The notes under the pieces are model-generated. The model worked only from the letters and a program-made list of their open reading frames with translations. It had not been told where the DNA came from and ran no database searches. Position numbers and translations under genes: made by a program. A DNA stretch of 64,000 nt, taken from Cyanidioschyzon merolae (lineage: Eukaryota). The DNA is taken from the NCBI GenBank assembly GCA_000091205.1, contig AP006500.2. One strand, given 5' to 3'. The number at the start of each line of letters is the position of its first letter. Position 1 is the stretch's first letter. Of this stretch, positions 1 to 64,000 are shown in pieces.

Positions 1-330
1 TTATGCGGGCGTGGTGTGTTGGGCTTAAAGATAGTTGTTCTTTGATGAATAGTTTGTGACTAGTTTGCATCGCGCTCAGTGAGCGCACCTCGGAGATCAG
101 GCAGGCATGAGACACGACGCACATGCCGTTGTTGAAGGGGAACGTGATCCTGATCTCTAGCATGTAGATCTATTGTAAACGTTGTATTTTCGTTCAGGCC
201 ATAGCAACGTACAGTCTTTCAGTTCGATTGTGCTTCAAACCTCAAACAAGTCTAGTCAAGTGTTTTTTCGCAGTATATAACAGAAGGGTTCAAAGAGCGT
301 TCTTTCTCAAAAAACAAAAAAAGGAAAGCT

Positions 331-2761
331 ATGAAAAAGCAAGTGCACGATCCTGGAGGCCCAGTGTCGCCGGCTGCCAGAAAAAAACAAAAAACAGTGT
401 CGAGTCCAGAAGAAAAGGAAGAGAAGAAGGACCGAAAGGGGGATGCCCTACGTCGAAGGCGGCAAGAAAGACGACTGTACGACGAGATGGTGGTGAAAGC
501 CTTCCTTCTTGGACATATCAAGGATCCCTACAGGGAAAAGTTGCGAGACGCTATCGAAATACGTGTCGACTCGTACTCCAAGAGTATTGTCAAGGCGTTG
601 TCAGGACTGATGCATTTGGCGAGGGAGATGTATCGCGACGTGACGCACATGCAAACGGTCGAGATTCCAGACGATATCTTCGACAAGACGTTTATTCGCC
701 ACCTGATGCTTGGTACAGGGGAGATGCGGAGGGAAAATGAGCAGTACATGCCGTACACGAAAACTTCGCGCAATTCCGCTTCGAAGGTAATCGATACAGC
801 GGTGACGGAAATATTGACACATACGGAGTGAAAAAGTACATCACGAATCTGAAGAACCATCTGATCGTGAACCTCGAACGTTTCATGATACGCGCCGTAT
901 TTGGACTCTACCCGGGCATCTCTCGCTATGGGAAATGGGCGATTATCAACGGCATCACGAACGATCGCAAGCATGAAGATGAGGTCGAATTTGTTGACCA
1001 GAAGGCGTCAAAAGAGAGCACGAATGAAGCTGCTGTGATCCGTGCGGTTGGACAAGAGCATCGTGTGGTGCTCGGGCTGGTGCATCCAGCAGAAAAGGTA
1101 TAAGAGTTGAAAAAAGATAAGGAAAGATACGATTGTCTCCTCCTACGGTATTTCGTGTTTTTGGACCGTGAACTCGATCGCAAAGCGGAGATGAAGCTGA
1201 GTGAAGAGACAAATGGAGAGTGGGAGAGACGGAAGAATTTCCTAATGGGGAAGTGCTTCAACGTCGTTCCGTCATGCAATGCCAAGTCACATTTTGTTAC
1301 TATCGACTCCAGAATCCCTCACGGCATCATGAAGGAGATCAGTCCGGAGTTCAATGTTAACAGGGAGGAATTCTCCGGTGAAAACCGGATGACGTACTGG
1401 AAGAACATCTTCGATTTCAAACGCCTGAGAGTGAGCAAGCAAAAAGTGTTCACTGGGATAATCGAAACCGATGGAGTAGCCTTGTGTGTACACTATCGGC
1501 GGTTGAAGACAGATCAGCCAGTCCCTCCCTCGGCTGCGCCCATGACGAAGGATGAAGAAAACAAAGAGGCGGGTCCTGCAATGCAAGAGGTGGAGGACAA
1601 CGACTTTGTCGTTGGCGCGGCGGAGCATGAAGAAAACAAAGAGGAGAATCCTACGACTCAGTAGGTAGAGAATAACGACCTTGTCGTTGACGTAACGAAG
1701 GATGAAGATGAGAAGGAAGCGGACCCTGTGATGCAGGAGCTGAGGGGGAACGACCTCATCGTTGACGCGGCGAAGCATGAAGAAAACAAGAAGGCGGGCT
1801 CTGAGAAGCAGAAAGTGCAGGATAACGACTTTGCCGTTGGCGCTGACCCCGGAAACACAAATATCATAAGCATCGCAGCACCCACGCGCGCGGAAAATGG
1901 TACTCACGGTAACTTACGTCAGAAAGACATGCGTCTATTGAGGTTCTCGAGAGCGATATACAATCGATAATCGGGAATCATGAATGCGAGGAAGAAAATT
2001 GAGGCATGGAATGCAGGAATGGAGGATCACCTGGAAGCTATGAGCGAGGTGACGAGCTGCGGAGCGGACTTTGAAGCTTTTCGGAAATTCATGGAAGTTC
2101 ATAGTACCCATTGAGATGCGCTGTGGGAGGAGTATACAAAGCCCCGGTGGGCTCGTCTGCGTATGAATCTATACGGTGGGAGGCAGCGCGCATTCGCGAA
2201 TTTTTTCAATCAGTTGAGCTCCCTAAAGGAGGACGAGAGTCAGAGGCTCGTAGTAGCGTACGGAGCAGGGCGCTTGAAGACCCAAAAAAGGGGCTACGCC
2301 AGCTCCAACGACGAGAACGTACAAGGAGTGTGCACGGCGTTTTGTTACGATACCTGTAGATGAGTTTCGAGCATCCTATGCACACCGTGAACTGGGGTGT
2401 ACACTCCAGAGAGCGGAGATGGAAAAGTGCCAGAGGAGCCCTGAGGATATAAAAAAGTACGGACCGCTGACGGAGGAGCAAATGGAAAGGAGGGCAAAAG
2501 TGCGAGGGCAACTCGCGTTGGTGAGTACAACCCCCAAGCGGCAAGAAACGTATGGAGTTTGTGAACCGAGAATTTAACGCTGCCACCAATATCAGACGAT
2601 GTGCAGTGCTGGAGGAAAGACCTTCAAAGAAGACAAGAGTGAACTTTGTTGGACAACCTATCAAAGTCGAACTATATAAGAAAAAGTTGGAAGCAGTAGC
2701 AGGTAGCCTGTCCAAAAAGACCGGCAGGCGTCTACACTCCAGTTGGAGACTTCTTGTCTAG
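331..2761 (+). pseudogene. Fanzor/TnpB-like RuvC nuclease ORF interrupted by in-frame stops and frameshifts
   Basis: Frame +1 ORF 331-831 begins MKKQVHDPGGP. Frame 0 is readable from 828 to 2363 but carries in-frame stops at 1101 (TAA), 1662 (TAG), 1968 (TAA) and 2112 (TGA). There are frame changes near 830 and near 2335. The C-terminal RuvC-III region lies in frame +2 at 2552-2761. Confidence 0.6.
1500..1870 (+). repeat. Degenerate 75-80 bp internal tandem repeat (about 3.5 units) duplicating the RuvC-I coding segment
   Basis: Repeated peptides are [46 protein letters not shown] and [12 protein letters not shown]. Only the last unit keeps the GxDPG motif. Confidence 0.6.
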
Positions 2762-2833
2762 GCCGCGTTCGCCACTACTGTACACCGCTGGCGACAACGT
2801 TTTTCTTTTGAAAGGCGTTTGTTGTTGACGGTG

Positions 2834-4021
2834 ATGCCGGTTGTCGTGCTCTGCGGCTTGCCTCGAGCAGGCAAGTCAGCGCTGGCAAAGCGAATCGCTG
2901 AAGCAGCACCACCACACCTTAAACCAGTGACGATACTCTCAGATCGCGGCATAGAGGACTACGCTGAGCCGCAGCGCGAGAAGACTGCGCGCAGTCGTCT
3001 GCGTGCAGCCTTGGAGCGTGCACCTTACCGCGAACGTCTGGTGATCGTAGATGCTTGCAATCTCGTCTCTGGTTTTCGCTATGAGCTATGGTGCGTGACC
3101 CGCGTGCCCGCTGGAAAGCGTCAAGAGTCAATACCTCACGTGACAGTACTTATTAGAAGTAAGGCAGACGTTTCTGAAGTCTCCTGTGCTCATAGTCCGC
3201 CGGGATACCAGCGCTCCACTGCCGACCGGCCTTCGGCTGCAGCAGTGGGCCCAACGCGTCTTGTTGTCGAACCCGAACTGACGTCGCCGGAGAGGATCGG
3301 GCACGAGCCGCAAGCGAAAAGCGCCCGGTCGGCGAACGCAGATGCTTTGCGCTCTGTTCTGAACGGGCGATGTGAAGTGGCAGGTCCCAGACAACAGCCT
3401 CAAGCGGACAGCGACGTGGCAGCGAACATTGCCCGGGTACGAGAGCGCTTCGAATGGCCAGACCCGCAAGGCCAACGATGGGATCGACCGCTGTTCACCA
3501 TGTCATTGAAGGAGAGGGTTTGCTCGTACGAAACTCCGGATGGGTGCACGTTCTTCGAAGAAACGCAATGGGTCGCTTCCATCTATGATTGGATTTCAGG
3601 AGGCACTGCTCGGAAGGATTTCAAAACGACGTCACGAATGACGATCGCGACGCGTCAGACTCGCGTTCAATCCGCGGATAGCTACTTCGAAAGCGAGATC
3701 CGCAAAATCGAGGACGCTATTATCCAAGTGCTCTGCGCCGGAGATGAGGGCGAGCATCAACACCCCGGAACGGTGTATACGTACGACAAGTGTCCGCTTC
3801 GCCTTCCTGAATCGTACTTGCGACGGATTTTCCTGCTCGCGAATCAATCCAGTCGCCTGTATACGGTATCGCAAGATTTGCGTGCACATCGTCATCTCTT
3901 TGTACGTCGATATCAGAAACGACGGGTAGAGCAAGATTCGAGTGCTTCGGTGCAAGAGTTCATTCGGTCTCTGGAAGGATACCTTGAGCTGCGCGACCAA
4001 CAACGTCGTAGCGAACACTGA
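2834..4021 (+). CDS. KTI12: KTI12 homolog (Elongator-associated P-loop ATPase, PSTK-like)
   Basis: The protein starts MPVVVLCGLPRAGKS (P-loop, compare human MPLVVFCGLPYSGKS). It also has the LVIVDACNLVSGFRYELWCVTR and RWDRPLFTM motifs. The ATG is at 2834, inside the 2819-4021 ORF. Confidence 0.75.
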   Translation: MPVVVLCGLPRAGKSALAKRIAEAAPPHLKPVTILSDRGIEDYAEPQREKTARSRLRAALERAPYRERLVIVDACNLVSGFRYELWCVTRVPAGKRQESIPHVTVLIRSKADVSEVSCAHSPPGYQRSTADRPSAAAVGPTRLVVEPELTSPERIGHEPQAKSARSANADALRSVLNGRCEVAGPRQQPQADSDVAANIARVRERFEWPDPQGQRWDRPLFTMSLKERVCSYETPDGCTFFEETQWVASIYDWISGGTARKDFKTTSRMTIATRQTRVQSADSYFESEIRKIEDAIIQVLCAGDEGEHQHPGTVYTYDKCPLRLPESYLRRIFLLANQSSRLYTVSQDLRAHRHLFVRRYQKRRVEQDSSASVQEFIRSLEGYLELRDQQRRSEH

Positions 4022-6035
4022 AAACGACGCTGTCTACTACTGCTTAAGATGACAGCTACAGTTGTTAGCCAGCGGCGGCCGCAGGCTAAGAACGCGTCCT
4101 GGATGACAAAGGCATGAATAGCGCCAGAATCCATTGCCCAGGTCTAGGACGGAGGCAGTAGCGAGTCGCTCTGTTCGGGAGCACGCGCCTGCTCAGCGTC
4201 AGATCGCTGACGACAAGCGATGGACGCATACTATGACGACTCTGAACCTGCGCTCTCGTCGATGAGCCGGTGTGCTGCGGAGCGTCATTCGAGCAAGGAA
4301 CGGCGTCAGACAGGCGAGCATCATCAGTGCCTGAGGCGCGGCCATCGCTCGCAAACGAGTGCACTGTCGACAGCACTTGACGTTCCCGCACTAGGCATGC
4401 GAGTGCATACTATCGATCGAAAGCGGACACGTGCCCCAAGCATTAGACAGTGGACCCATTTTCGGCAAATGAACAGGGCAGTAATCTGTGTCAGTAATCA
4501 TAAGCAGATGGTATGGGAGGAGATATGGATGTAGGCGAAGTGGCGTCGCTTGGTACGCTCAGGGAAGCTTTCTTGCTAAGCGCATAGCACCTTGTTGCTG
4601 CGAAACGACACGTCTGCACAAAAGTCCCTGTATGTCGATTTTCTGCTGTTCGCAAGTCATGCGCTGTGGAAGCGCTGCCGACTCCTATGCATAGTGCTGA
4701 CACAGCTCTGCTGCACTACTCGCCGAGCGAGTGACGTGCCTGGGTTTACCTTGTGAAATCGTAGGTTCCGTTTCCTCGAACAAAAGCCTAGCACTCGATA
4801 CCGCTGTGCTTGCATGCGACTACGGCAAATCGTCTGTCTCAGGTACCGACACCCGTCGCGCAAGCGGAGACCCTCTTGGTCGACTAAATGATCCTGCAGC
4901 CCCCAAAACGACAACAACAGAACATGCGTTGCAGCGCAGACAAGACCGAGTCTAGGCGGATTCGCATTTGCTCTGTGCTACAAGCAGAAGACCCCTCCGA
5001 ATTCGAAATTTCGCTGCAGTTGCATTTCGGACGAGTCGGTTGAGCGGGTCTAATCAAAGCACCGAAAATAACTCGTGCGACATGGCCATGAGCGCAGCCT
5101 CAAGCTGGAGCGGTAGCCGTTCCTGGAACACCCATGTGGGCGACAACGATCAGCTTCCCTGGAGTCGGGTATACGCGCTTTCCCGACGGGAGAAGATTCG
5201 TATCTTGCCTCATCTATACTGTCTTGACATGCCGCCACACGGGCCTACTTCTTACCGGACCAATCGAGCGAATATGTGCAACCAAACGAATGCCATCGCA
5301 CAGCGAGACCACCAAGCAATCCATCACTTGAGAGGATCAGCTTGTCATGTTCTGGACGGCAGCCCGCAGCCATAACTTGCGTACTGCGACGACGGAAGCG
5401 ACGTGCTTGGTGGCACACGCTGCGTCCTATGGTGCCGCTCTCGGTTCCAAACAGACGCCGAGATATACCATCACGAAGCCCTGTTGCAGGACGTTCACAG
5501 GATGAGGCGGGTACAGCCTGCGCTTCCCACTCAGTCCAAGTCGGGGAACGATCCAGCGCATCTACAAGCCCAGCGAGACGACGTGTCGCAGCCGTCCGAG
5601 CCACTTTTTCTATATCCTCGGCAGGCTCATGCCTGGTGTTGGTACCGCTAAGCGAACCAACAGCTGACGTACTCGAGGAGCGTGTGCGCACACCAGGTCC
5701 AGTGCGGCTCGCTGCATCCGCAGATGACGATCCGAGCGCTTGCGTTCCAGAAAGTGTTCGTGGACGCGACGCTGACGCCGTCACCAACCGGACATCGTCG
5801 AGGACTTTTCGAATCTCTGACAAGTCCGTAGCATCGGACAGCGCGCTGCGGCGTGTGCGTCTCTATGGCGTTTCCGGCGGTGATATCACCGGCGTCGCCA
5901 GCCCTGCAGCCGGTGACGACTCCACATCCGAACTCGGGCACGCTGCCGCTGGTGCACTAGAGTTCCGACACCCGCCTGCGTGCGGCTGGGATAACGGGCA
6001 TATTCGACTTGTTAGTCCGCTCACGCGTTTTCAGT

Positions 6036-6418
6036 GCTGCTGCTGATCACTACTGATCTCTAATGACTGCTGTTGATTGCTACTGATCATTACTGATCAT
6101 TACTGATTGCTACTGATTGCTACTGATTGCTACTGATCGCTACTGATCGCTGCTGATTGCTGCTGATTGCTACTGATCATTACTGATTGCTACTGATCGC
6201 TACTGATTGCTACTGATCTCTACTGATTGCTACTGATTGCTACTGATCGCTACTGATTGCTACTGATCGCTACTGATCGCTGCTGATCTCTACTGATTGC
6301 TACTGGTCTCTACTGATTGCTACTGATCGCTACTGATTGCTACTGATTGCTACTGATTGCTACTGATCATTACTGATTGCTACTGATCATTACTGATCTC
6401 TACTGATCGCTGCTGATG
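6036..6418. repeat. Decamer minisatellite (tactgattgc and variants), about 38 units
   Basis: Direct visual tandem repetition. Variant units include tactgatcgc, tgctgattgc, tactgatcat and tactgatctc. Confidence 0.9.
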
Positions 6419-6420
6419 CG

Positions 6421-6450
<30 letters not shown>
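6421..6450. repeat. (GGC)n microsatellite, about 9 units
   Basis: gacggcggcggcggcggcggcggcggcggtacc lies directly after the decamer array. Confidence 0.9.
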
Positions 6451-6452
<2 letters not shown>

Positions 6453-6608
6453 ACCGAACGGCCTCGACGCCGTATTGGCTTCTGCGTAGAGGCAGCATTC
6501 TGTAAACGCCTTTGGGCAGTGTACGGTTTGGTTGCGCGGGTTCAATAACAGCACCAAAAGAGTTAGTTGACTTTTATAGGGGCTCTTAATTAGACGCCGA
6601 TAGAAGCT

Positions 6609-8492
6609 ATGAGCAACCCGAACAGGAGCTCGACGCTGGGAGGCGCGAGACAGGGAGGCGGCTTAGACTCGAGTCGCCGCCGGGGAAACAACGCAGTTCG
6701 TGGCGGGTCTCAGAACGTTGCTTCTGCTGTTGGTGCACAGCGCAGCGGAAGCACCACTGAGTCCGCTCGAGTTGTTGCTGATTCTTCGGAAGCGAGCTCG
6801 GAACCGGCACCGTTCGTGGGCGCACACCAACCAACAGAAGCGCCCAAGCGAGACTCGGAGGCGGGTACTGCTGACGAGGCACGTCGGGCAGCTTCCGCGA
6901 ATGCTGCGACGATGGCTTCACCCGACGATTTGGCAAGAGATATGGAAATGGCGCGCATCAACACGATATCACTGAAACGTGTGGAGTCTGAACCGGAGGT
7001 GGCGCCGCTAAAGCTCATGGACCAGCTCATTTTCAGCACCGAGGACGGTTACCGGCAGGCGGAACTGGAGCTTCTCGCGAGCGGCCGCTCGACCGGCGAA
7101 GCAGCTGAAAGTCCAATAACGCTACCTGACGTGCAGGCGGGTTCTTTTGGGGAGCGCCCCATGGACAAGGCTCGGGACGCCGTCTCCGAAACACCGACGG
7201 AGGCGCAGAGCTACCTGCGCGAAGAGGCTGCTGTTAGCCCGCGCACATCCAGTTCCGAACGAGAACGGGAGGAAAGCAACTGTGGACCGAAATGTCCCAA
7301 ACGCTACAGAATTGCACTGTTTGCATGGGAGTCGCTCTACTCGGTTGCGGTAGGCGGTGTTGCGCCGCACGTCACCGAACTCGCAGCAGGCCTAGAGCGT
7401 CGCGGCCACGAAGTTCACGTTTTCGTGAGGTCGGGTGCTGGCCAGGCCCCCTATGAGCGAATTGACGGTGTATACGTGCATCGTTGCAGCTTCGACTTGT
7501 CCCCGGACTTTGTGAAAGAGTGTGAGAATATGTGCAACTCATTTATGCACGCGATGTACGAAGTGGAGTGTTTCATGAATGCTCATTTCGATGTTATTCA
7601 CTGCCATGACTGGCTCACGGGGTTCGCTCTGACCAACGCGAAGCACATCCTTGGACGGCCTGTCTGCATATTCACCATCCATTCTACGGAGTATGGGCGT
7701 AGCGGCAATAATCACTACGGTGGCCAGTCGGCTCGTATTCGCGATATTGAGCAGGCCGCAATATCTGCCGCCGATCGTATTATCTGCGTCAGCGGTGTGC
7801 TTTGCGATGAGGTCAAAGCGGTATACTCTTTTGACTGGAACAAACTGCGCTGTGTCCACAATGGTATTAATGCGCTGCGTTACGACGGGAATTTGTGGGA
7901 TCCCGGAGAAGTCCGCGCGCGCTACGCGGTGGGCCCCCTGGATCCAATGGTGCTCTTCGTTGGGCGTATGGCAGTCCAGAAAGGACCAGACCTGCTGGTT
8001 GAAGCCGCTCCCTTCATCTTGAAGGCCCGTAGCGACACCAAATTCGTGATGGTCGGCGACGGCTACATGAAACCATCACTCGAGGCTCGCTGTCATCAAC
8101 TTGGTGTGGCACACGCTTTCCGCTGGACCGGCACCATGGGCGGAGCACCGCTGGTTGAGGTCTTCAAAGCTTGCGACGTGGTCTGCGTGCCGAGTCGAAA
8201 TGAGCCGTTCGGGATCGTTGTTCTCGAGGCTTGGGCGAGTGGAAAACCTGTCGTCGTCACAAAGAACGGCGGACCACGGGAGTTTGTCACTCATGAAGTG
8301 GAAGGATACCAGATTGACACCAGTCCGGACTCCATAGCTTGGGGAATATGCAAGTGTTTCGAAAACTTCGATCATTCGAGGTTCATGGGCGAGCAGGGTC
8401 GCAAGAAAGCACAAAGGGAGTTTAGCTGGGATCGCATTGCGGAACTCACGAATAACGTCTACGATGAGTTGTTGCTCACACGCCCGTATTAA
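6609..8492 (+). CDS. GT4-family (group 1) glycosyltransferase with a long low-complexity N-terminal region
   Basis: A 627-aa ORF. The N-terminal Rossmann half reads RIALFAWESLYSVAVGGVAPHVTELAAGLERRGHEVHVF. The C-terminal half carries the EPFGIVVLEAWASGKPVVVTKNGGPREFV (E-x7-E) motif. It ends with TAA. Confidence 0.75.
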   Translation: MSNPNRSSTLGGARQGGGLDSSRRRGNNAVRGGSQNVASAVGAQRSGSTTESARVVADSSEASSEPAPFVGAHQPTEAPKRDSEAGTADEARRAASANAATMASPDDLARDMEMARINTISLKRVESEPEVAPLKLMDQLIFSTEDGYRQAELELLASGRSTGEAAESPITLPDVQAGSFGERPMDKARDAVSETPTEAQSYLREEAAVSPRTSSSEREREESNCGPKCPKRYRIALFAWESLYSVAVGGVAPHVTELAAGLERRGHEVHVFVRSGAGQAPYERIDGVYVHRCSFDLSPDFVKECENMCNSFMHAMYEVECFMNAHFDVIHCHDWLTGFALTNAKHILGRPVCIFTIHSTEYGRSGNNHYGGQSARIRDIEQAAISAADRIICVSGVLCDEVKAVYSFDWNKLRCVHNGINALRYDGNLWDPGEVRARYAVGPLDPMVLFVGRMAVQKGPDLLVEAAPFILKARSDTKFVMVGDGYMKPSLEARCHQLGVAHAFRWTGTMGGAPLVEVFKACDVVCVPSRNEPFGIVVLEAWASGKPVVVTKNGGPREFVTHEVEGYQIDTSPDSIAWGICKCFENFDHSRFMGEQGRKKAQREFSWDRIAELTNNVYDELLLTRPY

Positions 8493-10479
8493 CAACACAG
8501 CATCAATGCCCTGGTGCACGAGTCGCGAAACTAGACTCGGACGTGAAGTTGACGTGTCGGAACACTCGTGTCGACCAGACGTTGTTCTCGAATCGTCATG
8601 CGCTTCGGTTTCATCGGTAGCGGGCGCACTGCTTCCAGGGCGCTTTGCCTACAAGCACATATTCATCGCGCTTCGCTGACGACAGGCAAACGCATGGCAC
8701 GAAAGCGGTTCCAAGAGATCCGGTCTGAGGGTGACGGTTCCGGCCTAGTGTGTCACCATCTTTTGCATGACCATGCCGATTCATCATGACCGCTGCTTTG
8801 CCCGAGTGTGCAGCGTTCAAGGGACTGCTCAAGTGCTAGAGCAGGTAAAGACCCGCTGTGGGGTATCGCTACAGTAAAGAGGTTCGTTCCTTCGCGGATG
8901 CGTTCGTGCAGCTGGCAGGGATGAAGCGCGGTTGACGCTTTCGTTTTGTATCACGTTCGCAGATAGAGGAATCGTCCACGATTCCGTGTTACAAGCCTGT
9001 GCTGGTATTTTCCGTGAATTCTGGAAAGCGGGCGTCCCAGGAACCGTAAGATGAAAGTCCAGGCCAACTCAAGAGAACCGATGAGCGTCTCGTGCAACGG
9101 GAAGCACCAAGCATTTTCAAGCGCCCGAGCACCGCTTATCTCCCGGAGTCGTCGAGCGCTTCGACACTGGCTTTCGGTGACGTCTCTGACAATCGTCCGC
9201 GGGAAGCGACACTGGCCTGGCACCGCGTCTGGTGTCGACGATATTCACGAACTGCTTCCGCTCCCGAGAAGCGTGCACTTGAGCCTCCCCGTGGGATCCG
9301 CAGCGTGCTTCGGCGGTTCCTCGAAAGGTCCGTAGCGCTCGAGCTCGAGCCCCAAGCTTCGAAAAGCGCCTGACATTCCTCGTATGCACTCCAGAGGTAG
9401 CCTGTGATCCAGTTCGGCGTTGCTTGGCGTTCAGCTGCTGTCGTCGATGATGGTTGCACGGTCGCAAAGCCGCGGCATGGTAGGCGCACCTGGGGTCTCT
9501 CTCAGAGCGACGCTCGTCTCGCCAAGTAGGCATGCAACAACACCAGTTGTCATCGTCGTGGTCTGTGGTGTAGCTGTGCAAACCTGCTGAGCTCAGTGAC
9601 GCTAACTTGCCGGTGCCCGTCCATAGAAGTGGTGCATCGTCTGCCCTAGACAGTATACAGAGAGCAGTAGTGCGTGGCGGAGCACCAGCACCAGCACCAG
9701 CACCAGCACGCCTTTTTTGCTGTTGTTTCTTGTATCTTGCCGGCATTCAACATGAGCATTGTAAGCTTTAGACTGGAGAGCGATCGCAGAGAGATTTCAT
9801 GCTGTCATTGCTAGCTTGTGGACAACGACCCTATCAAGTCAGTCATTTTATGGTCGCAGGTCGATAAACCGCCCATCTCATCGTACTTATCCTGATTGTC
9901 ATGCGTTCAAACCCGACGTTATCAGAATCTTTTCGTACCACTAGCTCCTCGCGAATCCATTCCAGTGCAAAAGTTCTCTGAGAGAAACTGCGAGAGACGG
10001 GAAAAAATGTCGAGTTTCTGTACCATGGATACGAACGGTGTCGAAGAGCCACTGATGGACACAGGGGAACGTGCGCTTCCGCGGGAGACCGTCGCCCACG
10101 GAAACACATGCGGTTGATGTCGTATGGTAACGCAAACGCTTGTTCCAGGAGCGACGAGTGTCCTTCTCAAACGGTGAGAAATCACCCGAGAGAAGTGGTT
10201 GACCTGAGCATCCATACTCAACGTGCGTAAACCCGGTGTTCTTAAACAAGAGACAAGTGATTATTCCAACAAGATCAGCCCGGCGGCGATACTATCGTGA
10301 CCTCGCCTACCAGTCGCCAAAAAGACAGCACCGTCGACCAGCTCAGCCTTCGTCGGGGGCACGCATCGTGGCCTCTCCTTTCGACATTCTTCTGTGCTGG
10401 TCTTAGGAAACGTCGCTTTCCATCCCTCGAACGCGGTCGAAGAGTAGGCGGCTGACATTGGCGTGGAGCCGCTCTTCGT

Positions 10480-10870
10480 GTCAGCGCCTATGCTCAGTGG
10501 TTCGATCCTGTCCAAGGCGCCTTCTCTGTTGTCGTATGCCATTTTGATGCTCACCGGTCAGTAGACGAATCGTTCGTATCCTTGACACAGCTCGTGGCAA
10601 AATCATTTTCGTACAAGTCGTTCTCTGTCTTCACCAGCTCTGAACTGCTGTGTTGGTGCGCAGCACGCGTGCTAACGAGAGCCGCAAAGCGCGTTTCGGC
10701 CCATGGGCATGCTTGCGACGAGAAAGATAACACAAGTTACTTGACGAATCGTAGATACGTACATAGAAAAGGCGAGTTGCGGATCCACCGATCTTCCACA
10801 GCGTCTGCGTTTCAAAAACAAAAGAGAACGGATGTGGGGTATAGCGGCCACATCCATGGCACCCTGCGGA
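10480..10870. repeat. Dispersed repeat family 2, copy 1 (about 390 bp, unclassified non-autonomous element)
   Basis: Shares colinear blocks with 32690-33060. These include tccaaggcgcc, gacgaatcgttcgtatcc versus gacgagtcgtccgcgttc, gctgagctgctaggttgcttcgctgctcg versus tctgaactgctgtgttggtgcgcagcacg, gcgcgtttcggccc, and gcgtctgcgtttcaaaaacaaaagagaacggat. Confidence 0.55.
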
Positions 10871-11638
10871 GTATCTGAAAAGCCGAAGGACAGGAAGACC
10901 AAGGAGCCACCAGACGAATACACGGAATATCCTCACGAGAAGCAGATAAGGAGGAATCAGGGATAGCGCTCGGAGCGGATCCATCAGTCCGAAAGCATTG
11001 TCAGGGACGCTTTCATGAAACACACGAACGGGGAGAATCCTCCCGAACACGAGGTATAGGACGCTATCAAGGGTCTCGTAGCTTCTCATACGAGCAAGGT
11101 TCACACCTAGCTTTCTGCGTTGCAGTGCACATTGGCAAGCAACTGGTCGTTGACATTCCGGACGCTGAAGTGCCGGTTGTTCATATTCACCTGGAATATT
11201 TCGATCAAAGTTTCGCCCGGCAACACAACGCATGCTGTGCATCGAGAAAGCAGGACGGCCTGATCGAAGGATTACATTCATGCTTGCACATATGCTTTCG
11301 CTTCAGCTGGAGCCACATTTCTTGAGACGGTTCAGCGCCATACTCATCCAAAGGTCTGCGGCTGCAGCTTCACTTGACGACCCGCAGGAGACTTCGCATC
11401 CAACAAGTGCTGCGTACTCGCGGAAAGCGTTCTCCAGATGCTCGCCCAAAACCCCCGATCGGTCATCGTTCTCATGAAAAGCCCCATTTCACGGTGTCGC
11501 CGACGCACACCAACCCTCTATCTATGCACGAGTCGTTCCAGTTGATGTTCTTCTTATCTGATGCTCGATGGACGCATCGCCCAGGGTGCTCGCTTGCACA
11601 GCTGACGAATGCACGCCGATGCACACCGACTATGAGTC

Positions 11639-13324
11639 TCAGGGTCTGCGGCAACCAGCGTCGCCGGCATCCACCATTTTATAGGGATTAAGGATACCCT
11701 TCGGATCCAGGAGCGCTTTGAAACGCCGCATGAGCTGTAGAACCTCTGGACGCTTACCCCGTTCAAGGAGGCGAGTTTTAAGCACCCCGATCCCATGCTC
11801 TGCACTCCCCGATCCGCCATGCTGCTGGACCACGTCGTATAGCCACGGCTCCAGCGTACTGCGCAGCATGTCCCGCGGGTGCTCGCTGGAAACGTTCAGA
11901 TGTAAATTGCCGTCGGCGACATGTCCCCAGCTAAAAGTCCTCGCATCGAGCTTGTGTTGACGCAATCGTTCGCGGACTGCCTCGACGGTTCCGTAGAACG
12001 ATGGAAGCGGCAAAGAGAGATCATACTTGAGGATACTAGGGCCGGATCGACGAACCAGTTCGGGTAGGGACTCGCGCAAGCCCCATAGGTGTGCACTCTG
12101 CGACAGGTCCTGGGCCATAATCACATCCACTCGCGGGTCGGCACGAGTCATGGCGTCGAGGTAGGTCTCGAGCGGCGACAACGCCCGATGCTCCGTATCA
12201 GCAGCGGTACCGCACTCGATCAGAACATAGAAAGCATGGCTCCCTTGCAGCGGGACCCCAAATCCATCCCCATGCGCCCGCAGGAGCGTCATCGCATCGT
12301 TGTCCATGAACTCAAAAGCGCACAAATGGGCATTCAATGAACGACGCGCTTCTCGGAGCCACCACCGCACCTGCTCGAAGGGTCCCGGGAGTCCTGCTAG
12401 GGCCACTTGTGTGCCTGTAGGTGCCGGCGAGCACGACAGCGTGGCCTTGGTAATGATGCCAAGCGTACCCTCCGCTCCGATAAAGAGATGCTTGAGATCG
12501 TAGCCGGTGTTGTCTTTGCGAACTTTCCTACCAACGCCGAGGTCCAGGATCGTGCCATCAGCGAGCACAGCCTCGAGGCCCAGCACAGTGCCGTGCAGGG
12601 AGCCGTAGCGAACGTATCGAGACCCACCCGCGTTGGTCGAGAGGTTGCCACCGATTTGGCAGCTGTCCTTGGCCCCGAGATCCAACGGAAAGCAGAATCC
12701 TCGTTCGCGGCAGTGCTGCTCGGCACGGCCCAGCGTGACGCCAGCTTCGACGGTAATCGTGCTGTGCTCTTCATCAAACTCAAGAATTCGGTTCATTCTC
12801 GAGAGTGAGAGGATAATCTCGTCAAATACAGGGACAGAGCCTCCCACGAGCCCAGTATTGCCGCCCTGCGGTGTTACAGCCAGGTTCCGTTCGTGGCAGT
12901 ACGCGAGGATGCTCGCAACGCCTGCAACCGTGGACGGCCGGAGACAAAGACTTGCGTTTCCATGAAACTCGCCCGTCCAGTCCGTGTTGTAGCTCCGCAA
13001 CTGGTCTGGACTCGTAATGGACACAGTAGCGGCTGTAGCAGGTGTCGTTGGTGGAGGTTGCGGCTCAGCAGAGCGCGCCAGCTCTACCAGTGTCGCGATA
13101 TCCTTCTCAGTGAGTTTCGCGTAGTTGCCCTGCAGTTCCCTGATAAATTTTGTTCCTGTGTTATGGGGCCTTCTGAACAGCCCAAACTGTCCAAAAGTGA
13201 GCGTCGTCCTCAGCACGTCCACCGGACTGGTGCTTCTGTTGCCGCCACCAAAAGTTCGAACCGGTCCTAAAGTAGGCTTGTCCAGCACGCTCCGGACACG
13301 GTGGAGCAGAAACTGCGTTAGCAT
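11639..13324 (-). CDS. FAD-linked oxidase, D-lactate dehydrogenase / D-2-hydroxyglutarate dehydrogenase family (mitochondrial type)
   Basis: A 561-aa ORF with an FAD-binding PCMH domain (VTPQGGNTGLVGGSVPVFDEIILSLSRMNRILEFD) and a C-terminal GGSGSAEHGIGVLK motif. The ATG was verified at 13322-13324. Confidence 0.8.
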   Translation of the reverse strand: MLTQFLLHRVRSVLDKPTLGPVRTFGGGNRSTSPVDVLRTTLTFGQFGLFRRPHNTGTKFIRELQGNYAKLTEKDIATLVELARSAEPQPPPTTPATAATVSITSPDQLRSYNTDWTGEFHGNASLCLRPSTVAGVASILAYCHERNLAVTPQGGNTGLVGGSVPVFDEIILSLSRMNRILEFDEEHSTITVEAGVTLGRAEQHCRERGFCFPLDLGAKDSCQIGGNLSTNAGGSRYVRYGSLHGTVLGLEAVLADGTILDLGVGRKVRKDNTGYDLKHLFIGAEGTLGIITKATLSCSPAPTGTQVALAGLPGPFEQVRWWLREARRSLNAHLCAFEFMDNDAMTLLRAHGDGFGVPLQGSHAFYVLIECGTAADTEHRALSPLETYLDAMTRADPRVDVIMAQDLSQSAHLWGLRESLPELVRRSGPSILKYDLSLPLPSFYGTVEAVRERLRQHKLDARTFSWGHVADGNLHLNVSSEHPRDMLRSTLEPWLYDVVQQHGGSGSAEHGIGVLKTRLLERGKRPEVLQLMRRFKALLDPKGILNPYKMVDAGDAGCRRP

Positions 13325-14027
13325 GACTGGAGTAGTGGAGCGGCGGGAGTGAGGCCTCTCCAGAGGTCACCGCTTACCGCAGCCAACCGCGAGGTGCCAG
13401 CATGAACGTCGGCTGCTCAAAAGCTCCGATGTGGCGTTTCCGAACGCGAACGTGCTCCTGTTGGCGTTTTGGTCACCGCTGCACTACGCGCCAGACTAAG
13501 TACACAGCAGTTGCAGACAAGTTGTGCTTGGGAGTCTCCCCGGGTGCGAAGCCTATCGAGCAGATATCCTCGAGGAAAGCCGCCGTCTCTGGAGCCAAAC
13601 TCGGGTGTTTTCGCGCTCTGCGTTCGTGCGGTACGTTCGCAGGCTTGACCAAGGCCTGAAGCTCAGCACATGTGGCGGGTTTGGGGTCTTGCGAGCACAG
13701 AGCCCAGCCGAGTTACGCGCCTCCCGCCGTGGGATGCATTCCATGCCGTCGAGTTCCCGACAAGGGCACGATCTTCACCAAGTCTCATATCAGTCTGCTA
13801 TGCAATGATGCATTTGCAGTCGATCTTTTGAAAAAGAGCCGCACTCGTGACGCAGGATCATCTTCTAAACCGGAAATCCGATCGAATAAGAATACCAGAA
13901 AGGAAGCAGCGCTGAATCAGACAACAGCGAAAACTCTTGTCTATGCTGCTGTTACGCGTCCCTGGCGTCCGTACGAGTTGCAATCAAGGAATATTGGCCG
14001 AGGGTGCTGGCACCCAGAAGCGTTCGT

Positions 14028-14396
14028 CTAGGCAGTAGCTTCCATAGCGCGGTAACTTGCGGCATTCATGCTTCCACAGGGCCTAAGTTCGCGTCCGCGA
14101 TCCCACACAATGGACAAGTGAACTCCGCCGGGTGTGTCCTGCACCTCCGCCATCGACTGGGTTCGCTCAACGCATCCCCGGGGATTCGAGTTTGTGTATT
14201 GCTTCGGGTTTTCTTCATTGTAGATATCTAGGCTCAACGTCCCTTGCCTCATTTTCCGGGATGCTCGACAGTGGTGGGTATCCGAGGCATCCACCAGTGC
14301 CCCGCTCCAAATATGACGAGGCCCGTCTCGTTTCGGACAGGCCTTCTTAATGGCTTCCAACTGAATTGTGTTATACCCCCAGGTGCGCGTCATCAA
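14028..14396 (-). CDS. Small hypothetical ORF (122 aa) with a weak MsrB/Mss4-like C-terminal resemblance
   Basis: The segment GGVHLSIVWDRGRELRPCGSMNAASY loosely resembles MsrB GGHLGHVFDDGP...RYCINSAAL. Its 5' end abuts Fanzor-derived copy B. Confidence 0.25.
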   Translation of the reverse strand: MMTRTWGYNTIQLEAIKKACPKRDGPRHIWSGALVDASDTHHCRASRKMRQGTLSLDIYNEENPKQYTNSNPRGCVERTQSMAEVQDTPGGVHLSIVWDRGRELRPCGSMNAASYRAMEATA

Positions 14397-14907
14397 GTGC
14401 TTTTTTTCGCGGTTTACAGCAGAAGCGTTCCAAGTGTGTTTATTTTCAAAAAAAAAATCGAGGGCATGTTATGGACATGCAAGTCAGGGATCCTGGTGGG
14501 CCTCTATCGCTGGGTGCCGGAGAAAAACAAGAAAATCCTCATGTGATCGAGCGTCGAGCGAAGAAGAGCAGCTGGCGGAGAATCAGAAAAAGAATACTAG
14601 GGGCGATAAGCGAGATACGGTTTTCACCCGGCTGTACGATGACGAGACTCTTGCCGTACAGCGGGCACGAGTTGCAGTGATCTTTGTACTGGTTCCATCA
14701 ACCAGTTGCAATAGAATCGCGGAGTTCGTGAACCGAGATTCCATCGCCGTCATGGTTGTCAGCCGATTTACGTTGCTGAAGAGGAGACCCGCGGCGCTCA
14801 CGCGAGCCAACTTGTGGGTCAGCCTCCCCGGCTCGGAGTGTACAAGGAGAAACAGAGCCCGATAGCAGTCAGCCGGTCAAAAACGGCTGGGAGGCGTCTC
14901 CTTCCGG
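14349..14907 (+). mobile_element. Non-autonomous internally deleted Fanzor-family element (copy B)
   Basis: The 5' end actgaattgtg...tcaagtgctttttttcgcgg and the ORF start ATGGACATGCAAGTCAGGGATCCTGGTGGGCC match copy A. A remnant EFVNRDSIAV is followed by the 3' module gatagcagtcagccggtcaaaaacggctgggaggcgtctcc. Confidence 0.65.
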
Positions 14908-16862
14908 GTATTAAGTTTCGCTCCATGGTCTTGAAACGTCTATGGCTTTGCGGACTATCTAACTCGCCGGAAAATCGGGCTGTGCTGCAGTAGTATTTCA
15001 GCGCTTCCCTGTGGTTTCCTCTGTTGCTTCGTTTTCGTTCTCTTTGATGCAGAGTCAAGGAGACCGAACGAGTGCCCTTGAATTCAGGATCAAAGGAAAA
15101 ACGTGGTATCGCGTTGACAAGGTTTCAACTGATGACTCGAACAACCCGACGAATGTTTGCTGTGTCGAACATCGCGAAACGATTGGGTATCGTGCCAACG
15201 TGTCTTCCTGGTGCATCCATGTCGTATTTAAATACAACATTGAACTGCTCGCACTGGCCCTGCTTTTCGATCTTATTCCAGAACTTGTCTAGATATACAG
15301 CGTCGACATTCGGTGTGGGACCATAGCGCCGTCCGGATTCATATATGGATTTAGAGTTCTCGGTTGTGATTTGGGATAGGCTTCATTGTCGCCTTGGCAC
15401 TGGAATGCTTAACTTCACCGGATTCAGGATGATTCGCAACATCCCTGACCAAGGATGCGTAAAATAATCGATACCATTATCCACTGCATATGTACAAGAG
15501 TACACGCTTCTCATTTCCTAAGGTGTAGCACGCTCAACTCTAGCATTTTTCAAATTCCGATTTTCTGTTTCAGCGACACTCGAGAGCGCAGCAATGCGTT
15601 CCGCTTCATTGGCGATGCGGGAGACTCGACGTCGCCGCTTGGGGACCTGTTCACAAGCTCATGCCTAACGTTCACTGAGCATGTAACCTCAAACAATTAC
15701 TTCTGATCGAAGAGGCAAATCGTTCTGTCGTTGAGGCCACTGACGAAACCGTATTCGACGGCATCGTCATGTCTCCCGCGGAATATGTCCCCAGAAGCTC
15801 CTCTTGCCTTCTGTTTCTTTCTGTAGGGAAGTATCATGGACTCGGGCTTGAGTCATCAGAGCAATGGCTTCCGGTGAGGCGTGCGTCATCGCCTTGCGCA
15901 AAGGCAGCATGGACGGATCGGAAATTCTCGACTCGGTCTCCAGCAAGAATTCGCCTTCCGGTACTTGTTTGATCGTAGACAGCATCGCGTTGAACAAATC
16001 GTGTATCGAATGCGACAACGTGTGTTTGCTCGTGCCGCGTCCAGGAAACGCTCCGAGCGGATCACCCAGACAAAGTCCAGTATCGTATTCTACGGCACCG
16101 GGCCCCGAAACGGAGGTTTGGATCCAAGAGAGCCCTCTCCATCTATGAAAAGCACGTACCGAGCGCGATGAATCAAGCGTTCATGCGCGGCAGAGTAGTT
16201 CCCAGAAAAAAAAAGCATATAGAAGGTGGACGTACGCGAACATCTACCCACAGTCAAGTGTCATCGATACGAATCGCGCGCCGAGGCGGTGTACAAAGGA
16301 AACAAAAAGCCCACGCGATGTATCGATCGTAACTTTTCCCGCTGCATGGAATGCGTCGATTAAAGCCGGAAGCAGCAAAGTCGGAATTCAAACGCTGCGA
16401 TCAACATCCTTAGACTGCTTACAGACGATCTCGAGGGAAAGGAGAAACCGTCGAACGTAAACCTAGAAATAAAACATAGGAAATACAGCTTTCGCAGAGC
16501 AATCCTTCAAAGGCTGGTGTTGATAACAACGGGAAGAAGCTCCAGTTTATTGTGTACATTCGAGTTCATGAAATGAACCCGTTCCATTTTATGCCGACAT
16601 TCCTGGAGCGGCACGACAGGCAACGCAACGACCTGCCGGCTGGCGACGCGTAGACCGTGGCGCCACCCCGTGTCCCGCACCGCACGGCACCGCACAGCAA
16701 CGCGCTCTTCAAGCGTACGCTCTCTGAACGCCGGGTGTGTCGTCAACGACGAACGCCCCTGAGCCGAAACCCTGTGAGTCCTTCACAAGAGTCTGGTGTT
16801 TCTAAATTGCTGTGAGCGCGTGCGGTGGGGTTTTCTTGGCCTGCTTTTGGATCGAAACTCGA

Positions 16863-17555
16863 ATGAGCACAACGGGGTCAGCTGCACCCGCGGAAGGTCC
16901 GGATAACGACACCGGAACAAGCACCCACGGACACGAACAGGAGAGGTAGGTTTGGCTTTTCGAGCTGACGTGCAGCGACCTGAATCAGAACGTGTTGCAT
17001 TGGTCGAGTCTGCGTCGACTCGGGGTGAAGAGAACGCGAACTAACCACGCCGCTGGGACTCGAGGTTTCCAGGTATTTGCCGATCGCCAATATTAGCCGA
17101 TGTATGAAGGGCGCTTTGCCAGAGTCCTCCAAAGTTTCGCGAGAAGCAAAGGAGCTCGTTCAGGAAGCAACCAGTGAGTTCATATCGTTCATAACTTCTG
17201 AGAGTAGCGACAAGTGTATGCGGGAGAGGCGAAAGACGATCTGTGGGGGTAGGTTTTGTGCACGACAGCCGGTGCGTCAGACACGAGCACCACCGGGTGC
17301 GTGCTATCGGACAGGAGACTAACCATTTGCTTTTTTTGCGGCCTTGTCACAGAGGACATTCTCTACGCCATGCGTACGTTAGGTTTCGAAGAATATATTC
17401 CACCGTTAATGGCATACCTTGAGAGATACAGGACCCTCGAGCAGTCCAGGCGAAACGAAAAGCAAGCGCCTGGTACCTCAGAGGGAACCGACGGGGAAGA
17501 TAGCGAGTCGGATGGCGGCGGGATCGATGACTCTGCCAAAGACGATACGTCATGA
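16863..17555 (+). CDS. NF-YB/HAP3-type histone-fold transcription factor subunit (multi-exon, 5' exon uncertain)
   Basis: The protein reads [59 protein letters not shown], then [27 protein letters not shown]. An intron runs 17249-17352 with GTAGGT donor and CAG acceptor. A possible upstream exon starts at ATG 16863 with a donor at 16945. Confidence 0.7.
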
Positions 17556-18052
17556 CTCGTTGCCGTTGTATTTGCCATTGAGTATGCAGTGAAATCAACG
17601 GTCGCCACCATCGCCACTGCGGCTGACGAAGACGATACCAGCACGAAAGAGTTTTCGCGACCTGCAGAGAGCCATGCGCAGCTGCAGCGCCGCTGGTGGC
17701 GGCGATCGTTCGAAGACAACGACAACGATGATGATGATGGTGATGATGAAGCGCAGGCCTAGGTGGCATACTCAGCAACCAGTACCTGATCGTTTAGGGG
17801 CCATCCTGGATGCGATGAACCGACATCCACCGATTTGGTTTCGCAGATCACCTGGTACCGTCTAAACCACGACAGCACATGAAATGAACCTTGTCTTCGC
17901 CAGTCCCCCGGACGTACCGAACAGCAAGCGATCACACACAGCCAGGTATCGATGATGGCTGTGCGGGTGCCCGCGTGCCCCCTGCATCTTTAGTCGATAA
18001 TCTGGATCGGCGCGGTGCCCAAGTAGACTGAGGCCCCACGTACTTATTCAGA

Positions 18053-18979
18053 TTGGCTCAGTCTGCTCTTTTTACGACATTCCCTCGATACCTTCTACCG
18101 CATCATGACTTCAAGTCCGGTCTTGAATACCAGCAAACCGCCGATGCCTCGAAACGAAACTGGCATAGAGGCCGACTGCGAACGCCGACGGCCGGCCCCA
18201 ATGCCGCGCTGCGCTCGACTACCGGTTTGCATCGAGTGCCTGACTCGAGTACGCTTTCATGCGTCGCTCGGATCGAACGGTTCGGGAGCACGGGGTCTTC
18301 CATGGCTTTCATTGCTGGAACGCTCCCATTTGGTCGTGAAGTGCTGAATGCGGGCACTCAGACCTCCGCGGCTTGCTGGTGTCACTCGAGCGGTGACCGC
18401 TCGCGGTCGAGACGGAGCAGCGCACTAGTCGCTCGGTGCGCCGCCTCGGGGCAGACCTTCACGCGAAGGCGTTTCTGCCGAGACTTTGCCTTCGCTTCCC
18501 TGAGCCTGATTTCCGTTCTAGGAAGTTCACGCTGTCAGGTAGCGAGTGCAGCAACTGCGCCAGAGGCTGCACTCGTACAAGTCTGCAGGGCCTACGACGC
18601 GTTGGACGAGCTTGTGAGGCTCATCGAGCAGTCCCAAGACACTCGCAGCCTGCGCCAAACGATTCGCATCATCGTCAAGCAGAGCAACTTGAAGCAGAGT
18701 ATCAAGTCCGCCGCAAACGGCCGACTGCCAGCGGGACCTATTCGCGATGCCGCATTACGCGAAGGACTCGATGCTCTCGAGTACCTGAGTCAGGTGACCG
18801 CGTACTACAACCCCGTTTCAAAAGTGCCGACCCTCGAAATGCGTTCTTTTGCGATCGAGTCCGTGAAAGCTGCAAAGCAGCGTTTACAGGCGTATCTGGA
18901 TGCGTTCCCACCGGATGAAGTGGAGCGCGCCCGACGGACGGTTTTTGTTCAAGACGTTGCAGCGTACGAATCTATGTGA
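18053..18979 (+). CDS. Hypothetical protein (308-aa ORF, S/R-rich N-terminus)
   Basis: A long ORF with no recognisable motif. Its coding status rests on length only. Confidence 0.3.
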   Translation: MAQSALFTTFPRYLLPHHDFKSGLEYQQTADASKRNWHRGRLRTPTAGPNAALRSTTGLHRVPDSSTLSCVARIERFGSTGSSMAFIAGTLPFGREVLNAGTQTSAACWCHSSGDRSRSRRSSALVARCAASGQTFTRRRFCRDFAFASLSLISVLGSSRCQVASAATAPEAALVQVCRAYDALDELVRLIEQSQDTRSLRQTIRIIVKQSNLKQSIKSAANGRLPAGPIRDAALREGLDALEYLSQVTAYYNPVSKVPTLEMRSFAIESVKAAKQRLQAYLDAFPPDEVERARRTVFVQDVAAYESM

Positions 18980-20278
18980 GTGCATACTTGAGACGCTCGG
19001 AGGAAAGGTCGCAAAATTCCGTTGGTGCTTCAACATGAAGCTGAAGCGCTCGCGGCATAGCACATGGATGCATCTGACCTTTATCGAGCTTGCGCACATC
19101 CGGAAGGTCGCCAAAGTTGCACGGCGCTTCGAAATGAACCTGCAGGAGCCGCGGCTCATGAGACGCGAGTACCCATTCGACTCGAGACGTTTAATGTGGA
19201 TCTTGCCGGGCAAGCGCGTCTCCATATAATGCACGCGTCGATGCTCGGCCAGAGGACGCATCGGAAGTCGGACCCAGGGTCGCGCTTTGGAGCGATGGTC
19301 GCGCATTCGGCTGGACCCGTGGATGGAGCGCCCGTGGCGTTCGTATCCCAGTAACATGGATCATTGCATATGATCTATTGTGTGCACAAGTAGTCCACCA
19401 CCAAGATGCTCCCACGATCCGACACACGGTACAATAAGGCAGTCCGTGAGCACGCCGAATGCAGTGCTTCTCAAAAAGCATCGAACGATGTCATGGTGTC
19501 CACCGATAGTGAACACGACAATAACGCCCATGGACGGAACTCAACGACGCACGCTCGACATCTTTGTCGAACGCTGCTTCCGTGCATCCGACAGAGAAAA
19601 GCACACAACGCTAGTCTCGCCCAGTTGCTTCCTTTTGGCATTTCAGTCGATGGCAGCAGCGAAGCAAGCGGCAATACGCTCGCGCACACCCTCACGCGAT
19701 CATATGCTCCAACAGCGCTGGAGGCCTGCCCATGGTGCATAGTGCTCCCCTCGATCCATCTGTGCGTAATTCGAGACTCGCATAAACGCACGCACCAAAT
19801 TTGCCTACTATCGCCGATTCGTGACTGCAACAGCATCCACCATCCGAATCGGGAGCCTGACACGGTCGTCTCTGTTGCACACGTCGGAGGACACGTCGGT
19901 GCGCACGCACGCACGCACGCACCGGCACGCACCGGCACGCAGGCATCGATCTCGAGGCACGCGCACCGCACGCAGCAGGCGCAGGGCAATATAGTCATAG
20001 ACATAACAGCACACTAAGATCTATTATAGTATAATGCAGTACATCGCATCGCTATCCACAGATGCGCAACGGATGGTGCACCGATGCAGCGGCGCGCCGC
20101 CGTCGACGCGCAAGAGTGCCACGACACGCGTTTCTCACCCAACTCGGGTGGTGCTTTCGGTAGAGCACCAAATTTGGCCGCAGCAGCTGCGATCCAAAGC
20201 ACGCCCCGGCACCGCAGGTTGAGCCACGTGCGGATCGCCTTAGTACCTAGAAGTTTTTGTTTTTTGGACGAGGTATGG

Positions 20279-22891
20279 ATGAAGCCTAGCTTACCTCCTG
20301 TTCCGCTTGGAGCATGTGCAATAACGACGATGCGGCCGAGAAACCGAATACGAGCCCAGCTCGACCTTTGGAACGAAAGAGTCGGTGAATCGGGACTTTT
20401 TTTCTCTCTCCTAGTCGCGTACTGGTGTTCACAAGCGTGGTTCTTCGTGTACGGCGTTAAATATGCGCTTAGTCTGGCGCTTCCTTCCGATTGGTCTCGG
20501 TATATGCTGATCTTTGGCAGAGGTTTTGGATACGTGGCAACGTTCAACGCGTTGCTTCTTCCTATAACCGTGAACCGAACCCTGACCAATATCTTGTACA
20601 GGCTGCCTCTGTACGATATTTTTAGCGTAGCCCGATGGTTGCCGGACCTGCACGCAATCATCGCGCGCTGGTTCACAATCGCAGGCTGGATCCACGGCAT
20701 CCTGCTGAGTGTCGCTTACGGCGTTGGGACGCTTCCGTTCCGCGGCGGCTTCTTGCCCTTTTCGAATACGATCCCCACGACGATGGTTTTTGTAACCGGA
20801 TGTGCCCTGATGGCGTTTCTGCTAGCGATCGTGCTGCTCTCTCTGGGGAGCGTTCGTCGGCGAGTCTATCGCGTATTCTGGGCGAGTCATGTGCCGCTAG
20901 CGATTCTTACCTATGCGGCACTCGTTTTCCATGGTCTACGGGGCGGCCGCCTCTGGTCCGTCTATTTTTTTGGGTTGCCGGTCGTACTCTACATACTGGA
21001 TAGGCTGTATCACAGCTTTGCTGCTGCCTTCACGCCACATCGAGTTCTGTCTGTGGAGCTGTCGCATAAGAATTCGAATGTGGTTCGTCTTGTCCTGGAA
21101 CGCAGGGGTCGCAAGTTCGTTGCCGGCCAATACTTCAAACTGGCCTGGAAATTTCACGTTTGCTCGCACCTGGCTGTCGCCGGAGAATGGCATCCTTTCA
21201 CAGTGGCCAGTTCACCTTTGCTAGACAAAGATCGCATCATTTTTTTCATTGCCGCAACCGGGAAGTGGACGAATGCATTGCGAGCATTGGCTCTACAGCA
21301 ACACCAGCAACAGCATGACGAGAATCTCGAACACGCATCATCCACGAGTCCGACACCGAAATCCCTCGCTACTGAGGCAATGCCTCACGCTGTGGACAAG
21401 TCGAGCATAACGACGTGTTTGCCTATCAACCGCCGGTGGATTCTGCTTTCGGGGCCGTACGGCGCTCCTGCGCAGAGTCATCAGAACTTTGCGCACCAGC
21501 TGCTGATCGGCACTGGCGTTGGTGCCTCGCCAATGTTCTCCATCGTGCAGGAGCTCTGCGGTCGAGCGACGCCCTGCGACAACAACAACAACAAAGACGC
21601 AAGCCTAGAATGCAGCGATGTGTCCACCGGAGGTGACCTTGAGAACGGCACCCTTGCGTCGGTATCCGATACGACATCTCCGACGAGGGAAAGCACCGAC
21701 CTGCCCAACTTCGAAAAGCTGAAAGCGTCCACAACAGCGAACGATTCGAGCTCCGAAGTGGTTCCGAGCGTGCAGGCTCTGCCGCCGGTGCTAGCGGCAC
21801 GTCTGGGCACCCTGCGCGGTGACACTTTCCTGGATCGCTTCTCCGCTGCGGTGCTCAGTAATCTGTGGCTCTTCTCTATCCTGTGGATTTGTCTGGCCGA
21901 CCTGACCGTGTCCATCTGCGCGTCGGCGTTCAGTCACATTGTCGCATTCATTGGTAGCCTTGCTCTGTTCGTGGTCATCTTGACGATGATTTGTCTGACC
22001 GTGATTGCGGATATGAGGCTCAGCGTGAATCCGCCCCGCTGGCACTACGTTCTGCTGCTACGAGGCATCCTGCTGCTGTTGTGGTTTGCGGTGGCTCTCA
22101 CAAACGCAGTCCTCTGTAGCCTGCTTATCGTGGAGTACTTTCTGGCTTCCAACGATCGCATGGCGAGCATCAGCAAGTCAAGCGAATGGCTCTTCGTGAT
22201 GGTTGTGACCCCAGTGCACATTACGATTTTCGTGCTTCTGCTTTTCTTCTTCTTTCTACCGCGTTCATGGACCTGGCGCACGACGGTAACAGCGAAAGTT
22301 TTCCGTCGTTGCTTGCAAGGCTCCTGGGACCACCAGCAGCGTTCCAATAAAGTTGTGAGCGACGCTCGCAACGCGGAATGGAACGCTTTCTCTCACATTC
22401 GCACCGTAACGTTCGTCTGGGTAGTGCGCTACGTCGAAGACCTCTGGTTTCTCGAAAAGCTCTATGAACTCGCTTCTCAGCAGGATGCCAGTGATCCGTG
22501 TCGACCACGGTTACGAATTCATGTTCATATTACCCGACTTGGACACGACGACGCCGATCCGGTAAGCAGCAGACTCCCGGCGAATTGCGGCGAGATTCTC
22601 CAGTTCCATTGTGGTCGACCCGACTTTGGCGAATACGTCGCGGAATTGGTGAACGAGGACCACGACACCACGACACCGCTAGCCGGACGCGGGAAACCGG
22701 GCGCACCTGCAAGCATCAGACGCTTCCAACGCACGCGAGCCTTCTCGAACAAAGTGCATCATGGCATCTTCTTTTGCGGCGGCAGGTCTGTTGTCCGCAG
22801 CGTGCACCAGAGCATTCGTGCGGTAGCAGCGGCACGGGCGGCTCGAGGTTTGCCTCAACGCAATGTGTTCTTCATGAAGGAGAACTTTTAA
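20279..22891 (+). CDS. NOX-type NADPH oxidase (ferric reductase superfamily) with a large hydrophobic insertion in the NADPH-binding domain
   Basis: It has heme-binding TM histidines. The FAD motif is HPFTVASSP and the NADPH motif is LLIGTGVGASPMFSIVQEL. NOX signatures follow: RTVTFVWVVRYVEDLWFLEKL, then GIFFCGGRSVVRSV, ending FMKENF (NOX2 ends NKENF). About 280 aa with 4-6 predicted TM helices sit between the GxGxxP motif and the VxFxW motif. The ATG is at 20279. Confidence 0.75.
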   Translation: MKPSLPPVPLGACAITTMRPRNRIRAQLDLWNERVGESGLFFSLLVAYWCSQAWFFVYGVKYALSLALPSDWSRYMLIFGRGFGYVATFNALLLPITVNRTLTNILYRLPLYDIFSVARWLPDLHAIIARWFTIAGWIHGILLSVAYGVGTLPFRGGFLPFSNTIPTTMVFVTGCALMAFLLAIVLLSLGSVRRRVYRVFWASHVPLAILTYAALVFHGLRGGRLWSVYFFGLPVVLYILDRLYHSFAAAFTPHRVLSVELSHKNSNVVRLVLERRGRKFVAGQYFKLAWKFHVCSHLAVAGEWHPFTVASSPLLDKDRIIFFIAATGKWTNALRALALQQHQQQHDENLEHASSTSPTPKSLATEAMPHAVDKSSITTCLPINRRWILLSGPYGAPAQSHQNFAHQLLIGTGVGASPMFSIVQELCGRATPCDNNNNKDASLECSDVSTGGDLENGTLASVSDTTSPTRESTDLPNFEKLKASTTANDSSSEVVPSVQALPPVLAARLGTLRGDTFLDRFSAAVLSNLWLFSILWICLADLTVSICASAFSHIVAFIGSLALFVVILTMICLTVIADMRLSVNPPRWHYVLLLRGILLLLWFAVALTNAVLCSLLIVEYFLASNDRMASISKSSEWLFVMVVTPVHITIFVLLLFFFFLPRSWTWRTTVTAKVFRRCLQGSWDHQQRSNKVVSDARNAEWNAFSHIRTVTFVWVVRYVEDLWFLEKLYELASQQDASDPCRPRLRIHVHITRLGHDDADPVSSRLPANCGEILQFHCGRPDFGEYVAELVNEDHDTTTPLAGRGKPGAPASIRRFQRTRAFSNKVHHGIFFCGGRSVVRSVHQSIRAVAAARAARGLPQRNVFFMKENF

Positions 22892-24736
22892 ATGCCGCAC
22901 GAAGTATGGTAACCAAAGAACATCGTTCTCGTTTAGGAGATCACAGCGCCGTATGGTTGGGAAGTTTGTTAGCGAAAGGAAGTCCCTTGTTCGCGACTTT
23001 TCCAAAAGCGGGTGGAGGAGATGCCCACATCGCGTTTCGGGACGACCTAGAGCGTCCTGGATGCTCCTTTGGATGCAGCCTATCGAATGTAGCTGCTGCG
23101 TAAACGTTGCTTCAATGAAACGGACGCCGGACTGGACCAGTGGAACTGACGACAATTCGGGCGAAAAATTCCGATCCGCTGTTGTACGCCAAGCGCGACC
23201 GCCCATGCTTCCGTGTTGCCTATATCCTCTATCCATGGACAAGCGCACGCGGCTGGATAGGCTCCTCCATGCAGGAGGCGAGTTATCCGCCAAAGCATCC
23301 AAGCGATGATACATACAGACCGCCACGCAGCACGTATGTGCAGTTGGTACGGCGCCCGCAAGGTCATCCGGTCGATTGATTGATCGATTCTCAGTCCCCG
23401 AATGCCGCAGAGAACAAGCGACTCGCGGAATGCATAACCGTCTGTGAAAGCATGCTGAGCGATTCCCTGGTTAGAGGCAGCAAATACGCTGCCCGAGGAA
23501 TCCGATCAAAGTCATCGATCTTGTACCATCAAGTGCAATACCACCACTTTTGGACGTCGGGCTGAACAGTGCCGACCTACGCTAGCAACGTCGTCCCTTT
23601 TAGGAACGAGGCAGAGGCGGCCTCTGAACCGGCGGCATTACTCGAGCTCGCCGTGGCGCCCTGCTGGATCTCCCGACACGACTACGTCACCAGGCAACCT
23701 GGAATACAACCGGACGCTTGTCGAAACGCTTCCGTTTTCCTTGATATGCCTTGTGCTGCATTCCGTCGAGCATGCTCCACGTGAGCCGATGACGCCTGTT
23801 ACCGTTACCAGCCATTGTAGGCGCCTGATGCAGCACTTGCCTCTGAACGCTTGCAGACTTTGCAATCCTCATGGAGTGCGCGTTTCGTGTGGGCGATCAT
23901 GGCTTGGAAAGTCGCACGCCCGTCAGTGTAGATCGTGAGAGCGCTCCGCGATGTGCTCAGCTTGTAGCCGTCGAGCACTTTCGGGTAAAAGCTGAAGCAA
24001 TGCATATCGATATGCGGCGTATTCGCGAACGAAAACTCGCCTGTGGTGCCAACCGCACGAAAGAGCACCTATACGTGCGACCGTTTTCGAGAACAGGCTT
24101 CATGCCCGAGCGCCGGTCTCCATACCAACGATGACCATAAGCGGGAAGGTTCAGGGTCCCGGGCGTGCCCTGCGGATACCGAATCCGTGATCGAGCAACC
24201 ATCTTCCAACCGGTGCGACTGTGCGGCAGAGAGAGACCGGGAGGCCGTCCGTTCCGGTTCTCCCGCAAGTACCATGCCAGCTACGCAGTGCATCCGCGCC
24301 ACCAGCAGCTGCTTTCCTGGGAAGCGATGCCATTCGCCGATCGCCAAAGACCTTGTGAAACGCATCGGCCGTGTTCTCTACCGGAGCTCTGAACCAGGGA
24401 TCGCACGAGCTGCCCGCAGCAGTGCTTTCCTAACCCATAGTCATTCAGCTTGCGCTCCAGCAGCGGCTGTGCAACACTCTGTGTGGTGCGAATCGAGGCC
24501 CCAGATTGCATCTGAAACCGCGCACAACTCTCGAGCGCATTGTTTCCCGATAGGCGCTAGGGACAACGTGACCATGCCAGTTTGCTCTTGAGCCGCACGC
24601 ACATACGTATGAAACCTCCACAGTACACTGATACGTACACACACGTATACGAAGTGGCAATCCGTATGCATGCAGCTCTTCGACGCTCGAGATATCTACG
24701 TGTGCCCGGGGATTCCCCAAGCCGCTCCGGCTACGT

Positions 24737-25846
24737 TCACGCTCGCGATCTCGTTGCAAGCAGTAGCGCACGAATATGGCGTGCACAAATGAGAATACCG
24801 AAACGTCCCAGGTCAGTATCTGCCTTGTGTGAAGAGGACCACTTGCATCGACCTTCGAGGATGCCGATCAAGCGAGGATCCGCATCTTCTGCGTTCGCCG
24901 CTGCCTTCGAGCTCAATGTTGACACCTCTACCACCGGGGCACCGCAAAGTCCCCATTCCAGACGCTCGTTGCTCTCGATCATATGCCGACCTGCACAGGC
25001 TTCGCCCAAATGTGTTGAAATCCGCAAGCTCGGGTGTAAATCACAGAGCACCGCGCGCCTCTCTGTATAATAGAGCGCCGCCTTCCCGAAGGCATCGAGT
25101 TCTTCGGGCCCTTGACCCTGCGACTGCTCCCAGCCACTCAGCTGGACTTGAACGCCAGGGGCCGGCGATGCGCACTGCTCCGTTGAAATCCTCATTCCAT
25201 AGGAATGGGGTTCGGCCCCGAGACTAGCGATCATCGCTTGTGGATCTCGGATGCGGAGCATCGCAACGTCATGACCCGCGGGATGGAACACCACCATCGA
25301 TGGATCCCCCGGAGCATGCTCGCGTGGCAGCTGTAAGTCCGCCGACGTCCGTTGATGTGTCGCCATTACCAACACCTCCACCGGCGCTATCGAGGGTGCC
25401 CCAGCGATGCCACTCTGATGCGCACCCGCTGACGTAGCCGGGACGCACGTACTGCTAGGCAACAAGTGCGTGTTCCGAATGCGCAAAGATGCGTCCGCGT
25501 CCTCCAGTGCTGCTGGAACGTCTCGATCCAGGGTAGCGCCACCCGGCCCGATACGATGAACGGGCCACGCGAGCCGTAACGCACCGTCCAGCGTACGAAA
25601 CTCTAGCACATGTCGGCAGTCGATGTCGCGGACGTATTGCAGCCAGCCTTGGGGGAAGTAGTGTCGAAAGCGTTGTGGCGCCGCGACATGAGCTGATACA
25701 ACAGCGTGCGCGAAGCTCGCGCCTTCACTGTCGCCATGTACAAAACAGCCCGAGCCGCGGGCGAGTAGTTCGAAGCTGGACATGCCGAGACGTGCGCTTC
25801 GGAACCACGAAGCGTACGACAGTACTGATGCGAGCTGCTTGGCCAT
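24737..25846 (-). CDS. Hypothetical protein (369 aa)
   Basis: A long ORF. The only motif noticed is WGLCGAPVVEV near the C-terminus. Confidence 0.3.
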   Translation of the reverse strand: MAKQLASVLSYASWFRSARLGMSSFELLARGSGCFVHGDSEGASFAHAVVSAHVAAPQRFRHYFPQGWLQYVRDIDCRHVLEFRTLDGALRLAWPVHRIGPGGATLDRDVPAALEDADASLRIRNTHLLPSSTCVPATSAGAHQSGIAGAPSIAPVEVLVMATHQRTSADLQLPREHAPGDPSMVVFHPAGHDVAMLRIRDPQAMIASLGAEPHSYGMRISTEQCASPAPGVQVQLSGWEQSQGQGPEELDAFGKAALYYTERRAVLCDLHPSLRISTHLGEACAGRHMIESNERLEWGLCGAPVVEVSTLSSKAAANAEDADPRLIGILEGRCKWSSSHKADTDLGRFGILICARHIRALLLATRSRA

Positions 25847-27162
25847 TCGCGACGGTTCCAGTTAGGTCCTGGTGCCAACCAGAGCGCTTTTGAAGGAAAG
25901 GATCGTCCCCGAGGCCGGGGTCTGCTGAGAACTCCAGCCCTGTCCGAGGCAAACGTGGACCGTTCGCGTCACCGTTCAGTGGACGGGGGCTCCATTCATT
26001 GTTGCAGCACGCACTGCCAGAGAGCCTGATCGTCCAGAGTAACTTGTACCGAAGCCGCTAACGCTCAACCAAAGCTCCGGCACGGCGGACTCCAGGGTAT
26101 CCAAAGTGGGAAGGTTTGTCGCTGCACTGCGTCAAACAGTTTCCTAGAGCAAAGTTGCGTTCCAAGTCGGGTCTTCTCTAGTCTTGCAGGTCAATAGTGT
26201 TCCGCACCGGACGTGTGTCAAAGCGTGCGATTTCATGGTAGAGAGCATGCGATCGAAATCACGATGCAATATACCATACAGATCGTGGACGAAATGCCTG
26301 TACGACATATGCTTTACTGAACAGTACAAGGAGGACTGCAATCTTTCTTCGGGTGAGTCGTACATCAGTGCTCAAATGGCTGAGGATCACTGCAAGAGAG
26401 AAGGATATGCTCTCCGTGCCAAAAACTGATATGTTCAAAGTCTGCTTCCAGTCTATGGCAGGGAACGGCCCGTTGATCACCTTACGGAAAGCGAAAGCGA
26501 CGATAGCGGCTGGCACAGGCATCCCTGTTTCACAACCTCTTGTTCGCGTGGTCCTTAAAACACTGGGAAAAAAGTCGTAATAAAACAGTCCTAGTTCACG
26601 AACGCCCATTTTCCACCGAAATCGCATCTGCAGTATTCCTGGAGCGTTGAGATCCGCGTGAAGCGCGTGGACATTGGTTTGTTTTTTCAGTCGACGAGCC
26701 TCCCTTCGGACGAAACGGTCGGGACGTACATGGGTATTCGGGGTGAAGGGAGCTTGGTGTCCAAACGATTGAACTCGGAGAGATCGACAAGATCCTCTGT
26801 GGTCGTTACAAGGGATTCATCTGGCGGCCTCAGTTTCGCTCTTGCAGAATACTCAGACAACAGCACCCGCTATGTCGAATCATCGAAGAGTTTTCCCTGG
26901 CGTTTGGTGACTTGATTGAAAAACGTGGTATTTCACCATTCGCCTTGCATTCGAGCGTTTGCCGATTCTATCAGGGGTATAGCTGTTTTCCATTCCTTCG
27001 TAGAGTCCATGGTTCAACCACGCATCGACGGATGATTTTCTATCGCGAAGCGTATTGATCGCTCCACTGGGCAAATCGCTGGAGCGTTCACCAAGGTGAG
27101 CCGGGGGCAAATGTCGACTTTCTTCCTCAAGTCCCTCTCACGCCGAGAAGGCCCTCAACTAG

Positions 27163-27559
27163 GGACATCACGCAGTGCATTCATTTTCAAAAATAAGAAA
27201 TCTAATGGATGCGCTGGGTTGTACACCTCAAAAGGTTGGGATGGAGAGAAGGCAGTGGAGCGCTTCGGCGATTGAAAAGCACGGAGAGCTGACAGAGCAC
27301 CAAACGGCACTGAGGGCAAGAGTTCGAGGAATCCTTGCAATGATGAGTACCACCAGCATCAGTAATCGCATGGAATTCGTAAACCGAGGCTTCAACGCTG
27401 CTATCCATATCAGACGATGTACGTTGTTGAAGACGAGACCCGGGGATTTGAGGCGAACCAACTTCCTGGGGCAGCCTCTGATGCTCGAAGTGTGCCTAAA
27501 GAAACTGATTCCGATCGCATGCGGCAGATCAAAAAGACTGGGCGGCGCCCGTCAGTTGG
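27163..27559 (+). mobile_element. Non-autonomous internally deleted Fanzor-family element (copy C)
   Basis: The 5' start of the ORF is retained (ATGGATGCG...). The ORF 27175-27564 encodes RARVRGILAMMSTTSISNRMEFVNRGFNAAIHIRRC, colinear with the copy A C-terminus. It ends with the 3' module gatcgcatgcggcagatcaaaaagactgggcggcgcccgtcagttgg. Confidence 0.65.
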
Positions 27560-28358
27560 TATGAATTCAGTCTGTATTCATTTATAGGAACAGAAACGAA
27601 CCTTTATTTAGGAGCGAGATAACAATCCCGTTCTCTATCTACGATAAGCGTTGATAGGGGGAAAGTTTCCGCATGGTCGAGAGTTCGCCTTCTAGGCGGA
27701 AGGCCAGCGAGACGGACGAGTCTACCAAGCTCGTGCTTCATGCTTCCTCCAGTGGCAAGTGTTTTAGTGAGATCTGAGCAGCTCGTCCGCAAAACGCAGC
27801 TCATTCTGGGATCAGGTGCAGTTAGGCTGCATCTGGGCGTCGCCCTGGTCGCAGTGGACTCCTAGGATATCGCTTCACGCTGCCGCAGGCTGTACGTCTG
27901 CCAGTGCAGCTTGCAGGCTCGCAGAATGATCATATACTTCGACTCCGTATCAGGTGAAGCGTTCCTCGATCCGACGTGCTCAGTGGCGTGCCAAAGCCGT
28001 TCTATCCCCATGATACATCTGCTCCAGCGATATAAGCGCCACGGCGAGCGCACAAAACAGGTACTCGGTGAACGATACAACATACGAAACGGCCAGTATA
28101 TCCGAAAGCAAGTATGGGAGATGGAAATTCAAGGTAGTTGCTTCATGACGGGCGCTTTCCCGAAAGCCATGATCCATCCCGCAATCTGGGATTCACGGTC
28201 TATGTAAACGTATTTGCATCGAAAAGGAATCGGACATAAGTGCGGGAACCGCTTTCTGTCGAGAGCGACGTTCCCTTGTATGCCCGTGGCCTCCTCTGGC
28301 TGTGCACGGTCTTCATGCGTCGTTCGCTTCCATCTTTTCCTGATTTGAGACGCTGAGG

Positions 28359-29885
28359 ATGCACCGAACATACCCAGGTGCCCTGGACAGTGTCTCGCGT
28401 TGGTTACAGCAGCAGTCTCGAATGGTGCCCGCCGAACAAGGCTCTCAGCTAAGAGCTTTCATCAACTTCAACCAGAGCGACGCGGCGCGTTTACAACAGG
28501 TTTACGAGGAAAAGCTAGTGCAACGACTCGCAGCTGAACAGCGACTACAGCAGGTTCGTCAACAACTAGCCAGTGCCCAGGCGAGACTGCTCCAGCTCGC
28601 CGCTGCTGCTCCTGCTATCGAGTCGGACGCTGATCCTGCTGCACAAACCCGCCGGGTATATCGCTTTTTCCGCGACGCTCAAACAGCTGTTTATGGTGAC
28701 GAGAAACCGGCACGGCGAAGTCGGTACCGACCTGAGCCAGTTCGCAGCGAGCAGGCAGCACCAGCATCGACTTCTCCGCTTGCAGTCGATCCGACGCTCG
28801 AGCGCGTATCCAGTGTCAGCAACCAATCCCATAGCAGCGGAAGCATGCCCGATGCGGACGATGCTCGAGCTCCCTACGCAAGCGCTTCGCTCGCGGCAAA
28901 AGTCACCGAGCCGCCTCCGAGTATACACTGCGCTATCATTGCAAGGGCCATCACCGCGTATCGAAAACGACGCGAGGCGCCCCGTCAACCGAACCTGAGC
29001 GACTGCTTGCCGCCAGCAACCATTCGGATAGCAGCACCAGGAGGCGGAGGCGGAGCGCAGGAGCCAACGATATCGAATATTCACATCGGAGACTGGGTCT
29101 GGGTCATCTCCTACCTAGATCGGAATCATGGGTTGTGGCGGTGTCTTGTTCGACCGCCGCGATACCGTGGTCAAGGCCGATTAGGGGTCTTTGCGACGAG
29201 GTCTCCGCATCGCCCAAACGCGATCGGTATCTCCCTGGTGCAAGTCTTCGATATGCAGCCAGCGGTCTCGTCAGCGTCGAACGAGGCGGCCACAGTGGAC
29301 CTCATTGTACGCGGTTGCGACCTCCTGAACGCGACACCGATTCTCGGCATTGAACCCTATCAGCGTGCGTTGCACGATCAGCCGCGAGCGCGAGTTGGTT
29401 GGCTCTCGACGGAAACAGCGCTCACGATGCCCATCTGGGATGATCTGCTGGCATCAGAGGCAGCACGGGTGCCAGTGCGCGTACTCTCCGACGTGGTTCG
29501 TGACAAGCTGCAGTGGCTCGTTGCTCACCTACCGGCAGTGGATATCGAGGCTCGCCTGCGCGCCGTCGCCTTTGCTCAACAACAACAACAACAACAACAA
29601 CAGAAACATGAACATGCAGCTGCGAAGACCGGTTCGTCAATCAACTGTTGGCTACCTCCTGGTGATAACGGACGAGATACACTATGTTTGGGTGCATATC
29701 GACTCCGCTACCGCTACGATGAGGCGTCGGGAACGTTCTACGTGCTCGATATTCAGTCCGGTTTGCGAGCTGCTGTTCTCCAGAGTCCAGATGAGCGCCA
29801 AACTGACCCGGAAGTTGCCGAACACTGGGCATTCTGTGAGCGCTTTGAGTGCTTTCCTGCGAGCACGCCAGCACCAACACCATGA
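28359..29885 (+). CDS. TrmO/TsaA-family tRNA methyltransferase-like protein with a long coiled-coil/low-complexity N-terminal extension and an internal polyQ
   Basis: The TsaA-like core is IGDWVWVISYLDRNHGLWRCLVRPPRYRGQGRLGVFATRSPHRPNAIGISLVQVFDM. A (CAA)n run at 29575-29610 encodes polyQ. The ATG was verified at 28359. Confidence 0.65.
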   Translation: MHRTYPGALDSVSRWLQQQSRMVPAEQGSQLRAFINFNQSDAARLQQVYEEKLVQRLAAEQRLQQVRQQLASAQARLLQLAAAAPAIESDADPAAQTRRVYRFFRDAQTAVYGDEKPARRSRYRPEPVRSEQAAPASTSPLAVDPTLERVSSVSNQSHSSGSMPDADDARAPYASASLAAKVTEPPPSIHCAIIARAITAYRKRREAPRQPNLSDCLPPATIRIAAPGGGGGAQEPTISNIHIGDWVWVISYLDRNHGLWRCLVRPPRYRGQGRLGVFATRSPHRPNAIGISLVQVFDMQPAVSSASNEAATVDLIVRGCDLLNATPILGIEPYQRALHDQPRARVGWLSTETALTMPIWDDLLASEAARVPVRVLSDVVRDKLQWLVAHLPAVDIEARLRAVAFAQQQQQQQQQKHEHAAAKTGSSINCWLPPGDNGRDTLCLGAYRLRYRYDEASGTFYVLDIQSGLRAAVLQSPDERQTDPEVAEHWAFCERFECFPASTPAPTP

Positions 29886-30227
29886 TCGACGACTCTGGGT
29901 ATTTGATAGTCGCTTGCAGTACAAAAGGCCCAGCGACTGCACCACAGCGTCCGTCAGTGGTGGCCCATGCGTGTGTTACGCTTTCGCGTAGGTGTTCGCA
30001 ATATGCAAGTCTCGACAAGATATACGACCGGAAAGCATGCATCTCGCTGGGTGCTCTCCGTTTCCGTACATATATGTACGAGAGAGACGCGGCGAAATAT
30101 TGTGCAATCAATGGATATTACTAGTCAATATGTACAACCAGGAAACGTTTGCCCAGCTGGGGCGCTGCGATACGGGCGTGCTAGCCGCTACGTCCCGCCT
30201 GCCTCCGCCGTCCATGTCGAGTGCACC

Positions 30228-31564
30228 CTATGCGTATAACCTGTGGACGGGGCGAAAACCGCACAGCACGCTGCGACCGTCGGAAGCAATAACCCGTACG
30301 GTGTCATTTGGCTCAGCAGTAGTCGGAGCTGCTGTCCATGCCCCGAGACTTGGTCGTTGTCCATTACGGGAAATAGGCCAGTCGGCAGTCAGGGCGTAGG
30401 TACGCGCGTCCCAGAATCGAATGGACCCATCGAAGCCGCTAGAAACCAGAAACGCACGAGGTGATTCACCGCTGGAGGACATCTCGTGACTTCCGGGCAG
30501 CATTCCGAACGCCAGACCGCTCAGTGCCCCAGAGTGTGCTGGTATCCAGTACAGAGGCGACCCCTGGCCGGTGCCTAACGAGCCACTCGATGTTTTTGTC
30601 GCCCCATGAAAGCCACACTGTCGCACATCCCAGATCGCAACGATACCCGATGCAGTAGCACTGGCCACATGCCAGCCGTTTGGATGCCAGCGGACGAGTA
30701 CCTGCCGATGCCCCAGCGTTGTCGATGCCGGTGACGCGAGAGGGCCCGAGTCCAGGCCGAACACTTTGGCAGTTCGAATGTCCCAGAAAGCTGGTCCGCT
30801 CCAGGTTGCTGCGAGGGCAACCAACGCACCATCTGGATGGACGTCGACGCTCGATAGCAGAGGCTGCGACGCGAGAGCGCTCCCGGATGCAGCACCTGCT
30901 ACATGCACCTGCTCGAGGATTCGGAAACCGCATGGCTCTGCTGCGTCCATGACTGCGAGTCCAAGCGAGGCTGCTGCATCGCAGGCAACGAAAGCAGGGA
31001 CGCGCACATGAGCTGGTAGAAACGAGATGCCTGTAATAGCGGGTAATGCTGTCGCAGTCGATGAGCACGATGTGACGAACAGGGGAGCAGGTTTCCAGAC
31101 TCGTTGTCTGGGATGCGCTTCCTGCGGGAATGCGTCTCCCAGTTGCATATGCGCTTCCAGTAGCGTGACCGTCCCATCTGCAAAGCCGGCAAGACTGAAG
31201 AACTTGCCGTTTCCGAGTCCAGTCGCTGCCGTGCTCTCTGGAGCTGCAGTTGACGGCAGGTGTGCACGTACCAGGGCCGTGACTCGCCCCGCACCACCCT
31301 CTCGGAGCAGCGACAAGGTCACTGGAGCGTCCGCTGCGGGCGCGGCCGGACTAGAGGTGTCCGACAACGACTGCAGATGCAGAGGCCAGCGTCCTAGCCA
31401 TACGCGGCCTGCGAGGTCACCGATCAGCACCACCAGCACCAGCGAAGCGTCTACTGAGCCGCCCGCAGAAGCGCTTCCCAAAGCTACCGGTAGCAGCTGG
31501 GTCGTCACCCGCAACGAGGACTCGTTCAGGGTGCCCTTCGCTGCGAGTTCCCAGCTCGTCCACG

Positions 31565-31599
<35 letters not shown>

Positions 31600-31703
31600 G
31601 GTTGCCAGGGTTTGGCGTACAGCGTGGGCAGCCAGTGTGCTCGCCGTGCTGCGGCTTGCCGGAAACTATCCTCGGTGAGCTGTGCTCGAAATTCGTGACT
31701 CAT
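30228..31703 (-). CDS. WD40-repeat protein with an N-terminal polyglutamine tract
   Basis: WD-like repeats are GIVAIWDVRQCG and GSIRFWDARTYAL. A (CTG)n run at 31560-31600 on the plus strand encodes polyQ on the minus strand. The ATG is at 31701-31703. Confidence 0.65.
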
Positions 31704-32689
31704 GGGTGCTAGCTCCCGTCACAGATAATCAAGACACACATTCCGGGGACCGGAACAGCGCAAGGTCCCCAGAAGCCCCGTCCAACGCTCTGTTTCCACC
31801 AAGGCACCGTGTAAACCGATAACGGGTGCGTTGTTTATCCACCAGCTTTTCAGGCTGTGATGCTTCCTTATGGGGCACGAAAATTTCTGGACCACCCGGA
31901 TCAGCACGTCCTTTTCGTTCTCGTTTATAGTTCACTCGCAGATGCTTACGAATAGCATGAGATGAAAAAGCTCACGCAAATACTTCATGCTGTCACTGGT
32001 AGTTCGTGGAAGACGACGACCTTACCTGTAAAAGTCAGTCATTCCATGTGGAGCACGTAGATGAACCAACGAACCAACAACCCGTCTCGTAGTCCTTATT
32101 CTGAGTGTCGTGCACCAAAACAAATGATCAAAAATCCCTTGTGCACAACGATCGCCCCGCCAATCCATTCCACTGCGTAGGTATCCCACGAAACACTCGT
32201 AGACGAACATCAGCATGTGCACTTTCCATACCATTGATACGAACGGTGATGAAGAGACACAGATGCGCAAAGACAGCAAAGCATGCCTGTAGGAGAGATC
32301 GTCCCGCGATGAACAACCTACCATCGGTTTCGTGCTGAAACGTGAACGTCCCGTCGCACGAGGGACAGAAATATGCCTCGTTCAGTCAATGCGACCTCGT
32401 TCCGGAGGTATCGAGGACTTGTCTACGGATACCCAGGAGGGAGCAATCCGCTGTTCGTCAACAGGACACCAACGAGCATTCCGAGAATACCCGCTCTGAC
32501 GGCTATTCAATGATGACGTCAACTGCGAGCGGTCAGGACGACAGCATCGCTCAACGCGTCATCTTTCGTCAAAGCGCTATGTCACTTGTCCTTCTCCTGC
32601 CCAAGGGCTCCCGTCCAGCTCTTGGACAACATCGCATACGACGACTGACAAGCGGCCAACGAATGCGACGCTGACACTGGCGTTCCGCT

Positions 32690-33060
32690 GCCCTTCATGC
32701 TAGCCTATTCGCCTCGCTTCGAGCATGTCCAAGGCGCCGTCTCTGTACTCAGACGCCGTGCTGATGCTGAGGTACCGATAGACGAGTCGTCCGCGTTCAC
32801 GAAACCGTCATGCAACAAGCCGTTCTCTGCCCTTAGTAGCGCTGAGCTGCTAGGTTGCTTCGCTGCTCGAGTCTTGCAGGGAGTGGCATACGCGCTTCGG
32901 CCCGTGTGAGATCTCGCGGTGAATAAGGTAACGAGAGCCTACCCGAAGAACCACAGACGCGAACAAGGGTAGGGAGCGTGAGTTTCGGAGCCGCCCATAT
33001 CTCAGGGCGTCTGCGTCTCAAGAAAGAAAACGGATATAGGGTCGAGGGATCACAGTCCTG
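32690..33060. repeat. Dispersed repeat family 2, copy 2
   Basis: Colinear similarity blocks with 10480-10870 (see that feature). Confidence 0.55.
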
Positions 33061-34684
33061 ACATTCGGCCATGTAGAGGAAAAGGAGAAGAAACTTCCAA
33101 GTCATTGAAGAAACAGATCTTTCGGGAACGAGGACACAAAAAGCCGGGAACGAAGAACAGTCGGTACGGGGAAGATCTATATCAAACAAGTTGCAAAGGC
33201 TGCACGACGAATACAGATCGACTGAGGGCCTCCTCCACAAAGTACGGCACAGCACGCCACTAGGGATCGCAGTGCTTGTCGCTCGAGGAAGGCTCGGCTA
33301 GCTTCTCACGCCCTGGCGCCCACTGCCAAGCAACTGTTCGCTGGCGTTCCGGACGCAGGGCTACCAGCTTCTCTCATTCGTCTGGAATGTGGCGATCAAA
33401 ACTTTGTGCAACAACACAGCTGATGCTTTGGACAGACGATGCAAGACGAGTTCATCATAGGATCAGGGGTGCGCACCCGTGCTTTTCCATAATACATTGA
33501 CGCGTTGGCATGCCATATCGGCGATCAAAGCATCTACAGTCCAGACATCGAAACGTTTGAGACCATTTTCGAAAAGCCAAGAGTATCAGCGGATCAATGT
33601 CGAGCGCTTCGTGCAGCGCACCATGGGGGCATTCTACCTAAAGCTTGCTGACCCAGAAAAATTCGGGACTGATGGAAGCGATTCCACCTACATGGAGTAC
33701 ATGAGCGTCCGACTGGCTCATGCGGACGACCTGTGGCAGGAGTCCACGGGATAGCGCCGCTGTTGCCAACGGTTCCGGGTACGTGGATGCGAGAATCGTG
33801 CATGAGGAAACCCTCTCTCTATAACCTGGAAAACGACATGACCGATCATTTGCCTTGCTCGATGTTGTTAGCCTATGGCGTTTGGCATGCTGTAGCGCGC
33901 GGCGAGGGGTGCACGCTTGTCGTTTATACAGGAGCGCATAACGAGATTAGGACGTGATACGAACATCGCGAGCACTGGTGCCGCTCAGACACTTGAGGCG
34001 AGAGAAAGAGCGAAACAGAGCCGGATGTATAGGATAGTACGCATGATGCTGACCGAACGTCAGCTTGCGAGGCAATCGCTCATGAGAGGCTTGCAATAGG
34101 ACGATTCCACGAGCAACCACGCGGACAAACACATTCCCACCGGGAGTTGAACGCCTCGATCCACGTCGAGAAAATGTCTCGCACCTCCGTAACTTCCAGC
34201 GGTATTGCTTCGATCGGGCTGTGGACGGAATCGTTTAGTACTCAGTATGGGCATCGTGCTGGAAAGCTGAAGACTGACGATGCAAAACACCATTGGCTAG
34301 GATAGATGGCATTGGATTCTCGCGTGGACCAAGGCACCGGTATGGTGCTGTTCAGCAATCCAGCAAAACTAGAGCGCCACATATGTATTCACTGGGAACG
34401 ATATTCTGTGCCCAGTGGTGGTAGATAACGATGGTCCATGATTTGATGTTGTTGTGAAATCCCCAATTGTACACAAGTTTCCGTAGAATGGCACCAGGAG
34501 CGTAGGCGCTGTGGCAACCACGGTTCCCGTAGGTCCTCGCGACAGCAGTGCGGTACAGCTACGAACTGACAGGTATAACCCGAACAGCGCTGGTTCCGGA
34601 GTCCTAGTGCCAGAACGTCAGCAGCAGCGGTTGTAGAAGTCGTATGGGCGGTGGTCGGTATTGCAACCTGGCTTTCACCGACTG

Positions 34685-36352
34685 CTAGGCCCAAAAGCAC
34701 TGCTCTTCGGGAGGGTCAGCGTTCGCACGGAAACTGCTCAGGGCGTGGTCGTACTCTTGGTACCAAAGACGCCAGCGCTGTTGTTTCCAAAAGCATTGAG
34801 CAGCGAACCAAGAGCTCCGATCCACGTGCCAAGGCTTCATGGGGCCGTTGAAGTGGAGTACTCGCGTCTGACGACTCCGAAATCGACGCTGGCAGGTGGT
34901 ATTGAACGCAACAGGCAGCTCTGTGAAGGTGTCTTTGAAGAAGTAGTTGAGAAGTGGCTGGTCACCATAGGGGAAGGGGTAGCCGCGCGTATACGCCGAG
35001 CGCCATTCTTCGTAAAGCAAGCAGTTTCGCAGCGCCTGATACGTATGCAGACCTGGATGGATGACCATGACTCCACTGTTGAAAAGACCGCATCCACTTT
35101 TGACCGCGGCAAGTTCTTCATAGCGGAAGAGTTCATGTAACGCCCCGAGCACGATGGTGTCCGCATCGAGGTAGATGAGTTTCTCAAAGTCGACCAACTC
35201 CCAGATATTCAGTTTGTCGAATGTGGAGCGTTCCCACTGATCGTGCGCATCCGTGAACCTGGATGCAGCGTGCGACGCAGTTCCATGCCGCACTGCGCGG
35301 CGGGAAAAGGGTCTTTTCAGCTCGCGGTTGGAGAGATCTCTGGAGCTGAGAAATCCCTGCCACTCGAGATCGCTCAGAAAACTCGAACAGGAGCGGACAT
35401 CCCAGCCAGCTCTCGAAAGGACCTCGCGATGCCATTTATCCACCGCGGTGGACACCACCAAACATATCATTGGAATGCCGGCATGGTACTGTTGCAGGGT
35501 AGAAGCAAGCACCACCGCTGGCAACACGTATGTTCCGGAAGAACAAACGGTGACAAAAGCACAGGGAGCGCGGCCGTTGGGGCGAGCTTGCACACGCGGC
35601 GCGCGCAGAAAAGGCCGTGGCTTCTCCATTGGGGTCGCAGGAGACACCTCTGATTCATTGTCTGCACGATCGCGCCGTAGCGGGCGGCTTGCACTCACTT
35701 GATCAAACGCATTTCGCATAACGTGCTCTGTTTGCCGAGTTGCTAACAGCGCTCGATACTGCGTTTTATCGTGAGGGAAATCGCTGCCAGTTTTTAAAGG
35801 TGTCCCATCTGGAGTTATAAGGGAATCGGAGCCCAATGGAGACGTCTCCTCATATAGTTTTGGCGCTAAACGGGCAATCGATCCGCTCAGGGCTGGATTC
35901 ATTTTCTCGTTCAGATAGCGCATGCCGAGACCATGACCCAAAATTGCAAGAAACAGACGCCGCTCCAGTCCGTGTTGAACATCAGGCGCACGCTGCTGCG
36001 CGCGTTTTCGGGCAGAGCGCACTGCCTGCCTCCAGCCGAACCAGACCAAGACGCCGATACCAGCCCCAATTGTGGTCGTATCCGAGTAGTGAAGAACGTT
36101 CCGCACTCGTTCAAGAGAGCTGCGCGCACACGAAGAAAAACTCTTCAACCGTGATTCCGACGGTGGCGCTGCACTCTCGTCGCTGTACGGTTCAGGAACA
36201 GCGGCCCGACGAGCGTCGCGCGCACCACTGCTCTGTTTACCTACAGCAGTTTGAGATTCGAACGCCCTGTTTATCTCAGCAGGATCGTCATAATACTCGA
36301 TAAGGACATCATTTTCAACCACAGCGTCTGCACGCTGCTTTTCTCCCCACAT
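34685..36352 (-). CDS. GT8-family glycosyltransferase (glycogenin/GUX-like), probable type II membrane protein
   Basis: The GT8 core is CAFVTVCSSGTYVLPAVVLASTLQQ ... YLDADTIVLGALHELF ... HFNGPMKPW. It has a TM anchor IGAGIGVLVWFGW. The ORF stays open up to 36787. The first plausible ATG, at 36352, is used here, so the start is uncertain. Confidence 0.65.
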   Translation of the reverse strand: MWGEKQRADAVVENDVLIEYYDDPAEINRAFESQTAVGKQSSGARDARRAAVPEPYSDESAAPPSESRLKSFSSCARSSLERVRNVLHYSDTTTIGAGIGVLVWFGWRQAVRSARKRAQQRAPDVQHGLERRLFLAILGHGLGMRYLNEKMNPALSGSIARLAPKLYEETSPLGSDSLITPDGTPLKTGSDFPHDKTQYRALLATRQTEHVMRNAFDQVSASRPLRRDRADNESEVSPATPMEKPRPFLRAPRVQARPNGRAPCAFVTVCSSGTYVLPAVVLASTLQQYHAGIPMICLVVSTAVDKWHREVLSRAGWDVRSCSSFLSDLEWQGFLSSRDLSNRELKRPFSRRAVRHGTASHAASRFTDAHDQWERSTFDKLNIWELVDFEKLIYLDADTIVLGALHELFRYEELAAVKSGCGLFNSGVMVIHPGLHTYQALRNCLLYEEWRSAYTRGYPFPYGDQPLLNYFFKDTFTELPVAFNTTCQRRFRSRQTRVLHFNGPMKPWHVDRSSWFAAQCFWKQQRWRLWYQEYDHALSSFRANADPPEEQCFWA

Positions 36353-36455
36353 ACGGTATGCCGACCAGACGCACTGGATATGCTCCGTATTTCCCAAGGC
36401 CAGAGCAGAGCGCTGCAGCGTAGCGCCGGAGATGTAGCCGAGTTCCGTTTCGGAG

Positions 36456-36720
36456 GGCGCTGCGCAGGCCTGCGCGCTCGGGCGGATCCCGAACGCGCGA
36501 TTTGAATGGCTTTCGCGCCATCGCTGCGTGCGCCTGTGCGGCGATTTCCGGATCCAGGGGGCAGCGGGAGGGGCGTTTCGCCCGCAGGCCTGCGCGCTCG
36601 GGCGGATCCCGAACGCGCGATTTGAATGGCTTTCGCGCCATCGCTGCGTGCGCCTGTGCGGCGATTTCCGGATCCAGGGGGCAGCGGGAGGGGCGTTTCG
36701 CCCGCAGGCCTGCGCGCCCG
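36456..36720. repeat. Tandem duplication of a 121-bp unit (about 2.2 copies), GC-rich
   Basis: gcaggcctgcgcgctcgggcggatcccgaacgcgcgatttgaatggctttcgcgccatcgctgcgtgcgcctgtgcggcgatttccggatccagggggcagcgggaggggcgtttcgcc is repeated. It lies upstream of the GT8 ATG and inside the extended GT8 ORF. Confidence 0.85.
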
Positions 36721-39700
36721 GCATCTTTCGCGCCATTGCCGGATGTGTGCCTCGTTTACGGATGGTATGTCGGATCGATGCATCCAAACAAAACCATCGG
36801 AAGCGCGAGCGGTGCCATGGATTAGGCGAAAACTAGCTTTGTGCTCTACATTCGCCTTTGCACCTGCATACTCCTAGTTTAATGATGGTGTCGAATCGAT
36901 GGATTCTCCAGGATTCCATCGGATGTGAGAGCATTGCTGGCAATCAGGGGAAAGACTAGTGCTCGACTGGAAACGCAACCACATGGCCGTATGCACGATC
37001 GCTCGCGGGAGCGTGCACGCATGCAGAGCGTTCGCGTGGTGTTGCCTGCGCTCGCGCTCAGCTTGAACGGCGACTTGAGGCGCTTGGAGACGCTTTGGGA
37101 GGAGTGAAAATTCGGACAAAGCTGTACCAGTGGTCCACTTGGCATTCGTATGATATGTAGTTGCTCCTGCGGTATTCGTCACAGCGTTATATGCTTGGTC
37201 TCATCGGAGGAATGCATGGTTTGTAATATGAATTCGAAATGACTTTTACTCGCTTTATGGTTTCAATTTGTGTTTTTGTGTTATGCGGGCATGGTTGCGG
37301 TGCTGGGCGCCCCGCAGATCACCGTCCTACCTCCGAGTCATATGACACTGGGCCACCGCACTGATTGCCGGGCGTCAGCTTTGCGATATTTTCTGAGTTT
37401 TTTGCTGGGTGTACAGCCTTGGGATGAAGCATGAAGCAGTAAAGGGCTATCCGTTCATGCGTAGTTTTAGGACTTTCGGTCGTCATTTCGGAGTGGCACG
37501 ATTGACACATTGGTGCTGGAATTCGCAACAACATCGGCATCAAGATGATTCGCGACGCCCTCGAACAAGGGTTCCATTCATTACCGATATCATGATCTAG
37601 CTCATACGTACAAGCACCGAATATTGTTCTGTCCTGTGTGTAGTATGCGCACATGAAGCATTCTTCAATTTTTCGATCTTTTTTGTTTCATGGGAACTCG
37701 GAGACGCGGCTACTCGCTCCGCTGGGTTGATGAGGGGAAAACTCGAGAGCGTCGCTTAACGACTGCTTTAGGAGGTGATGCCTAAAGCTCAATGAATTTC
37801 GCAAATCAATGTATCGATTCCGTTCGAAAGGCATAGCCACCTCTCCTCTTGGCAATCGGCTACATGGAATTCTGCTGCTGCTGCAACAGCAGCAAGATAG
37901 TTCTCAGGCGATATGTTTCCAGGTGCTCGCGCCTCTTCTGTCTGCATGGAAAAGAGTCTCGGACACGGAATTTACTCATCGCAGTGACCGCTTCGAGTGG
38001 ACAGTGCTACGCTGCTTTTGCACCGTACGAGCGCATACAGAACGACCTTTCTCGACTCGAGTTCCAGCCTGGATATTCCGTCCGGTACTTGTTTCTGCAT
38101 GAATAGCATCGGGTGCCACAAATCCTCTATCGAATGGAACAGCATGCGCATGCGTGTGCAATGGAGATACTAGTCGCTAAGCGGACCACCCAGAGGCAGC
38201 CCGTGAACCTGGGGTACGGCACAGGGCTTGGAAGGGGGCCAGCGCTTCGCCGGGTGCCTTCTATTCCCTCCAACGCCATGTACCGAGCGATGCAGCAAGG
38301 CGTCATACGCCACCGGAATGCCCCCAAGGTAAAATATATGGTGGATACGTGTAAAAGCGCTGAACAAAGTCCAGTGTCGCCGCTGCGAGGGAGACACCCA
38401 GTTCGTATGAAAAGAAAATGGAAATGAGAAGCGAAGCCTTTACTGCAGCCTTGCGCCTGTGCATGAAGTTTGTCGACAACAGCCGGGACCACCAAAATCG
38501 GGAAGCGAACGCCACCGTTAACATCCCTCCACTGCTGACAGCGGAGCTGGGGTTCCAGAAGAGCTGGTCTTTTTTAAAGCCGGATATGAGTGAGCAAAAA
38601 GGAAGCGACCACCGAGAATCCAGCAAAGGCTTGCGTTGAAGACTATAGAAAGAGACCGAAACTTTAGAGTTTAGCCTTAATTGGCAAACTGGACCCCTTC
38701 TTCTAGATGCTGACTGGCATGCACCACCCATCTCATCTAAAAATCGCTACACACTGTCAGGCGGCTCCCCGTATTGCCTATCACTAAAACTCACAGGTTT
38801 CGGCGACGCGCTCAGTGCGTGCCATATGCCGAACAGCAAATCCGTCTGATTCGAGACCTGTTGTGCGGGCGCCCTGAGAAAGGCCATTTCGCACAGACAG
38901 CCAATGGTCCGACTGCGCGTGCTCCCTCGACACCCTGCTTTGAGACTGGCCGTAAGGCGCCGCATCCCGTGGACGACTCTTACATTATTGACAGTGTTTT
39001 TACACATTCCGCTCGATGCACCAGTTGGAATATGAAAATGCCTCGCATTGGCAGTAGAATTCATATCATGGATATGCGGCATGCGTCAGTTCGGAAAGCT
39101 GGATGAGCGGGACGGCCGGTCACCGAAAGAAGAGCGCAACCTCAGAGCTGATCGACGCAGTCCCGAGCGAGCCAGTACGTGAGTTTGTGCTATCTTCGGC
39201 CGGCTGACCGGTTCCCAACTGCGTCAACTATCTCTGTTCGGCAGTCGGCAGCTACCTCCATGTAGTTCAGCGAATGACGCTTCTCGCGGACGCGCACTGG
39301 GCTGCAAGGATCGACTCGAGCTCAAAACCGGTTCTAGCACGCTGAATACAAGCTCGGTTCCGTGCAGCATTTTGCGCTTATCAATCAAGAGCCCGTCCAG
39401 CACAATGGTAACGGTGCGGTAGTCCATTCGCACTCAATAAAGTGTCCATGAAACGCAACTCGGACAAAAACAAACAACCTGCGGCTGTTCACGGGCACAC
39501 TGCCTACGCCAGCATATTCGTCACTGTCATCGCACTCTTTTCCGCGCGCGCAGCTACCAAACCTAGCCCTGAATCGTCGATGAAATTGAACCGTTGTTGC
39601 GGCATCCGCCACGTTTGTAGCCGTTTCAGAAGAAAGCTCATAATATCGCCCAGGCAGTCATGAAACGAAGCGCCGTGGTTATGACGTCGCATCGATGATA

Positions 39701-40050
39701 CCTACTTCAGCTCCCCGAGCGCACATATGGTATTGGCGTCTGCAAAACCAACCATCAATCATCGTCCGAATCCAAGTTCCACAGTCCGCAACCAAATTCT
39801 CCTTCGCAAATAGCAACCTTTTTCCAAACGAGCCCACGGAATCCTGACGCAAACTTGCTCGCTCGCGCGTCGAGCGGTATGCGGAAGCAGCGCGCCCCGG
39901 CGAAGGCACGCATCGTCAATGGACACGTGTCCACGCGCCTCCTGTACACGCACCCGCGCATGGCGCTGTCGTCGGCATCGCCTTGGACGCATCTCGGGGA
40001 CAGCATCTCGATTGCATGTTGGCGTGTACGCGGAAGTTGCCGTTGGACCT

Positions 40051-40560
40051 ATGTCTCATCTGCAGATTGAGATCGACGAATCCCTCCGTTTCCCGGCAGC
40101 GACCTTGAAAAAGATCATACGTCGGAAACTGGACAAGCTGCTGTCTGATGAGCTGGTCCCGCGGGAAGACGGCGCCTCCGAGGCTCGACGCGTCCAGCTG
40201 GACAAGGACGCGCAGTTGGCCTTCTCCGCCGCAGCCACCGTTTTCGTGTCGTACATTACCGCAATTTCGACTGCAGTTGGGGCAGAGCGAAAACGCACCA
40301 CGTTGAACATGGATGACGTTATAGAAGCGCTTCGGAGGACCGAGTTTGAGGACTTCGCGGTCGAAGTAGAGCAGTTCGTTCAAAACTGGCGCATGCTGAA
40401 CGAGCGGCGCAAGGCGCAGGCACGGCAAGCGCGGGTTGAGCGCAAGCGGAAAGAGCCTGAAAACAGCGACGTCGAGAACGACGACGGCGCATACGCTTCC
40501 GACATGCCACAGGAAGACACCGAAGATCCCGAAGAGGACGATCTGATAGAGGGTACCTGA
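40051..40560 (+). CDS. Histone-fold protein, DNA polymerase epsilon subunit 3 / CHRAC / Dpb4-like, with an acidic C-terminal tail
   Basis: The segment LRFPAATLKKIIRRKL...AATVFVSYITAISTAVGAERKRTTLNMDDVIEALRRTEFEDFAVEVEQ resembles POLE3 ([41 protein letters not shown]). The C-terminus is D/E-rich. The ATG is at 40051. Confidence 0.65.
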   Translation: MSHLQIEIDESLRFPAATLKKIIRRKLDKLLSDELVPREDGASEARRVQLDKDAQLAFSAAATVFVSYITAISTAVGAERKRTTLNMDDVIEALRRTEFEDFAVEVEQFVQNWRMLNERRKAQARQARVERKRKEPENSDVENDDGAYASDMPQEDTEDPEEDDLIEGT

Positions 40561-40918
40561 CTCACGGAAGACGACTGCAGGCTCCGGGAGGCTTATCGCG
40601 CCGGTCAAGCACCTTGTCAGATGTCGAGGCTCAACGCTGGTGCGTATGGGCGAACTCAAATACGTGTCCACCGGATCAAGGGCACGATGTAAGCTCCAAT
40701 GATCATGAGACGCAATGAATTAGTCAAGTCCTACATAATCGGTTCCCCTGAGGCGCAAAGAGACAGCAGCTTGGGCAGGACTGTGAATTGGTCGCTGTCC
40801 TGCGAGCCTAGTGAAAGAACGGTGTTGCTTCGTGGTCGTTTCGTGGACCCTGACAACCGAGACAAACCGCTCTGTCAATTCTTTCTCCGGAATTGTGTTC
40901 CGCCCCCCAGATGTGTGT

Positions 40919-41417
40919 ACTGAATTGCTTTTTCACAATTTATACCATGCGCATTCGAAGTATGTTTATTTGAGGAAACAGAAATCTAAGTGAAAGGCAT
41001 GGACATGCAAGTCGGCAATCCTGGATGACAGTCAATGCCGGCTGCCGGAAACAATCCTCCTCTTGTCGACCATCGAGCGCAGAGGCGCAAGTGACGACGA
41101 AGACGAAGAGGGCGAATAGGCGAAAAACAGTGCCTCCCGACGGGACGATAACGAGACTTTTGTCGCACAGAGGGTACGGGTCTGAGAAATCCTTGCAAAG
41201 GTGCGTTCAACCGGTGTCAATGTACGCAAGGAGTTCGTGAGCCCAGACCTCAACGCCGCCGTCAATATCACACAATGTGTAGCACTGGAGACTAGACCCG
41301 CGGAGCCGACGCGAGCGAACTTTGCAGGGCATCCTCTCCCGCTCGATGTGTACAAGCAGAAACTAAAACCGATAGCAGTCGGACGGTCGAAAAGGGATGG
41401 GAGGCGTCTTCCAATGG
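40919..41417 (+). mobile_element. Non-autonomous internally deleted Fanzor-family element (copy D)
   Basis: The 5' end actgaattgcttttt and the ORF start ATGGACATGCAAGTCGGCAATCCTGGA are retained. A remnant KEFVSPDLNAAVNITQC (RuvC-III with D intact) is followed by the 3' module gatagcagtcggacggtcgaaaagggatgggaggcgtcttccaatgg. Confidence 0.65.
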
Positions 41418-41750
41418 TTTTCCATTTACCCTACACGGTCGTGGGACATTTTTTGTTTCACGAACATTTATGTATATTGGGGAATAATTGCATCAGAGAG
41501 GTGATTGTTGCTTGCTTCCGCTTGTGGTGATCCACGCCGACATCTCCACACCATCGAAGAACGATGTGCATCCGTCCGCAAATGACGCATCCCGCACATG
41601 CCTCCTGCTCCTACGATGACTGTCTATACGTTGACGATGCGAACCAAGCCAAAGACAAGTTTAAACAGAAAAACCTCGCTTTCGTCGCGCGATGTCGTTG
41701 ATATGCAGCGCCGGTCGGGATCACTCCTGTTCACGGGTACGCACCGTGCG

Positions 41751-42266
41751 TTATTCATCATCGGGATCTTTGGAGTCATCGAGACTCCAGCGCAACGATT
41801 CCACTTCGTGTTTCAGGCGAAGAGTCGACTCTCTGATTTTGGTGGCAAGAAGCTCGCCCTCCTCAATCTCGTCATCGGTGAGGCTGCGTTTTGCCCGCCA
41901 GTCCATCGTTCGGACTAGAACATGGGCACCGGAGGTCGCTTCCGGAAAAGGACACGGCAAAAGCACTGTCGACACGTAGCCGGTATAACGTGCGTCATTT
42001 CGTAGCTCGAGGAGAATATTTTTCCGCTCCTCGTCGATTGTGACGCGCTCCTCAACGAGGCGACCATCTGAAAAGTACAGACGTCGATCGTGCTGTTGTC
42101 GAAACCTAGCAACACCTGTGGGATCCTCAGCAACTGAAAGAGGTACAATTTCAGCCCGCTCAAGTCCGGGCATAAACTGTTCGTCACTCTGGAGCTTGTC
42201 AAGCAGTAAACCCCAGAGCACATCCAGGTCTGCGTGAATAAGTGCGGCGTACGTTGCTGTCGGCAT
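41751..42266 (-). CDS. Hypothetical protein, possible SRPBCC/START-like N-terminal domain with an acidic coiled-coil C-terminus
   Basis: A 171-aa ORF with ATG at 42264-42266, reading MPTATYAALIHADLDVLWGLLLDKLQSDEQFMPG. The fold assignment is weak. Confidence 0.35.
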   Translation of the reverse strand: MPTATYAALIHADLDVLWGLLLDKLQSDEQFMPGLERAEIVPLSVAEDPTGVARFRQQHDRRLYFSDGRLVEERVTIDEERKNILLELRNDARYTGYVSTVLLPCPFPEATSGAHVLVRTMDWRAKRSLTDDEIEEGELLATKIRESTLRLKHEVESLRWSLDDSKDPDDE

Positions 42267-43493
42267 ACAAACGGCGACAAGGCAAACCGAAGACAGCTAT
42301 CCACCACTTTTGCGATTCGTCTCCAAAAGCGGTACCAACGAGCGCTACGTGTCACTAACGAACGACTTTCCGTTGAGTAGTCACCAATAATGCAACCAGT
42401 TTCCCCGAGTCAAGCGAACAAGCGCTGCGTCCCGTTTCCAGAAGCGTACAACCCCTGTATGGACCCGCGCGGTAGTTGTCTGAAAAAAGGCCTCTTCAGC
42501 CGCGTGACGCCGCTCGAACAGAGTCTTATCAGTGAGCTACCAACCAAAGCAAAGATTCTCTTAAATAGCAACCTTGCTGATCCACGTCGCAAAATCACGT
42601 ACCAGATAGCAGTATCTGCTGTAGTACCACAAACTCCGCTGCCTAGACGCCGTCGTGTGCAGCGCAATGACCAGCGCAGACGCGGATCGAAAATTCCGGT
42701 GCATCGCGTGACGGCCTCCGCAGTCGCATCGCCTTCTTGAGCGCCGTATTCCCTTTCTATCTGGGAGATGATCTGTCTCAGGGGTGGTAGAAGAGACCAG
42801 ATACCCTCGGGTACGCGTACATGACCAGGATTAACCGAATAAACAGAAGATGTTCCCGTTCCACGCCTCCAGAACAAGACTTTCCTCCAGAACAACATCT
42901 CCTTCGTGCGTGTGTACGATACGTATGCTGCATAGCCGCGTGCCGCACGAGTCAGGACGACTCTGAGACCACAGCAAACGAATGAAAGACTGTTTTGGGT
43001 AGCATGCTGGATGCCCGGCTCACGACTGACGCCACGACATTCGTATCATGCCGCGTCCACTGCTTGTGCGATACGCAAGTACAAGCGTGCGGTTCCATGC
43101 ACATGCAGCAGAGCTGCGGTTCGGCGCACGTAGGTGCATCCTGTGCCTCGCCATCCCTGAAAGAGACAACCGGGTACGGCACCTTGTCTATCGACGGTTG
43201 TAACGTGCTCCCGCTGGTTGCGGCGACGCTCAGGGCTTTGCGCGAACTCCTGGCGATCCATGCGCTCTGTGGGCGTACACCTATGCGCTGCTGCTGTCGT
43301 GAATGCTGTCGTCAGTACCGTCGTTATCTTCGATGCCGTTTCCGACGCCCACACAATGATCCGGAGCGATGCGAAACGGCATCTCGTCTCGAAGCTAGCG
43401 ATACCATTCGACGCTCGCGCATTCACTCGAAAACATGGAACAACCACTCGACTGGACGATGAAACCTACGCAGAAACAATGAAATAAAGACAT

Positions 43494-43713
43494 ACACCAT
43501 GAAAGATGCGCATATACACTGGACGAGACTGTCGTGCCGCACGCGCGCCCCCCCGCCGCCAGCACTGGAACCCGCACGAGCAGTGTTGTTCCTCGTATCA
43601 GACATACACCATGAAAGATGCGCATATACACTGGACGAGACTGTCGTGCCGCACGCGCGCCCCCCCGCCGCCAGCACTGGAACCCGCCCGAGCAGTGTTG
43701 TTCCTCGTATCGC
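43494..43713. repeat. Tandem duplication of a 113-bp unit (2 copies) upstream of the M28 peptidase gene
   Basis: acaccatgaaagatgcgcatatacactggacgagactgtcgtgccgcacgcgcgcccccccgccgccagcactggaacccgc...gttgttcctcgtatc occurs twice, at 43494 and 43607. Confidence 0.85.
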
Positions 43714-43836
43714 TGGCGACCTGTGCGAATCTCGACGCGTCCAGAGCCGAGTTCGAAGCGTTCATGATCCGTAGGGCGCTTTTGTGCTAGGCAATTCTCT
43801 GCGATAACTTGGTGTCTATTTCTTGTTTTAGGACCT

Positions 43837-46785
43837 ATGAGTAATACGAATGAAAAGGTAGGCCAGAAAGGTGAGCACAACGCCAAGCTGCATAAACGAG
43901 CTGTGAAACATGCAAGTGCGGTGGTACGGGTGCCTTGTGCTTGCCGCGGTGTGCTGGCGCTCGTGCTGGTGCTGCTCTTGTTTTGCATTGCGTTCTTTGT
44001 GACTATCCACGCCTGGTACGCTGTTCCGAGAGCTTTATCAGCGAGTGCGTCCGATTCACTTTTTTCGGGGGAACGAGCACGCGAGCATCTGGTGCAGCTT
44101 GCTGGGCCTGCGGTCGTCGGCAGTCGGCGGGCTGAGGCGAATGCAGCCTTCATTGAACGAAAACTCAGTGCAATGATTCGTTCTGGAGGATGCAGCACTA
44201 CTTGTGAGCGCCTGAATGCAGCTGACGACTTGACAAAAACGTTGGGATTGCGAGCATTGGTCGAACGTCAGTGGGGAAACGGCTCGTTCGAGATGGACTT
44301 TTCGCAGCTCGGCGAACAGAGCATCACCAACGCGTACACCAACATTTCCAACATAATCCTGCGTTTGGAACCACTGGTAGCTACAAATGATACAGCAACG
44401 TCAGCATCCGCCTTTGTCTGTCCGAAGTCGATTGTAGTGAACTCGCACTACGACACCGCACCGGGGTCGCCGGGGGCCTCAGACGCCCTGGCACCCATTG
44501 CCGTTATGCTGGAACTGGTGCGCCTTATCCTCTATACGAATAGGCAGTATTATGTGGCGCACGGCACACCGTGGCTACGTGCCCCACTGGTCTTTCTTTT
44601 CAATGGTGCCGAGGAGGCGATCCTGCTTGGTTCGCATGCGTTTGTGAGCGGTCATCCGACGATCAATTCGACGGCAATGTTGCTGAACCTGGAGTCGGCT
44701 GGTGCCGGTATTGGTCCGGAACTGCTCTTCCGTTACGATACGCGCTCCCCGTGGCTGATGAAACTCTACGCAGACGCAGTGCCTCATCCACACACGGGAT
44801 CCTACGTTCAGGACATCTTTGAACGCAACCTGATTCCAGCGGAGACGGACTATCGAATGTTCAGCGAGACCGCAGGTGTTACTGGAGTGGATCTGGCCTT
44901 CCACTTGCACGGGTACACTTACCACACGCGTTACGATATGCCGTCTCGCGTGGACGTTGGCTCGATCCAGCATATGGGCGATAACGTTTGGGCGCTCCTG
45001 CGGATGGCCGCACACGAGCGCGCCGAAAGTGTTTGCAGCGAGGTGTCGGTCCCGCGACACCCGGAAGACGGAGCCCGCAAAGACCCCGAACCGTTGGCGT
45101 TTTTCGATATCCTCAGCGCGAAGGTTTTCTATTTCAACCATCGAAAAGCGTACCGAGTTTACATGGCGATGGCGGGGATCCTTGTACTCCTGATCTGGCA
45201 ACCATCGCGATGCTTCACAAGGCGGAATAGACGCGCCGGTGCTACCGCAGAGCCTGCGCTGGACGACGCGACACCATCCCAGTTTCGTGCAGTGCTGGCT
45301 GTGCTCTTGGGTGCTGCCACCGGGTTTTTAACTGCGCTGGCGCTCGCTAGCATAATGTCCTTCCTTCTCCCGGGGCCGAAACCGCCGATGATTTGGTACG
45401 GGCGCCACATGCTCGTGTTGCCGTGCCTGTACGGAGCACCTGCAGTTGCCATCGCGCTTGTCGTCGCTGGTCGACTCCTGGATCCCAAGCATGCTGCCCA
45501 TCACATAGCGATGCCGGAGAATCCGATTCCTCGGTTCGAGCGCATCGAACGCGCTGTAGCCGTGTACTTTATGGCACTGGCGCTGTTGCTAGGCTTCTGG
45601 ATCGAACTCACCATGGTGTACTTGTGGGCATTCCAAGCGAGTGTGCACATTCTCGGTTCAATCATCGCTTGGCCGTGGCGACATACCAGTCGACCGATGG
45701 TTTACGTGTTCCTGCGATTTTTCTGCTTCGCAGTTGCGACGCAACTTATCCACCTGCCGCCGGTGCTGATGACCCTGGAAACCTTTGCCCCGCTCATGGG
45801 TATGGCCGGCTCCGGTGCTCGCGTGGAATTCGCTGTGGCTGCATTGACGGCCTATCTCGCAATTCACTGGGGATACATGCTCTGGCTTCCGCTCCTGAGC
45901 ATACGCAAGGCATGGATGCGAGGCGCTCTTCGCCTTGCGCTGGCAGTATTTCTGGTCGGGGGTGTTGCGCTCCTGGTGCCGCACTGGCTCGGTGCGGTGC
46001 CTTATTCGCCGCAAGCACCGAAGCGTCTCGTCGTTCAGCACATGTGCGCGCAGCAGCCACTACAGGTGCACGTCGAGCAGCGCGCCCGTGCCTCGGCTCC
46101 AGCACAGATGGCTTCAGCTCCGCAGGTGTGCTTGGTCGGTATCGCTGGTCTGGATCCGTATCCGTTGGAGCGCGTGCTCCCGAAAGCGCGCTTCCAACAC
46201 TGTGAACCAAACCGCTTTACCTGGGGGTACCGGAGTAAGCGCTCGATCTTCGCGAATGTGGCACCTCTAGAGAAGCTTGTCCACCATGCCGGTATCCAGT
46301 GTCCGGAAGATTCGTTTGGCGCTGGTGTGCTCGAGTCAGTCGCGATGCCGCGTTTACTGGTCAAAGAGGACGCGTTGGTGGAGTGCGTACCACCAGCGCA
46401 TCTTCCGCGCGCTGAAGCAGCCGATAACGCGACGCTGGTGTGTCGAGCGCTCACCCTGGAAATCCGGGCACTGCGGGCTCACTGGAGTGCACTGGTCTTC
46501 GATGCCGCAGTGCGCCAGTGGAGCCTCACTGCCGACGCCCCGAACCAGGGCCAGACTCGTCGACACTTTATTCGACACGTCGCGGGACACGGCACACCGC
46601 ATATATGGAACATGTCGCTGATTGTCGAGCGAAACAACACGGAGCCTGCCGTCGTTTTCGATGTGATGGCAACGCGTTATGGAGAGAACCGCAGCGAACT
46701 GAGTCCAAGCCTCTGGTCTAACGCGTTGCCCGATTGGACTGCACCGGTCTACATGACCTCAAAGTTTGCAACGTATGTTGTTTGA
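43837..46785 (+). CDS. M28-family metallopeptidase with a multi-pass membrane domain (ERMP1/FXNA-like)
   Basis: A 982-aa ORF. An N-terminal TM anchor precedes the M28 motifs NSHYDTAPGSPGASDALAPIAVMLE and FLFNGAEE, then at least 8 TM helices. The ATG was verified at 43837. Confidence 0.8.
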   Translation: MSNTNEKVGQKGEHNAKLHKRAVKHASAVVRVPCACRGVLALVLVLLLFCIAFFVTIHAWYAVPRALSASASDSLFSGERAREHLVQLAGPAVVGSRRAEANAAFIERKLSAMIRSGGCSTTCERLNAADDLTKTLGLRALVERQWGNGSFEMDFSQLGEQSITNAYTNISNIILRLEPLVATNDTATSASAFVCPKSIVVNSHYDTAPGSPGASDALAPIAVMLELVRLILYTNRQYYVAHGTPWLRAPLVFLFNGAEEAILLGSHAFVSGHPTINSTAMLLNLESAGAGIGPELLFRYDTRSPWLMKLYADAVPHPHTGSYVQDIFERNLIPAETDYRMFSETAGVTGVDLAFHLHGYTYHTRYDMPSRVDVGSIQHMGDNVWALLRMAAHERAESVCSEVSVPRHPEDGARKDPEPLAFFDILSAKVFYFNHRKAYRVYMAMAGILVLLIWQPSRCFTRRNRRAGATAEPALDDATPSQFRAVLAVLLGAATGFLTALALASIMSFLLPGPKPPMIWYGRHMLVLPCLYGAPAVAIALVVAGRLLDPKHAAHHIAMPENPIPRFERIERAVAVYFMALALLLGFWIELTMVYLWAFQASVHILGSIIAWPWRHTSRPMVYVFLRFFCFAVATQLIHLPPVLMTLETFAPLMGMAGSGARVEFAVAALTAYLAIHWGYMLWLPLLSIRKAWMRGALRLALAVFLVGGVALLVPHWLGAVPYSPQAPKRLVVQHMCAQQPLQVHVEQRARASAPAQMASAPQVCLVGIAGLDPYPLERVLPKARFQHCEPNRFTWGYRSKRSIFANVAPLEKLVHHAGIQCPEDSFGAGVLESVAMPRLLVKEDALVECVPPAHLPRAEAADNATLVCRALTLEIRALRAHWSALVFDAAVRQWSLTADAPNQGQTRRHFIRHVAGHGTPHIWNMSLIVERNNTEPAVVFDVMATRYGENRSELSPSLWSNALPDWTAPVYMTSKFATYVV

Positions 46786-47199
46786 GCAGGTGCTTTGTCA
46801 AGCAGTGCTGTGCACGACGAACGTGTCGAAGGCGTTACCCACTTGGTGCAAGTCCGTGCGCTGCTCTGAGGCAGGGACGACGTCCTTCTTGCTTGCGCTC
46901 ACGCCACCCCAGCAGCAAACACCTCTGAGCGCGTACCACGGCTTTGCCGCAGGATGCATCCGCACCGGCGCTCGTCTGGATATGTTGTGAGCAGCGGCAG
47001 CATAAGTTTTACACACCAACGATGCGGATATGAGATCTGGTGCAGGACGCTGCTCGCTTGATTCATACCAGGACCTGGATCCTCCGGGCGCAGCACTTGG
47101 CCTCGGGCAGGTGTCAGTCTGAGTCCTGCTCGCAAAAACGCATCTGCATATCCGTGCCCAACATCCATACGCGACTAAAGCGTTATCTCAGTTTCTCTC

Positions 47200-48030
47200 T
47201 TATGTACCGGAAAGTTTCCTGAATGACGGCGAGCAATGTCGAAAACGGGCGACAAGACGCGTCCGGGTACTGGTCTCGTTCAGCTTGTGTCGCGAGGTCA
47301 AGGCGATGGAACTCGTTTCGGAGAGTCTCTCGGACTGAAGCTCCACAAGGGAGGCGCGTTGCGAGGTCACTGTGTGCAGAGGCAGGACTCGAATGCGTTT
47401 GGATGCGCGCTCTTGCTCCATTTCGATTCGTCGGTGTCGCAAACGCGCACAAGCGAGTCGCAGCTGGCGTCTAGTCTCTCGCTCTTGCTGAGCGTAGGCT
47501 GCGGACCATGAGACCGCACCTGACGGAAGACCCAGTGTCGCGGAGGCAGCGATGGCGTTCGGTGAACTCGAGGGGACGCCCTCGACACGCGCGCGCGAGA
47601 AATAGAGTTGTTTCCAACGTTGCTCCAGAGCCAAGTTCAAGCTAAGACGCATCGAGGCTGAAAGCTGCGCGGCGCCGCGAGCAGTGACCAACGTCCACGC
47701 CTCCTTCTGGTCATCGACGGCATCGTCTAGGTCGGAGTCCACCCAATCGGATCCTGTCAGTACAACAACTCCAAAGCTTGCTTGGACGGTGCGTTCGCTT
47801 GTGCTGTGTTCAAGCGAGTCGTAGAGTGGCAGCCCGTTGCAGCGAGCAAGTCGCCGCAGGTCACGTGGCCGGGCGCCCTGCAGAATAGTAGCCAACTGCC
47901 CGTCGAAGAGCTCGGCACCGTGCAGCTCCGCCAGACAAGAACAGTTCCGTGCCAAAGCGTCCGTGCATAGTTGCGCCAACGTCGGTGGCGCTGGCATCGC
48001 CACAGCGACGCCCCTCAGACGCCCTGGCAA
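47200..48030 (-). CDS. Hypothetical protein with a BC-box-like motif (possibly Elongin-A-like)
   Basis: TLAQLCTDALARNCSCLAELHG fits the BC-box pattern (S/T/P)LxxxCxxx(hydrophobic). The rest is low complexity. Confidence 0.35.
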   Translation of the reverse strand: MPGRLRGVAVAMPAPPTLAQLCTDALARNCSCLAELHGAELFDGQLATILQGARPRDLRRLARCNGLPLYDSLEHSTSERTVQASFGVVVLTGSDWVDSDLDDAVDDQKEAWTLVTARGAAQLSASMRLSLNLALEQRWKQLYFSRARVEGVPSSSPNAIAASATLGLPSGAVSWSAAYAQQERETRRQLRLACARLRHRRIEMEQERASKRIRVLPLHTVTSQRASLVELQSERLSETSSIALTSRHKLNETSTRTRLVARFRHCSPSFRKLSGT

Positions 48031-48149
48031 ACTCGTTTCAAACCTAGAGCCTGTACGTCTTCACCAGGCCGTATGTGTGGAGAGCGTTGCGTGGGTCATG
48101 CTGCCACCACTCGGCACGCGGGATCGGCGGTTGGCATCGGAAATGGCGG

Positions 48150-48695
48150 CGTTGTGCGCGTCCATCGCTGAGGCGCTGCGTTCTGGAGTTGTGTGGAGGC
48201 TCATGATGGGCGCTGCGTTCTGGAGTTGTGTGGAGGCTCATGATGGGCGCTGCGTTCTGGAGTTGTGTGGAGGCTCATGATGGGCGCTGCGTTCTGGAGT
48301 TGTGTGGAGGCTCATGATGGGCGCTGCGTTCTGGAGTTGTGTGGAGGCTCATGATGAGCGCTGCGTTCTGGAGTTGTGTGGAGGCTCATGATGGGCGCTG
48401 CGTTCTGGAGTTCTGTGGAGGCTCATGATGGGCGCTGCGTTCTGGAGTTGTGTGGAGGCTCATGATGGGCGCTGCGTTCTGGAGTTGTGTGGAGGCTCAT
48501 GATGGGCGCTGCGTTCTGGAGTTGTGTGGAGGCTCATGATGAGCGCTGCGTTCTGGAGTTGTGTGGAGGCTCATGATGGGCGCTGCGTTCTGGAGTTGTG
48601 TGGAGGCTCATGATGAGCGCTGCGTTCTGGAGTTGTGTGGAGGCTCATGATGAGCGCTGCGTTCTGGAGTTGTGTGGAGGCTCATGATGAGCGCT
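48150..48695. repeat. 37-bp satellite array, about 14.5 units (cgctgcgttctggagttgtgtggaggctcatgatggg)
   Basis: Period 37 was verified at 48211 and 48248. The variants are gatggg versus gatgag. Confidence 0.9.
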
Positions 48696-48716
48696 GCGAG
48701 TCTGCTGCGAATCCCT

Positions 48717-49874
48717 ACCTGCTTTTGCACCTGTCTCGGATTGAAATGGATCACAGAGCTGCTCATTCTGTTCCTGCGCTGAGGCTTCTTTCCGAACTGG
48801 TTCTAGACATAGAGAACCTCGACATTCGAAGTGCAGCAACACGAGCATTCGGATCGATACCTAGTTCTAGGATGCGGGGGCGTCTTTTCCGAGTGATATA
48901 TTCGAAGAATACTTGCGGATGGAATTCGTTGCGTTGCTGGAGTCAAAATGATTCGCGGAGTGTCATCGAAGATGCGTTCGTAAAATATCCGATATCATTA
49001 AGCAATGGATATGTACGAGCCTCCAGTGTGCGCCTGTGCTGATGTGCAGCATCCCCGTACCGTACACTCTTCAAGATCCCTGTCTGGGTATCTCATGGAG
49101 AATCGCGGGCGCTGTGATTCCGGTCGATTGATGGACAATGATAGATACTCGACGTCGCCTGCGCACGACTGCCTCACAAGATCTTATCGCAAGTTCAGTG
49201 CAACGCTCGCGTCCAATAGCCGATTCCGTTCGAAAAGCAAATCCTCCTGTCTCGATCGCGATCGACGAAGCGGGACGCTGCACCGAGGTGACGCCCCCGA
49301 CGGGATACGTCCCGAGACGATCCCGTCTCTCCAGGCTGCATAGACAAGTATCTTGGACCGGGACTCGAGTCATCGGAGGTACCGCTGCCGGTGGATCGAG
49401 CGTCACTGCTCGGCACAAGCGAGGAGCGTAGACGGATCAACGTATCGCGACTTGACCTGTTGCCAGGGCTCCTCTTTCGGTGCTCGGTTCGTCACGTACA
49501 ACATCGCGTTCCACGAATCATCGATCGAAAGGGAGTGCGTTCGCTCGCACGTGTATCGGTCGGATTACGTGCCGCTGGGATCGCAAAGAACAAGCACGTG
49601 ATCACAGTGTACGGCAATGCCGGCGGTTACGGACGAGGGCATCGACGGTATCCTTGGGTACTCGTCGAGGGCATGCAGCGCTCGATGATGCAAGTATTCG
49701 TGCGCCACTGGGCGGCTCTCGGAGGAGGAGTAGGGAGCGTGCTGGGCACCAGACGGCACCAGACCACAGCCAGGTATCGACGATGCCAGGAGCACAGCGA
49801 GGCTCTATACGAAGAAGATGAAAATAGCAAGCGAGGCTTCGGTCGGAGCTTTCGCCTGTCTTTGGAATACGTTG
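48717..49874 (+). repeat. Left arm of a large inverted repeat pair (about 1.15 kb, about 99% identical to 57918-59063 on the opposite strand)
   Basis: ORF 49480-49821 and ORF 57973-58314 (minus strand) encode 113-aa products differing at one residue. The boundaries were mapped by divergence after ctgcttttgcacctgtctcgg and ctttggaatacgt. Confidence 0.85.
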
Positions 49875-51945
49875 AAAGCAGCGTGAAGCAATGAGGTAAG
49901 GACTTGAACGGTAGGGACAATATCCGTCCACTCCTGATTATTGATCTGGAGGCAAAGGAGAGACCAGCGTATTGAAAGCGGGGTAGCCGACAGGCGAAAA
50001 GGAGGAATTCGCAGGAAAAGCGCTCAGAGGCTTGTGTGCGCAGCAATGGGGGAAGCGACCCAAACTTTCGTACGTATGACCGACTTGCTGACAAGACCTG
50101 TTCCCCTTTATTCTGCGATGGTTGTCAGAGCAGTGATAATTGAAACCTGCCGAAACCCTTCCGGATTGTTACCTACGAAAAGCTCTACTCACGCTCCCAT
50201 AGATCGTTCGTCTGTAAAGCATCCGCAATAGCCGGTGCTCATGGGCGTTCCCAAGGAATATAGGCACAGCGCGAGGCACGCAGATAACGATACTGGTCCC
50301 AGGCTTGCCGCTGGATATAACTGCACGTCTTCGTTCCTGTGCTGGTGACGTCGTTTATCCGGCTGAGCGGCTACTGCACCGCTCAGCGTGCAAGGTCCAG
50401 CAGCCAGACGGCCAAGGAACTGATGATGCATCCCAACACGCCTGCGAACGGCTTCTTGAACGATGCTCGCCAATGCATCATCGGCCTTTTGCCCGTGATG
50501 TGCTCCATATAGCCGACGCGGCAACACTAGCCTCCGGTTCTGAGAGGGACGTTCGCCTGCATACCACTGCGGCTGCCAGCAACGGCTCCTTATCGGCCAG
50601 TGTCACACAAGTCGGTGCTTGGAACGACACCTTGGTACGCACAGGAACGCTAGTGGGTAGACGTTGCTCTGGTTTAAACGGGCGAAACTGCTCGGGTCAC
50701 AGCGTGACTGCTCGGCATCGATGAGGAAACAAATGCTCGCGCGTTGTGTAGACGTGGCTTTGCAGCGACAAGCAGGTAAAGCGCATGCTGCGGCAGCAAC
50801 TCCACAAAAAACATACACCTCTGTATCGATATGCGTACATCGGTGTCGCAGGTCTTGCCATTACCCCATAAATCCGACATGACACCGTTGAAACTCCACC
50901 GAAAACGGACGCTTATGTGGCAATACTCACAGGTGTTTAGCGAAATACCTCCGATGTTACGGTATCGATCCACTGCATACAGTCAATCAAGTCGTCTTTC
51001 GTTGATGTTTCCACGAACGCGAGGAGAAGCAGTGCCTCAACACTGAACGCAACCAGCACTCCATGCGGAGACAAGTGGCCCTGCCCCAATGTTTTAGGTA
51101 GATCGCTCGCCCATATGGACTGCTTGGAGAGCCAGAACCCGAAATATGCAGACCCTGCGACCTGCAGAGGTTCACCCAGAAGCCGCACCACTTGAGCACG
51201 TTCCCTGACACACGCAAAACGAGCGAGCAGTGCCTGCGTCTCCGCAACATTTACTTCAAGACTGCCGTATTGACCGACAACTTTGGAACTCGGTTCCGTT
51301 GGCGGTGTCGAACGCTTGTCGCTTTCCTGACAAGATTCAAGTGTACGCAGCAAGACCAGGCTCCCGCTGACGACGCTCTTCGCATGGACCCGTTTCTGCC
51401 AGGTATTGACGCGACCTTGGTACTCCATCGGCGCTTGTATAGTACGCTAGATGCTTTGAGACGATGATGAGGCTTTTCTCAGGTGCTTATTCACACGCTC
51501 AGCGGGAAGCGTCGCAAGGAAGCTTCCAGGTAGCAGCGTGCGACGTACCTCCAGAAACTATATTGTTCTGTGTTCGGAACACAGCTCCGTTAGGGCCCTG
51601 ACCTCGCTCGAAACTAGATTAATTTTCGACAACCATACCGCAATGACTCGTTCACGTGCGCTCAACGAAAACCGAAAGAATAGCTACAGTTTGCGTCTGG
51701 AACAAGCGAGTACAACGCAGACTTCGCAGCGCCCGTTAGAGACGCTAGCGGCTGCGCTAGCGCCCAGCCAGCGTCCACCGATGGCAGCATTGCTTGCAGT
51801 CGACGACTACTGCTGCTGCTCGCTATGGTGCTAGCGAGCGTCCTCGTTGCACGTCGACGGACGTTTGGCCTCTGGGAACCTCTCCTGCAGCGCCGACCGA
51901 AGCGCATAGCCTCGCGCAAGAACGAAAGCGCAAAGCGCCGTTTAC

Positions 51946-53862
51946 TCATACGTCTTCTGCATCCAGCAAGTCCACGTCCTCGACATCGTACTCAGGGAGG
52001 TTTTCGATGCCGTGTGCTGACGCGAGGCCCCGTATGACGCGTTCTATTACCAGTCGGTAGGCGTCTGCATCACTCGCTGCGAATAATTTGCTTGTGCATG
52101 CGTTCAAATACTCAAGCTGGTACGATTCTGGCGAAGACCAGGCTAGATGCTCGATATACATGAGCATGTAGATGCCGCAATCCATGCCATTTTCCTGCAG
52201 CGGTACTTTTGGTTTCAAGAGCGGCAAGTTTTCGCCGTCGAACACGAAGGAATCGCCGCTGCGTTCATCGGCGTCTCGCTGGTCTCCGGCAGTCGATACA
52301 GTTCGCAGTGGCGATTCCGGCGAGTCGTGCGCTGCGGCGGGGCGTACACCTCGCAAGTCATCGCCAGCAGTCATCTTTTCTGGATGAGCACTCTGTGGGT
52401 GCATGGCAAGGTGCCCAGCCGAGTCCGTGCTCCCAAACTCGGAGTCAGCGGATCGTACTCCAGTGGAGCGCTCCGTACCACCCGCGCTGCAGAGCCGTAC
52501 CTTTCTGGTTGTACCTACGCCTGTCGAGCACATGGTTGCAGCTCGCACACGCGCATAGGTAGTCAAAAAGCTGCGCACTGATTTGGTCATGCCACCGGGA
52601 CTCGCGGATCGCATCGAGTCCAGATAGAGGATGCAGGGCTTGTGCCGACACTCGCAATCGAGTTCCGAATGCCAGCCATTGGCGAATGCATCGAGATTAC
52701 AGACCACTGCCACAGACCAGTGAAATTCATGGTGTATCGGTATGAATAACATTCTCTTCGTGAACAGATCGACACCTCGCGAGATGAACCAGCGCAGCGC
52801 AATGTAGTCGTAAAGTTCCTCCGCGAGCGACGCATCCGAACGCGATCGCTGGGGTACGCTGGTGATTTTCTTGTAGAAGAATGTCGACATGAAATGCAAT
52901 TGTTCCATGCGATACGGTGGAATCCGGTACCGCTCCAGAAACTTGAGCCAGAACTCAATAACGTTATCATTGAGGTAGCCACCCGGCTGGAGAAGGCGCA
53001 AATCGCCTAGCGTTATCGAAACGGCACCTGGGTTTTGTTCGGGAAAACGAAACAAATCTCTCTGCTCGGTATCTCCGCTCTCTTTTCGCCGATGAATACG
53101 CTTCGAACGACGCTCTGTGCCGGGTGCGGTCTCAAGGTAGTTGTCAACTTGCATTGGTGATTTGCGTTCGCTCGCAGGACCAGAAAGTGTATCCGAGGTA
53201 GTCGGTTCATGCGGGCATACCGCAGGCTCCTCTGCGGGTATCTGTACACAATTTGCAGACGGAAGCGGTATCGGAGAGCTCTGATTTTCTCTGGAGCAGT
53301 CCACCGCTTGAGGTGAAAGCGATGTACCTTGCGAATGCCCTTCGTCTGACTGCAACAGCCATACATTACAGCCATGCGAATCCATGCGAGCGCCGACGCC
53401 TCCTGAAAGGTGGCGAACCATCGTTTGAAAGCTCTTTGCAGGAGACCACTTTGCAGGCTGTGCTGCTGAGGCTTCACTCGAGGACTCGAGCGTGCCAGCT
53501 AGTTCTGCTCTATAGCGAGCGCTCGTTGACTCGCATCCCGTAGGCAGTGCACGACTTGCTTTACCGCTCCGGTCACGCATGAGCAGTCTACGGGGCATTC
53601 CAAGTCGCAGTCGATCCGCCTGTTCACTGAGCCGTTCACCCGCCGGCGGCTGCAAGGGTAAGCCCTCAGCACCATCCTCCTTCGATTGGTGACAAACACT
53701 TCGGATAATTGCTCTTCGCAGCTCTGTTTTCTTGTACGTTCTCTTGTGACAGCTCGCGTCTGAGGCGATCTCGCTGAGAACGACTCGCTCAGCGGAGCTC
53801 TCGATTTCACCGTGACTGTGCAGCGTTTTACTCGTACCGGGCGCTCGTGAGTTGGGCTCCAT
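51946..53862 (-). CDS. Ulp1/SENP-family SUMO protease (C48 peptidase)
   Basis: The C-terminal catalytic domain reads ITLGDLRLLQPGGYLNDNVIEFWLKFL ... HWSVAVVCNLD ... ENGMDCGIYMLMYIEHL (His, Asp, Cys triad). The ATG is at 53860-53862. The ORF extends to a GTG at 53874. Confidence 0.8.
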   Translation of the reverse strand: MEPNSRAPGTSKTLHSHGEIESSAERVVLSEIASDASCHKRTYKKTELRRAIIRSVCHQSKEDGAEGLPLQPPAGERLSEQADRLRLGMPRRLLMRDRSGKASRALPTGCESTSARYRAELAGTLESSSEASAAQPAKWSPAKSFQTMVRHLSGGVGARMDSHGCNVWLLQSDEGHSQGTSLSPQAVDCSRENQSSPIPLPSANCVQIPAEEPAVCPHEPTTSDTLSGPASERKSPMQVDNYLETAPGTERRSKRIHRRKESGDTEQRDLFRFPEQNPGAVSITLGDLRLLQPGGYLNDNVIEFWLKFLERYRIPPYRMEQLHFMSTFFYKKITSVPQRSRSDASLAEELYDYIALRWFISRGVDLFTKRMLFIPIHHEFHWSVAVVCNLDAFANGWHSELDCECRHKPCILYLDSMRSASPGGMTKSVRSFLTTYARVRAATMCSTGVGTTRKVRLCSAGGTERSTGVRSADSEFGSTDSAGHLAMHPQSAHPEKMTAGDDLRGVRPAAAHDSPESPLRTVSTAGDQRDADERSGDSFVFDGENLPLLKPKVPLQENGMDCGIYMLMYIEHLAWSSPESYQLEYLNACTSKLFAASDADAYRLVIERVIRGLASAHGIENLPEYDVEDVDLLDAEDV

Positions 53863-55261
53863 GCACTCGAGCACGAGCCGCTGCTCTAGAGATCGCGAGG
53901 TGAAAGTACGGCCGGCCGCGGTGTGCTTCCCCAGCGGAATGCCTGCTGATATACGAAGAGGCCAACTTGAAATGGTGCGCGCGGATTCGAGTCGGCTCCA
54001 GACCCCTGGTGTTTATCCATCAAGTTTAGATGAGCACTTGCGAGGATTACTCGCATAGGAGCTGTGCATCGCTATGATTATAAACGGCCCAATAGGGCAT
54101 GTATGCTGGGCAGAAGTGCGGCCAACGCGTCGACGCGCTCACTAATGCAATAACAGTCACTGGTCACAGGTGATAGCGATAGCACGCTGTATGGCATCGG
54201 CAACGACCCAGGACAGCTGGTCAGTGCTCTTGTTTTGAAACTTAGACCTCTTAGCAGCTATTTGATGATGCGCTGTTCGGCATGCTCCTAAAGGCAAGTC
54301 GCGATTCGGGACGCCGTGCGGCAGACCTCGTGTCTCGGCGCTCGACGTTCACGGATGCGTCCACTCGGTGCGACGTGTTTCAGTTTAACGGAGAAGGGTG
54401 TGTGAAGAGGTTGTTGCCGCGTTGTTTGTCGTGTGCTGTGCAAGATACTCTTCACCATAAGCAGGTGTCAGGCATTCATCCATCGATATCGCAACGAGTG
54501 AAGCCAAAAGATCCGGAATTTTCGATGAACACATGAAAGATCTGTCGGGGGCGTTCTCTCTCTAGAAGCGGTGAAGCTTGCTGGTCGCCCATCGAGGCAC
54601 CAGTTACCAGCCCTTGAACGCATCGCAGCTGAGTTGCCCTGAAGAGCTCCTGCAACACAGAGCAAACGAACATGCTTTCGATTCATACCCGCAAGGTCTT
54701 CATATGGTCATTGACTAGGCACTTTCGACAAGTGCCAGTGAGCGCCATATGAGGCTACCGAAGGGTGTTCGGCTCGATCATGTGCTCCAGCGATGGCTTT
54801 GTGCACGTTGTTCGCAACTTTGCTGAGAGTCTTTCCGCAGAGAGCCCCGCGGCAAAACAATACGCTTATATGGCCAAGCGCGTACTGCACTGAGAGCTCC
54901 AGGGCAGCACGGCTCCTTCGGACACGCTGCGTGATGCGCTGGCGTCTATCTGGCTGAGGATGCACATTCACGACAGGCGCGTAGGTCTGGCTCGAGTGCC
55001 GGCGAGTCAGCACCTCCCGGTCTACGGTTACCGACACCAAACGGGGGCACGCAGTATCACCAGGTGAAGCGCTCTTGCTCAGAGCACTGCACCGCACTAT
55101 TCAGTTCCGAACGAAACATGATCTGTACGCTCCACCGGCGCCTTTGCTTGATTCCGAAAGACACCTCGCAGCAGTACAGCTCCGCAAGGCATTGTCGCAA
55201 CCATCAGCCGCCTCTACTATGAAGTGACATACGATTTTCGCTCCTATATAAAAGTTTCCAT

Positions 55262-55610
55262 GACGGTACTCGAACAGAATCGGGCACTCTTTGCACCAAA
55301 CTTAAAGGTACGTGATACTCGAGTAGAATCGGGCACTCTTCGCACCAAGCCTAGAGGCTCCTGGTACTCGAGTAGACTCGGGCACTCTTTGCACCAAGCC
55401 TAGAGGCTCCTGGTACTCGAATAGACTCGGGCACTCTTTGCATCAAGTCTAGAGGCTCCTGTTACTCGAGTAGACCCGGGCACTCTTCGCACCAAGCCTA
55501 GAGGCTCCTGATACTCGAGTAGACCCGGGCACTCTTCGCACCAAGCCTAGAGGCTCCTGATACTCGAGTAGACACGGGCACTCTTTGCACAAAGCCTAGA
55601 GGCTCTACAG
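55262..55610. repeat. 49-bp minisatellite, about 7 units (actcgagtagactcgggcactctttgcaccaagcctagaggctcctggt)
   Basis: Units start at 55317, 55366, 55415, 55464, 55513 and 55562. The first unit is diverged. Confidence 0.85.
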
Positions 55611-55920
55611 CGGGAATTCGCCGACTGCGAGTTACCGCGTCGAACGACGGCGCTCGCAAATTCCTATCATCCGCCGTCGCTATACTAGCTTTATTGCTAG
55701 AGTGTCATCCTTCGTTTTCACGAGAACTCGTAACACTTTAGGTATTGAGTTCCTAGTGAATCTTCTTGCCGACGTGAAGAAGCCACTGAAGAGGAATTGT
55801 GAACCAGTGTGTGTGCCGGTTTCGGGTGTAACGCAGCTGGCGCTGTAGCATCGTGTACCTGTTCGGTAGAGAAGGTGAGCAGCGCTGCGCGTGGCGGCTG
55901 CTCGGCTGCAGCGGCACATC

Positions 55921-56586
55921 ATGGAATCATCGGTACCAAGTGAGAGTCCTAAGTTGGTCATTGGCGTCCTGGAACTTCAGGGCGACTTTTTTGAGCATGA
56001 GCGCTTGTTGGAAAAGTGTGGGGTTTCTACCAAGGGAATTCGGCAGCGTCGGCATCTACTTGATGAAAACGGAAAAATTCTCGTGGACGGTCTCGTTATA
56101 CCTGGCGGTGAAAGCACCACGATCGGAAAGCTGTTAGTGGAGCTTGATATGCTAGATGTGATTCGCACAGCGGTTGCACCGCCTCACTGTTTGCCGGTTC
56201 TTGGTACCTGCGCCGGTTGTATCCTCCTCGCGCGGCGGATCAGAACGTTCGACGATCAACCGCGAATAGGGTGTCTGGAAGTCGAAGTGGAGCGAAATGC
56301 ATACGGGCCCCAAATCGAGTCCTTTGAGTGCCAGGTTCAAAATGTGCAGGTATTTGGCGAAGAGCCTCTGCGAGCGGTCTTGATCCGGGCGCCGGTCATT
56401 ACCCGAGTTCTGGATTCGGCGCGGGTGCAGGTGCTTGCGTCGTTCCGGGACACTCCGATAGTCGTTCAGCAGGATCACATACTAGCGTGCACTTTTCACC
56501 CTGAATTGACGGGCGATACACGTATCCATCGCAGATTTATCGAGATCGTGAAACAGAACATAGCCGTGGAAAGGCGCCTGAACTGA
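55921..56586 (+). CDS. PDX2: Pyridoxal 5'-phosphate synthase glutaminase subunit (PdxT/PDX2/SNO)
   Basis: KLVIGVLELQGDFFEHERLL ... GLVIPGGESTTIGKLL ... LGTCAGCILLA (catalytic Cys) ... FHPELTGDTRIHRRFIE. The ATG is at 55921. Confidence 0.85.
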   Translation: MESSVPSESPKLVIGVLELQGDFFEHERLLEKCGVSTKGIRQRRHLLDENGKILVDGLVIPGGESTTIGKLLVELDMLDVIRTAVAPPHCLPVLGTCAGCILLARRIRTFDDQPRIGCLEVEVERNAYGPQIESFECQVQNVQVFGEEPLRAVLIRAPVITRVLDSARVQVLASFRDTPIVVQQDHILACTFHPELTGDTRIHRRFIEIVKQNIAVERRLN

Positions 56587-57917
56587 GCGCCGCGGCTTCG
56601 GCCCTGCTCTATCCCGGACCGGAGCGTTCATGGCGACAACTGCACAGAATTCGACATCCGTATGCACGTTTGTGCTGAGGCCTCAACACGCAAGTCTAGG
56701 ATCGCTCGGATTTTTGGACACTTCCGTCTCGGTGTGAAGCTGATCGAGCGTTTGTCATCCCGTGCCCGGCGAGCAGCGTAGCCTGCTTATGGGGCTCGTG
56801 GATGCGCTGGCATGTTAGACCTGTGATGCTCGCAACGCAGCATGGAAGGATACATGCTGAGTGGAGAGCTTTCACGATCCATTCGGCCCGAAAATTGGCC
56901 TCCAACCACGAAGTGCTGGAGCAAGGCGCACTCGCTTTAGGGTCGGATCGGCACCTGCTGCTCCACCCTCGTAATCGCATCATCTCCGACGGCTGAGTGT
57001 ACAGCCAAATCTGCAGCAAAATATCTGTGAGTGTCGTGCCTTTCTATAGAACTGTTTTATCTTGATTATCGTCTCGGATAACGAACGCTAACCTTGCCGA
57101 TAGTGTTCGCGTCCCTGGAGCCTATGGCAGTGCCTAGACAGCTGTGCATAGGAGTCAGCAACGCTTGGTTGCCTGCGAGATGTCGCATGGATTCTTCCCC
57201 GACGATGCTATGATCCCGTTAGAGATCTAATGTGAGTGTGTGTCTCAGACGCCGACGTGTCATTCAAGAAAGCTGAACGATACTCCTGCATCAAGTACGT
57301 CACTGAATGCTTAAAATGCACAGATGCGCTATTGGGGCTGTGAATTTCGCACAAGAATACTCGACCGATACGCCTGCAGCAAGTACGCTAGCAAATATCC
57401 CAGAGAATGCACAGTTGCGTTTCACGCATTTGCGCAGGGGATATCGAGACGGTGCGATGTATGGTACTGCGAGCGTTACGTCTTCTGAATGTACAGTGCC
57501 GTATACATCCCGGGATTCGCGCTACCCTTTCGTATGGGTCCTGCTCCCTGCAGCCCAGGAGCAGCAGCTGGTGCTCGGGATCCGGTGCAGTACGTCGCCA
57601 GCCGCGCTCATATCGGAGCTGAGAGGATGACGCGATTTCTTTAACGTGTATAGCGCCGTCCATTTATATCAGCAGAACATGGAGTGGGGCAGGTCGATTG
57701 ACTTGCTGCTCGGATGTACACAAAAAAAGACGGGTTTCTTCCTGCTGCCGTCAACATCACCATATCCAGACTTTGTCTCCGACTATTTCCGTATCCTCGC
57801 TTGTGTTCCGTTTTAAATGAGCCGCTGAGCTTGCTCGTCTCAAACTCGATTGTCGGCAGTCAATGGATGTTGATGGCAGTTTGTTCAAGACCCGATTTCG
57901 CTGTTCCCACTGCGGCT

Positions 57918-59063
57918 GTCGACGTATTCCAAAGACAGGCGAAAGCTCCGACCGAAGCCTCGCTTGCTATTTTCATCTTCTTCGTATAGAGCCGCGCTGT
58001 GCTCCTGGCATCGTCGATACCTGGCTGTGGTCTGGTGCCGTCTGGTGCCCAGCACGCTCCCTACTCCTCCTCCGAGAGCCGCCCAGTGGCGCACGAATAC
58101 TTGCATCATCGAGCGCTGCATGCCCTCGACGAGTACCCAAGGATACCGTCGATGCCCTCGTCCGTAACCGCCGGCATTGCCGTACACTGTGATCACGTGC
58201 TTGTTCTTTGCGATCCCAGCGGCACGTAATCCGACCGATACACGTGCGAGCGAACGCTCTCCCTTTCGATCGATGATTCGTGGAACGCGATGTTGTACGT
58301 GACGAACCGAGCACCGAAAGAGGAGCCCTGGCAACAGGTCAAGTCGCGATACGTTGATCCGTGTACGCTCCTCGCTTGTGCAGAGCAGTGACGCTCGATC
58401 CACCGGCAGCGGTACCTCCGATGACTCGAGTCCCGGTCCAAGATACTTGTCTATGCAGCCTGGAGAGACGGGATCGTCTCGGGACGTATCCCGTCGGGGG
58501 CGTCACCTCGGTGCAGCGTCCCGCTTCGTCGATCGCGATCGAGACAGGAGGATTTGCTTTTCGAACGGAATCGGCTATTGGACGCGAGCGTTGCACTGAA
58601 CTTGCGATAAGATCTTGTGAGGCAGTCGTGCGCAGGCGACGTCGAGTATCTATCATTGTCCATCAATCGACCGGAATCACAGCGCCCGCGATTCTCCATG
58701 AGATACCCAGACAGGGATCTTGAAGAGTGTACGGTACGGGGATGCTGCACATCAGCACAGGAGCACACTGGAGGCTCGTACATATCCATTGCTTAATGAT
58801 ATCGGATCTTTTACGAACGCATCTTCGATGACACTCCGCGAATCATTTTGACTCCAGCAACGCAACGAATTCCATCCGCAAGTATTCTTCGAATATATCA
58901 CTCGGAAAAGACGCCCCCGCATCCTAGAACTAGGTATCGATCCGAATGCTCGTGTTGCTGCACTTCGAATGTCGAGGTCCTCTATGTCTAGAACCAGTTC
59001 GGAAAGAAGCCTCAGCGCAGGAACAGAATGAGCAGCTCTGTGATCCATTTCAATCCGAGACAG
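57918..59063 (-). repeat. Right arm of the large inverted repeat pair
   Basis: Reverse-complement match to 48717-49874. ORFs 57885-58403 (minus strand) and 49391-49894 (plus strand) are near-identical. Confidence 0.85.
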
Positions 59064-59161
59064 GTGCAAAAGCAGAGCGTGCACGATGATGCGATACCAC
59101 ACATTCCATTGCTGCCTGCATGCAGAACATACGTGGAACAGTCATGGCATCAACATGGAGG

Positions 59162-60148
59162 CTACCGTTGACGCTGACTATCAAGCCAGCGCCAGATACC
59201 TGCCGCCACACTCCCGATGACGGAGTGCATGGAAGCGGAGATCGCTGCGGGCACTGCAACCTGGGGGTCTGCGAAATGTGCCTGGGCGAGCGCTGCCCCC
59301 AGACCCGAGTTCTGCATGCACACCTCAATCGCAACCGCTCGATTGATTTGCTTATCCCGGAAACGCAGAAATGATACGACGTATCCAAGAACGAGTCCAA
59401 GGCCATGTAGGAGTAAGAGTGCGAAGAAAAGTCGCAAACCACCGGTGCGAATCGCATCCACGCTTCCTGAAATGATGGAGGCATTGATGAGCACAACGCC
59501 AGCCACAGAGACTAGTGGAAACCAAGGCAATAGCCGCTGGATGACAGCTCTCGTTCGGGGTATCGCATTCAAAAGCATGCCCACTGCCAACGGTAGGAAC
59601 ACGACCTGGACCATAGACAAGAACATACCACAGGCATCAACAGGCATCATGGTTCCTGCCATCACTTTCATGAGGAGCGGTGTGAGGATTACGGCCGCTT
59701 GCGTCGTCGTTGCCGTCATGAGGACGCTAAGCGCCACGTTAGCTCCTGCCAGGTAACAGACCAGGTTCGACGCGGTGCCTCCTGGGCAAGACGACACCAG
59801 CAGCATACCAACGGCGTACGGTGTTGGTAGCCCCAGGTGCCGGGAAAGCATCCAGCCGAGCAGCGGCATGATGGAGTATTGCGCGAGCGCGCCCCAGAGC
59901 ACTACATCAGGAACACGCAAAACTGCGACAAAATCATCGACAGATAATGTCAAACCCATTGCCAACATGATGACCGACAACGTAGGAGATATGTACTCGC
60001 GTTTGAAGAAAGCGAAAACGCTGGGGCAGGTTGCCGCGGTGATGGACCCCAGAATCACGTACAGTGGAAAGAGGTTCGTCAACAGGCCGAGAACGCGTTC
60101 CGATCGCGAGGTCATCCTCAGGTGCCGGCCCTGAGTGGTCTCTCGCAT
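59162..60148 (-). CDS. Bile acid:sodium symporter (BASS) family transporter
   Basis: LAMGLTLSVDDF ... VGMLLVSSCPGGTASNLVCYLAGANVALSVLMT. The first in-domain ATG is residue 163 of the 59162-60634 ORF. The upstream part is non-coding. Confidence 0.7.
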   Translation of the reverse strand: MRETTQGRHLRMTSRSERVLGLLTNLFPLYVILGSITAATCPSVFAFFKREYISPTLSVIMLAMGLTLSVDDFVAVLRVPDVVLWGALAQYSIMPLLGWMLSRHLGLPTPYAVGMLLVSSCPGGTASNLVCYLAGANVALSVLMTATTTQAAVILTPLLMKVMAGTMMPVDACGMFLSMVQVVFLPLAVGMLLNAIPRTRAVIQRLLPWFPLVSVAGVVLINASIISGSVDAIRTGGLRLFFALLLLHGLGLVLGYVVSFLRFRDKQINRAVAIEVCMQNSGLGAALAQAHFADPQVAVPAAISASMHSVIGSVAAGIWRWLDSQRQR

Positions 60149-60632
60149 AACTGGGGGTCTTTCACGCCCTGGACAAGGCGCTTGCCGGTACGCGTGCTGC
60201 CCCAGTGTTCGCCAGCTGCTGAAACCCCCACCTCTACAGCAGTCATCCCGCCCAAGTCCGCAAAGCCGCTGCGTCCGCCAGCGCTTACTTGAATCAGTTG
60301 CTGGCTGCAGGTACGAAGCAGCGCGACTTCGTCGACAGCTATGCTCCGCTGTCGTCTGCAGTACAGCCGTCTTGATGCACAAGACGAAACAGCAGCCGCC
60401 GGTGCCTCGCCAGGAACCACGACAGACCTTGTGTGAGACCATGCAAACCCCAGATCTAAAGACTCGTCCTAGCAAGGTCCTAGAGGCGTCTCGTGAGCCG
60501 CTCAGCAGAAGCTGCCGAGCTGCGCTTCTGTGGATATTGCCATTGCGGATACGTGGATGCGATATGTGGCTGCCGCGCTCGAGTTGCAGTCTACAACAGT
60601 GGGCGCTCGGCTGCTTGCAGAACAGTACCAAC

Positions 60633-61727
60633 ATGGACTGGGAATGGAACGTGGTTCAAGTTCCGTTGGAGAAGTCTGTTGAAGGACAAGTGACGGCTTG
60701 GCGATGCTTGTTCTATGGGCGGCCGACCAGGCCAGAGCACGTGAGCAGCTTTGTCTGGCGATGCCTGACACAGGGACGACTGCCGACGGCACTGCTCGAA
60801 GAGGACACCGCTGCGACGCACAACGCTCAGCTGTGTGGTGCTTCGACCCAAAAGCGACAACACGACGGGAGCCATGCGATAGCTGACGCCTGCAACGGGC
60901 AGTCCGTGACGGAGCTACTGCGTTTGGTGCTGGTATTCTGGAACTTGCCGATGGGAACGCGGCGAGAGGACCTGGAAGAGGCCTGCTCGAGTGCGGGCCC
61001 AGTGCGTTGGGCCTTTATTGAGCACAGCGATAGCGCAGAGACAAAGTTTAAGACGGAGAACGTCCTCGAGAAAGAGAAGGCGTTTCGCATACGGCCAAAT
61101 AGTGCGGTCGGAGAGCCAGCGGTCGTTCGTGGGTATGTGTGTTTCGAGAGCCCAGAGGATGCACAGCGGACTCTGAACTCACCAGACGAGCTTAAGCTAT
61201 CCGCTTTATCGCGCCGGACGATTCCCAAGCTGAAACAGTTTCTTCCGGTTCAGCTGCGAGGCGCGCTGGAGGTCAATAGTTTCCCCCACTGGGCCTGGTT
61301 GCGATTCAAACATGACCACCTTGCGGATATCCGCGGCCTCGAGGCAACGTGCGATCGCATCATGGCAGCATATGAGCAACAAGTACGTAAGATACAGCGA
61401 GATCAGGAGCGGAAACGATGCTTGGTCGACGAGGATGGCTTTACGCTGGTAGTTCCGCGGACGCACAAACAGCAGCACGTGAACAACGACGACAAGCGCT
61501 CTCGTTCTGGTAATGCGAACCCGCTATATGCAGGTGCTCCGCAGAACTCGCGAGGCGAGTCAGTGATCGAAAATGTATCGGAAACGAAAGCTGCCCCGGT
61601 CGGGTTTTATCGATTCCAACGGGATGAGCTGAAGAAGCGAGAGCTCGCCGAGTTGCGGGCGCAGTTTGAGCGCGACCGACACCGCTTGCACAGCCTGCGA
61701 GCAACCCGACAAACCTTCTTGAGTTGA
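60633..61727 (+). CDS. RRP7: RRP7 (ribosomal RNA-processing protein 7) homolog
   Basis: The C-terminus FYRFQRDELKKRELAELRAQFERDRHRLHSLRATRQTF matches human RRP7A NFYAWQHRESKMEHLAQLRKKFEEDKQRIELLRAQRKF. An RRM-like segment LVLVFWNLPMGTRREDLEEACSSAGPV lies upstream. The start at MDWEW (60633) is tentative. Confidence 0.65.
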   Translation: MDWEWNVVQVPLEKSVEGQVTAWRCLFYGRPTRPEHVSSFVWRCLTQGRLPTALLEEDTAATHNAQLCGASTQKRQHDGSHAIADACNGQSVTELLRLVLVFWNLPMGTRREDLEEACSSAGPVRWAFIEHSDSAETKFKTENVLEKEKAFRIRPNSAVGEPAVVRGYVCFESPEDAQRTLNSPDELKLSALSRRTIPKLKQFLPVQLRGALEVNSFPHWAWLRFKHDHLADIRGLEATCDRIMAAYEQQVRKIQRDQERKRCLVDEDGFTLVVPRTHKQQHVNNDDKRSRSGNANPLYAGAPQNSRGESVIENVSETKAAPVGFYRFQRDELKKRELAELRAQFERDRHRLHSLRATRQTFLS

Positions 61728-62027
61728 TCGACAAGGTCCGTGGTTCGCTGTATCATCAACCAAACACACGATATATATATATAGGGATAGTGCTGGATCG
61801 CTTGCGGGCAGGCAGCATGCTGCTCGTCGCACCGCGTGGTCAGTGCCCCAGGCGAGTGCACTGCCGCTCACGCAACGGGCCCGGTGAAGCGCCTCTGTCA
61901 CGAACCGGCAGCCGCGAGCGGGAGCCAGCACCGCTTTTGTGTCATTGACGCTGCAGTGTCCATAAAAGAAAAGTCCGAAAGAACGCGATCAGAGCGACGG
62001 CATGTTTTCCACGTGCTGCGCAGTAAT

Positions 62028-62300
62028 CTAGAGCGCGGCCGGCTCCGAAGCAGCACCCGGCGAAGGCGGCTCTTCGGAAGCGCTCGGTGTGCTCTTGCCT
62101 CGCTTCATCAGCGCACGCGCTCCCAGCCCGATAACTAGCCAGGAACCTAGGACAATCGCTGCTTTCTGACACTCACAATACGATGCAAAGTCGGTCTTGT
62201 TTTTAACCTCACTCCAGGGCGTGTGGCCTGAGTGCCAACGCTGCTGTCGTCCGCTCGTAACCAGCCCTGAGTTACGGACGGGACGCATTGCCCGAGCCGC
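62028..62300 (-). CDS. Possible small tail-anchored membrane protein (hypothetical)
   Basis: The C-terminal TM segment is KAAIVLGSWLVIGLGARALMKRGK. It lies within ORF 62028-62531. The start is arbitrary. Confidence 0.2.
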   Translation of the reverse strand, partial: AARAMRPVRNSGLVTSGRQQRWHSGHTPWSEVKNKTDFASYCECQKAAIVLGSWLVIGLGARALMKRGKSTPSASEEPPSPGAASEPAAL

Positions 62301-62516
62301 ACGCACGAGACCTAACATGTTCAACAGAAGATCGTGGTGAAGCCTGCTTTGAGGTACGAAATCGGAGTTTCCCAGGCTAGCTCTGCACGATGACAGCGTC
62401 GCGCGTGCGTAAACGCCGAACAAGAGCCGCGAGCGAGATGCCCGAGGCCCGCGACCAACGACCTGCGTCCAGCGTCGGGTAAGGACTTTACGCTGCGGCT
62501 GCTGCTGCTTGTGGAG

Positions 62517-63590
62517 ATGTTTACAAAACAACCGGTATCGCAGGCGTTAGCGTCGCTTACTTTATTGGATTCGAGTGACATTAATACACACAAAGAAGAA
62601 GCAAAGGGCAACGAAGCGTGCTTTTCTAGTTCATCATCGTCGTTGTCGTCAACTTCATCGACCGCAACGGAGCTTCGTGACTTGCACGACGATGCGCACA
62701 CCGATGTCGTTGCGAGGCTCGACCAAAGGCCGCTTTCGGAGAACGGCGACTGCGAGTCAGATGCTGATTCTAGTGCTGGCGTCGGGGAGTCTCGCGAAAC
62801 ACGGACGCTTCCGCGAACGCCGCACGAGGTTCTGTACTCGGAGCTGGACCCGCCAGTGGCTCCCGATTCGAGCTTGATACGCCCCGATCACTCGCTCAAG
62901 TCCGTTGGGTCGATTCTAGCGTTCATCGACGGGCTGGTGGTCGTGCAGAGCGCACTGGAACTCGCGCCCCAAGTCAGGGCGAGTCTGGGCGAGGACTCAC
63001 TATTTTGTTTCGAGGATCGCCAGCCGCTGGGTTTCGTGTTCGAGGTGTTCGGATCGGTGCAACGCCCAATGTATATCCTGCGCGTAGATGCACGGGATAC
63101 AGCGCTGTGCAGTAAAATACGGGTAGGATGCGCGGTTTACTACGTGGAGGAACTTCTCAGGCCGCTTGAGCTTGAAAAGAATGCGAAACGTGGCTGTGAC
63201 GCATGTGACGAATTCGGTGAAGAGCTCCACAGCTCCGACCTGGAGTTCTCGGACGATGACGAGGAAGCTCGGGCGCGGAGCCGGCGGCGACGCCAAGTCA
63301 CCCAGACGCCGCTCCTCCGCAGCAGCGGCAGCAGCAGCCTCCAGGGACGGCAATCCAGTCCATTTCGGAACCGCGTCTGGTCGCAGCGCCAACGCGGACG
63401 TGCTGCAGCGTCATCGGCGATGACCAGCACTGCGCCTACATCATCTGGCGCTCGTGATCCACGGTCGATGCCGCGGCAGCGAGCAGCAGAAACGCAAGTC
63501 GAGTCTGCAGCGCTCCGAGGACAAGCCTCGCGACGTGGTCACGGACGGCACGCCGCGGTTCGCCAGGAACGTGCACTGCAGTTCCGTTGA
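62517..63590 (+). CDS. NAF1: NAF1 homolog (H/ACA snoRNP assembly factor, Gar1-like domain)
   Basis: The Gar1-like core is GSILAFIDGLVVVQSALELAPQVRASLGEDSLFCFEDRQPLGFVFEVFGSVQRPMYILRVD. It has an acidic S-rich N-terminus and an R/S/Q-rich C-terminus. The ATG is at 62517. Confidence 0.7.
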   Translation: MFTKQPVSQALASLTLLDSSDINTHKEEAKGNEACFSSSSSSLSSTSSTATELRDLHDDAHTDVVARLDQRPLSENGDCESDADSSAGVGESRETRTLPRTPHEVLYSELDPPVAPDSSLIRPDHSLKSVGSILAFIDGLVVVQSALELAPQVRASLGEDSLFCFEDRQPLGFVFEVFGSVQRPMYILRVDARDTALCSKIRVGCAVYYVEELLRPLELEKNAKRGCDACDEFGEELHSSDLEFSDDDEEARARSRRRRQVTQTPLLRSSGSSSLQGRQSSPFRNRVWSQRQRGRAAASSAMTSTAPTSSGARDPRSMPRQRAAETQVESAALRGQASRRGHGRHAAVRQERALQFR

Positions 63591-63775
63591 TGACGGATCG
63601 CACCACACGCTCAAATACGTAGAGGATGCCTGTGAGAAAAGATGCTTGCTATGAAGCATCCGAGGGAAAACGTGCACTGCAGTTCCGTTGATGACGGATC
63701 GCACCACAGATTCAAATACTACGTAGAGGATGCCTGTGGGAAAAGATGCTAGATATGAAGCATCTGACGGAAAAA
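63557..63775. repeat. Tandem duplication (about 105 bp, 2 copies) spanning the NAF1 stop and 3' flank
   Basis: cgtgcactgcagttccgttgatgacggatcgcaccaca...tagaggatgcctgtg.gaaaagatgct...atgaagcatc occurs twice. Each copy contains a short inverted repeat, gatgct...agcatc. Confidence 0.8.
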
Positions 63776-64000
63776 ACCCAGTGTCTCTGTGCAGACAAGC
63801 ACCCTGGAGAGACACCGGTTTCGACGAGGTGGGGTCTGCGCAATCGGATCCGCATGGAACTGCGTCGTCGCAGTGCAAACCTTCACGGTTTGGATGAGGT
63901 ATTCACGTGCGCGTTTCCCGGATGATGTCCAGTAATGTACATATTGTGCTCGTTTCGTTTTTTGACCCCGCTTCGACAGCGACGTGCGTGCCGATGCGCA

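Follow-up and report, generated by a model that had tools for sequence, protein, structure and literature searches.

An internally deleted Fanzor1 derivative on chromosome 18 of Cyanidioschyzon merolae, probably a decayed copy of a short non-autonomous family

The locus and its Fanzor-related copies

The DNA analysed here (the window, 64,000 nucleotides) belongs to the 1.25-Mb chromosome 18 of Cyanidioschyzon merolae 10D, and nine of its ORFs match annotated proteins of this strain exactly (XP_005538583-95). Comparison of the window with itself reveals four related copies of a Fanzor-like element, A, B, C and D, all on the plus strand. Copy D, the subject of this work, lies in an intergenic region of 1190 bp at which a histone-fold gene and CMR361C meet tail to tail. 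The copies and the neighbours of D are as follows.

1-2819, plus strand: copy A, a full-length Fanzor1 pseudogene of the CMe-1A type, whose 5' end lies beyond the start of the window
14345-14955, plus strand: copy B, a short copy of the B/D type with the same junction as D; it keeps NRD and has a 165-aa ORF
27125-27602, plus strand: copy C, a different internal-deletion derivative whose RuvC-III motif reads RGFNAA
39919-40560, plus strand: histone-fold gene, neighbour of D
40873-41466, plus strand: the whole of element D, delimited by conservation in an alignment of 13 copies; the ends are accurate to about ±10 nt
41751-42266, minus strand: CMR361C, neighbour of D

Copy A has its ATG at position 331, is interrupted by frameshifts and stops, and carries the RuvC-III motif REFNAATNI. 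On the 3' side it directly abuts the KTI12 ORF (from 2819). Between 1545 and 1843 it contains a 75-bp tandem repeat (approximately four units) that encodes an acidic sequence, DNDFVV..EENKE.., just upstream of RuvC-I; the near-intact homologue P0001 (locus L001, 7146-7450) has this segment too, likewise in repeated form. An environmental allele of copy A (L039, same locus, Ga0078972_1003174) differs from it at 34 positions in 3.26 kb, and 26 of these fall within a single 340-bp tract (window 2447-2787). The tract covers RuvC-III, which reads REFNAATNI in the window and RDFNAAINI in the allele. It looks like the product of ectopic gene conversion between Fanzor copies, or possibly of a chimeric assembly.

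A very weak match to the Fanzor profile at 33686-33748 (plus strand; E 0.11), accompanied by scattered tblastn matches at 33226-33811, was judged not significant and was rejected as a Fanzor copy. It could be a much older relic or a chance match.

Architecture of element D

Conservation among the short copies extends from approximately 17 nt upstream of GAATTGTGTT (near 40873) to approximately 55-65 nt past GGAGGCGTCT (about 41466). The extent of 40919-41417 previously given for D is thus too narrow at both ends. Within these limits the following parts can be distinguished.

40873-40998, plus strand: non-coding 5' leader of approximately 125 nt, with homologous sequence upstream of the Fanzor1 ATG in copy A, in L001 and in all short copies
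40999-41028, plus strand: remnant of the ORF start, MDMQVGNPG followed by TGA, which aligns with MKKQVHDPGGP in A and MDMQVRDPGGP in B
41029-41143, plus strand: frameshifted remnant of the basic (Lys/Arg-rich) N-terminal region, recognized by alignment
41144-41158, plus strand: the family-wide deletion junction, GACGATAACGAGACT in D and GACGATGACGAGACT in the consensus
41159-41409, plus strand: C-terminal coding remnant of approximately 84 codons (HMM E 2.8e-11)
41410-41466, plus strand: 3' non-coding tail of the short-family type, which differs from the CMe-1A-type tail

Positions 40890-41409 of D align with 14363-14899 of B at 69% identity (E 1.6e-45, window self-comparison). A 228-400 is the counterpart of the 5' leader and ATG of D, and A ~2468-2733 that of its 3' part (D 41224-41409 corresponds to A 2548-2733). 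This similarity to A and B is far beyond what chance would be expected to give. The sequence-only reading had described D as an internally deleted Fanzor derivative and had staked this on colinearity with copy A; this colinearity holds, for both ends of A, the full-length copy, and for B as well.

The same reading had listed a leader and an ORF start, MDMQVGNPG, with an immediate stop, followed by a C-terminal peptide with RuvC-III and a 3' tail, and all of these are found. The peptide KEFVSPDLNAAVNI...GRSKRDGRRL lies in an ORF at 41201-41530, as does KEFVSPDLNAAVNITQCVALETRPAEPTRANFAGHPLPLDVYKQKLKPIAVGRSKRDGRRL. The RuvC-III motif, EFVSPDLNAAVNI, occupies 41231-41269 with its Asp codon (GAC) at 41246-41248, and the C-terminal remnant contains an in-frame TGA at 41183-41185. 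The basic remnant RRKTVPPDG holds as a string, being encoded within the D ORF 41025-41240. It does not represent the homologous frame, which reads RRDDNETFVAQRVRV across the breakpoint and then stops (the corresponding frame of B reads TRLYDDETLAVQRARV); over this region the short-family consensus reads ...SSRRPSSEEEQVTKKKKKRGDRREKVFARR.

The tail of D contains a terminal hairpin with a stem formed by 41439-41448 and 41454-41463, G-U pairs included, which is partly conserved among the short copies.

A deletion junction shared by many loci

The junction GACGATGACGAGACT is common to B, D and at least 11 loci in environmental C. merolae contigs. It joins the N-terminal '..RRLYDE' of the long protein to the C-terminal 'EEQMERRAKVRG', and B and D align to each other straight across the breakpoint. 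At the DNA level the long form reads ..ACGATGA|AATGG.. on the N side and ..CGC|TGACGGAG.. on the C side, and the short form reads ..ACGATGACGAG.., with an apparent TGA microhomology at the breakpoint. The deleted segment has no GT...AG boundaries and the element no poly-A tail; an origin by splicing or as a retrocopy was therefore rejected.

A scan of metagenomes found at least 80 loci, which reduce to at least 40 distinct copies (11 short and 29 long). The scan was made by four-sequence alignment and detects only copies that still match two search peptides, so that all counts are lower bounds. With the window included there are at least 13 independent short copies (B, D, L012, L014, L018, L019, L022, L025, L032, L058, L066, L067 and L077). 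All 13 have the same junction and the same termini, and their flanks cannot be aligned between loci; orthologues of each short-copy locus in other strains align through the flanks. The ORFs P0149, P0153, P0154, P0161 and P0163 carry the same ..ARRDDDETV.AQRARVRG.. fusion. Since the breakpoint is identical at B, D and at least 11 further loci, one deletion derivative of approximately 600 bp has been amplified in a MITE-like manner. On sequence comparison, the B/D type is thus an amplified internal-deletion family with the same breakpoint and termini at several unrelated loci.

Other deletions exist beside this one. In copy C the leader occupies 27172-27210 and is joined without intervening sequence, at 27204-27218, to '..LGCTPQKVGMERRQW..', upstream of the breakpoint of the B/D type, and the ORF P0155 suggests yet another junction. 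Because the junctions of copy C and P0155 differ, internal deletions have arisen more than once, although the B/D type is the only one observed at many loci.

The majority consensus of the short family is 606 bp long. It runs MDMEVGDPGGPSSPGA... and, past a single uncertain indel in a run of A, continues with ...KKKKKRGDRREKVFARRDDDETVVAQRARVRGILALVSSTSGNKRMEFVNRDFNAAINIRRC...KLKPIAGGRSKKAGRRL; it would thus be essentially an in-frame fusion of the N- and C-terminal parts, of approximately 170 aa. The short subfamily is ~45-50% identical to the C-terminus of the long form at the amino-acid level, and its 3' half is ~70% identical to CMe-1A. B and D share subfamily-specific substitutions (KL.PIA, TRANF) that are absent from the long copies. 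A profile search with the C-termini of B, C and D for a full-length parent of this subfamily returned only ORFs of at most 178 aa.

In L014 (~1087-1330), L025 and L058, the usual 5' end of approximately 100 nt is replaced by another sequence, at least 200 bp long and common to all three, and the 3' two-thirds are standard. The short family is thus constant in its 3' half and variable in its 5' half, a pattern that recalls the 3'-biased retention in the Fanzor1 Helitron derivatives CRe-1/2/3 (Bao & Jurka).

The parent Fanzor1 family

The Fanzor1 family CMe-1A was listed for C. merolae by Bao & Jurka (2013, Mob DNA 4:12; PMC3627910), and the parent family is therefore already known. It has ~150 copies, which are ~80% identical to a consensus of ~3 kb and include some with intact ORFs; it has no terminal inverted repeats (TIRs), and its target-site duplications (TSDs) are given as undetermined (PMC3627910). 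The same paper describes TE-N2_CMe, a non-autonomous C. merolae repeat of 635 bp with ~70 copies and no TIRs, which is 95% identical over its whole length to the 5' 635 bp of CMe-1A (PMC3627910). Internal deletions are frequent in Fanzor1 elements, and in CRe-1/2/3 the 3' end is preferentially kept (PMC3627910).

A stitched translation of copy A has 38 environmental homologues at 50-75% identity. The best of them, P0001 (752 aa), contains RuvC-I, VDEFRTS (RuvC-II) and NRDFNAAINI (RuvC-III). The split triad of Asp (RuvC-I), Glu (RuvC-II) and Asp (RuvC-III, RDxNAAxNI) is present in P0001 and its relatives, and the corresponding columns are invariant or nearly so in an alignment of 13 proteins. 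A profile of these 13 members matches the structures of Fanzor1 from Parasitella parasitica (9cf0; E 1.7e-9, in two stretches that include DEFRTS...NRD) and from Spizellomyces punctatus (8gkh; E 3e-5). A single-sequence phmmer search against the PDB gave no match, and Pfam gave none for the ORF pieces of copy A, the ORF of D, P0001 or P0002. The distant members P0039-41 match PF07282 (Cas12f1-like_TNB) below the gathering score. Between RuvC-II and RuvC-III the putative zinc-finger region reads EFRTSYTHHELGCTLQRVEMEKCQRS, with HH...C in place of the first CxxC; P0041, one of the distant members, has CCATCG. Judged by the structure-profile matches and the published CMe-1A family, the predicted identity of the parent as a Fanzor1 holds.

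The RuvC-III aspartate

D had been singled out as the only copy to retain an intact RuvC-III Asp. This proved incorrect: B (NRDS, GAT codon), 11 of the 13 short copies and all 29 long environmental copies also keep a GAY codon at this position. The two short copies without it are L067 (GAA) and L077 (CAC). Within the window it is missing only from A (GAA) and C (GGC), and the environmental allele of A, L039, reads RD. Given this wide retention, the Asp of D is an ancestral state that has survived by chance in a dead copy. The suggestion that D helps to infer the ancestral nuclease also loses its force, since little can be gained from a copy that belongs to a diverged short subfamily and has decayed neutrally. 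Near-intact long-form ORFs with NRDFNAAINI (P0001 and others) are better templates for the ancestral sequence.

As a nuclease gene D falls short in several respects: RuvC-I and RuvC-II are deleted, the ATG ORF stops after codon 9, and a TGA follows at 41183. Without RuvC-I and RuvC-II the fragment cannot be a nuclease.

Decay of the short copies

Against the short-family consensus D shows 79.6% identity, its differences amounting to 122 substitutions and 14 indel columns; between short copies the identity is 60-72%. Over ~87 C-terminal codons the divergence of the short copies at codon positions 1, 2 and 3 is 0.170, 0.160 and 0.193 (p=0.16), or 0.182, 0.172 and 0.195 (p=0.47) after removal of the codons that belong to the search pattern. 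The values for the 87 C-terminal codons of the 29 long copies, which are only ~80% identical, are 0.073, 0.065 and 0.163 (p=6e-33), and 0.081, 0.072 and 0.162 (p=3e-22) after the same removal. The excess of third-position changes in the long copies indicates that the Fanzor1 protein was under purifying selection while the long family diversified. In the short copies the divergence is equal at the three positions; they decayed neutrally. The substitution spectrum is symmetric (ts/tv = 1.0), with no CpG depletion and no CpG-driven or RIP-like bias.

Across the window and 10 environmental contigs (99.5-99.75% identity), 10 variable positions fall within the 595 bp of D, against 11 in the remaining 1670 bp and a single one in CMR361C; D is thus the segment of highest polymorphism density in its neighbourhood. 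In three strains a 1-bp deletion at 41384 disrupts the C-terminal 'ORF' of D, and P0142 is the resulting frameshifted product.

Conservation along the short copies is uneven, the best blocks being EFVNRDF and the DDDE junction. These blocks coincide with the search peptides of the scan, and the unevenness was therefore rejected as a sign of constraint. It could hint at a cis element, but is at least partly an ascertainment effect.

An ORF of 109 aa with a GTG start (41201-41530, plus strand) was predicted to be a gene in several metagenome contigs (P0139; frameshifted variant P0142). It is spurious and consists of the Fanzor C-terminal remnant and flanking DNA.

Probable insertion of D between two conserved genes

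D is fixed in the sampled population: each of the 13 environmental contigs spanning this site contains it, at 98.9-99.75% identity, and no empty site was found among them. In the related alga Cyanidiococcus yangmingshanensis the gene order TrmO - WD40 - GT8 - histone-fold - CMR361C-like - M28 peptidase is conserved, within a syntenic stretch of 19 kb (L095; JANCYV010000017.1, 250414-269368). Across the locus the two species share ~59% protein identity and ~71% coding-DNA identity. The intergenic region between the histone-fold and CMR361C-like genes of Cyanidiococcus measures 618 bp, against 1190 bp in C. merolae; the difference of 572 bp is approximately the length of D. No Fanzor similarity was detected anywhere in the 19-kb Cyanidiococcus stretch. 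The length difference and the absence of similarity fit an insertion of D in the C. merolae lineage after its split from Cyanidiococcus. Because the intergenic DNA of Cyanidiococcus cannot be aligned, the comparison gives no base-precise empty site, TSD or target motif.

Clusters of elements with at least 95% identity represent one locus in different strains, with flanks that align throughout. As every such cluster is the same locus across strains, there is no sign of recent transposition.

Termini and hairpins

An inverted-repeat search of D found no TIRs, only internal or weak inverted repeats, and duplicated flanks (TSDs) are not visible among the 13 short copies. The D family is therefore not a MITE family in the strict sense. 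The 5' end of the D family falls within the 5' region of CMe-1A, and A and L001 remain homologous for at least 170 bp further upstream. The tail of the short copies also differs from that of the long copies.

Helitron/Helitron2 and IS200/IS605-like single-strand transposons are recognized by defined termini (such as 5'-TC...CTRR-3' in Helitrons), subterminal hairpins, a fixed short target without a TSD, and a Rep/Hel or Y1 transposase as partner. D has a hairpin at its 3' end (41439-41463), and the long copies have one of a different form (A 2796-2819).

The long copies have three hairpin-like motifs after the GRRL codons (window 2740-2819, loci L027-L089). The first, AGACG-TTT-CGTCT, spans the stop codon; the second is formed by a GC-rich stem, GGCG..CGCC, and the third by a stem of 9-10 bp at the terminus (A 2796-2819; in others CGTCGTTCGA-CTT-TCGAACGGCG). 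These hairpins are candidate guide-RNA or right-end structures.

Origin of D and alternative explanations

We consider it very probable that D is a dead, neutrally decaying copy of a non-autonomous C. merolae transposon family of approximately 600 bp that arose from a Fanzor1 element by internal deletion. Such a family would go back to a single deletion of ~1.9 kb in an element related to CMe-1A, presumably by microhomology-mediated repair or slippage. The deletion would have retained ~270 bp of the 5' part (leader or putative promoter, ATG and ~50 codons of the basic N-terminus) and ~320 bp of the 3' part (the last ~88 codons, with RuvC-III, and the terminal tail of ~55-65 nt). The mini-element may then have been copied in trans to many loci by the machinery that moves Fanzor-only elements. 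The 3' portion, kept by every type of derivative, was probably needed in cis, since this is where the guide (omega/f) RNA and the right end are located in Fanzor/TnpB elements. D itself would have inserted between the histone-fold gene and CMR361C after the Cyanidiococcus split and become fixed; it has since gathered ~20% substitutions as well as indels. Neither a coding nor an RNA function can be detected in it now.

In one alternative, D or the active short family would be a protein-less satellite that supplies a guide RNA and uses Fanzor1 from full-length copies, with the RNA of D possibly still functional. Promoter and omega/fRNA 3' end would be kept, and the element would be retained or copied through RNA-guided cleavage and repair. 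In characterised Fanzors the 3' sequence adjoining the right end gives rise to the guide RNA, which can overlap with the ORF (PMC10530073), and the B/D-type, C and P0155-like derivatives all keep at least the last ~290 nt and the tail, while their 5' parts vary. D also has its terminal hairpin at 41439-41463, and an alignment of the short copies alone folds slightly better than its column shuffles, although the signal is weak (-16.8 kcal/mol against -4.7 +/- 2.7 for the shuffles and -10.7 for the opposite strand). However, the minimum free energy of the 3' module of D shows no excess stability over dinucleotide shuffles (z = -0.03), RNAalifold on all 43 copies yields -1.0 kcal/mol, essentially no consensus structure, and D has no match in Rfam. 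Moreover, the D region is locally the most polymorphic, indels included; the copies are 60-72% identical to one another, and none is young; and the conserved blocks are explained by search ascertainment. We therefore regard a present-day satellite role as very unlikely. The milder version, in which the short family was a guide-RNA-only parasite of Fanzor1 while it was active and D is a fossil of that system, strikes us as unlikely too, if somewhat less so.

It is highly improbable that D is the in-situ remnant of a full-length Fanzor1 that lost its interior at this site through a private deletion. Colinearity with both ends of A would be expected in that case as well, internal deletions are frequent in Fanzor1 elements (PMC3627910), and copy C shows that independent deletions occur. 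A private event does not account for the identical breakpoint and 5'/3' limits at no fewer than 13 unrelated loci, nor for the subfamily-specific substitutions that B and D share to the exclusion of the long copies. Scarcely credible is a small functional protein (the 109-aa ORF 41201-41530 or a mini-Fanzor N+C fusion), for although the short consensus is essentially in frame over the junction (~170 aa), B has a 165-aa ORF and gene callers predicted the 109-aa ORF on metagenome contigs (P0139), the ATG ORF of D ends after nine codons, its homologous frame has the TGA at 41183, the 109-aa ORF starts with GTG and extends into the flank, three strains carry the 1-bp deletion at 41384, codon positions evolve equally in the short copies, and Pfam gives no match.

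Relation to known elements

The reading of D as a decayed copy of a short, amplified deletion family places it closest to CMe-1A. Both occur in the same genome, and D shares with CMe-1A the 5' leader, the ATG, the N-terminal remnant and the C-terminal/RuvC-III region; in both, TIRs and TSDs are not visible and copies are ~80% identical to their own consensus. D differs in being ~600 bp rather than ~3 kb long, since it is without ~1.9 kb of the ORF; its 3' half is only ~70% identical, its tail after GGAGGCGTCT is different, its 5' end starts further in, and it belongs to a separate, neutrally evolved short subfamily. TE-N2_CMe is of similar size, likewise has no TIRs and is related to the 5' part of CMe-1A, so that the leader is probably shared with D. 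By its description it is nevertheless set apart from D, whose 3' half is derived from the 3'-terminal part of the Fanzor ORF.

Internally deleted DNA transposons such as those of the Ac/Ds system and CRe-1/2/3 offer a broader parallel: the ends are kept, the interior is lost and one product is amplified in trans. Microhomology at the breakpoint is a further likeness, as is the preferential retention of the 3' end, which was reported for CRe-1/2/3. Unlike MITEs in the strict sense, the D family has no TIRs or TSDs, and its parent encodes only Fanzor1 and no transposase. TnpB-only and omega-RNA-encoding IS200/IS605 elements resemble D in that the 3' end of the nuclease gene and the right end form the conserved part, the one that encodes the guide RNA (putatively so in the family of D), in the lack of TIRs and TSDs and in terminal hairpin-like motifs. 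D, however, is eukaryotic and nuclear, no TnpA is known for it, and no omega-RNA structure was found in it.

Significance

Taken alone, D is of little significance: it is a single, unremarkable fossil copy in a small genome that has been well studied, and the family from which its non-autonomous lineage branched off was already published. Its practical consequence for annotation is that the 109-aa ORF on metagenome contigs is spurious.

The family as a whole offers points of modest value. A single deletion derivative has reached at least 13 loci by amplification, so that the sequences required in cis lie within ~270 bp at the 5' side and ~320 bp at the 3' side, and these limits narrow the search for mobilisation signals and for the guide RNA. 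Should the satellite reading be true, the short family would be a eukaryotic counterpart of a 'guide-only' satellite, and the last ~300 nt common to all derivatives would be the minimal cis-acting Fanzor module. Finally, the contrast between neutral decay in the short copies and purifying selection in the long copies puts numbers to the remark of Bao & Jurka that CMe-1A has long maintained its coding capacity. The selection on the long copies supports a real function of Fanzor1 in the life cycle of an element that has no transposase.
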